Shown here: piece after piece, positions 1 through 32,000 of the stretch
How positions within the stretch are numbered: position 1 is the first letter of the stretch
How the letters are laid out: each line of letters starts with the position of its first letter
Assembly (NCBI GenBank): GCA_942493105.1
Contig: OW818668.1
Coordinates: forward strand, 150,001 to 182,000
Source: an uncultured Erysipelotrichaceae bacterium
Lineage (GTDB): Bacteria; Bacillota_I; Bacilli_A; Erysipelotrichales; Erysipelotrichaceae
Reading direction: 5' to 3'
DNA: 32,000 nt
The notes under the pieces: generated by a model
Databases searched by the model: none
What the model was told of the DNA's origin: nothing
Seen by the model: the letters and a program-made list of their open reading frames with translations, nothing else
Translations under genes and position numbers: made by a program

Positions 1-1
1 T

Positions 2-154
2 CCCATCATTAAGTTCAATGAAACCGATGCTTCCATTATTGCGATTGGTCCTGACCCAGCCTTGAAGCTGGACATACTCAATCCCATCGATCTCAATCGG
101 GTTACCTTCATAAATCAATTCATAACATTCTCTAACGGTCATATAAGTAATCAT
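2..154 (-). CDS. asnS: asparaginyl-tRNA synthetase, N-terminal ~51 codons (gene runs off the window start)
   Basis: Not in the ORF track because it is truncated. Minus-strand ATG at 154 has GAGGAA a few nt upstream. The translation MITYMTVRECYELIYEGNPIEIDGIEYVQLQGWVRTNRNNGSIGFIELNDG resembles the N-terminal OB-fold of class IIb AsnRS (GW.RT.R...F.E.NDGS). AspRS/LysRS cannot be fully excluded from 51 aa. Confidence 0.5.
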   Translation of the reverse strand, partial: MITYMTVRECYELIYEGNPIEIDGIEYVQLQGWVRTNRNNGSIGFIELNDG

Positions 155-161
155 GGTTTCC

Positions 162-785
162 TCACTTCATCGCGTTTGTTTCAAATACCAGTTCTTGGAT
201 CATAGAAACAACATCGACGGCTTTAACGGTCACCCCTTTGGGGACCTGTATATGTTCATGGGTAAAATCTACAATGCCTTTGATCCCTGCTTGAATCAGC
301 AAATCAACAGTTTCTTGGACATTAGAAGAAATCGTCAAGATGGCAATACGACATCCTTCGGGCAATTTTTCTTTAAGTTGGGTCATAGGATAAACAGGAA
401 TTTCATACGCATTTCCGATTTTTTCCGCATTGATATCAAAGGCACAGGCAATTTCCCCTACCACATGATTCCAACGGTTATAATTCATCAAAGCACGGCC
501 TAGATTACCAGCTCCGACAATGATCAGTTTCTCTTGGAATGCTCCACCCAAATGAGCATCAAATATTTCAATCAGACTTCCAACATCATAACCATATCCT
601 TGTTTTCCCAGTGATCCCAAAAATGAGAAATCGCGGCGAATCGTCGTAGGTTCTACATCGACAAACTCAGAGAGTTCTCGCGACATGATTCGACTGATCC
701 CCAAATGCTGGAGCTTCCTTAACGCCTTTAAATAAACAGGATAACGCTGTAGTGTTGCCTTAGGCACATTTTGATGATTTGACAT
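162..785 (-). CDS. rex: redox-sensing transcriptional repressor Rex
   Basis: 207-aa ORF with an N-terminal winged-helix region (ATLQRYPVYLKAL...ISRIMSRELS) and a C-terminal Rossmann GxGxxG motif (IIVGAGNLGRAL). SD GGAAGGTGA lies upstream. Rex-type operators are present at adhE and at its own promoter. Confidence 0.9.
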   Translation of the reverse strand: MSNHQNVPKATLQRYPVYLKALRKLQHLGISRIMSRELSEFVDVEPTTIRRDFSFLGSLGKQGYGYDVGSLIEIFDAHLGGAFQEKLIIVGAGNLGRALMNYNRWNHVVGEIACAFDINAEKIGNAYEIPVYPMTQLKEKLPEGCRIAILTISSNVQETVDLLIQAGIKGIVDFTHEHIQVPKGVTVKAVDVVSMIQELVFETNAMK

Positions 786-806
786 AACTTCACCTTCCTA
801 GACATA

Positions 807-838
807 ATGATAACATATTCACAAACGATTGTGAATAT
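807..838 (-). promoter_or_regulatory. putative rex promoter overlapped by a perfect 10+4+10 palindrome made of Rex half-sites
   Basis: On the minus strand: -35 TTCACA (830-835), 17-nt spacer, -10 TATCAT (807-812). The palindrome ATATTCACAA-ACGA-TTGTGAATAT spans 815-838. Confidence 0.5.
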
Positions 839-850
839 ATTTCATTAAAT

Positions 851-1849
851 TCACTTATACTCTAGGCCAGGATTGGCACTAATATCCAGATTTCCAAGAA
901 CTCCGTGACGATATGCCACTTCAGCAGCAGCACCGATCATGGCTGCATTGTCTGTACAGCACCATAAAGGTGGAATGGTTATCTTAAGATCTGGATATTC
1001 TAGATTTAGTTCATTGACCAACACTCTCAAGCGAGAATTCGCAGCAACCCCTCCAGCCAACACAAGATGCTTCACTTCAAAAGTATCTATGGCTAATTTA
1101 GTTTTACGTAGAAGTTCACCCAATACCGCTTCTTGAAAAGCATACGCTAGATCAGCTTGATTGATTTCACGCTCTTGTTTGGTTTCTCTTTGGACCAGTT
1201 GCAGGACAGCTGATTTTAAACCACTAAATGAAAAATTAAGCGGCTCTTCAGTTTTTACACGTGGGAGTTGATAATGCGCTTGACCTGTTTTAGCGAGTTT
1301 ATCGATGGCTGGTCCACCTGGATAAGGCAGGTGTAAAACGCGTGCCACTTTATCATAAGCCTCGCCTACCGCATCATCTTGAGTAGATCCTAGGATTTTA
1401 AAATCCCATTCTTCTTTTAGATAAACAAGTTCTGTGTGACCCCCAGAAACCACAAGAGCCAACAGTGGATACTCAATTGAATCTACAAAGGCATTTGCAT
1501 AAATATGTCCCGCAATATGATGGATTGGTATTAAAGGTTTGCCTGTTGCCCAAGCTAAAGTTTTTGCAGCTAAAAGTCCCACATGAAGTGAACCGATGAG
1601 TCCAGGACCTTGAGTCACAGCGATCGCATCGATTTGATCCATTGTGGAATTTGCCTTTTGAAGAGCTTCTTCTAAGACAACTGAAATATTCTCAATATGT
1701 AATCGAGAAGCTACTTCAGGAATGACTCCTCCAAATTTAGAATGAACATTGATTTGAGATGAAACGACATTAGATAAAACTGTCTTACCATCTTCAATGA
1801 TCGCAACGGCAGTTTCATCACATGAACTCTCTATGGCACAAATTCTCAT
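851..1849 (-). CDS. tsaD: tRNA N6-adenosine threonylcarbamoyltransferase TsaD (Kae1/Gcp family)
   Basis: 332 aa. Contains CAIESSCDETAVAI, the HHIAGHIY metal-binding His pair and the GGVAAN motif. SD AAGGAG lies upstream. Confidence 0.92.
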   Translation of the reverse strand: MRICAIESSCDETAVAIIEDGKTVLSNVVSSQINVHSKFGGVIPEVASRLHIENISVVLEEALQKANSTMDQIDAIAVTQGPGLIGSLHVGLLAAKTLAWATGKPLIPIHHIAGHIYANAFVDSIEYPLLALVVSGGHTELVYLKEEWDFKILGSTQDDAVGEAYDKVARVLHLPYPGGPAIDKLAKTGQAHYQLPRVKTEEPLNFSFSGLKSAVLQLVQRETKQEREINQADLAYAFQEAVLGELLRKTKLAIDTFEVKHLVLAGGVAANSRLRVLVNELNLEYPDLKITIPPLWCCTDNAAMIGAAAEVAYRHGVLGNLDISANPGLEYK

Positions 1850-1861
1850 AACGCTCCTTAG

Positions 1862-1886
1862 AAAACAAAACCCGCTGTAAGCGGGA
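1862..1886 (-). terminator. rho-independent terminator after adhE, abutting the tsaD SD
   Basis: The minus strand reads CCCGCT-TAC-AGCGGG followed by TTTTGTTTTC. The tsaD SD (AAGGAG) begins directly after the T-tract. Confidence 0.7.
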
Positions 1887-1927
1887 TTCGTTTACTGTTC
1901 AATTTTATCACAGAACAGCGTTTTTTT

Positions 1928-4573
1928 CTATTTTTGAATACCATATGCTTGTTTAAGAATGGTCTTAAGATCACTTACCAAAGGTAAACGTGGATTACAT
2001 GGGGTACACTGATCTTCATAAGCCAACATGGAAACCAGGTCCAGATTTGAATCAAATTGTTCTTGGGTAATGCCTTGGGCTTGTAGATTCATCGTGATCC
2101 CAATGCTTTGAGCTAAATCATGGCAAGCCTTCGCATACGACTCTACACCTTGCTCAAGCGTTTCAGCTGGTAAACCTAACATCTTTGCTAAGTTCTGATA
2201 CTTTTCATTGGCTTTGTAATAGTTATATTTTGGCCATGTTGCTGGCTTTGAAGGATGAGTTCCATTAAATCGAATCACAAGCGGCAGCAGTATCGCATTG
2301 GCTCGTGCATGAGGAACATGCCATGTTCCTCCAATCTTGTGAGCTAATGAATGATTAATTCCCAGGAAACTGTTGGCAAATGCCATGCCTGCTATCGTTG
2401 AAGCATTGTGCATTTTTTCTCTGGCTTCTGGATCATTTTTCCCTTCCTTTACAGCTCTGGGTAAATATTCAAAGACCATCTTGATGGCTTGTAGGCACAA
2501 CCCATCCGTAAAGTCTGAAGCTAAAGTTGATACATACGCTTCTGTGGCATGAGTCAAGACATCCATACCGGTATCCGCAGTGACAGACGCTGGAAGATTC
2601 ATGGTAAAGGTTGAATCTATGATTGCAACTGTCGGAGTCAATGAATAATCAGCTAAAGGATATTTCTTATTGACACGTTTATCGGTCAAGACTGCGAAAG
2701 GTGTTACTTCTGATCCTGTTCCTGAAGTCGTTGGAATACAAACCAGTTGCGTTTTCTTGCCAAGTTCAGGATACCTAAAGGCACGCTTACGTATGTCCAT
2801 GAATTTTTGCTTTAAATCATCAAAGTCAACTTCAGGGTGTTCATAAAACAGCCACATTCCTTTTGCCGCATCCATAGGTGAACCTCCACCTAATGCTATG
2901 ATCGTATCCGGCTTAAATGCATTCATCAATTCAAAGCCTTTTTTAACAGTATCCATGGATGGATCTGGTTCAACATCACAAAAGAGTTGAATCTGGACCT
3001 TATTACGTCTTTGATTAAGCTGATCTACAATTTTGGCATAATAACCAAGATCGACCATAGAGCGATCCGTAACCACAAACACTCTTTCGATCTCTTTCAT
3101 TTGTTGTAGATATTGAATAGAATTGCGTTCAAAGTATATTTTAGAAGGAATCTTGAACCATTGCATATTGTTGTTTCTGCGTCCTATACGCTTGATGTTG
3201 AGTAAATTGATGGCGGAGACATTGTTGGAAACAGAGTTATGACCATACGATCCACAACCCAGTGTTAGAGATGGAATAAAAGCATTGTAGACATTGCCGA
3301 TACCCCCAAAAGTAGCCGGAGAATTCCAAATGATACGAATGGCTTTACATGCTTTTCCAAATGAATCCGCAATATTCTTGTCTTGGGTATGAATGGCTGC
3401 AGAGTGACCAAGGCCATGGAATTCAACCATCTCTTTGCTGAAACGAAGACCTTCTTCGGTGGATTTAGAAACAATGAATGCCAGAACAGGGCTTAGTTTT
3501 TCTCGAGTACATGGTTCATTTTCACCAATTTCCTTAACAGGGACACCTAAGATGACAGTATTTTGAGGTACTTCAAAGCCGGCTTGCTTAGCGATCCAAT
3601 CTGCCGATTTCCCTACGATTGCTGCATTAAGTACTGCTCCTGAACAGTTTTGACCATAAGCATTCACTCCAAAGCAATATTTCTCTAGCTTTTCTTTTTC
3701 TTCTTTGTTAACGAAATAGACTCCATATTTCTTAAAGAGGGAAATCGCTTGATCATTGATTTCTTTGTCTATAATGACGCACTGTTCTGAAGCACAAATC
3801 ATCCCATTGTCAAATGCTTTAGACATGACAATGTCATTCACAGCTTGGCGAACATCACAGGTTTTTTCCATATAAGCAGGTACATTCCCAGCCCCTACAC
3901 CTAAAGCAGGTTTCCCACATGAGTAAGCTGCTTTGACCATGGCATTTCCTCCTGTAGCCAAGATTGTAGCGACATCTTTATGGTTCATTAAGAAGCCCGT
4001 TCCTTCTTTAGAAGGTTGTTGGATCCATTGGATGCAATGAAGCGGAGCTCCGGCTTTGACAGCCGCATCATAAACGATTTTTGCTGCACTTGCGGAACAC
4101 ATTTGGGCACCAGGATGAAAGGAAAATATAATTGGATTTCTTGTCTTTAGAGAAATCAAACATTTAAAAATAACCGTAGAAGTAGGATTGGTAATTGGCG
4201 TGATTCCTGCGATTACCCCAACAGGTTCTGCAATTTCAGTAATGCCTGTCGACTCATTTTCAGAAATAATGCCAACGGTTCTTAAATGCCGCATATCATT
4301 GACGACAAACTCACAGGCAAACAAATTCTTCGTCGCTTTGTCTTCGAAAACACCACGACCCGTTTCTTTAACTGCCAACATGGCTAATTCTCCATGTTGA
4401 TCAAGCGCTGCAACACTTGCTTTAGCAACGATATAATCGATTTCTTCTTGAGTTAACTGCATAAACCCATCTAGAGCAGTCATGCCCTTTTTGACCAGTT
4501 CATCAACATCATTTTCGATGGTTTGAAGCGGTGTTAATTCTAGTGATTGAGTGATCTCTTTCTTCATCATCAT
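1928..4573 (-). CDS. adhE: bifunctional acetaldehyde-CoA/alcohol dehydrogenase AdhE
   Basis: 881 aa with an N-terminal acylating aldehyde dehydrogenase half and a C-terminal Fe-ADH half (GGGSPMDAAK, His-rich metal site). There are three consecutive ATGs (4573/4570/4567). SD GGAGGA at 4575-4580 favours the 2nd or 3rd. Confidence 0.93.
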   Translation of the reverse strand: MMMKKEITQSLELTPLQTIENDVDELVKKGMTALDGFMQLTQEEIDYIVAKASVAALDQHGELAMLAVKETGRGVFEDKATKNLFACEFVVNDMRHLRTVGIISENESTGITEIAEPVGVIAGITPITNPTSTVIFKCLISLKTRNPIIFSFHPGAQMCSASAAKIVYDAAVKAGAPLHCIQWIQQPSKEGTGFLMNHKDVATILATGGNAMVKAAYSCGKPALGVGAGNVPAYMEKTCDVRQAVNDIVMSKAFDNGMICASEQCVIIDKEINDQAISLFKKYGVYFVNKEEKEKLEKYCFGVNAYGQNCSGAVLNAAIVGKSADWIAKQAGFEVPQNTVILGVPVKEIGENEPCTREKLSPVLAFIVSKSTEEGLRFSKEMVEFHGLGHSAAIHTQDKNIADSFGKACKAIRIIWNSPATFGGIGNVYNAFIPSLTLGCGSYGHNSVSNNVSAINLLNIKRIGRRNNNMQWFKIPSKIYFERNSIQYLQQMKEIERVFVVTDRSMVDLGYYAKIVDQLNQRRNKVQIQLFCDVEPDPSMDTVKKGFELMNAFKPDTIIALGGGSPMDAAKGMWLFYEHPEVDFDDLKQKFMDIRKRAFRYPELGKKTQLVCIPTTSGTGSEVTPFAVLTDKRVNKKYPLADYSLTPTVAIIDSTFTMNLPASVTADTGMDVLTHATEAYVSTLASDFTDGLCLQAIKMVFEYLPRAVKEGKNDPEAREKMHNASTIAGMAFANSFLGINHSLAHKIGGTWHVPHARANAILLPLVIRFNGTHPSKPATWPKYNYYKANEKYQNLAKMLGLPAETLEQGVESYAKACHDLAQSIGITMNLQAQGITQEQFDSNLDLVSMLAYEDQCTPCNPRLPLVSDLKTILKQAYGIQK

Positions 4574-4585
4574 GTCCTCCGTGAC

Positions 4586-4659
4586 TTGTTATTATTTTCA
4601 CATATCCACTATAACCTATGTAATATGCTTCGTCAAGTAATTTGTTATATTATTCACAA
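4586..4659 (-). promoter_or_regulatory. adhE sigma-A promoter flanked by two Rex operators
   Basis: On the minus strand: -35 TTGACG (4631-4636), 17-nt spacer, -10 TATAGT (4608-4613). Rex box 1 TTGTTATATTATTCACAA (4642-4659) lies just upstream of the -35. Rex box 2 TTGTTATTATTTTCACAT (4586-4603) covers the predicted +1. Both were compared with the Firmicute Rex consensus TTGTGAAWWWWTTCACAA. Confidence 0.65.
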
Positions 4660-4684
4660 GTAAACGGTTACATTATTTTGCATC

Positions 4685-4708
4685 AAAAAAGGAACCCCTT
4701 GAGTTCCT
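4685..4708 (-). terminator. rho-independent terminator after rimI
   Basis: The minus strand reads AGGAAC-TCAAGGG-GTTCCT followed by TTTTTT, immediately after the rimI stop. Confidence 0.7.
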
Positions 4709-4709
4709 C

Positions 4710-5144
4710 TTAACTGACTTGTTTTAACATCAATACCGCGTCTTCATAAGGATGAGAATAGTATTGTTTGCGAATCGTTACTTGTTTAAATCCAGCTTTT
4801 TCATAAAGATGAATAGCCTTCTTGTTGGATACCCTAACTTCCAATGTGATCACAGAAACGTGTTGTTGGCTTGCAAGCTGCAATGCATAATTTAGTAATG
4901 CTTTACCAAAGCCTTGGTTTTGAACCTGTGGGTCAACTCCAAGTGTCGTGATCTGCATCGCATCATCATTGATCCAGAGTCCTAGATATCCTTTAATGCC
5001 CTCTTCTTCGATGACAACATAATGGGCATATGGATTCTGGGTCAATTCGAAATGATAATTCTCTTTGGTCCATGGTGAACTAAACAGTTTAAGTTCTAAA
5101 TCCAAAATCAAATCTAGATCATCCTGGCCCATTTTTCTAATCAT
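4710..5144 (-). CDS. rimI: ribosomal-protein-alanine N-acetyltransferase RimI (GNAT)
   Basis: 144 aa. GNAT motif A is present (VDPQVQNQGFGKALL). It sits in the conserved tsaE-tsaB-rimI context, and a 4-nt overlap with tsaB suggests coupling. Confidence 0.85.
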   Translation of the reverse strand: MIRKMGQDDLDLILDLELKLFSSPWTKENYHFELTQNPYAHYVVIEEEGIKGYLGLWINDDAMQITTLGVDPQVQNQGFGKALLNYALQLASQQHVSVITLEVRVSNKKAIHLYEKAGFKQVTIRKQYYSHPYEDAVLMLKQVS

Positions 5145-5737
5145 TGACCATACCCATCCATTTCTTTAAGATAACGGGGAACTAAAGTATGGACATTATC
5201 GACTTTGATCCACTGAGATTTAAGTTCAACGAAATGTTGAACTAGATCGACTTCAATGGCTTTTTGACCTAAAAGCAGAGCATCTCCCACAAAGATTGCT
5301 TCAGGATCAAGATTATCTTTAGCCTCATCAATGGGTACCACAGTATCTTCATGAACTGGAATCCCATTTTTATAGTGACCCAGATAAACACGTTTAGCGC
5401 GTGCATCCATGACTACATAGACATTTGGATTCAAACCAGCCAGAAGCTGAAGACTGCTGATGGTGTAAAGTTGAATCCCTTGAATAAGTCCCAACACTTT
5501 CGCGACCGTCATAGAGATTCTTAGTCCCGTATAACTGCCTGGGCCATCGGTTAGAACCAAAGCTTGTAGTTCGCTTGGAATCCAACCTGCTTCTTTAAAT
5601 AAGCGATCGATCTCAACCATGATGGTTTCAGACTGTTGTTTGAAGGCAGGTTTTTGAATTGATGAAATGACTTGATCATCATCAATCAACGCAATGGTCA
5701 AATAGCTATGCGAGGTATCTAGTGCTAAAGTTTTCAT
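5141..5737 (-). CDS. tsaB: tRNA threonylcarbamoyladenosine biosynthesis protein TsaB (YeaZ)
   Basis: 198 aa. It has a YeaZ-like N-terminus (LALDTS...GPGSYTGLRI) and overlaps both tsaE and rimI. Confidence 0.85.
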   Translation of the reverse strand: MKTLALDTSHSYLTIALIDDDQVISSIQKPAFKQQSETIMVEIDRLFKEAGWIPSELQALVLTDGPGSYTGLRISMTVAKVLGLIQGIQLYTISSLQLLAGLNPNVYVVMDARAKRVYLGHYKNGIPVHEDTVVPIDEAKDNLDPEAIFVGDALLLGQKAIEVDLVQHFVELKSQWIKVDNVHTLVPRYLKEMDGYGQ

Positions 5738-6183
5738 TCTAGGTTCTCCAAAATATGCGAATATGTCGACCCATGGGAAATCAATTCGATCAAACGATCA
5801 TCTTCATCCAAACGGGTCATTTTGATTTCTAAGTAAGCTTTAGGTAAGAGTTCTTTAATGTAGTCTGGCCATTCAATGACACAGACGCCTTCAGTTCCAA
5901 TCAGTTCTTCAAAACCAAGATCTTGATGAAGTCCTTCTAAACGATACGCATCGATGTGGACCAGTTTTAATCTTCCAGTATAGATCTTCATGATGGTAAA
6001 AGTAGGGCTAGAGACCATTTTTTGGATGTCTAGACCTTTGGCTAATCCTTGAGTAAAAGTCGTCTTACCTGCGCCTAAATCACCGCTGAGGGTAATTACG
6101 GATTTGTCTTTAAGTTGTAACCCGATTTGTTGGGCTAAAGCTTTGGTTTCTTGGGGGGAATGGGTGATCATTTGTTTTTTCAT
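5734..6183 (-). CDS. tsaE: tRNA t6A biosynthesis ATPase TsaE (YjeE)
   Basis: 149 aa with Walker A GDLGAGKTTF and the SPTF motif. Confidence 0.88.
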   Translation of the reverse strand: MKKQMITHSPQETKALAQQIGLQLKDKSVITLSGDLGAGKTTFTQGLAKGLDIQKMVSSPTFTIMKIYTGRLKLVHIDAYRLEGLHQDLGFEELIGTEGVCVIEWPDYIKELLPKAYLEIKMTRLDEDDRLIELISHGSTYSHILENLE

Positions 6184-6194
6184 AGTGCTCTAAC

Positions 6195-6203
6195 ATTATA
6201 TCA
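6195..6203 (-). promoter_or_regulatory. extended -10 element (TGaTATAAT) for the tsaE operon
   Basis: The minus strand reads TTTGATATAATGTTAGAGCACTATG. Only 11 nt separate the -10 from the ATG and there is no SD, implying a very short leader or none. Confidence 0.4.
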
Positions 6204-6223
6204 AATTATTGATAAGACAAAAG

Positions 6224-6249
6224 AAAAACTCCCTTATGGGGAGTTTTTC
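6224..6249. terminator. terminator between the 5S rRNA and the tsaE operon
   Basis: ACTCCC-TTATG-GGGAGT hairpin flanked by an A-run and a T-run. On the minus strand it follows the 5S gene. Confidence 0.75.
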
Positions 6250-6250
6250 T

Positions 6251-6365
6251 AACTGGCAACGTGCTCTTTTCACTACGGCTAGCGTAGCTATATTTACCGC
6301 TGAAGTGCTTAACTTCTGTGTTCGGGATGGGAACAGGTGTGACCACTTCGCTATTGTCACCAGAT
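6251..6365 (-). rRNA. rrf: 5S ribosomal RNA
   Basis: The reverse complement reads TCTGGTGACAATAGCGAAGTGGTCACACCTGTTCCCATCCCGAACACAGAAGTTAAGC..., a canonical bacterial 5S. Ends are approximate. Confidence 0.9.
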
Positions 6366-6459
6366 CTGAGAGTTTATTCTCTCAAAACCGAATATCAGAT
6401 AGATAGTTGTTGTATTCAGGACGATCAATCTAAATAATTGATGTCTAAGTTATGGGTGT

Positions 6460-9351
<2,892 letters not shown>

Positions 9352-9548
9352 CTTGTTTTATTAACGTGTGTTTAACTGCTGTATTCTTGTTTTGCTTGAT
9401 TTACTGTTTATTTAAAACTGTTTGTTTCTCGTAATAAAAATCTTAGTTTTAGTTTTCAACTATTCAGAAAGATCATGTATTTATACATTTTTCTATCTGT
9501 TATTCGGTTTTCAAAGAACGAACTTCTTAAAATGAGAGCCGAGCTCTC

Positions 9549-9564
9549 AAAACTAAATAGGAAA
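9549..9564 (-). other. 3' arm of the 16S processing stalk (pairs with 11192-11207)
   Basis: AAAACTAAATAGGAAA at 9549-9564 is the exact reverse complement of 11192-11207. This gives a 16-bp helix bracketing the 16S gene, typical of RNase III processing stems. Confidence 0.6.
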
Positions 9565-9594
9565 TAGTGTCGATTTATGCAATTCTTTCTCCTT

Positions 9595-11120
<1,526 letters not shown>

Positions 11121-11191
11121 TTTGCTCATATTTTTTTTAATTAAAACCGACCTAAGTCGGTCAACATTTCTGTTATTTTAATCGACGTTTT

Positions 11192-11212
11192 TTTCCTATT
11201 TAGTTTTCAAAG
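11192..11212 (-). promoter_or_regulatory. rRNA leader boxA-like element and 5' arm of the 16S processing stalk
   Basis: The minus strand reads CTTTGAAAACTAAATAGGAAA. A related TTCTTTGAAAAC occurs in the 16S-23S spacer. This resembles Firmicute rRNA antitermination boxA. Confidence 0.5.
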
Positions 11213-11287
11213 ATCGGCTGCATCCACTTGTTTTGAGCGCTTCTTGCTAATGCTTGTAGCGTTCGTTGTTTTCGTGAGTGCCTATTT

Positions 11288-11316
11288 ATAATATCAAATG
11301 CCCCATTGACTGTCAA
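11288..11316 (-). promoter_or_regulatory. rRNA operon promoter
   Basis: On the minus strand: TTGACA (11311-11316), 17-nt spacer, and an extended -10 TGaTATTAT (-10 hexamer at 11288-11293). Confidence 0.65.
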
Positions 11317-11380
11317 CAACTTTCACCCACATTTCTCAATTTATTTTTCTTGAAATTTGGGTAGGGCGGAAAACACATTT

Positions 11381-11920
11381 TTACTCTAGCGATTTACGAT
11401 GCACTTTAAGGTAAACATCGAAGTAATCCTCAATTTCATCTCTTATAAAGGGTGATTGCTTAGCTTTGATGAGTTCTAAGAGTTCTTGCAGGGTTCTTTC
11501 CACAATAACTTTCAAATCATCGCTATAACGCATCAACTCCCCGTGCAGGGCATATTCATCCTCATCAAGGATGTTGGTTGCCCCATCTGGATAGACTTTT
11601 ACATCCAAATCATAGTCGATGTTCTTGAGTGCTTCCCCGTCATATAAGGAAGGTGAAGCCAAATTACAATAATAATAGATCCCGCTTTTTCGAAGCATCG
11701 CAATGATATTGAACCATTTTTCAGGATAGAAGAAACATATGGCCGGCTCTCTGGTAAACCAGCGTCTGCCATCGGCTTCGATCACCCAGGTTTTATTGGT
11801 GACGACCACGGTCCGTTCATCGGTACTTTCTAAAACCAAGCCCCTTAACCATGTGCGGTGTAAAGTCCCGTTGTGTTTATATGACTGGATTTTGATGGTT
11901 TGTCCTTGTTTGAGATTCAT
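11381..11920 (-). CDS. DUF402/UPF0374 family protein (YgaC / nucleoside tri- and diphosphatase Ntdp-like)
   Basis: 179 aa. KSYKHNG.LHR.W...FFYPEKWFNI...YYCNLASP...DYDLDVKV matches the DUF402 family. It has its own extended -10 (TGcTATAAT) and SD AAGGAA. Confidence 0.75.
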   Translation of the reverse strand: MNLKQGQTIKIQSYKHNGTLHRTWLRGLVLESTDERTVVVTNKTWVIEADGRRWFTREPAICFFYPEKWFNIIAMLRKSGIYYYCNLASPSLYDGEALKNIDYDLDVKVYPDGATNILDEDEYALHGELMRYSDDLKVIVERTLQELLELIKAKQSPFIRDEIEDYFDVYLKVHRKSLE

Positions 11921-11962
11921 GCGATTTCCTTAATGGGCTTTTCTATTATAGCACAAGTCCCT

Positions 11963-11992
11963 TAAAGAAAAGGATGAGATTGACTCATCCTT
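11963..11992 (-). terminator. rho-independent terminator after thiT
   Basis: The minus strand reads AAGGATGAG-TCAAT-CTCATCCTT followed by TTCTTTAAGG (T-rich). It overlaps the thiT stop codon. Confidence 0.75.
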
Positions 11993-12551
11993 AGTCTTGA
12001 ATATATTTTTTGGGTAAGCGATGAAGGATCAAAGGAACCAAGATGACCCCTAACAGAATCGTTGGGATCATGTAGCTTAAGTTATAGTTGATCGAGAAGA
12101 TCCAAGCTTCAGGCGATCCAGCTGCTGTTTCGACCCACAGATACGTTCCCACTACGATATGGCTTAAGGAACGAATCAGATTGGTGATGATGACCCCTGT
12201 TTTGATTTCCACCTTGTTGATCGTGAAATCTTTAAACAACGGTGCACATCCATAAATTCCAAAGGGAATGACATAATCCAACAATAAGCCAACCAAAGGC
12301 CAAGTCGGGGTAAACCAAATGCCACCTGATGAGATGACCTGCAAAGGCACACTGATCAATCCTACCACAATGCCTTCTTTCCAACCCAAATGATAAGCAG
12401 CGATCAAGATGGCCAAACTTCCTAGACCTAAAGATCCGCCATTGGGCATCTTGAATAACCCAAAGGTATGTGCTGCATAATCCAAAACGATAAACAAAGC
12501 TGCATACAAAGCCATGAATACCAACCTCAAAACAATTCGATCTCGTTTCAT
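11991..12551 (-). CDS. thiT: ECF-transporter S component for thiamine (ThiT/YuaJ-like)
   Basis: Start reassigned to the internal ATG at 12551 (MKRDRIV...), which has SD AGGAGG 7 nt upstream. The protein is about 186 aa and polytopic, with FKMPNGGSLGLG...GWKEG as in ThiT. A TPP riboswitch lies directly upstream. Confidence 0.8.
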   Translation of the reverse strand: MKRDRIVLRLVFMALYAALFIVLDYAAHTFGLFKMPNGGSLGLGSLAILIAAYHLGWKEGIVVGLISVPLQVISSGGIWFTPTWPLVGLLLDYVIPFGIYGCAPLFKDFTINKVEIKTGVIITNLIRSLSHIVVGTYLWVETAAGSPEAWIFSINYNLSYMIPTILLGVILVPLILHRLPKKYIQD

Positions 12552-12559
12552 AAAAATAC

Positions 12560-12675
12560 ACCTCCTGTTGTGTGAGGCGTAAGGATGTAAACTCCCTACG
12601 CTGGTTTTAACCAGATCAGGTGATAAGGGTCTGTCTCTAAACATCTCAGCCTTTTAGGCTCCCCTGTTCACGAGT
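12560..12675 (-). promoter_or_regulatory. TPP (THI-box) riboswitch with a probable SD-sequestering expression platform
   Basis: The minus strand reads GUGAACAGGGGAGCCUAAAAGGCUGAGAUGUUUAGAGACAGACCCUUAUCACCUGAUCUGGUUAAAACCAGCGUAGGGAGUUUAC. It has the hallmarks GGGGAGC, CUGAGA and ACCUGAUCUGG..ACCAGCGUAGGGA, with P1 GUGAAC/GUUUAC (12587-12671). Downstream, GCCUC could pair with the GAGGU of the SD. Confidence 0.88.
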
Positions 12676-12707
12676 TCAGTTTATCATAAGTGTGATAAAA
12701 TATACAC

Positions 12708-13175
12708 ATGAACACACTGATCCCAACCCAAGACCTAGATTTATTATTGAAACAAGCAGAAGCTTTACTTGAAGGCGAAAAAGATAAGATTGCCAATATG
12801 GCTAATCTGAGTGCTTTGGTTTATCATTCCATTCCTGATCTCAATTGGGTCGGCTTTTATATATATAAGGATAGAGAATTGGTTTTAGGACCCTTCCAAG
12901 GCCTTCCAGCTTGTGTTCGTCTACAACTCAACAAAGGTGTCTGTGGAACTTCTGCAGCGCTTAGAAAGACGCTAAACGTTCCTGACGTACATGTTTTTGA
13001 AGGACATGTGGCTTGTGACAGCGCATCCAATTCAGAATGTGTCGTACCGATTTATTTCGATGATGATCTCTATGGTGTCTTCGATGTCGATTCACCTCTG
13101 TTTAATAGATTCGATAAAGACCTTCAACAATTTCTAGAAGACATTGGTTCACTGTTTATCAAAACCCATGAATAG
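12708..13175 (+). CDS. GAF domain protein, free methionine-(R)-sulfoxide reductase-like (MsrC/YtsP/YebR family)
   Basis: 155 aa. WVGFY...LVLGPFQG.PAC..L...GVCGT...VPDV..F.GHIACD..S.SE.V.PI is the fRMsr signature. An extended -10 TGaTAAAAT (12693-12701) ends 6 nt before the ATG and no SD is present. Confidence 0.75.
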   Translation: MNTLIPTQDLDLLLKQAEALLEGEKDKIANMANLSALVYHSIPDLNWVGFYIYKDRELVLGPFQGLPACVRLQLNKGVCGTSAALRKTLNVPDVHVFEGHVACDSASNSECVVPIYFDDDLYGVFDVDSPLFNRFDKDLQQFLEDIGSLFIKTHE

Positions 13176-13180
13176 AATAA

Positions 13181-13207
13181 ACCGGATGACTGATCATCCG
13201 GTTTTTT
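13181..13207. terminator. bidirectional rho-independent terminator
   Basis: ACCGGATGA-CTGA-TCATCCGGT followed by TTTTT on the plus strand and by TTTATT on the minus strand. It lies between convergent genes. Confidence 0.85.
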
Positions 13208-13212
13208 ATGTA

Positions 13213-13755
13213 CTATTGATTTAAGATCAACTTTATGGCTTGGTCAACTTGTTCAAGGGTCAAGCGATCAAGTTTGTTTTGGGCAAAAGCTTTGTTGTTT
13301 GGAAATATGACTTTACCGTTTTGAATGGTGGCAGCTCCTTGATAGCCTCCCATCAACAGATAATGACCTTCATCTGTCTTTTCCAGAAATAAAAGATACG
13401 TTTTTCCTTTACTGAGCATCAGCACATCTTCAATTGGATAAGTTTCAAAGTCTCCTTTTTGGCCACCCGTTTGAAGAACAGATAAGCTTGTTGCATCTAC
13501 TGAAGTCCCAATTCTTTGAATGATTTCAAGATTAGAAATGGTAAAGACCATATCTACTCTAAGTTCCGTTGATTGTGTAATTACTTTTGCAATCACAATT
13601 TCATCGGATGCTTTTATCATTTCTTCTACGGTATTATAGTGGGTCGTCCAAGAAGCTTGAGTATATTGTTTGGGCTTAACTGAGCATGCGGAAAGTGGCA
13701 TCACGACGATGAAGAATAATAACAATAAAGACATTAAACTTCTTATTGTTTTCAT
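13213..13755 (-). CDS. hypothetical lipoprotein
   Basis: Start placed at the ATG at 13755 (MKTIRSLMSLLLLFFIVVMPLSAC), giving a signal peptide with the lipobox LSAC. GGGGGA lies upstream. I recognise no family. Confidence 0.6.
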   Translation of the reverse strand: MKTIRSLMSLLLLFFIVVMPLSACSVKPKQYTQASWTTHYNTVEEMIKASDEIVIAKVITQSTELRVDMVFTISNLEIIQRIGTSVDATSLSVLQTGGQKGDFETYPIEDVLMLSKGKTYLLFLEKTDEGHYLLMGGYQGAATIQNGKVIFPNNKAFAQNKLDRLTLEQVDQAIKLILNQ

Positions 13756-13845
13756 ATGGATCCCCCGAGATATTAACACCAATATACCTCTTCATAAATG
13801 CTTAAAACAACCCAAACAGATTTGTGAACTACGATAAAAATCAGA

Positions 13846-14778
13846 CTATTTGAGCTGACTTTCACACTGTTGAACGATACCTTCAGCAACCTCATGCGTT
13901 CTTAAACTGACTTCAAACGGAAAATCAAAAGGCGTATCGTTGATGACGGATGTGATGAAGTGATTGATCATAGCTTCAAAACCGCGTTTATTTAAAGTAG
14001 GTTGCCATGTGGAATGGGTCTTGACGATCAGTTGGTCATCTTGAAAGGTCTCTATGCTTTCCATTTGATGGACGATTTTCTTTTCATTGTGACGCATGAC
14101 TTCTAGCACTTCTTCAACGACCCCATTGTCATAATTCATGATGCCAATCGCATGTGAGTGTTCACTCAGATAATCGACAACGACCATGGTTTGTTTACCA
14201 TTCTTATATGTGCTTTTTGCATTGAATGAAACCAAAGGCTCACCCAATAAATATAAGCACGTATCGACAACGTGAATGAAATCATCAAAAACCATTCTGC
14301 GAACCTGATCCCCTTGATGATGCATCCTGTTTTTTTGATGAATGATCAAGTCAGGAATACCTTGACTTGCGATCTCTTTGACGAAAGGGATATATCTGCG
14401 ATTGAAACCAACCATGACTCTTGTCTTGTGTTGTACAGAAAGGTCATATAATGCTTTGGTTTCAGAGTATGTTAAAGTCACAGGTTTATCGATATGTAAC
14501 GGTATTCTGGCTTCGATGATGACCTTGGCTTGTTCAAAGTGGGCAGATGTTGCGGAACATAAGAAAATCATGTCTGGTTTTTCTGAGATCAATTCTTGAA
14601 GATCGGTCATCCCTGATCTTAAATGATACTTGGCCATGACTTCTTTTAAAGTATCTACATTTCTTGTGCAAGGGATAATTTCTACACCCGTCAGATTACA
14701 CAAGATGGGCAAATAAGCTTTCTTAGCGATGTCACCAACCCCAACGATTCCAACTCTTATCATTTTTGATTCACTCAT
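13846..14778 (-). CDS. Gfo/Idh/MocA family NAD(P)-dependent oxidoreductase
   Basis: It has an N-terminal Rossmann motif (IRVGIVGVGDIAKKAYLPIL). The start at 14778 (MSESK) has SD GAGGAGG 6 nt upstream and overlaps the stop of the upstream gene. Confidence 0.75.
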   Translation of the reverse strand: MSESKMIRVGIVGVGDIAKKAYLPILCNLTGVEIIPCTRNVDTLKEVMAKYHLRSGMTDLQELISEKPDMIFLCSATSAHFEQAKVIIEARIPLHIDKPVTLTYSETKALYDLSVQHKTRVMVGFNRRYIPFVKEIASQGIPDLIIHQKNRMHHQGDQVRRMVFDDFIHVVDTCLYLLGEPLVSFNAKSTYKNGKQTMVVVDYLSEHSHAIGIMNYDNGVVEEVLEVMRHNEKKIVHQMESIETFQDDQLIVKTHSTWQPTLNKRGFEAMINHFITSVINDTPFDFPFEVSLRTHEVAEGIVQQCESQLK

Positions 14779-15262
14779 GATGTGCCTCCTCAAGCATGGT
14801 TATTTTACAGACATCGACCCATTGTTGAGCCTTTGAAAACTGTTCTAATTCTAAGAGATCTAATTCTATGGCAGAATTTGAACTGCCGACTGCTGGAAAG
14901 ACTGTCTTAAATCTTTTTAGGGATGTATCCAATGTGACAACACATCCAACTTTGATCCCAAAGGGACAAACCCCACCAACACCATGTCCCACTAGATCCA
15001 ATGTTTCCTGAGGATCAAGCATTCGTGCTTTGAGTCCAAATTGAGTTTTAAATTTCTGATTGTCGATTTTTGCATCGCCCGCTGTGACAACCAATAAAGC
15101 AGTATCTTTGTATCTAAAGGCCAAGGTTTTCGCAATGTGTTGTGGTTTTACCCCTAGTGCTATAGCAGCCAATTCAACGGTTGCACTGGAGACCTCAAAG
15201 GTCAATATCCTTGATTGAGCATTGAATTCACTCAAATGTTCGTGTGCTGCTTCGATGGCCAT
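14771..15262 (-). CDS. YbaK/ProX-type aminoacyl-tRNA deacylase domain protein
   Basis: Start at 15262 (MAIEAAHEHL) with SD AGAGGAA. KTL.F......LVV..GD.K.D..K and GGV.PFG are typical of the YbaK/EbsC fold. Confidence 0.7.
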   Translation of the reverse strand: MAIEAAHEHLSEFNAQSRILTFEVSSATVELAAIALGVKPQHIAKTLAFRYKDTALLVVTAGDAKIDNQKFKTQFGLKARMLDPQETLDLVGHGVGGVCPFGIKVGCVVTLDTSLKRFKTVFPAVGSSNSAIELDLLELEQFSKAQQWVDVCKITMLEEAHHE

Positions 15263-15301
15263 AGATTTCCTCTTATATTTCCATATTATTATAACACTCA
15301 T

Positions 15302-15331
15302 GAAAAGAGCTTGTGCTCAGCACAAGCTCTA
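15302..15331 (-). terminator. rho-independent terminator after hsp20
   Basis: An 11-bp perfect stem AGAGCTTGTGC/GCACAAGCTCT with a 3-nt loop, followed by TTTTC on the minus strand. It overlaps the stop codon. Confidence 0.8.
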
Positions 15332-15733
15332 TTTCACTTCTATTTTTTTAACTTCTTGCTGCTGGAGTTCCAGCATAGGTAGTTTGACCTTAAGGATCCC
15401 TTCTTCATAAGCAGCTTCAATGGCTTTGGAATCGATGTTTTCGATGCGGAGTTGGCGGCTGTAGCTTTCGAATGATCTTGAACGCATGACATAATGACGA
15501 TTATCTTCTTGTCGTTCTTCTTTGTGTTGAGCCTTGATGGTCAAGACGTCTCCATTGAAATCTAGGTTGATGTCTTCTTTAGCGAAACCTGGCAACTCAA
15601 CTTCGACGACCATCGCATTTCCTTCTTTGTAGATGTCTAGACGTTCGTGCATTCTTTTGGGCCAAAACAGATCATCATCGAAAAAAGCTTCCAAACTGAA
15701 GGGATCGGGTCGACGCACTAAACTGTTACGCAT
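15329..15733 (-). CDS. Hsp20/alpha-crystallin family small heat-shock protein
   Basis: Start at 15733 (MRNSLVRR) with SD AGGAGG. The alpha-crystallin core (VVEVELPGFAKEDINLDF.GDVLTIKA...G.L.V.LP) is present. Confidence 0.85.
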   Translation of the reverse strand: MRNSLVRRPDPFSLEAFFDDDLFWPKRMHERLDIYKEGNAMVVEVELPGFAKEDINLDFNGDVLTIKAQHKEERQEDNRHYVMRSRSFESYSRQLRIENIDSKAIEAAYEEGILKVKLPMLELQQQEVKKIEVK

Positions 15734-15840
15734 AAGTGTCCTCCTGAAGACTTTTTTTAGTCTTTCCCTACCCAAAATATAGCAAAATTTCTCTAAATTT
15801 CAAGAGGCTTGCACAACATTTTTACACAAATTTTGACAAT

Positions 15841-15870
15841 AAAAAAGTCGCATTTTTTGCGACTTTTTTA
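15841..15870 (-). terminator. rho-independent terminator after the ferritin gene
   Basis: AGTCGCA-TTTTT-TGCGACT with flanking A-runs and T-runs. Confidence 0.75.
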
Positions 15871-15875
15871 GTTAA

Positions 15876-16358
15876 TTAAGCTCTGTTTCCTAAGCGATCA
15901 TCCATCATCATGATGCCGATTGGTGTCGGGACTTTTTCAAGACGTGTGATGATATCAACGAGTTGTGCTTCTTCTTCAACTTGTTCATTGACGAAGTATA
16001 AATATAGGCTCGCTAAGGCATGATCCTTTGCTTCTACCGCTGCTTCATAGATTTTAGCAATACGGGCTGATACTTTCTTTTCGTGTTCCAAAGACAATTT
16101 AAAGACGTCTAGGAAGCTTGGGAATTCAGTTGCCCCTGCTGCGATTGGACGCATCAATACACGTACATTCACTTCTTGTAGGAAATGAGTCATTTTCATC
16201 GCATGGCCAACTTCTTCATTGGCTTGCTTTTCCATCCATTTGCCACTGCCAGGAAAGCCATTTTCCACAAACCAAGTGGCCATGGATAAGTATAGATAAG
16301 CGGATTCTAGTTCAAAATTAATCTGATCGGTTACGAGTTCAACAAGTTCTTTTTTCAT
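15876..16358 (-). CDS. ferritin (non-heme, Ftn-like)
   Basis: 160 aa. The ferroxidase-centre pattern is present (E..SAY.Y...A......G......Q..EE..HA). SD AAGGAG lies upstream. Confidence 0.85.
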   Translation of the reverse strand: MKKELVELVTDQINFELESAYLYLSMATWFVENGFPGSGKWMEKQANEEVGHAMKMTHFLQEVNVRVLMRPIAAGATEFPSFLDVFKLSLEHEKKVSARIAKIYEAAVEAKDHALASLYLYFVNEQVEEEAQLVDIITRLEKVPTPIGIMMMDDRLGNRA

Positions 16359-16412
16359 TTTAATTACTCCTTTGTTGGCTCTATTATATCATTTTTAATA
16401 AAATCAAGTCTT

Positions 16413-17075
16413 CTATTGACCAGGATTCTTTTTAAGTGATTGGCGATATAAGGTCATATTCTTATGGTCCTGTTTAAGCAGTTTGATCATTTCTTCGATT
16501 CGTTTTTGACGTGTTTTTGAGTTTTCAGTAGAGAAGATATAAACTGCCCAGTCTTTGCGATAACCAGGGGTCAAACTCTTATAAAACTTCAAAGCTTCCA
16601 ATTCATCTTTAAGCAGATCTTCAATGTCGGGGATATGATGAACATAATCCGAACCTACTTGAGAAACTCTAGATTTTGGTTTGTAGTTGAGGTTCTTTTT
16701 GATTTCCAATAAAGTAAAGTTCTCATCAAACCCAAGCATTCGATTGAATCGATAAGGACTCCCATAAACAAAGCCTTCATCGTCCATTTTGACTTTAGGA
16801 AAGATCTCATCACGATGAACTGTGCTTTTATAAAGTCGACTTCCCTTTTTAGGATAACAAATCAAAAGTATGCCTTCATCATCAATTAGATCTTGTTGAA
16901 TCACATTTTCTAAGGTTTTAAAGAATTCATCGTTGGACTGAGTGAAAACCAATAAGGCTTCCTGTTTATTTTGTAGCGTTGGAATGTTGAATTGAGTGAG
17001 CTCAGATTTTAAATAATCCGGCATGTTTAAAATCGGCATGGCTGTAAGTTTAAACTTTTCTGCGATGTTGAGCAT
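16413..17075 (-). CDS. YdeI/OmpD-associated family protein (DUF1801-related)
   Basis: 220 aa. The C-terminal F..LTPGYRKDW..YI......TRQKRIEEMI..L resembles the YdeI/OmpD-associated domain. I did not recognise the N-terminal half. Confidence 0.5.
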   Translation of the reverse strand: MLNIAEKFKLTAMPILNMPDYLKSELTQFNIPTLQNKQEALLVFTQSNDEFFKTLENVIQQDLIDDEGILLICYPKKGSRLYKSTVHRDEIFPKVKMDDEGFVYGSPYRFNRMLGFDENFTLLEIKKNLNYKPKSRVSQVGSDYVHHIPDIEDLLKDELEALKFYKSLTPGYRKDWAVYIFSTENSKTRQKRIEEMIKLLKQDHKNMTLYRQSLKKNPGQ

Positions 17076-17182
17076 AAAGGCCTCCTTTCAGATATCTCCA
17101 TTTTAACTTACTTTTCATAAAGATTCCATATCAATAAACAAGGCGTTACCGTGATAGAATAAAATGGATAGTGAGCACTAGT

Positions 17183-17701
17183 ATGAACATTCATTTTAAG
17201 CCTTTAGTCATCCATGAATCCTTAGCACAACAAATGGCCTCTTGGTATAACGATCCAGAGATTGCCCCTTTTGTACACCCCACATTTACGGAAAGTGAAC
17301 CCCATCATTTTAGTACGCAGGATGTCTTGGATCAGCATCATCCAGATCCTAAGATCAAAAAATATCTGATTATGGATGATGATTATCCAATCGGTGAGTT
17401 TTCAATCACAGAAGATTTCCATTGGTTACTAGGTCCTAAGGATAAAACGACTTGGATCTCCATCTGTATCGGTGAAAAATCTTATTGGGGAAAAGGAATA
17501 TCTAAGATTACCATGGCTTATATTGAAGCAGAATGTAAAGCACTGGGATATAAACGCATCGAGTTGGGCGTCTTTGAGAACAACCAAAAAGCACATCAGC
17601 TTTATCTCAAAATGGGTTATGTCGAATTTGCGAGAACTGAACACATGACATATTCGCAAGGCGCTTGGCGAGCTGATATCAGAATGGAAAAAATTATATA
17701 A
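17183..17701 (+). CDS. GNAT family N-acetyltransferase
   Basis: Motif A is present (WGKGISKITMAYIE) and the C-terminal ...NQKAHQLYLKMGY is GNAT-like. I took the ATG at 17183 as the start, although the ORF track begins at a GTG at 17171. Neither has a strong SD. Confidence 0.75.
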   Translation: MNIHFKPLVIHESLAQQMASWYNDPEIAPFVHPTFTESEPHHFSTQDVLDQHHPDPKIKKYLIMDDDYPIGEFSITEDFHWLLGPKDKTTWISICIGEKSYWGKGISKITMAYIEAECKALGYKRIELGVFENNQKAHQLYLKMGYVEFARTEHMTYSQGAWRADIRMEKII

Positions 17702-17752
17702 AAAGTCCTATTATACTGTCCAAATTTAAGGGTCAGTACAATAGGACTTTTA
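17702..17752. terminator. bidirectional terminator between convergent genes
   Basis: A 15-bp stem (one mismatch) AGTCCTATTATACTG/CAGTACAATAGGACT, flanked by AAAA and TTTT. Confidence 0.7.
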
Positions 17753-17764
17753 TTATTTATTGAT

Positions 17765-18139
17765 TTATTTTCTCCAAAAGGTTTGAACATCTGCTTTATC
17801 AGCAATGTTGAATTCGATCATTTTTGCCAACAATTCATAATCGATTGCTTTCTTCCAAGGAAACTTCACCAGCATCATCGAGTGTTCATAGCCAGCAGCA
17901 TTGATGTCTTGCGAGAAATGGTTGATGCCTGCCAATTCTGGGGTACACGCCAAATGAAGTTTTGAGATACTAAACCCAATGATGAAAGTCCCATGATCCG
18001 TAAACATAGGCTGATTCCAAGCAATACGTTGATTGAGTTGCGGATATTTATTTGCGATCCAGTTTAGGACCTCTTGAGTTCTTTCGCGTTGAGAAGGATC
18101 GGCAATGTCATCTAGGAAGGGTTTAAAAGTTTCAATCAT
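17765..18139 (-). CDS. DUF1801 (YdhG-like) domain protein
   Basis: Start at 18139 (MIETFKPF) with SD AAGGAA. The pattern ...W..PMFT..G....F......H......P is typical of DUF1801. Confidence 0.6.
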   Translation of the reverse strand: MIETFKPFLDDIADPSQRERTQEVLNWIANKYPQLNQRIAWNQPMFTDHGTFIIGFSISKLHLACTPELAGINHFSQDINAAGYEHSMMLVKFPWKKAIDYELLAKMIEFNIADKADVQTFWRK

Positions 18140-18325
18140 AATATTTCCTTTCAAATGTTTAAAAATACATCTTCAATTTAACCTTTGAACACTTAAAATG
18201 CAAACATTAGCCCCTATAGTGTCTGTTGAAACCACCAATCAAATATGAATTAGAAACTTTTAGATCCATCACAAGGAGTTTGAATCAACGATTATGGTTA
18301 GGTGTATCTTATAAACAGACACGAA

Positions 18326-20854
18326 TTATGCTTTCTTGTGTTTCTTGTAGAAGATAACTTTGGCGATCTCGGTAGTTAATATATATAGTATGGCAACCGC
18401 TACTAAGGAGAAAAGAATAGCAGGTTCTACAGGTGCAATATTTAATATATTCTGAACAGGTAAATATGGGAGTATTAATGTAAACAAAGCTACTCCAAGC
18501 GATGAGTACAGAAGTACTGGGGCTGGTTTGCTTTTGAAAAAAGGTTTTTGAGTTCGCATGACCAACAGCACCATCAATTCCGTTAAAATTGATAAAATCA
18601 ACCAACTACTTTGAAAAGTTTCCTCTTGCGCATGGAATCCCAAGAGTAAAACAGCAAAGGTCAAATAATCAAATACAGAACTGATCAATCCAAAAACAAA
18701 CATAAAATTACGAATGGAACAGATATCCCATCGACGAGGCTGATTTAGCATCTCTTGGTCGACAGTATCTCCTGCCAAAGTCATCGCGGGAAAGTCAGTG
18801 ACGAAATTGATCAGTAAGATTTGTTTGGGCAAAAGCGGGAGGAACGGCATAAACAAAGAAGCTCCCGCCATACTAAACATGTTACCAAAATTGGCACTGG
18901 TCGTAATATTGATGTATTTAAGGGTATTCGCAAAAGTAATGCGACCTAATTCTATTCCGCGTCGCAAAACATCAAGATTTTTTTCAAGCAAAACGAAATC
19001 AGCGGCTTCTTTCGCGACATCAACTGCCGTATTGACAGAAATACTGACATCAGCTGCGTGCAGAGCTGGGGCATCATTGATGCCGTCACCCATGTATCCA
19101 ACCACATGGTTTTTCTTTTTTAAAGCTAAGATAATACGTTCTTTCTGATTGGGATCCACTTCAGTAAATAGGTTGGTATTTTCAACAGCATTCCATAGTG
19201 CTTCATCGCTCATTTTGATCAATTCTGAGCCTGTCAGTGTATTGGTAATTGGTAAACCAATGATGTTTGCAGTATGCAGCGCAACCAGTTTGTTATCTCC
19301 TGTGATAATGCGCAATTGAACGCCCAATTTTTTAAGGTCGCTGATCGTTTGAATGACATCTTGTTTGGGTGGGTCATAAAAAAGCAAGAAACCGCTAAAG
19401 ATCATGGCTTGTTCATCAGCGATTGGATATTGTGACTTGGGGGGAACGATTTTACGGGCAATTCCTAAAACGCGATAGCCTTTATTGCTCCAATCTTCGA
19501 AATTTGATTGAATGTTTTCTTTGAATTTCGTTTCCAAAGGCAAAACATCTGATCCGATTTGGATCTTATCGCAAATTTCCATGATGCGACTTAAGGCCCC
19601 TTTTGTGATCATGGTACACTCATTGGCATCGTTGATTATGATACTCAGACGTTTACGTGTAAAATCGTATGGGATTTCATCTTGTTTGGTTATTTTGTCG
19701 ATGTCTAACGTTTTATGCGTAACAATGGCTTGATCTAGAGCATTTATCAAACCTGTCTGTAAATAGGAATTCAGATAAGCCAATCTAAAAACAAAATCGG
19801 ATGAGTTTCCTTCTGCATCCTTAACATCATCAAGCAAGACAACCCCTTCTGTAAGGGTGCCTGTTTTATCGGTACACAAGACATCCATACTGCCAAAATT
19901 CTCAATCGCTGTCAAATGCCGAACAATTACCCCTTCTTTCGCCATGGTTTTGGAACCTTTTGAAAGGGTGACATTGATAATGGCAGGTAATAATTGTGGC
20001 GTGATCCCTACAGCCAACGCTACTGAAAAGAGTAAAGCATCGATGGCTGGTTTATGAGCTAAGACGTTGATGGCAAAAACTGCCAAAGTCAAAATCAACA
20101 TAATTTGAGTCAATAAGTAACCAAATCGACGAATACCACGTTCAAAATCATTTTCTGGTGGTCGCAAGGTCAGCTTCTGTGCGATTTTTCCGAATTCGGT
20201 ATGTGCCCCAGTATTCACGACCAGCATCTTGGCACTTCCGCTAAAGACATTGGTACCAGTCAAAACGCAATTATTCCGCTCAGAAAGGGTCGACATTTCT
20301 AAAACAGGGGTTGGGTTTTTTTCAACCGGAAACGACTCTCCGGTCAAAATAGATTGATTAACAAAAAAGTCATCGCATTGAAGGATCAGTCCATCCGCAG
20401 GAATCAAACTACCTGCAGAAAGCAAGACGATATCACCAGGAACAACGAAACGTGTGGGAATCTGTTTGGGTTTACCTTCACGCAACACGGTAGATTGAAG
20501 CTGTATTCTGGAACGCAATTCTTCAATGGCATGATTGGCACTGTATTCTTGAATAAAACTCAAGACAACACTGGCTAAAACAATCGCCATGATGATGAGT
20601 GAATCTGTCAAATCTCCCGTCAATCCAGAAATCAATGTCGCAACGATCAAAATGATCATGATTGGATTTTTGAATTGGTTCAGAAAAAGAAAAATAGGAG
20701 CTGAGTTTCCCCTTGATTTGATTGAATTTTCGCCAAATTGTTTAATCCGAAGCGCAGACTCTGCTTCAGTTAATCCATCACGATTGGCTTTCAGGCTTTT
20801 AAGCGCTATTTCAGAAGATAAGCTCCAGTATTTGAGTTCCGAATCGTTAAGCAT
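18326..20854 (-). CDS. mgtA: magnesium-translocating P-type ATPase (MgtA/MgtB type)
   Basis: 842 aa with TGES, DKTGTLT, ITGDN and GDGINDAPAL. The MgtA-specific C-terminal TM block is present (TSANFGNMFSMAGASLFMPFLPLLPKQILLINF..D). SD GGAGGTG lies upstream. Confidence 0.88.
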   Translation of the reverse strand: MLNDSELKYWSLSSEIALKSLKANRDGLTEAESALRIKQFGENSIKSRGNSAPIFLFLNQFKNPIMIILIVATLISGLTGDLTDSLIIMAIVLASVVLSFIQEYSANHAIEELRSRIQLQSTVLREGKPKQIPTRFVVPGDIVLLSAGSLIPADGLILQCDDFFVNQSILTGESFPVEKNPTPVLEMSTLSERNNCVLTGTNVFSGSAKMLVVNTGAHTEFGKIAQKLTLRPPENDFERGIRRFGYLLTQIMLILTLAVFAINVLAHKPAIDALLFSVALAVGITPQLLPAIINVTLSKGSKTMAKEGVIVRHLTAIENFGSMDVLCTDKTGTLTEGVVLLDDVKDAEGNSSDFVFRLAYLNSYLQTGLINALDQAIVTHKTLDIDKITKQDEIPYDFTRKRLSIIINDANECTMITKGALSRIMEICDKIQIGSDVLPLETKFKENIQSNFEDWSNKGYRVLGIARKIVPPKSQYPIADEQAMIFSGFLLFYDPPKQDVIQTISDLKKLGVQLRIITGDNKLVALHTANIIGLPITNTLTGSELIKMSDEALWNAVENTNLFTEVDPNQKERIILALKKKNHVVGYMGDGINDAPALHAADVSISVNTAVDVAKEAADFVLLEKNLDVLRRGIELGRITFANTLKYINITTSANFGNMFSMAGASLFMPFLPLLPKQILLINFVTDFPAMTLAGDTVDQEMLNQPRRWDICSIRNFMFVFGLISSVFDYLTFAVLLLGFHAQEETFQSSWLILSILTELMVLLVMRTQKPFFKSKPAPVLLYSSLGVALFTLILPYLPVQNILNIAPVEPAILFSLVAVAILYILTTEIAKVIFYKKHKKA

Positions 20855-21121
20855 TCGCTTTCACCTCCAAAAACAATAATCTTACTTAAAAACTTTGTGA
20901 GCATAGTCGATGCTTGACTTGAATCCCTTTAAATGAAAAGCAGGATTTTACTGTGGGATAGAACCGATAAATCATCCTTATGATTAGATCAGCAACCTAA
21001 TTTTTAATTCAACTTCAATATCAGTTAATCTTGGTCAAATATCAATTTAACATAAGCTATTCTATTGTCATATTAACACTTTATTCGATGTACATATGAA
21101 TAATTGATTGATATTCTAAAC

Positions 21122-21147
21122 ATAAGAAAAGCCCATTTTCAGGGCTT
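21122..21147 (-). terminator. terminator downstream of tRNA-Gly(CCC)
   Basis: The minus strand reads AAGCCC-TGAAAAT-GGGCTT followed by TTCTTATG. Confidence 0.7.
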
Positions 21148-21157
21148 AAATCGACTC

Positions 21158-21231
21158 TGGAGCAGGTGAGGGGAATCGAACCCCCGTATCGACCTTGGGA
21201 AGGTCGCGTTCTACCATTGAACTACACCTGC
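21158..21231 (-). tRNA. tRNA-Gly (anticodon CCC)
   Basis: The minus strand reads GCAGGTGTAGTTCAATGGTAGAACGCGACCTTCCCAAGGTCGATACGGGGGTTCGATTCCCCTCACCTGCTCCA. It folds as a cloverleaf with acceptor GCAGGTG/CACCTGC, anticodon stem CGACC/GGTCG, loop TTCCCAA, discriminator U and an encoded CCA. Confidence 0.9.
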
Positions 21232-21242
21232 ATTGCCTATTT

Positions 21243-21272
21243 ATTTTACCACAACAAACAAAAAAACCTCAA
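21243..21272 (-). promoter_or_regulatory. putative dedicated promoter of tRNA-Gly(CCC)
   Basis: On the minus strand: TTGAGG, 18-nt spacer, and an extended -10 TGgTAAAAT ending about 11 nt before the tRNA 5' end. Confidence 0.45.
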
Positions 21273-21563
21273 CACAGATTTCTAATTAATAATGGAAAAG
21301 TGAAGGGACTTTCATTAGACCTTAAACTAACCTTCAATTGCAAACAATCTCCAATATTGTATCCCAAAATTTACTAATCTTTTGAGAACTTTTCGTTGGC
21401 ATATATAAGCAGAGCATTCTTACTTATCGAGAAGATCGCAAAGACATTCTACAAATAATTTCGCTTTTTAGACTTCTATCAAAAAAATGGAGTATCGCTA
21501 CAACTCACCTTTTATCATGTTCATAAATGTTTCGTCAAACTCGACAAGATAATCATGCAAAGA

Positions 21564-21848
21564 CTATCTTTCGGTTAACGTTAGTTTTAGATCCAATCCA
21601 TCAATGATCTTCATCAATGTATCAATTTTTGGGATATGCTTTTCTCTTTCTAATCTAGATATGGCTTGCTGTGAAACACTTGCTTTTTTCGCAAGTTCAC
21701 ATTGAGATATTTTTTTTAGTTTGCGAATTCTAACAATTTGCTCAATCAGTTCATACCCCTTTTTAACCTGCTCAAAGTTTGATTTGAATTCATCATTTTT
21801 TAGTTCTTCGTTTAGGAGTTCTTTTACATCAATTTTCTTGAATGGCAT
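21564..21848 (-). CDS. XRE-family HTH protein, HigA-like antitoxin
   Basis: 94 aa with HTH_3-like R.LKKISQCELAKKASVSQQAISRLEREKHIPKIDTL. SD AGAGGAA lies 7 nt upstream. It sits directly downstream of a decayed Gp49/HigB-like gene. Confidence 0.75.
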   Translation of the reverse strand: MPFKKIDVKELLNEELKNDEFKSNFEQVKKGYELIEQIVRIRKLKKISQCELAKKASVSQQAISRLEREKHIPKIDTLMKIIDGLDLKLTLTER

Positions 21849-21862
21849 TTAAATTTCCTCTT

Positions 21863-22184
21863 TCACTTTATTTCTTTGGCTCTTTTTATTGCCAGATTTT
21901 TATCTTTTAATTCTGCACTGTTCTTTTGCTTTTACATCCATGTAACAGATAGATATTTTCGTAATCTTTGAGCACATAGAATATCCTATTGAATTTACGG
22001 AATCTAATTTCCCATATCTTCCCTTCAAAATGCTTAATATCAAATTTATTCAAATCATCGATATTACCATTTTCAAGTTTATCCAAAATGTAGAATCCTT
22101 CTGCTTTTCTTCAGTTCTCAGTGTGTTTAGAAATTCTAGTATGAGTTCTTTTCCACCTGTGGTTTCATACGAATGCACATTCAT
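21863..22184 (-). pseudogene. Gp49-like (DUF891, RelE/HigB superfamily) toxin gene disrupted by two frameshifts
   Basis: Three successive minus-strand frames give MNVHSYETTGGKELILEFLNTLRTEEK / (RK)AEGFYILDKLENGNIDDLNKFDIKHFEGKIWEIRFRKFNRIFYVLKDYENIYLLHGCK / KQKNSAELKDKNLAIKRAKEIK*. Joined, they form a typical ~107-aa Gp49-like toxin. Both breaks lie at A4 runs (22105-22108, and 21930-21933 or 21924-21927). Confidence 0.7.
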
Positions 22185-22210
22185 GCATTGCTTCTCCTTT
22201 CTATTCCCAA

Positions 22211-22270
22211 GTGACATTAACAGTATAATACATCATAATTGATGTATTTCAAACATTTTATTAATGTCAC
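22211..22270 (-). promoter_or_regulatory. toxin-antitoxin promoter with nested palindromic operators
   Basis: On the minus strand: -35 TTGAAA (22247-22252), 16-nt spacer, -10 TATTAT (22225-22230). The inner palindrome ATACATCA-TAAT-TGATGTAT (22228-22247) fills the spacer. The outer 10-bp inverted repeat GTGACATTAA (22211-22220) / TTAATGTCAC (22261-22270) brackets the promoter. Confidence 0.55.
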
Positions 22271-22410
22271 CCGAATTATTTAGTATCTTCTCTTAAGATG
22301 TGTGCAAATATCAGTACATTAAAATATCAGAAAACACCAATGCTACATTTACATTGATCACTAACATTCCAACCAAGCAATATAACCTATTTCTTTATAG
22401 TCACTGCATT

Positions 22411-22431
22411 AAAAAAGCCCTATTAGGGCTT
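22411..22431 (-). terminator. terminator downstream of tRNA-Gly(GCC)
   Basis: The minus strand reads AAGCCC-TAATA-GGGCTT followed by TTTTTAATG. Confidence 0.7.
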
Positions 22432-22440
22432 AAACGACTC

Positions 22441-22514
22441 TGGAGCAGGTGAGGGGAATCGAACCCCCGTGTCGACCTTGGCAAGGTCGCGTTCTACCAT
22501 TGAACTACACCTGC
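22441..22514 (-). tRNA. tRNA-Gly (anticodon GCC)
   Basis: The minus strand reads GCAGGTGTAGTTCAATGGTAGAACGCGACCTTGCCAAGGTCGACACGGGGGTTCGATTCCCCTCACCTGCTCCA. It differs from the CCC copy at only 2 of 74 positions (anticodon position 34 and one variable-loop base). Confidence 0.92.
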
Positions 22515-22519
22515 AAAAA

Positions 22520-22595
22520 TGGCGGTCCAGACGGGATTCGAACCCGCGGTCTCCTCCGTGACAGGGAGGCATGTTAACCGCTACACCACTGGACC
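22520..22595 (-). tRNA. tRNA-Asp (anticodon GTC)
   Basis: The minus strand reads GGTCCAGTGGTGTAGCGGTTAACATGCCTCCCTGTCACGGAGGAGACCGCGGGTTCGAATCCCGTCTGGACCGCCA. The anticodon loop is CTGTCAC. Confidence 0.92.
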
Positions 22596-22617
22596 ACAAC
22601 ACAACACTGAACTAATA

Positions 22618-22710
22618 TGGCGCGGAAGGAGGGATTTGAACCCTCGCGTCAGTTTAATCCGACCTATGCCCTTAGCAGGGGCACCTCTTCAGCCGCTTGA
22701 GTACTTCCGC
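22618..22710 (-). tRNA. tRNA-Ser (anticodon GCT)
   Basis: The minus strand reads GCGGAAGTACTCAAGCGGCTGAAGAGGTGCCCCTGCTAAGGGCATAGGTCGGATTAAACTGACGCGAGGGTTCAAATCCCTCCTTCCGCGCCA. It has a long variable arm and the anticodon loop CTGCTAA. Confidence 0.92.
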
Positions 22711-22793
22711 AAGGCCACCTTACAGCGCTTTCTAATGTTAACATACTAACCAACTCTTTTTCAAGTGGTTTTAACTTAAAAACCGATTTTCGT

Positions 22794-22985
22794 TTACTCG
22801 ATGATAAAACCACATTCACGAATGGTCACTTTAGCCGTATAGACCGCATCAGCATCCCCTTCGATCACCACGATGTGATCTTTAGGTTTCACACTAAAGT
22901 TGAGTCTGGTTTCATCCAGTGCCGTTCTTATCTTTTCAGCTTGTTCTTCTGTATCTAAGTTTCTAACAAACAGGATGACTTTCAT
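22794..22985 (-). CDS. small hypothetical protein with an HMA/ferredoxin-like beta-alpha-beta-beta-alpha-beta pattern but no CxxC
   Basis: 63 aa. Its ATG overlaps the deoD stop (TAATG) and GGAGGA lies 5 nt upstream inside deoD. The alternating beta/alpha propensity follows the order seen in CopZ-like domains, but the metal-binding cysteines are absent. Confidence 0.55.
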   Translation of the reverse strand: MKVILFVRNLDTEEQAEKIRTALDETRLNFSVKPKDHIVVIEGDADAVYTAKVTIRECGFIIE

Positions 22986-23698
22986 TAATCCTCCAAGGCA
23001 ATCTGTAATGCGATTTCCATCATTTTCGTAAAGGAGTTTTGACGCTCTTCTGCGGTGGTCACTTCATGGGTCACCAAGGAATCTGAAATCGTCAATAAAC
23101 AAGCCGCTTCTTTCTTTAAGTAACGTGCATTGGCAAACAAGGCAAAGGATTCCATTTCAACACAGACCAAATGATGATCAAGGATGGCTTGTTTTAAAGC
23201 ATCCCCTTCTGCACGATAGAAGACATCTGATGAATGAATGACGCCTTTGATGATGGGGATATGAAGTCTGTTGGCGGCTTTCTCGAGTTGTTCATTTAAT
23301 CTAGGACTTGGATATTGAAGATCTTCATTGAATTTAAATGCTGTTTTTGCGAAGGAAGATTCACTAAAGGCAGCAGTCGCTAAGATCACATCATAGACTT
23401 TGGCTTCTGCTTGATAAGATCCGGCAGAACCAATACGAATGATACGCTCTACATCATATTGGCTATATAATTCATAGGAATAGATTCCAATCGAAGGCAT
23501 ACCCATTCCTGATCCCATAACTGAAATCGGATGACCTTTATAGGTTCCAGTATATCCAAACATGTTTCGGACATCATTGAATTTAACGACATTCTCAAGA
23601 TACGTCTCCGCTATTTTTTGGGCTCTTAAAGGATCTCCAGGCATTAAGACAGTTTTGGCGATCTGACCTTTTTGGGCGTTGTTGTGAGGGGTTGGCAT
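22985..23698 (-). CDS. deoD: purine nucleoside phosphorylase, DeoD type
   Basis: 237 aa. TPH......IA..VL.PGDPLRA..IA...L......N.VR.M.G.TG.YKG..ISVMG.GMG.PS..IY..EL is the hexameric PNP-1 family signature. Confidence 0.92.
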   Translation of the reverse strand: MPTPHNNAQKGQIAKTVLMPGDPLRAQKIAETYLENVVKFNDVRNMFGYTGTYKGHPISVMGSGMGMPSIGIYSYELYSQYDVERIIRIGSAGSYQAEAKVYDVILATAAFSESSFAKTAFKFNEDLQYPSPRLNEQLEKAANRLHIPIIKGVIHSSDVFYRAEGDALKQAILDHHLVCVEMESFALFANARYLKKEAACLLTISDSLVTHEVTTAEERQNSFTKMMEIALQIALED

Positions 23699-23768
23699 AG
23701 GCTTCTCCTTGGTTTTGCCTAAATTATATCATACCTGCCAAAGGTGTGAAATTAAGATGAATTGATGG

Positions 23769-23797
23769 TTGTTTATGGTCTGTTTAAAAGCTATAAT
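23769..23797 (+). promoter_or_regulatory. putative promoter of the Mg2+-related operon
   Basis: TTGTTT (23769-23774), 17-nt spacer, TATAAT (23792-23797). Confidence 0.5.
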
Positions 23798-23822
23798 GAA
23801 GGCAAATGAAAGGAGACTCTTT

Positions 23823-23909
23823 ATGGACAGTGACCCGCTTAGAACCCTGACTTGCTTAATAAAAAACACATCTGTTGAGAGGGCTCCTATCGCTCCTCTC
23901 AACAATTGA
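23823..23909 (+). CDS. candidate 28-codon leader peptide (uORF) MDSDPLRTLTCLIKNTSVERAPIAPLNN
   Basis: The ATG has SD AAAGGAG 7 nt upstream. The ORF runs through hairpin segments A and B, and its TGA (23907-23909) lies inside segment C, directly before the main-gene SD. It has no family assignment and is a prediction only. Confidence 0.4.
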   Translation: MDSDPLRTLTCLIKNTSVERAPIAPLNN

Positions 23910-23915
23910 GAGGAG
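23874..23915 (+). promoter_or_regulatory. three-segment alternative RNA structure (anti-sequestrator / sequestrator of the SD)
   Basis: A is GTTGAGAGG (23874-23882). B is CTCCTCTCAAC (23893-23903). C is TTGAGAGGAG (23906-23915) and contains the SD. A:B forms 9 perfect bp with a 12-nt loop. B:C forms 10 perfect bp with a 3-nt loop. The two pairings are mutually exclusive. Confidence 0.55.
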
Positions 23916-23922
23916 AAGAAAT

Positions 23923-25176
23923 GTGACCTTCAGCAATAACTTATTCTTCAGTAAGATTCTTCATAAAGATATTTTCAATTTGGACGATTCTGTCATTGGT
24001 AATCTCAATGATGTTTTAATTGATGCCAGTGGGATCAAACCTACCTTGACTGCCATAGAAGTCAAGAATGGGAAACGGATCTTCTACATCAACTGTGAGT
24101 CTCTTGAGATCTATCGTAAAAGAAACAATCAATTTACTTTAAAGTTGAATTCACAACAGATCACTTTCGCATCTCCACCTGATAATGCGATCTTTTTAGC
24201 CAAAGACATCCTAGATCGTCAAATCATCGACATCAACGGCCGTAAAGTAGAACGCGTCAATGATATACGAATTGGCTTGATCAATCAAAACTGGGCCGTC
24301 ATCGCAGCTGATATCGGTCTTAGGGGCCTCATACGTCGCTTAGGCATGGAGTATCTGGGAATAACGGTTTCCAGTTTGCTCAAGAAAGAATTCCACAACA
24401 AGCTCGTCGTATGGGACGATGTGCAGCCTTTGATTTCCAATCGGCATAATCTGCAATTGACCCAGCCTTTCACAAAATTGACCACCATGCATGCGGCAGA
24501 CATTGCCGATATCATTGAAGATCTAGATCGTCAAGCTCAGATCGAAGTCTTTAAAAGCTTAGACAATGAACAAGCAGCGGATGTCTTGGAAGAAGTGGAG
24601 TCGGATGTTCAGATTTCTTTGATTGAGCAATTACCTATTGAACAAGCCGCCGATGTCTTGGAGATGATGCCTCAAGATGAAGTCGCCGATATCTTAGAAG
24701 AAGTTGAAGATCTGACCGCTGAAAAACTGTTGATCGAAATGGAAGAACATATCTCAGAAGAAATCCGAGAACTGATGGAATACGATGATCGTACCGTTGG
24801 TTCTTTGATGATGACCGATATGATGTCTTTTGATAAAGATGAGAATGTTAAATCTGTTTTAAAACAACTTCGTCGTGAACAACCCGAAGAAGACATTACC
24901 AACTTCGTTTACGTAGTCGACCAGAAAAAACTGGTTGGGGTTATCTCTTTGATCGATCTGATCCATGCGAAGTCCAATCGTGTTTTACGTTCATTGATGA
25001 AGACAGAACTGGTTTTATTAAAAGATACCGATAAAATTGAATTTGCGATGGAACAGATGCAGAAATATAATTTGATGATTTTACCAGTCATCGATGAACA
25101 CGAAGAACTGATTGGGATCGTTTCTTTAATGGACATCGTTTATGAGTACATTCGTCTGAAGAAGGTGGATATATGA
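23923..25176 (+). CDS. cytosolic PRC-barrel + MgtE N-domain + CBS-pair protein (MgtE Mg2+-sensor module lacking the membrane pore)
   Basis: Start reassigned to the GTG at 23923 (MTFSNNLFF...), with GAGGAG 7 nt upstream. The track's TTG start at 23875 lies inside the leader hairpin. The acidic helical repeats HAADIADIIEDLD...AADVLEEVE...AADVLEMMPQDEVADILEEVE match MgtE_N. They are followed by two CBS motifs (...VGSLMMTDMMSF..., ...LVGVISLIDLI..., ...ILPVIDEHEELIGIVSLMDIV). No TM segments are present. Confidence 0.8.
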   Translation: MTFSNNLFFSKILHKDIFNLDDSVIGNLNDVLIDASGIKPTLTAIEVKNGKRIFYINCESLEIYRKRNNQFTLKLNSQQITFASPPDNAIFLAKDILDRQIIDINGRKVERVNDIRIGLINQNWAVIAADIGLRGLIRRLGMEYLGITVSSLLKKEFHNKLVVWDDVQPLISNRHNLQLTQPFTKLTTMHAADIADIIEDLDRQAQIEVFKSLDNEQAADVLEEVESDVQISLIEQLPIEQAADVLEMMPQDEVADILEEVEDLTAEKLLIEMEEHISEEIRELMEYDDRTVGSLMMTDMMSFDKDENVKSVLKQLRREQPEEDITNFVYVVDQKKLVGVISLIDLIHAKSNRVLRSLMKTELVLLKDTDKIEFAMEQMQKYNLMILPVIDEHEELIGIVSLMDIVYEYIRLKKVDI

Positions 25177-26411
25177 GAGAAAACATAAAGAAAAGATGGA
25201 CTAAACTGCTTTATATCTTAGGCATCATCGGACCAGGCATTATCACAGCCAATGCAGGCAATGATGCGGGTGGCATCGCTACTTACGCCAGTGTTGGGGC
25301 CAAATATGGTTACCGAATGATCTGGGGTTTAATGTTGATGACCATAGGTTTGGCGGTCGTCCAAGAAATGAATGCTCGGATGGGTGTGGTTACCGGAAAA
25401 GGCTTATCCGATCTGATTCGCGAAAAGTTTGGAGTCAAACTTACTTTGTTTGCGATGATCATTTTGTTTGTTGCTAATTTCGGAGTTGTTTTAGGTGATT
25501 TTGCAGGGGTTGCCGCATCGATGGAACTCTTTGGGGTTTCAAAATACATCTCTGTGCCTTTGGTTGCTTTATTCATATGGATCCTTGTCTCAAAAGGATC
25601 TTATGTCAAGGTTGAGAAGATCTTGATGTTGTTTACTTTTGTATTTTTCGGATATATCATTGCAGCCTTTATGGTCAAACCGGATTGGAATGAAGTCGCC
25701 ATCCAAGCCATTACCCCTACTTTTGATATGAATACTGGATTCATACTCGCATTCATCGGATTGGTTGGGACGACAATCACGCCCTATATGCAATTTTATC
25801 TTCAAGCATCCATCGTTGATAAAAAACTGAGTCTAAAAGACTATAAATATGAAAAACTGGATGTCTATATTGGTTCTGTTTGGGGCAACGTCGTTCAGTT
25901 CTTCATCATCGTGTGTACTGCAGCTACTTTATATGCGGTTGGGATCCAAGTCGACAGCGCCTCTGCGGCTGCTTTAGCGCTTAAACCTTTGGCCGGTGAA
26001 AATGCCTTTATTTTGTTTGGAGCAGGCTTATTTGGTGCCTCTGTCTTAGCGACCGCCATCATTCCTCTTTCCACGTCCTATGCGATCTGTGAAGCGTTTG
26101 GATGGGAAAGCGGTGTCGATTACAGTGTCAAAGAAGCACCTGCTTTCTTTGGGATCTATACCTTCATCATCGTGATCGCATCTTCTTTGGTTTTGATTCC
26201 TAATCTTAATCTGATGAGTTTGATCATCAGTACGCAACAGATTGCGGGGGTCTTAACTCCCATCATCTTGATTTTCATGATCATGTTGGTCAATGATAAA
26301 CGCATCATGGGCAAACACACCAACACTAAGATCCAAAACAGTATCGCACTGATCACAGTCACTTTGATCATTGCGATGACCTTGGCCTTGATCGTTTCTC
26401 AATTCCTATAA
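25173..26411 (+). CDS. Nramp-related transporter with a non-canonical metal site (candidate Mg2+ transporter, NRMT-like)
   Basis: 412 aa with about 11 TM segments and the Nramp/SLC11 fold. TM1 reads GNDAGG (D31-A-G-G, nt 25263-25274) where the canonical motif is DPGN. TM6 reads GTTITPY (T203, nt 25779-25781) where the canonical motif is A..MPH. An ATGA start/stop overlap joins it to the upstream gene. Confidence 0.75.
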   Translation: MRENIKKRWTKLLYILGIIGPGIITANAGNDAGGIATYASVGAKYGYRMIWGLMLMTIGLAVVQEMNARMGVVTGKGLSDLIREKFGVKLTLFAMIILFVANFGVVLGDFAGVAASMELFGVSKYISVPLVALFIWILVSKGSYVKVEKILMLFTFVFFGYIIAAFMVKPDWNEVAIQAITPTFDMNTGFILAFIGLVGTTITPYMQFYLQASIVDKKLSLKDYKYEKLDVYIGSVWGNVVQFFIIVCTAATLYAVGIQVDSASAAALALKPLAGENAFILFGAGLFGASVLATAIIPLSTSYAICEAFGWESGVDYSVKEAPAFFGIYTFIIVIASSLVLIPNLNLMSLIISTQQIAGVLTPIILIFMIMLVNDKRIMGKHTNTKIQNSIALITVTLIIAMTLALIVSQFL

Positions 26412-26414
26412 AAT

Positions 26415-26442
26415 AAAAGCGAGTCGCTGACTCGCTTTACTT
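26415..26442. terminator. bidirectional terminator between convergent genes
   Basis: AAGCGAGT-CGCTG-ACTCGCTT flanked by AAATAAA and TACTTTG. It overlaps the ddl stop. Confidence 0.7.
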
Positions 26443-27591
26443 TGATCCTTTACTTCCGCCTGACCTATAATTAGCCAATATGTTTGTCGAATAAGAGAAG
26501 ATCATCTTATTTTTTTGACGGGTTCTTCGAATGGCGATATCGACCAATTCATCCATCAAGGCTGGGAAAGGTTTATCGGTTGCTTCCCACAGATAGAATG
26601 ATAAAGATCCTGGGATCGTATTGATTTCATTCACATAGACCTTTTGAGTTTTATCATCCAATAAGAAATCGATACGGCATACCCCTGCCCCATTAAGAAC
26701 CCTAAAGGCTTCTAAGGCATAGGCTTGGATTTCTAAAGTAAGTTCTTTGGATACTTTGGCTGGACACTGTCTGGTCAAAGAGGCCATGCCTTTAGATTTA
26801 CCACTGCCTTTATATTTGTTGTCGTAGGAAAGGATCGTATCTTCCTTCATGACTTCTTCCAGTACTGATGCTTCACTTCGATCATAGTAACCTAAGACTG
26901 AACAATTCAGTTCTCTTAAGTTGGTAACAGCTTTTTCTACAACGATCTTCACATCATATTGAGAAGCTGTTTCTACAGCTAAAACAAAATCTTTTTCATT
27001 ATGAACCAAACTGATCCCAACACTAGATCCTAAGTTGGCTGGTTTGATGACGACTGGATATCCTAGTTTTTCTACTCTATTTAAGATTTCTTTGCGTTGC
27101 TTGATAAACTCATAGTCAAAGAACCACAACCAATCTACGATCGGTAAGCGGGCATGCTCAAGGATTTGTTTCATCACAACTTTATCCTGTCCTACAGCCC
27201 CACCTAAGACATCTGCGCCACTATAAGGTATCCCTAAGGTTTCTAGATATCCCGCAATAGAACCGTCTTCACAGTGCGTCCCATGGACGACAGGAATGAC
27301 CAAATCGATTTCTTGTCTTCTTTTATAAGGAGACAAAGGTTTGATGAAGAACTTTTGATTCTCTTTGACTAATGAGACTTGAGGAACTGATTTCTCAATG
27401 GAATCAAGATCTTTATAGGTCGTGATGTGTTTCAATTTAGCAGATGAATAAAACTTATGATCTTTGGCCAGATATAAAGGAAATACTTTATATTTCTTTT
27501 CATCTAAAGCAGCCATGGCTTGCATGGCTGATATGATACTGACTTCATGTTCAACGGAATCTCCGCCAAACAATACAGCAACTTTTAACAT
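26437..27591 (-). CDS. ddl: D-alanine--D-alanine ligase
   Basis: 384 aa. Contains V.FGG.S.EHEVS..SA, the ATP-grasp block (YPV..KPA..GSS.GIS) and E.NT.PG. It retains the K-Y pair (YDNKY) expected of D-Ala-D-Ala rather than D-Ala-D-Lac ligases. Confidence 0.9.
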   Translation of the reverse strand: MLKVAVLFGGDSVEHEVSIISAMQAMAALDEKKYKVFPLYLAKDHKFYSSAKLKHITTYKDLDSIEKSVPQVSLVKENQKFFIKPLSPYKRRQEIDLVIPVVHGTHCEDGSIAGYLETLGIPYSGADVLGGAVGQDKVVMKQILEHARLPIVDWLWFFDYEFIKQRKEILNRVEKLGYPVVIKPANLGSSVGISLVHNEKDFVLAVETASQYDVKIVVEKAVTNLRELNCSVLGYYDRSEASVLEEVMKEDTILSYDNKYKGSGKSKGMASLTRQCPAKVSKELTLEIQAYALEAFRVLNGAGVCRIDFLLDDKTQKVYVNEINTIPGSLSFYLWEATDKPFPALMDELVDIAIRRTRQKNKMIFSYSTNILANYRSGGSKGSK

Positions 27592-27602
27592 ACTGCCTCC
27601 TT

Positions 27603-28202
27603 TTAATCAAAATAGACATCGGTTTTATTGATAACCACATCCAAGGCTTTCCACAATTCTTTACTGGTCATTTTGCGGCTTAAAGGCGGTAAAGCATCCA
27701 GCGGGAAATAACCTAAACTTAAGATCTCATGATTGTTTTTTAGTTCACCCGAAATAACGCTTGCCTTGAAGTATATCACATACTCACTGATCATCGATAC
27801 ATACTCTCGATAGAGATCTCGTCGCAAGATACATACGACCTTATCTATCTTAACATTTAATCCTGTTTCCTGAAGCACTTCTTTTGAGGCCGTGTCAGAA
27901 GCCGATTCAAACAGATCACACCAACCTCCAGGTACTGCATATCCCCCATCACTTCTTTCTTGGCCCATCAAAAGTTCGTTTTTCTCATTGAAGATCAAAA
28001 CTCTGACCGAGATATTAGGGGTAGGATAGATATCTTTTTGGTATGGGATTTCCATATCCGGAGTATTGTGTAATTCTTTAAGCTGTTGTTTGGCAAGTTC
28101 ATGTAGCTCTTGATAATTCTCTAAAGCATAAGGATCTTTTGAAAACTTGAGTCCAATACGACTGATGGCCAACACTTTGGCAACAAATTCATTCCACAGC
28201 AT
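27603..28202 (-). CDS. NUDIX hydrolase with an N-terminal Nudix_N-type domain
   Basis: The Nudix box is GGWCDLFESASDTASKEVLQETGL. The N-terminus reads W......IA..GL.F..DPY..E.Y. The start is uncertain: 28202 (MLWNEF, 1 nt after the murF stop), or the upstream ATGs at 28220/28232 that overlap murF. Confidence 0.75.
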   Translation of the reverse strand: MLWNEFVAKVLAISRIGLKFSKDPYALENYQELHELAKQQLKELHNTPDMEIPYQKDIYPTPNISVRVLIFNEKNELLMGQERSDGGYAVPGGWCDLFESASDTASKEVLQETGLNVKIDKVVCILRRDLYREYVSMISEYVIYFKASVISGELKNNHEILSLGYFPLDALPPLSRKMTSKELWKALDVVINKTDVYFD

Positions 28203-28203
28203 A

Positions 28204-29802
28204 TCAGTGGTTAAACGCATCCGGCAAGTCATTCTCAAGCAGGATGGTATCTTTCGATGAGGCATGTTGATGAACATAGGCAAAGGCTTCTTTAACGGTA
28301 CTAAACACAAATACTTTTTCCATATCAAACGCTGATTCTTTTAAACCATCATAGATTGGACGCGTCTGTGTCTTACCGACCAAAATGACCACATCAGCAC
28401 AGCCATTCATCGCCTTCCCAAATTCCATATTATACATTCTTTGTTTAGAGCCAAGATCGATCATTCCAGGGGTAATGATAAAACGTTTCCCAGGCATCAT
28501 CTTAAGCACCTCCAAAGACATTTTTGAGCCTTCCGGATTGGAATTGAAGGCATTGTCGATAAAGGTCAAGCCATTGATTTTCTTAAGTTGTAAACGATGT
28601 TCGATATAGTTCACATTTGAGACTGCTTTTTGAAGTTTCTCCCATGATAAACGCAGTGCTCTACCAACTGCGACAGCTACTAAGATATTAGATACATTAT
28701 GTTTGCCTAAGAGCCGTGTTTTAAAGGGATAGGAGCCATCTTCACTCACGATCAGGAACTCTGATCCTTCAGGGGTATAGGTGATCTCAGTGGCTCTAAA
28801 ATCGACGTCTTGAGAAGTGATCCCAACAGTCAAGATACGACAGGTATTTTGAATCTGATAATTGCGAATATAGTCATTGTCGAAATTAAGGATCCCAACA
28901 CCATCTGGTGGTAAATTTTCAATCATCTTCATCTTTTCTTTGATGATGTTGTTGATGGTTTTAAAGGTAGCTAAGTGTTGTGGACCAATTGAAGTGACGA
29001 CCCCATATTGAGGTCTTACGAATTTGGTCAAACCATTGATGTCGCCTACTTTATCAGCACCCATTTCAACGATGAAAACTTCATGTAGATTCTTGAGCTG
29101 TTCACGAATGGTGATGGTGATCCCCATCGGGGTGTTAAATGAGGCTGGAGTTGCCAACACATAATATTCTTCAGACAAGATTTCATTAAGGATATTTTTA
29201 GAGCTTGTTTTCCCATAAGATCCCGTGATCCCAATCTTGATCAGATTATGATGTTTACGCAATTCTCGTTTTGCCAAGCTCACATAAAACAACTTCACAA
29301 AGGCTTCAATTGGTTCTGTAATGAGTGCCATTAAGATCAATATCAAATGAACGATGCTGTTTTCATACATCAAGGCTAAAAAAGGCATCGGTGCTAAACT
29401 GTAATGGACCACCATGAAATAGACAAGAACCAAAGTCAAAAGCACCATCAAAACGATCTGCCGTTTAACTCGAGCCGTAATCTTAAGTGGTTTTATATAT
29501 GGTTTATGTCGCTCTTGTTGGATGGTAAAGAAGGCAAAGAGATAAATCAAAACCAAAGTAAGGAGCTGTCCAGGTACTGCAAAGTAAGTAATGATCAAAC
29601 TTAAAGCCAGTCCCAATATCAATGATCGCAAGATCGCAAAGATCGATGTCCTCAATGACGCACTGAACCATTGTAAATAACGACCCAGTTCATAGCGGTT
29701 TTGCTGATACATGTGCAAAGCATGTTTGCCAGGCACATAAAACATCATGCATAATCCTACAAACAATAAAGGTCTAATCATTAAAATGATGAACTCATTC
29801 AT
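28204..29802 (-). CDS. murF: UDP-MurNAc-tripeptide--D-Ala-D-Ala ligase (MurF-type Mur ligase) with an N-terminal polytopic membrane region
   Basis: 532 aa. The P-loop GITGSYGKTSSK is at about residue 193. Also present are central-domain motifs, DNAFNSNP and the ddl neighbourhood. Residues 1 to about 170 consist of roughly 5 hydrophobic helices instead of the usual soluble N-domain. Confidence 0.8.
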   Translation of the reverse strand: MNEFIILMIRPLLFVGLCMMFYVPGKHALHMYQQNRYELGRYLQWFSASLRTSIFAILRSLILGLALSLIITYFAVPGQLLTLVLIYLFAFFTIQQERHKPYIKPLKITARVKRQIVLMVLLTLVLVYFMVVHYSLAPMPFLALMYENSIVHLILILMALITEPIEAFVKLFYVSLAKRELRKHHNLIKIGITGSYGKTSSKNILNEILSEEYYVLATPASFNTPMGITITIREQLKNLHEVFIVEMGADKVGDINGLTKFVRPQYGVVTSIGPQHLATFKTINNIIKEKMKMIENLPPDGVGILNFDNDYIRNYQIQNTCRILTVGITSQDVDFRATEITYTPEGSEFLIVSEDGSYPFKTRLLGKHNVSNILVAVAVGRALRLSWEKLQKAVSNVNYIEHRLQLKKINGLTFIDNAFNSNPEGSKMSLEVLKMMPGKRFIITPGMIDLGSKQRMYNMEFGKAMNGCADVVILVGKTQTRPIYDGLKESAFDMEKVFVFSTVKEAFAYVHQHASSKDTILLENDLPDAFNH

Positions 29803-30556
29803 GGGCTTTGTCCTTTTCTAAAAAAACATCAATGATCTTATGAAAACGGGCAGACTGGTTATGATACGCAAAGTGTCCCTCTTTTTCAAATATCACAAGA
29901 CCTGCATCTTTCATTTCTTTAGCCATGACTTTACCCATCCATAAAGGTGTGGCATCATCCAATTCACCCCAAATCAGCAAAGTCGGTACCTTGATAAACG
30001 GTAAATATCGACGAAGATCTTGATTGACGATTTTAACAAAAGATTGGCGCAAGACCCCTTCTGTATTCTTATAATCACTGCTTCCAAAAAAGGCTGCCAT
30101 TTTATCTTTATAAGGCGTCAATGGTTTTAATTTAAAAACCTGTTTGGCGGTTTTATAAAAAGCCAACTTGACATAATAATCTGGGCCTCGTCTTGGCTTA
30201 AGTCCAGCAGCACCAGTTAAAATCAATTTATGAACTTTATACTGAGCTGCATACTGAATCGCGACTCTTGCCCCAAAAGAATGTGCAATCAAAATTGGAT
30301 CATGAATGTCTAAGCGATCACAAAAGATCTTGAAATTTAAAGTATATTCTTCAACGCCCCAAGCAACAGGCGGTAAACTGCTTTCACCAAAACCAGGAAA
30401 ATCAAGTAAAGTCACTTTAAAAGAAGGACTCAAAAAGTCTTGAGTTGCTTGAAACATCTCGATGTTTTGACCCCAACCATGCAAACACACGACATCGCGT
30501 CCTTTGCCTTGTTGAGTATAGTTGATATTTACACCGTTGATTTGTAGTTGTGACAT
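29795..30556 (-). CDS. alpha/beta-fold hydrolase
   Basis: 253 aa with the HGWG oxyanion region, the nucleophile elbow AHSFGA and a C-terminal His (EGHFA). It overlaps the murF start by 8 nt. Confidence 0.75.
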   Translation of the reverse strand: MSQLQINGVNINYTQQGKGRDVVCLHGWGQNIEMFQATQDFLSPSFKVTLLDFPGFGESSLPPVAWGVEEYTLNFKIFCDRLDIHDPILIAHSFGARVAIQYAAQYKVHKLILTGAAGLKPRRGPDYYVKLAFYKTAKQVFKLKPLTPYKDKMAAFFGSSDYKNTEGVLRQSFVKIVNQDLRRYLPFIKVPTLLIWGELDDATPLWMGKVMAKEMKDAGLVIFEKEGHFAYHNQSARFHKIIDVFLEKDKAHE

Positions 30557-30576
30557 GGTCTTTCTAGATTAACCGA

Positions 30577-31932
30577 TTAGTTTAAGATTTCGGTTTCTTT
30601 CATAACATTTTCAGGATTGATGATGAAGGTTACTCCATTATCTTCATTGTGGATTCTAATGGTATATCCATAAGCTGTGATGACTCTGTGTACGATGGAT
30701 AGGCCTAAGCCAAACTGACCACCGGCACCTCTTTCATAGGGCTTAAAAAGCTGCTGCATACGGTTTTCAGGGATCTTTATCCCATCGTTATACACACTGA
30801 GTTCATCTTTAGCCAAACGTATTTCAACCACAGTTTTAGCATAACGCAAAGCATTGTCCAACAGATTTTCAACAACGACACGCCAGGGTTCTTCTTGTCC
30901 AAAGTATGAACAAGAGGTCAGTTCTGTAATCAGTTTGATTTCAGGCTTTAAGACTTTGACAGAACGGATTGCCTTTTCAACAACGATCTTCATGTCGGTC
31001 TTACCAGGCTTGGTATCTTGAATCATATATTCCATACGATTGAGCAGCAGTAAACTATGGACTTTCTTTTCTAGACGAGAAGCATGCTCAATGATGACAT
31101 CGACACTGGCTTCTAAAGTATTGTATGGATATATGCCATCTTTGATCGATTCACCATAAGACTTGATCGTTGCGATCGGTGTTTTTAAGTCATGAGAGAT
31201 GTTATGGATCATTTCTTCTTTGAGTTCTTCTTGACGTTTCAACTCTTTGTTCATGGTGACGATGGCAGTTGCCAGTTCACCGATTTCATCTTTACGATTG
31301 ATCACAAGCTCTATATTTTCACCTTTCTTATAATTGGTGATGTAGAATTCGATCTGTTTCAAAGAATGAATCAAATACCCTACCCAAGCCATCAAGAACA
31401 GAAAGATCAAACCAACCATGATCAAGATGATGTTGACAACCTCATTGATCAAGGTCGATCTAAACCGATTCATCGTATTGGTCACCATAAAGCTGACGAT
31501 CCAGACTTGATTGTTGATTCGAGTTGATGTGTAGGCAACATTAGGCTGCTCAAGTTTAGAGATCTGATCTGAAGACGTAGTCAACTGCATCGTGATTTTT
31601 TGTTTGAATTCCGCAAAGAGATCTGTTGAAATATGGGTTGCCGCATTGGTCAAGGTTTCGCAGGAGTTGTCCGTGAAAATAATGTAGTGAACGACGGTTG
31701 GATCAGAATTGTTAAAGAGGTCTTCTTCAGAAACAAAGTTATAATAATTGTCGATGACCGCATCTTGTGAACGATGAATCGACTCAAACATCTGATTTTG
31801 GGCAATATGATCAATATTTGAAAAGATATATGACATCAAGAAAAATCCGAATAGGAAAATAGAAATCAGTACCAAACTGACCAATTGTTGGGTCAAACTC
31901 ATATTTTGAATAAAGGTACTGATCTTTTTCAT
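30577..31932 (-). CDS. two-component sensor histidine kinase (2 TM, extracytoplasmic loop, HAMP, HisKA, HATPase_c)
   Basis: H-box ISHDLKTPIATIKSY, N-box LLDNALRYA and G-box GLGLSIV. I took the ATG at 31932 as the start; the track's 31935 is a TTG. The start overlaps the response regulator stop (TGATG). Confidence 0.85.
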   Translation of the reverse strand: MKKISTFIQNMSLTQQLVSLVLISIFLFGFFLMSYIFSNIDHIAQNQMFESIHRSQDAVIDNYYNFVSEEDLFNNSDPTVVHYIIFTDNSCETLTNAATHISTDLFAEFKQKITMQLTTSSDQISKLEQPNVAYTSTRINNQVWIVSFMVTNTMNRFRSTLINEVVNIILIMVGLIFLFLMAWVGYLIHSLKQIEFYITNYKKGENIELVINRKDEIGELATAIVTMNKELKRQEELKEEMIHNISHDLKTPIATIKSYGESIKDGIYPYNTLEASVDVIIEHASRLEKKVHSLLLLNRMEYMIQDTKPGKTDMKIVVEKAIRSVKVLKPEIKLITELTSCSYFGQEEPWRVVVENLLDNALRYAKTVVEIRLAKDELSVYNDGIKIPENRMQQLFKPYERGAGGQFGLGLSIVHRVITAYGYTIRIHNEDNGVTFIINPENVMKETEILN

Positions 31933-32000
31933 CAACCTAACCGATACCCATATCCATAAATCGTATGAATATTGAGCGCCTTAAGTTTCTTACGTAGTCT
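31932..32000 (-). CDS. OmpR-family response regulator, C-terminal 22 codons (gene starts beyond the window end)
   Basis: The minus-strand translation is RLRKKLKALNIHTIYGYGYRLG*. This is the typical end of the OmpR/PhoB winged-helix domain (RLR.KL....I.T..G.GY.L). Confidence 0.7.
   Translation of the reverse strand, partial: RLRKKLKALNIHTIYGYGYRLG

Follow-up and report, generated by a model that had tools for sequence, protein, structure and literature searches.

A short acidic leader ORF within alternative hairpins precedes a putative Mg2+ operon in an Erysipelotrichaceae bacterium and resembles mgtL-type leader peptides

Background

In Gram-positive bacteria, the control of Mg2+ transporter genes is attributed to the M-box riboswitch, and to our knowledge the sensing of Mg2+ by leader peptides (mgtL, mgtP, mgtQ) is known only from enterobacteria. 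The ermC and cat attenuators carry a leader ORF with its own Shine-Dalgarno sequence (SD). In these leaders the pairings 1:2 and 3:4 hide the downstream SD and the pairing 2:3 frees it, and a ribosome held on segment 1, with the inducing antibiotic bound in the exit tunnel, opens the downstream SD.

N-terminal DE/P sequences that include small residues cause translation to abort, an effect that is stronger at low Mg2+, and the criterion for MgtL-type ORFs is an enrichment of D, E, and P in the six residues after Met1, with small residues favoured (10.1101/2021.02.02.429294). In mgtQ, Asp2 and Glu5 together with alternative stem-loops free the ribosome-binding site (RBS) of mgtB (PMC8092293). 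The mgtE-nramp operons controlled by M-boxes have been shown to import Mg2+ (PMC4072509).

Here we describe the leader of an operon located in the window, the whole 32,000-nt stretch of Erysipelotrichaceae DNA that was analysed. A literature search retrieved no Gram-positive acidic leader peptide and no tandem of an M-box and a leader ORF (uORF) in Bacillota; the nearest systems were mgtQ and the mycobacterial Rv1805A.

Results

Genes of the operon

The product of gene 1 is likely the Mg2+-sensing partner of the transporter (Table 1). Its homologues are 417-418 aa long and their alignment covers 100% of the length, and therefore GTG 23923, which an earlier note on this DNA had taken as the main start, is the true start. 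Gene 2 overlaps the stop of gene 1 with its start (ATGA), and follows gene 1 in 44 loci. The gene 2 product possesses the motifs DAGG (Asn to Gly) and GTTITPY (no Met, no His), and is without the Asn, Met, and His of Mn2+/Fe2+ Nramps. In NRMTs, the binding site has changed from Asn to Gly on helix 1, and from Ala to Thr, with Met and His lost, on helix 6 (10.1101/2021.10.17.464711). Gene 2 fits this type without matching it exactly, with Thr instead of Ala in the position of Met and Tyr instead of Trp in that of His (10.1101/2021.10.17.464711). The hairpin behind gene 2 is likely the end of the operon. Because of the PRC, MgtE_N, and two CBS domains of gene 1, the NRMT-type residues of gene 2, and the M-boxes on orthologous operons, the label of Mg2+ operon, already used in the earlier note, appears reasonable.

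Table 1. Predicted features of the leader and the operon (window coordinates)
Feature	Position	Strand	Remarks
Putative sigma-70-type promoter	23769..23797	+	-35 TTGTTT 23769-23774, 17-nt spacer, -10 TATAAT 23792-23797
uORF Shine-Dalgarno AAAGGAG	23809..23815	+	7 nt 5' of ATG at 23823
Segment 0 (uORF initiation region: AGGAG, CUCUU, AUGGA)	23811..23827	+	pairs with the A region (helix P0)
Leader ORF (uORF), 28 codons, MDSDPLRTLTCLIKNTSVERAPIAPLNN	23823..23909	+	stop TGA 23907-23909 inside segment C
N-terminal motif Met-Asp-Ser-Asp-Pro	23823..23837	+	proposed site of Mg2+-sensitive ribosome stalling/abortion
P0 3' strand (UCUGU, GAGAG, CUCCU)	23871..23888	+	overlaps segment A and the A:B loop
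Segment A, TGTTGAGAGG	23873..23882	+	SD-like direct repeat of C; pairs with B (anti-sequestor) or segment 0
Segment B, CTCCTCTCAACA	23893..23904	+	anti-SD arm common to A:B and B:C
Segment C, TTGAGAGGAG	23906..23915	+	main-gene SD; includes uORF stop
ATG-TGA minimal ORF	23921..23926	+	overlaps GTG start 23923; AATGTGACC invariant in 9/9 clade members
Gene 1, soluble PRC-barrel + MgtE_N + 2xCBS protein, 417 aa	23923..25176	+	Pfam
Gene 2, Nramp-related NRMT-type transporter, 412 aa	25173..26411	+	Pfam Nramp 1.4e-94
Hairpin, 18-nt arms, 83% complementary	26408..26446	.	between convergent transporter and D-Ala-D-Ala ligase genes

Promoter and ribosome-binding sites

The gene upstream of the leader is divergent, and hence a promoter must lie in this intergenic region. 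The TTGTTT-17-TATAAT promoter proposed in the earlier note is present, with some of the coordinates corrected. Both hexamers are kept in leaders L001-L005 of the window's clade, with a spacer that varies. A consensus promoter scan missed the pair, of which the -35 element scores only 3/6. Transcription is predicted to start near 23804, and the leader has about 118 nt. The AAAGGAG of the uORF is invariant in 9/9 clade members, and an SD precedes the uORF in all of the approximately 50 related leaders. The SD of the main gene, GGAG, was found at 23912-23915, 7 nt before GTG at 23923. Also present is the ATG-TGA pair that had been pointed out across this GTG; judged from the sequence, the conservation of AATGTGACC cannot be separated from the coding constraint on the main gene. 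A scan of the window sequence detected no intrinsic terminator 3' of B:C.

The uORF and its N-terminus

The 28-codon uORF with its strong SD at 7-nt spacing, and a stop inside the segment that forms the main SD, was found in the sequence as described before. Eight close relatives possess a uORF of equal length and frame. Equivalent SD-equipped uORFs were identified across Erysipelotrichales and Clostridia, where about 50 leaders of this operon carry one although the rest of the leader has diverged. Elsewhere the uORFs comprise 20-48 codons, with frame 0 open and 1-6 stops in frames +1 and +2 of this AT-rich DNA. By the criterion used, no such uORF precedes the homologous operons of phyla other than Bacillota (Acidobacteria, Actinomycetota, and others), which reach at most 46% identity.

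A three-frame, RNAcode-like comparison of synonymous and non-synonymous changes found no coding signature in the uORF body, and the proposal of whole-peptide conservation was dropped in favour of the N-terminus and the openness of the frame. An open frame combined with a freely evolving peptide body is typical of a regulatory leader ORF. When five leader peptides were scanned against Pfam and NCBIfam, no leader-peptide family was returned, only one chance match (RepB_LM, E = 0.15).

The consensus of the N-terminus in the family is M-[D/E]-x-[D/G/S/E]-P. An acidic residue occupies position 2 in 50/50 leaders; codon 2, counted in 44 leaders, is acidic in all of them (GAC 26, GAT 15, GAA 2, GAG 1). 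Codon 4 is Asp in 29/44 leaders and codon 5 is Pro in 30/44 (CCT 17, CCG 10, CCC 3), whereas position 3 is occupied by G, S, A, T, or D in 36/44. The Asp and Pro codons vary synonymously (GAC/GAT, CCT/CCG/CCC). At least three D, E, or P within residues 2-7 were found in 82% of the leaders vs 1.5% of 205 background ORFs, and D and E make up 37% of residues 2-8 of the leader peptides vs 4% of the remaining residues. In the window, residues 2-7 are D-S-D-P-L-R, with 3/6 D/E/P, which is modest compared with 5/6 in MgtL. The strict motif, searched as DNA, has one site per locus, the start of the uORF.

Some of these codons also form part of an RNA helix, which can account for part of the nucleotide conservation at the uORF start. 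P0 includes AUGGA in every clade, and the GGG of A pairs in clade C1 with the CCC derived from the Asp-Pro codons; the argument at the level of the peptide is therefore not clean. The window's clade keeps GAC-CCN although it lies outside the predicted P0 helix, and the uORF of the Clostridium group is Asp-rich (MDDxDTD), with those codons weakly paired.

The earlier note had seen a possible sensor in the APIAP codons placed over A and B. This proposal was not sustained, as relatives carry ILNAPL, TFNTSL, or FFYSSL instead, and the single recurrent 3' Pro corresponds to the CCU of the anti-SD arm B. Since the conserved codons are N-terminal (M-D-x-D-P), early abortion or stalling of the MgtL/MgtQ type is indicated rather than proline-tRNA sensing at the hairpins.

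In 46/50 leaders the uORF ends 13-45 nt 5' of the main start, at a point between the A:B loop and C, and because of this position complete translation always unwinds A:B. The distance from the stop is 13 nt 5' of GTG in the window, and 13-18 nt in three clades, namely the window's clade, C1, and the Clostridium group. The uORF of clades C2 and C3, and of some single loci, ends 34-74 nt upstream, inside or before the A:B hairpin.

Alternative pairings of the leader

The earlier note had described a three-way hairpin in which B pairs perfectly with A or with C. Both pairings were found and exclude each other; A:B has 10 bp where 9 had been given, and the leader comprises four segments, as the SD and AUG of the uORF pair with the A region. 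The search for inverted repeats returned A:B as a perfect 10-bp helix (23873-23882 / 23895-23904, TGTTGAGAGG / CCTCTCAACA) with a 12-nt loop, and B:C as another (23893-23902 / 23906-23915, CTCCTCTCAA / TTGAGAGGAG) with a 3-nt loop. Approximately 10 non-palindromic perfect inverted repeats exist in the whole 32-kb window (at least 10 nt perfect, arms within 30 nt), and the two located here share an arm.

The leader folds better than its shuffles (z = -2.96; 2/200 shuffles as good), and the folding check that the note had called for placed both B:C and P0 in the minimum free energy (MFE) structure. The two helices also appear in the consensus fold of three clades, for P0 that of RNAalifold. P0 is 94% paired across the window's clade vs at most 65% in slid controls, and 93-94% when the Clostridium group, which shows compensatory changes, is included. 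Across leaders, complementarity between the start of the uORF and the A-B region has a median z of -2.5, and the conserved P0 helix has an energy of -20 to -30 kcal/mol. B:C is 85-91% paired vs at most 65% in slid controls, with 91% in the window's clade. The 6-bp core of A:B is invariant in the window's clade, and its equivalent in clade C1 has 92% pairing and includes 3 compensatory pairs, a score reached by 0/500 shuffles. In the window's own clade A:B, B:C, and P0 are conserved with essentially no significant covariation; the sequences there are too similar, and hence the support from covariation comes from other clades.

Mutually exclusive pairings of four segments were thus found, P0 plus B:C vs A:B, with the downstream SD in segment 4, and this architecture recurs in three clades. 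As for the comparison of related leaders suggested in the note, about 50 of them share a conserved uORF that has its own SD and passes through hairpins excluding one another, one of them occluding the main SD, and A:B shows compensatory changes. A search for A, B, and C with RNAduplex in each leader was set aside, as long imperfect duplexes swamped the hairpins. The pairing of the main SD against shuffled upstream sequence was not used as evidence, because the purine-rich SD pairs with almost any shuffle.

In the window, the predicted order of folding is P0 by 23888, A:B by 23904, and P0 plus B:C by 23916. When the uORF start (23808-23850) was masked, A:B stayed in the MFE structure through 23925, and a fold containing B:C won once 23926-23940, that is 15 nt of the main gene, were added. 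The closed fold is predicted to be thermodynamically favoured (-33.3 vs -28.8 kcal/mol), and for this reason the ON state would have to be kinetic. With a ribosome modelled at the uORF stop, the main SD falls inside the ribosome.

M-boxes in the window and in related loci

No M-box (RF00380) was detected in the window at the gathering score, and the leader gave neither an M-box nor any other Rfam family at this score or, for 23650-24050, at E ≤ 10, in agreement with the absence stated in the earlier note. The same Rfam search detects M-boxes in 12 related loci at 107-154 bits. In 12/20 related loci tested, the M-box lies directly upstream of the uORF. In these tandem loci, the M-box and its terminator come first, followed by the uORF leader. 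The suggestion that the leader is an alternative to the M-box does not hold throughout: in Clostridium the leader sits directly behind one.

Comparison with described systems

Similar to MgtL of mgtA in Salmonella and E. coli, a Mg2+ sensor based on intrinsic ribosome destabilisation (IRD), the uORF is a short SD-equipped ORF in the leader of a Mg2+ importer gene, is rich in D/E/P directly after Met (MEPDPT in MgtL, MDSDPL in the window), and overlaps alternative stem-loops. The proposed logic is also alike, with early ribosome loss at low Mg2+ leading to an alternative fold and to expression (10.1101/2021.02.02.429294). The likeness to mgtL/mgtP in logic and not in sequence, drawn in the earlier note, extends across the approximately 50 related leaders. 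The NCBIfam and Pfam libraries, which may not contain an MgtL model, gave no sequence homology to MgtL. Moreover, the host belongs to Bacillota, the predicted output is sequestration of an SD rather than Rho-dependent termination, the uORF comprises 28-36 codons instead of 17, its own SD and AUG are part of the proposed switch, and its motif is weaker (3/6). The features found here that belong to the MgtL type are the short SD-equipped ORF before a Mg2+ importer gene and the D/E/P enrichment after Met1.

The translation-aborting 8-codon mgtQ before mgtB in Salmonella shares the early acidic residues (Asp2, Glu5), control at the level of translation, and alternative stem-loops, one fold of which hides the RBS of a Mg2+ transporter gene (PMC8092293). 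However, mgtQ is intergenic within an operon, has 8 codons, and is unrelated in sequence, whereas the ORF described here runs through the anti-sequestor to the main SD. The closest structural analogue of the four-segment leader is ermC/cat attenuation. It differs in that the stall or abort site proposed here is at codons 2-5, and segment "1" includes the initiation region of the leader ORF.

The M-box (ykoK, RF00380) controls the same operon family, presumably with the same physiological sign (PMC4072509); it is a large aptamer acting on a terminator and is absent from the window. The mycobacterial Rv1805A is a small conserved ORF between an M-box and Mg2+-related genes, with a conserved N-terminus containing an invariant Pro (PMC12810186). 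However, this peptide family is reported as mycobacteria-specific, and there the M-box masks the SD of the uORF and Rho terminates (PMC12810186).

Discussion

The leader looks like a Gram-positive counterpart of the mgtL-type Mg2+-sensing leader peptides, an analogy in design. The reading that we favour, at a little short of an even chance, is an attenuator of the ermC/mgtL kind, in which low Mg2+ stops ribosomes early on the acidic and Pro-containing N-terminus, A:B persists, and the operon is translated. In the closed fold, segment 0 would pair with A and B with C, hiding both ribosome-binding sites, and in the open fold A would pair with B, leaving those of the uORF and the main gene free. 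The strong SD of the uORF would load ribosomes, and a ribosome dwelling or re-initiating at the first codons would keep segment 0 from capturing A. A would then pair with B once B is transcribed, and with C free the operon would be translated. A ribosome reading on to the stop at 23907 would melt A:B, and after its departure B would snap onto C across the 3-nt loop, segment 0 would re-capture A, and the operon would be off. The D/E/P-rich Met-Asp-x-Asp-Pro, with its small residue 3, would destabilise or stall a ribosome with an empty exit tunnel, more at low Mg2+, as MgtL and MgtQ do; at low cytoplasmic Mg2+ ribosomes would not traverse A/B and the operon would be on. The sign of control would equal that of the M-box that precedes the element in Clostridium. 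The sequences themselves show the features of the leader and their conservation, compensatory changes in A:B and in the helix at the uORF start, the N-terminal bias, and the tandem with the M-box, and from these we infer translation of the uORF, Mg2+ as its signal, action of the motif via the nascent peptide, and the direction of control. In Bacillus, RNA polymerase outruns the ribosome, which weakens models based on co-transcriptional timing of the ribosome.

Positive translational coupling is an unlikely alternative, though the foremost one. Here B:C would close the main SD by default, and ribosomes reaching the uORF stop would melt B:C and allow initiation or re-initiation; the uORF would be an activator, its N-terminus would only set the flux of ribosomes, and the signal could be general translation capacity. 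The presence of B:C in the MFE structure and in the consensus fold of every clade agrees with this, as does the main SD inside a ribosome modelled at the uORF stop, and the short distance of 13-18 nt from stop to main start, seen in the window's clade, C1, and the Clostridium group, would suit coupling equally well. However, the stops of C2, C3, and some single loci, 34-74 nt upstream, are too far for termination-reinitiation. Coupling also leaves segment A without a function, although A:B is conserved and carries compensatory changes, and if the acidic N-terminus cuts read-through at low Mg2+ the importer would be off, opposite in sign to the tandem M-box. Ranked after coupling, and rather improbable, is a switch made of RNA only, in which the four-segment leader directly senses a cation (Mg2+ stabilising P0 and B:C), temperature, or a trans-acting factor. 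In this case the uORF would be incidental or an aid to ribosome loading, and "MDxDP" a by-product of pairing with the G-rich segment A. The uORF start does lie within the long conserved P0 helix of -20 to -30 kcal/mol, with AUGGAC pairing in clade C1 with GUCUAU and CCC with GGG, and the uORF body is without a coding signature. The Salmonella mgtA leader, too, was first interpreted as a directly Mg2+-sensing RNA, as cited in PMC4072509. Nevertheless, the leader consists of simple helices only, with no complex conserved aptamer-like core and no Rfam match, and every clade keeps a correctly spaced SD, an AUG, and an open frame of 20-48 codons. The acidic residues persist from clade to clade with different codons (GAC/GAT/GAA/GAG at codon 2) and different pairing partners, the Asp-rich MDDxDTD codons of the Clostridium group are weakly paired, and GACCC is conserved outside P0 in the window's clade.

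It is distinctly improbable that the uORF encodes a functional small protein, such as a transporter regulator or subunit comparable to MgtR/MgtS/MgtU or Rv1805A, with hairpins that only tune the translation of the uORF and the operon. In two clades the conserved N-terminal stretch reaches residue 9, often a Cys, and (Y/H)-F-(Y)-L near residues 12-15, with synonymous TGC/TGT, and the mycobacterial uORF behind an M-box, with its invariant Pro, is suspected by its authors to be a functional peptide (PMC12810186). On the other hand, length (20-48 aa) and body are poorly conserved, the synonymous fraction is no better than in other frames, and the RNA arms dictate the C-terminal half. No hydrophobic helix of membrane-spanning length and no matching Pfam or NCBIfam family were found in the peptides. 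Hardly credible is a chance ORF with chance hairpins in an AT-rich intergenic region, without a regulatory role. Short ORFs and SD-like purine runs are common, and shuffled upstream sequence often pairs with a purine-rich SD too; yet the parts occur in the same order in about 50 leaders from distant Bacillota, with compensatory changes and an extreme N-terminal bias. Furthermore, perfect 10-bp inverted repeats are few in the 32 kb, two of them have an arm in common here, and the motif is unique to the uORF site in each locus. As far as sequence analysis can go, the comparative data have already refuted chance.

Returning to the ribosome-based attenuator, a wider proposal, which we make tentatively and at clearly less than even chances, is that Bacillota independently evolved a ribosome-based Mg2+ sensor, composed of a Met-Asp-x-Asp-Pro peptide and a bistable four-segment RNA, and used alone or behind an M-box. 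The ribosome would fall off or stall on Met-Asp-x-Asp-Pro when Mg2+ is scarce, and the ribosome-binding sites of the sensor ORF and the transporter operon would open and close together. In this Erysipelotrichaceae genome such a sensor would act by itself, and in Clostridium it would form a second checkpoint directly behind an M-box. On the tandem mRNA, transcription would be controlled by an RNA that senses Mg2+ and translation by a ribosome that does so.

With about 118 nt and a five-residue motif, the leader offers a compact testable model. Published M-box reporter data may read differently depending on whether the fusion constructs carried or omitted the uORF element (PMC4072509). If the proposal is true, the tandem loci would provide a natural combination of riboswitch and ribosome sensor for studying how two Mg2+ inputs are integrated, and the use of ribosome stability as a Mg2+ gauge would be a convergent and widespread strategy.

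Genomic context of the operon

The intergenic region upstream of the putative Mg2+-uptake operon comprises 224 bp, with the two-gene operon on one side and a divergent purine-nucleoside-phosphorylase-like gene on the other. The GTG which the earlier note took as the start of gene 1 is the real start, since homologues of 417-418 aa align end to end. The nearest relatives are found in Erysipelotrichaceae MAGs (95% identity). Gene 2 possesses the motifs DAGG and GTTITPY, where Mn2+/Fe2+ Nramps carry DPGN and the helix-6 Met and His; changes of this type distinguish Nramp-related Mg2+ transporters (10.1101/2021.10.17.464711). The gene pair is kept in 44 loci and falls into the 'mgtE-nramp' branch, a group of Mg2+ importers preceded by M-box riboswitches (PMC4072509). 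The ATGA overlap between both genes suggests translational coupling. The hairpin between gene 2 and the convergent D-Ala-D-Ala ligase gene is likely a bidirectional terminator. A near-consensus minus-strand promoter (11/12 matches) faces the phosphorylase-superfamily gene, back to back with the uORF promoter and separated from it by ~20 bp.

Elsewhere in the window a TPP riboswitch and a complete rRNA operon were present. Between tRNA genes lie an HTH_3/addiction-module-antidote-like gene and a toxin ORF of Gp49/HigB-like type that is truncated; the two are apparently what is left of a toxin-antitoxin system.

Features of the window and of related loci (SD, ribosome-binding sequence)
Feature	Position	Strand	Description
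rRNA operon	6251-11119	-	complete (5S, 23S, 16S)
TPP riboswitch	12576-12675	-	72.9 bits
Toxin-antitoxin-like pair	21564-22086	-	94 aa and 59 aa
Flanking tRNA genes	21161-21231; 22444-22710
Purine-nucleoside-phosphorylase-like gene	22985-23698	-	phosphorylase superfamily
Minus-strand promoter	23750-23723	-	TTCACA, 16-nt spacer, TG-TATAAT
uORF promoter	23769-23774; 23792-23797	+	TTGTTT, 17-nt spacer, TATAAT; plausible, from sequence
Second small ORF	23806-23850		other frame
uORF SD	23809-23815	+	AAAGGAG, 7 nt 5' of ATG
P0	23811-23827 with 23871-23888		predicted; AGGAG / CUCUU / AUGGA with UCUGU / GAGAG / CUCCU
uORF	ATG 23823 to TGA 23907-23909	+	28 codons, MDSDPLRTLTCLIKNTSVERAPIAPLNN
A:B inverted repeat	23873-23882 / 23895-23904		perfect, 10 nt
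B:C inverted repeat	23893-23902 / 23906-23915		perfect, 10 nt
Main-gene SD	23912-23915		GGAG
ATG-TGA minimal ORF	23921-23926
Gene 1	GTG 23923-25176	+	soluble; PRC-barrel, MgtE_N, 2xCBS
Gene 2	25173-26411	+	Nramp-like; ATGA overlap 25173-25176
Hairpin	26408-26446		18-nt arms
c-di-AMP, fluoride, T-box	L028 2127-2258, L020 2519-2592, L016 2539-2735	-	riboswitches/leaders in related loci

Leader anatomy

The promoter, the 28-codon uORF with its strong SD at 7-nt spacing, and the uORF stop inside segment C were present as the earlier note had described them. The inverted-repeat search also recovered the claimed choice of segment B between A and C, as two perfect repeats with one arm in common; about ten such non-palindromic perfect repeats occur in the whole 32-kb window. 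Segment C includes the SD of gene 1. The leader fold is more stable than shuffled sequences (z = -2.96), and B:C is part of the minimum free energy (MFE) structure. No Rfam family, M-box (Mg2+ riboswitch RF00380) included, was detected in the leader with a cutoff as loose as E <= 10; an M-box identity was rejected, as the earlier note had anticipated.

The minimal ATG-TGA ORF that was said to overlap the gene 1 GTG was likewise found, and AATGTGACC is invariant in 9/9 members of the window clade. Selection on this start-stop pair is inseparable from coding constraint, because AATGTGACC is also coding sequence. Other clades have a plain ATG start and lack the pair. The second small ORF (ATGAAAGGAGAC..., MKGDSLWTVTRLEP) overlaps the uORF SD and the first nine codons; it would be nearly leaderless, since its start lies ~2 nt past the predicted transcription start, and the related locus L069 has TTG for its ATG.

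Conservation of the uORF

The comparison covered gene 1 relatives from 65 genome and 80 metagenome loci. In ~50 leaders of Erysipelotrichales and Clostridia an SD precedes a short ORF, with gene 1 proteins as low as ~45% identity and leader sequence diverged beyond the conserved parts; operons outside Bacillota possess no such uORF by the criterion applied. The N-termini read M-D-S-D-P in the window clade, M-D-G-D-P-A-N/D in clade C1, M-D-I-D-P in C2, M-D-L-D-P in C3 and M-D-D-x-D-T-D in the Clostridium group. All 50 leaders encode an acidic residue at position 2, which holds for 16% of the 205 ORFs taken as background from this DNA, and at least three D/E/P within residues 2-7 occur in 82% of the leaders versus 1.5% of the background. 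D and E make up 37% of residues 2-8 and 4.4% of the rest, and position 3 is a small residue in most leaders. Synonymous variation was observed at codon 2 (GAC 26, GAT 15, GAA 2, GAG 1) and at the codon-5 Pro (CCT 17, CCG 10, CCC 3). Frame 0 is open for 20-48 codons, whereas the other frames contain 1-6 stops. As judged from these sequences, the conserved part of the uORF is its N-terminus. The APIAP Pro codons, which the earlier note placed over A/B, are not conserved (ILNAPL, TFNTSL and FFYSSL in relatives), and the recurrent Pro is merely the CCU of arm B.

Among leader peptides of C1 and the Clostridium group, Cys at residue 9 is frequent (17/44; TGC 12, TGT 5). They also have, at about residues 12-15, a patch that reads (Y/H)-F-(Y)-L. 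The Cys and the patch may be exit-tunnel contacts or RNA constraints, and are covered by none of the explanations considered below.

Alternative pairings of the leader

In each of three separately aligned clades, RNAalifold predicted a helix (P0) between the uORF initiation region and the A region. The paired fraction of P0 is 94% for the window clade and 93% for the Clostridium group, where compensatory changes are present and 0/500 shuffles match its score; over all leaders, complementarity between the initiation region and the A-B region has a median z of -2.5. The A:B helix of C1 is 92% paired, with three compensatory pairs (U:A/G:C, A:U/U:A/G:C, A:U/G:C) and 0/500 shuffles matching its score. 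For B:C the paired fraction is 85-91%, and slid controls do not exceed 65%. Covariation in B:C was not significant: a single compensatory cell was counted for the window clade and zero for C1, an outcome to be expected of a helix whose C strand is the SD. Window-clade leaders keep the helices, their sequences being too alike for covariation.

Constrained folds behave alike in the window clade and C1: in the MFE structure the partner of B is the main SD, and B pairs with A when the SD is unavailable. The leader is thus modelled with four segments instead of the three described earlier; given its P0, A:B and B:C pairings, it would alternate between a closed form (P0 and B:C, both ribosome-binding sites hidden) and an open form (A:B). 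Predicted energies in the window are -33.3 kcal/mol closed and -28.8 kcal/mol open. The predicted MFE of the growing transcript contains P0 at 23888, A:B at 23904, and P0 with B:C at 23916. If the uORF start is masked, the A:B fold lasts to 23925.

Proposed mechanism and alternative explanations

D/E/P-rich sequences with small residues right after Met1 abort translation with an empty exit tunnel, more so at low Mg2+, and MgtL (MEPDPT) is the paradigm of such N-termini (10.1101/2021.02.02.429294). The uORF N-terminus matches this description at the sequence level. In 46/50 leaders the stop codon of the uORF falls within the stretch from the A:B loop to C, so complete translation would commonly melt A:B, after which B could pair with C. 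A ribosome kept at the initial uORF codons would instead block P0, so that A captures B and the main SD is freed. We tentatively favour, at a little under an even chance, that low Mg2+ holds or aborts the ribosome at the uORF N-terminus and turns the importer operon on, the same sign as for an M-box. Weak points are that the window motif is modest (D/E/P in 3/6 residues) and that the predicted thermodynamics favour the closed fold.

Positive translational coupling from the uORF to the main gene is compatible with the stop-to-start distance of 13-18 nt, which suits it as well as attenuation; however, it leaves segment A without explanation, does not account for clades with the uORF stop 34-74 nt upstream and predicts the wrong regulatory sign, and we consider it unlikely. 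An RNA-only switch, in which P0 pairing could account for part of the uORF-start conservation (a further weak point of attenuation), ranks behind it as rather improbable: it does not explain why the SD, the AUG and an open frame are kept, nor why acidic residues recur with codons and pairing that differ by clade. We give little credence to a functional small protein encoded by the uORF; frame comparison across leaders revealed no protein-level conservation of the peptide body. A chance ORF with chance hairpins is hardly credible; the strict form of the DNA motif, GGAG-N4-12-ATGGAYNNNGAYCC, is confined to the leader, with a single occurrence in each locus.

Under the favoured attenuation model, the element would work as a translational attenuator of four segments whose leader peptide begins with a motif resembling that of MgtL; the element is not homologous to MgtL. 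The proposed logic is shared with ermC-type translational attenuation and with mgtQ (PMC8092293). The systems closest to it are the enterobacterial MgtL, MgtP and MgtQ, together with mycobacterial Rv1805A, a conserved uORF controlled by an M-box (PMC12810186). The leader peptides matched no Pfam or NCBIfam family, and a full-text literature search found no description of a Gram-positive leader of this type.

Tandem arrangement with the M-box

On the opposite strand just 5' of the operon, relatives carry c-di-AMP, fluoride and T-box elements, which belong to divergent neighbours. Seven loci (L034, L036, L038, L024, L025, L027 and L093) differ from the compact leaders, the acidic uORF being 70-380 nt 5' of the main start with extra intervening sequence, possibly a second small ORF.

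Several Clostridia, like the window clade, have the uORF leader but no M-box. Rfam detected an M-box 5' of the uORF in 12/20 loci tested (107-154 bits; L010, L023-L028, L030, L032, L034, L038 and L040), and the order in the inspected sequences is aptamer, terminator, uORF SD. In these loci, the M-box and the acidic-leader uORF are putatively two Mg2+ checkpoints in series on the same operon.

Follow-up and report, generated by a model that had tools for sequence, protein, structure and literature searches.

[quoted passage not shown] 2014, PLoS Genet, PMC4072509). In the operons described in that paper, the Nramp-related gene is located immediately downstream of the MgtE-cytoplasmic-domain gene, and in Clostridia the NrmT/'partial MgtE' operon is often under the control of an M-box riboswitch. 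Alone, CabNrmT is able to rescue a B. subtilis strain deficient in Mg2+ transport. The A. capsulatum NrmT, which has a partner, fully rescues a Mn2+-uptake mutant, but rescues the Mg2+ mutant only at millimolar Mg2+, and its co-expression with the partner does not improve the rescue (PMC4072509). EleNRMT from Eggerthella lenta (PDB 7QIA/7QIC; Ramanadane et al. 2022, PMC8806188) transports Mg2+ and Mn2+ without coupling; it moves both ions on its own in liposomes, requires T224 for Mg2+ transport, and is described as rather unstable when it is purified by itself in detergent. The published NRMT motif is DxxG-TxxA/T, which replaces DxxN and AxxM. The structural paper is confined to the transporter; the partner gene that its closest relatives carry upstream is not discussed there (PMC8806188). 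In MgtE (Thermus thermophilus; PDB 2YVX/2ZY9), the Mg4, Mg6 and Mg7 sites drive Mg2+-dependent closure (PMC5882242), and the plug helix is the signal transmitter. MgtL, the leader peptide of enterobacterial mgtA, is characterised by intrinsic ribosome destabilisation (Chadani et al., bioRxiv 10.1101/2021.02.02.429294).

The locus analysed here lies in a window of 32,000 nucleotides from an Erysipelotrichaceae bacterium, and is a further example of the known NrmT/'partial MgtE' operon. The initial annotation knew of no earlier description of such a two-gene arrangement, but both the pairing and one co-expression test were published in 2014 (PMC4072509). The PRC barrels, the leader ORF and the membrane-anchored relatives described below are not mentioned in that paper. 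The features of the locus are summarized in Table 1. Gene 1 starts with GTG, which is preceded at a distance of 8 nt by a GAGGAG Shine-Dalgarno sequence. The same start is chosen by gene callers in four syntenic contigs, and nearly all homologues of gene 1 are 416-420 aa long. Direct reading of 25173-25176 bears out the claimed ATGA overlap (gatatATGAgag), in which the ATG of gene 2 (25173-25175) overlaps the TGA of gene 1 (25174-25176). The Shine-Dalgarno sequence of gene 2, AGGTGG, sits within gene 1. The hairpin downstream of gene 2 is likely a bidirectional terminator that ends the operon. The window also encodes MgtA, as had been stated (18326-20854, minus strand; TIGR01524, 770.6 bits with the cut-off at 610.75), and the leader of this mgtA gene contains no leader ORF of the type found upstream of gene 1.

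Table 1. Coordinates of the features of the operon in the window
Feature	Coordinates	Strand	Description or basis
Putative sigma-70-type promoter	23769-23797	+	TTGTTT-17 nt-TATAAT; read from sequence, inferred
Leader ORF	23823-23909	+	28 codons, MDSDPLRTLTCLIKNTSVERAPIAPLNN and stop codon; Shine-Dalgarno AAAGGAG at 23809-23815
Predicted three-arm RNA switch	23874-23915	+	B can pair with A or C
Arm A	23874-23882	+	GTTGAGAGG
Arm B	23893-23902	+	CTCCTCTCAA
Arm C	23906-23915	+	TTGAGAGGAG; includes Shine-Dalgarno of gene 1
Gene 1	23923-25176	+	417-aa soluble PRC-(probable PRC)-MgtE_N-CBS-CBS protein; pore-less MgtE-like putative Mg2+ sensor, NRMT partner
PRC-barrel domain 1 (residues 7-65)	23941-24117	+	Pfam PF05239; AlphaFold2 beta strands
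Second beta-barrel (residues ~98-170)	24214-24432	+	AlphaFold2 strands 101-131, 160-169
MgtE_N helical domain (residues 189-289)	24487-24789	+	Acidic D220, D252, D256; Pfam 3e-23
CBS pair (residues 292-413)	24796-25161	+	Pfam CBS x2, 6e-19
Gene 2	25173-26411	+	412-aa predicted Nramp-related Mg2+ transporter (NRMT)
TM1 motif D31-A32-G33-G34 (DxxG), N30 before	25263-25274	+	Alignment; motif PMC8806188
TM6 motif T200-T201-I202-T203-P204-Y205 (TxxT)	25770-25787	+	Alignment
GC-rich hairpin between convergent gene 2 and ddl	26416-26438	.	Sequence scan

Gene 2 matches the Pfam Nramp family (PF01566) with an E-value of 1.4e-94 and covers 356 of the 357 model positions. It matches EleNRMT over the full length with 388 bits (E 3.7e-115; 45% identity in a MAFFT alignment), whereas its E-value to MntH is about 1e-18 and its scores to the DraNramp/MntH structures are 69 bits or less. 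It scores 103 bits to the DPGN/MPH-type Nramp (10ky) and 127.6 to the NCBIfam MntH model, for which the cut-off of 430 is not reached. By these sequence comparisons, gene 2 is a member of the NRMT clade and not an MntH, in agreement with the initial annotation. An NRMT encoded on an NCBI contig (P0121) is 100% identical to gene 2. The metal site reads as it had been reported, with DAGG instead of DPGN in TM1, TTITPY in TM6, and loss of the canonical Met and His. Gene 2 shares the DxxG of TM1, the TxxA/T of TM6 and the Gln of TM10 with EleNRMT, such that D31, G34, T200 and Q355 are all conserved and T200 corresponds to EleNRMT T224. The two proteins differ in that gene 2 has Thr, not Ala, at the Met position and Tyr, not Trp, after the Pro, both within the published motif. 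Helix 6b is TPYMQFYL in gene 2, APWMMFFN in EleNRMT and MPHxxxxH in canonical Nramps, and the two H+-pathway histidines of this helix are absent from gene 2 and EleNRMT alike. The Thr at the Met position had been taken as a departure from NRMT, but it is not unusual, because it fits the published DxxG-TxxA/T; in 80 genomes, TTITPY (35) and TTIAPW (30) are about equally common. The proposal that this Thr marks a new selectivity class was rejected, because it is half of the published consensus. Gene 2 probably transports Mg2+, as judged from this homology and from the M-box control of operons that encode a 70%-identical NRMT.

A neighbourhood census of 80 NRMT loci, of which 78 are assessable for the partner, shows that the pairing of a pore-less MgtE_N-CBS gene with an Nramp-related gene is strongly conserved. 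The partner is present at 74 of these 78 loci, from more than ten phyla; the paired loci span Bacillota, Nitrospirota, Syntrophales, Chloroflexota, Actinomycetota, Acidobacteriota, Omnitrophota and others. Directly upstream on the same strand, 70 of the 80 loci have a full-length homologue of gene 1, and four more have one downstream. The estimated intergenic gap is 45 nt or less at about 48 of the 70 loci with an upstream partner, and ATGA overlaps recur. The gene pair of the window is syntenic with that of loci L017 and L087-L090. The same pair is found in Eggerthellaceae, where the NRMTs are 90-92% relatives of EleNRMT. The partner is absent within 6 kb at four loci (L004, L009, L012 and L013). 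At L012 and L013, an M-box is located directly upstream of the NRMT gene instead of the partner, which is therefore dispensable in some lineages. A natural fusion of the MgtE-like module to NRMT is not found in the 80 loci; a candidate in-frame fusion at L063 was rejected, because a stop codon ends the partner approximately 13 nt before the NRMT start.

Gene 1 was claimed to contain a PRC-barrel region, the MgtE N-domain and a CBS pair without the pore domain, and the Pfam results confirm this composition. The PRC match scores 30.1 bits against a cut-off of 21.2. Residues ~98-170, which match Pfam PRC weakly (E 0.083), probably form a second PRC barrel, as suggested by the AlphaFold2 model (mean pLDDT 82.7), in which residues 1-80 and 98-170 are beta-rich domains. 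The MgtE membrane domain (PF01769) has no Pfam match in gene 1, and the protein ends just past the CBS pair. The TIGR00400 mgtE model matches at positions 25-248 of 450 with a score of 123, below the cut-off of 232.75. Residues 183-413 of the AlphaFold2 model map onto the cytosolic domains of MgtE in a Foldseek comparison. The N domain and the CBS pair of gene 1 are homologous to those of Thermus MgtE, but gene 1 lacks the pore domain, nearly all of the plug helix and the Mg5 ligands, and has ~180 additional N-terminal residues, which form PRC-type barrels.

Alignment with Thermus MgtE places E59, D91 and D95 at D220, D252 and D256 of gene 1 respectively, and D247 at D404. The ligands of sites Mg4 (D91/D247), Mg6 (D95) and Mg7 (E59) are therefore kept. 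D252, D256 and D404 are invariant in 45 gene 1 homologues, and Asp or Glu is found at position 220. Gene 1 may therefore bind Mg2+. In contrast, the equivalents of the Mg5 ligands D226 and D250 are N383 and Y407, and the C-terminus is located ~13 residues past the D247 equivalent, such that the plug helix is largely absent. Gene 1 is thus not the whole cytosolic sensing and gating part of MgtE that the initial annotation took it to be, and any coupling of gene 1 to NRMT must use a different surface. The PRC-MgtE_N-CBS module is also found in ~600-aa membrane proteins that do not adjoin NRMT (L091, L093). These membrane-anchored relatives, which mostly lack the pore aspartate of MgtE (D432 equivalent), appear to be undescribed so far.

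An M-box (RF00380) is not detected in the window at the gathering threshold, nor in 23600-24050 at E-values up to 10, and when Rfam is searched permissively with the gene 1 leader, only chance snoRNA-like matches appear. An M-box is present at 12 of the 35 related loci scanned. It precedes the operon in 10 of the 35, including L002, L005 and L006, the NRMTs of which are 70% identical to gene 2. By these matches, related operons are under Mg2+ riboswitch control. Unlike the M-box operons of Shin et al. (2014), the operon of the window has a leader ORF and a predicted Shine-Dalgarno hairpin switch. The putative promoter upstream of them is not reported by a consensus scan, because its -35 element matches the consensus at only 3 of 6 positions. 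Six related leaders carry its -10 TATAAT unchanged. The leader ORF and its motif are conserved: the frame is open, with 27-28 codons, in all six close relatives examined, and its Ser3 codon is AGT or TCA, a synonymous change across codon families. The minimum-free-energy fold is a 10-bp B:C hairpin (z = -2.75). Close relatives retain the three arms, and one compensatory pair is seen in L090; the same layout with different sequences is found in L003, L007 and L008.

This leader resembles MgtL in that a short leader ORF precedes a predicted Mg2+ importer gene, alternative RNA pairings are predicted, and acidic and proline residues directly follow the Met (MDSDP here, MEPDP in MgtL). Its motif is weaker than that of MgtL, with D/E/P at three of the first four residues after Met as compared to four of four. 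A leader ORF starting with M-[DE]-x-[DEG]-P is found in 12 of 69 operon leaders as compared to 28 of 5000 random windows. The two leaders come from different phyla, and the resemblance is without demonstrated sequence homology. The predicted output also differs, because it is sequestration of the Shine-Dalgarno sequence here and transcription attenuation in MgtL. The MgtL-like leader ORF upstream of gene 1, together with its predicted hairpin switch at the ribosome-binding site, appears to be undescribed so far.

The reading that we favour, which we hold with about even confidence, is that genes 1 and 2 form a translationally coupled Mg2+-uptake operon in which gene 1 is a Mg2+-dependent feedback inhibitor of an uncoupled NRMT uniporter. 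Gene 2 would take up Mg2+ (and Mn2+) in partly hydrated form, driven by the membrane potential and uncoupled from H+. Gene 1 would be a soluble descendant of an MgtE-type channel, which has two N-terminal beta-barrels and keeps the acidic N domain and the CBS pair, and would sense cytosolic Mg2+ through the sites equivalent to Mg4, Mg6 and Mg7 that bridge the N domain and the CBS pair. In its compact Mg2+-bound form, it may dock on NRMT from the cytoplasmic side and inhibit transport, thereby gating or regulating the transporter and providing the feedback control that is otherwise missing from an uncoupled uniporter. The activity of EleNRMT and CabNrmT alone and the lack of better rescue upon co-expression with the partner fit an inhibitor, rather than an essential subunit.

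Alternatively, gene 1 may act independently of NRMT, as a cytosolic sensor of Mg2+ or adenine nucleotides with another target. PRC barrels are found in proteins with varied partners, and those of gene 1 could, as in RimM, make contact with ribosomal partners or others, with the operon shared because both proteins are needed at low Mg2+. The occurrence of the module in membrane proteins away from NRMT (L091, L093) also favours this explanation. It is, however, unlikely, because adjacency, strand and order are fixed in 70 of the 80 loci from many phyla and the stop and start codons overlap, which co-regulation alone hardly explains.

The physiological substrate of gene 2 is not certain, because the A. 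capsulatum homologue is mainly a Mn2+ transporter. The system may therefore be mainly a Mn2+ importer, in which gene 1 reads cytosolic Mg2+ to adjust Mn2+ entry. The complementation results with the partnered A. capsulatum NrmT (PMC4072509), the Mn2+ transport by EleNRMT (PMC8806188), the presence of MgtA for Mg2+ in the window and the lack of an M-box before the operon all point in this direction. Nevertheless, this explanation is quite improbable, because an M-box is located upstream of the operons with a 70%-identical NRMT (L002, L005, L006), the Thr required for Mg2+ transport is conserved in gene 2, and the leader ORF resembles the Mg2+-sensing MgtL. It is likewise improbable, to much the same degree, that gene 1 acts as a positive subunit or one that sets selectivity, on which NRMT would depend in the native host for full activity, for stability or for its preference of Mg2+ over Mn2+. 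An obligate subunit would also be expected to show tight translational coupling and to co-occur almost universally, and purified EleNRMT is rather unstable (PMC8806188), but EleNRMT transports both ions without a partner (PMC8806188), CabNrmT alone rescues B. subtilis and co-expression of the A. capsulatum pair brings no improvement (PMC4072509), and NRMTs without a partner exist (L012, L013).

Beyond feedback inhibition of NRMT by gene 1 at this locus, a wider proposal is offered only tentatively and is somewhat unlikely. According to it, the PRC-MgtE_N-CBS proteins, both soluble and membrane-anchored, are pore-dead MgtE derivatives, a lineage that took on the role of dedicated Mg2+-sensing gate for NRMT uniporters, such that two unrelated transporter families would have supplied the parts of a feedback-inhibited two-protein machine for Mg2+ uptake. 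An MgtL-like leader peptide would in addition, in Erysipelotrichaceae and some Clostridia, read Mg2+ through ribosome stability and flip the Shine-Dalgarno hairpin.

Among the Mg2+ importers of bacteria, NRMTs form the fourth class, of which one member has been analysed by structure determination and in vitro assay, and what their near-universal MgtE-like neighbour does has been a question since 2014. The sole published co-expression test sought improved rescue (PMC4072509), which an inhibitor would not give. Because the closest relatives of EleNRMT carry the partner, its co-reconstitution with the transporter is a direct experiment, and the retained Mg2+ sites of gene 1 identified here are worthwhile targets for mutation. 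If the partner is a gate, a regulatory module has moved from a channel to a LeuT-fold carrier. If the leader ORF is MgtL-like, nascent-peptide Mg2+ sensing would extend beyond enterobacteria.

Gene 2 is an Nramp-related Mg2+ transporter (NRMT). It matches the Pfam Nramp family (1.4e-94), and among solved structures its closest relative, by a wide margin, is the NRMT of Eggerthella lenta, EleNRMT (E 3.7e-115, 388 bits, full length), as compared with 103 bits for a canonical DPGN/MPH Nramp and at most 69 bits for the DraNramp/MntH structures. Its metal site comprises D31-A-G-G34 in TM1 and T200-T-I-T203-P-Y in TM6. The initial annotation, which read the fold and both motifs correctly and called for the placement of gene 2 against the MntH, NRMT and NRAT clades, regarded the Thr at the Met position as unusual. 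This residue is, however, within the published consensus, because the NRMT signature is DxxG-TxxA/T (PMC8806188). The first Thr in EleNRMT (T224) is required for Mg2+ transport, which proceeds without H+ coupling (PMC8806188). The TM6 motifs in 80 species-level genomes include TTITPY (35), TTIAPW (30), TTITPW (9) and TTISPY (3).

Gene 1 starts 8 nt downstream of a GAGGAG Shine-Dalgarno sequence. Its homologues are almost all 416-420 aa long, and in four syntenic contigs the start is likewise placed here by gene callers. The Pfam search detects a PRC barrel, MgtE_N (3e-23) and a pair of CBS domains (6e-19) but no MgtE membrane domain, in agreement with the pore-less protein initially described. 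The NCBIfam mgtE equivalog covers only the cytosolic half, with a score of 123 against a cut-off of 232.75. The AlphaFold2 model, built with 45 homologues as input (mean pLDDT 82.7), contains beta-rich domains at 1-80 and 98-170, a helical N domain at 183-286 and a CBS pair at 292-413. The second barrel gives a weak PRC match (E 0.083), and the C-terminal half superposes on MgtE cytosolic-domain structures (Foldseek). The family is large: a library clustered at 50% identity contains 429 representatives with E <=1e-30, nearly all of which are matched at full length including the PRC region.

When gene 1 is aligned to Thermus MgtE, with the numbering verified by residue types, E59 (Mg7), D91 (Mg4), D95 (Mg6) and D247 (Mg4) of MgtE correspond to D220, D252, D256 and D404 respectively, and D226 and D250 (both Mg5) correspond to N383 and Y407. 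The 45 homologues have D252, D256 and D404 without exception, and carry Asp or Glu at position 220. In MgtE, mutation at any of the sites E59, D91, D95 and D247 abolishes Mg2+-dependent closure (PMC5882242). Gene 1 lacks most of the plug helix and the Mg2 and Mg3 sites, because it ends 13 residues past D404. Thus, the N-domain/CBS clamp is plausibly intact because the Mg4, Mg6 and Mg7 ligands are retained, but the element that relays the signal to the pore in MgtE is, as judged from this alignment, missing with most of the plug helix.

The two genes overlap by ATGA, as initially noted, and AGGTGG precedes the start of gene 2. For the neighbourhood census proposed at that stage, one genome per species was scanned and the best 80 of at least 593 NRMT-encoding stretches were kept; this sample is biased towards relatives of the query, because it was retrieved with the peptides GTTITPYM and I[CT]EAFGWE. 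In 70 of these best 80 loci, a full-length gene 1 homologue is located immediately upstream on the same strand, and the intergenic gap, as estimated from heuristic start codons, is at most 45 nt in about 48 of the 70. ATGA overlaps are also present at L001, L003, L006, L007 and L017. Four of the 80 (Ktedonobacterales/Chloroflexia) have the homologue on the same strand but about 2.7 kb downstream, and another four lack it within 6 kb; the upstream sequence is too short for judgement in two. The pair is found in Bacillota, Nitrospirota, Syntrophales, Chloroflexota, Actinomycetota, Acidobacteriota, Omnitrophota, Margulisiibacteriota, Saganbacteria and others. In the nearest EleNRMT relatives (Eggerthellaceae, 90-92% identical), a 450-aa PRC/MgtE_N/CBS gene ends 3-4 nt before the transporter gene; the EleNRMT structural paper does not mention this gene.

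Window MgtA, also reported initially, is a bona fide Mg2+ ATPase, and its leader contains neither an M-box nor an MDxDP-type leader ORF. The Rfam scan covered 35 related loci. An M-box precedes the two-gene operon at 10 of them (L002, L005, L006, L010, L014, L015, L016, L034, L079 and L080), and the NRMTs of L002, L005 and L006 are 70% identical to gene 2. An M-box is located directly before a partner-less NRMT at two others, L012 and L013, which are two of the four partner-less genes and belong to Clostridium species. This location hints that the riboswitch and the partner protein may each take over part of the other's role. The M-box is absent from the window and its close relatives in the Rfam search.

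All the features initially described are present, because gene 1, gene 2, their overlap and MgtA are each confirmed. The finding holds and was identified correctly, but is not a new system. The initial statement that no experimental description of such an arrangement was known is wrong for the gene neighbourhood, because Shin et al. [quoted passage not shown] The pair is therefore a further instance of a known arrangement.

Features of the window and of related loci
Feature	Position	Strand	Remarks
AdhE-type dehydrogenase	1928-4573	-	881-aa bifunctional aldehyde/alcohol dehydrogenase (Aldedh + Fe-ADH domains)
Complete rRNA operon (5S, 23S, 16S), TPP riboswitch, four tRNA genes	6251-11119, 12576-12675, 21161-22710	-
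MgtA P-type Mg2+ ATPase	18326-20854	-	TIGR01524, 770 bits
mgtA leader	20855-21160
63-aa ORF	22794-22985	-	one-base overlap with end of purine nucleoside phosphorylase (PNP) gene
Likely promoter	23769-23797		TTGTTT, 17 nt, TATAAT
Leader ORF	23823-23909	+	28 codons, MDSDPLRTLTCLIKNTSVERAPIAPLNN; own AAAGGAG Shine-Dalgarno
Arm A	23874-23882	+	GTTGAGAGG; inside 3' part of leader ORF
Arm B	23893-23902	+	CTCCTCTCAA; able to pair with arm A or C
Arm C	23906-23915	+	TTGAGAGGAG; holds gene 1 Shine-Dalgarno
Gene 1	23923-25176	+	GTG at 23923, TGA at 25174-25176, 417 aa
Gene 2	25173-26411	+	ATG at 25173
GC-rich hairpin	26416-26438		between gene 2 and convergent ddl
M-box before partner-less NRMT	L012:5650-5815; L013:5766-5929
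Eggerthellaceae pair	L081-L086: partner gene 3644-4996, NRMT gene 5001-6296
Long forms of gene 1 family (P0264-P0390)	L092:611-2410; L034:4063-5976; L079:4078-5976; L080:3888-5978		about 600 aa

Synteny with related Erysipelotrichaceae contigs extends to the tRNA cluster and PNP gene upstream of the operon, and a 62-63-aa gene without a Pfam match is called at the place of the 63-aa ORF in all four syntenic contigs (L087-L090). The likely promoter is located upstream of gene 1 and of a leader ORF that starts with MDSDP. This ORF is open in all six close relatives (27-28 codons) with a conserved MD(S/I)(D/E)P start, and protein-level selection on it is suggested, because the Ser3 codon is AGT in some of them and TCA in another. 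More distant operon leaders have only the N-terminus in common with it: MDIGP (L003), MDLDP (L007) and MDIDP (L008) at loci without an M-box, MEGDP (L006) and MESGP (L015, L016) where an M-box is also present, and MEGGP (L011). An M-[DE]-x-[DEG]-P ORF is found in 12 of 69 operon leaders, as compared with 28 of 5000 random windows (0.56%). The minimum-free-energy fold of the gene 1 leader contains the B:C pairing, and the three-arm layout recurs with other sequences at L003 and L008 (GCGGGGCG / CCCCGCC / GGAGGGG) and at L007 (GTTAGGGTC / GTCCCTAAC / TTAGGAG).

In its MDSDP start and putative three-arm switch before gene 1, the leader may be likened to MgtL, the mgtA leader peptide, in which EPDP right after Met destabilises the ribosome more strongly at low Mg2+ (bioRxiv 10.1101/2021.02.02.429294). 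By this analogy, complete translation of the leader ORF would cover arm A, such that the B:C hairpin forms and gene 1 is switched off, and early abortion of translation at low Mg2+ would permit A:B pairing and free the gene 1 Shine-Dalgarno sequence. Alternatively, the leader ORF and gene 1 may be coupled by termination-reinitiation, because the leader stop codon is located inside arm C in the window's clade. No description of this leader was found, and the paper by Shin et al. is silent on any leader peptide.

Among the top 150 gene 1 family representatives, about 15 have a length of 585-622 aa, and five of the six scanned with Pfam contain the MgtE membrane domain (PF01769) in addition to the PRC/N/CBS module. 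P0286 (L092) is followed 17 nt downstream by an NRMT 53% identical to gene 2; P0264 and P0293 have no adjoining NRMT. The partners at L034, L079 and L080 are about 630-700 aa long, with a degenerate hydrophobic tail, an M-box upstream and an NRMT downstream. In the MAFFT alignment with Thermus MgtE, the long forms retain the plug-helix acids E255, E258 and D259, and the pore Asp D432 is present in one of 18, a count that hinges on alignment accuracy in TM5, and replaced by T, S, A, G, L or M in the other 17. These sequences suggest that the long forms, several of them directly upstream of an NRMT, are pore-dead, membrane-anchored intermediates. They mostly cluster together yet are interleaved with short forms by sequence identity, suggesting that the family ancestor was an MgtE whose pore chemistry was lost first and whose membrane domain was lost later, on more than one occasion.

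Through an uncoupled carrier such as NRMT, Mg2+ accumulation driven by the membrane potential would be unlimited unless expression or activity of the carrier is restrained. We propose, at about even confidence, that gene 1 is this restraint at the level of activity. When cytosolic Mg2+ is high, the N and CBS domains of gene 1 would clamp and the protein would inhibit NRMT from the cytoplasmic side; when Mg2+ is low, it would release NRMT. Consistent with this model are the conserved coupling and synteny, the ligands that gene 1 retains and the riboswitch context, as are the activity of NRMTs on their own, both in vitro and in heterologous hosts, and the result that co-expression of the Acidobacterium capsulatum pair in Mg2+-transport-deficient B. 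subtilis does not improve the rescue further (PMC4072509). It is unlikely that gene 1 is an independent sensor merely co-regulated with NRMT, and rather improbable that it is an activating or selectivity-setting subunit. With the A. capsulatum homologue, rescue of a Mn2+-uptake mutant is good, and the Mg2+ mutant is rescued only when Mg2+ is millimolar (PMC4072509); there is a small chance that Mn2+ is the main substrate of the system. The remaining value of the pairing lies in the eleven-year-old question of the role of the partner, which has become more accessible to testing, and in two side observations, the leader and the membrane-anchored relatives.
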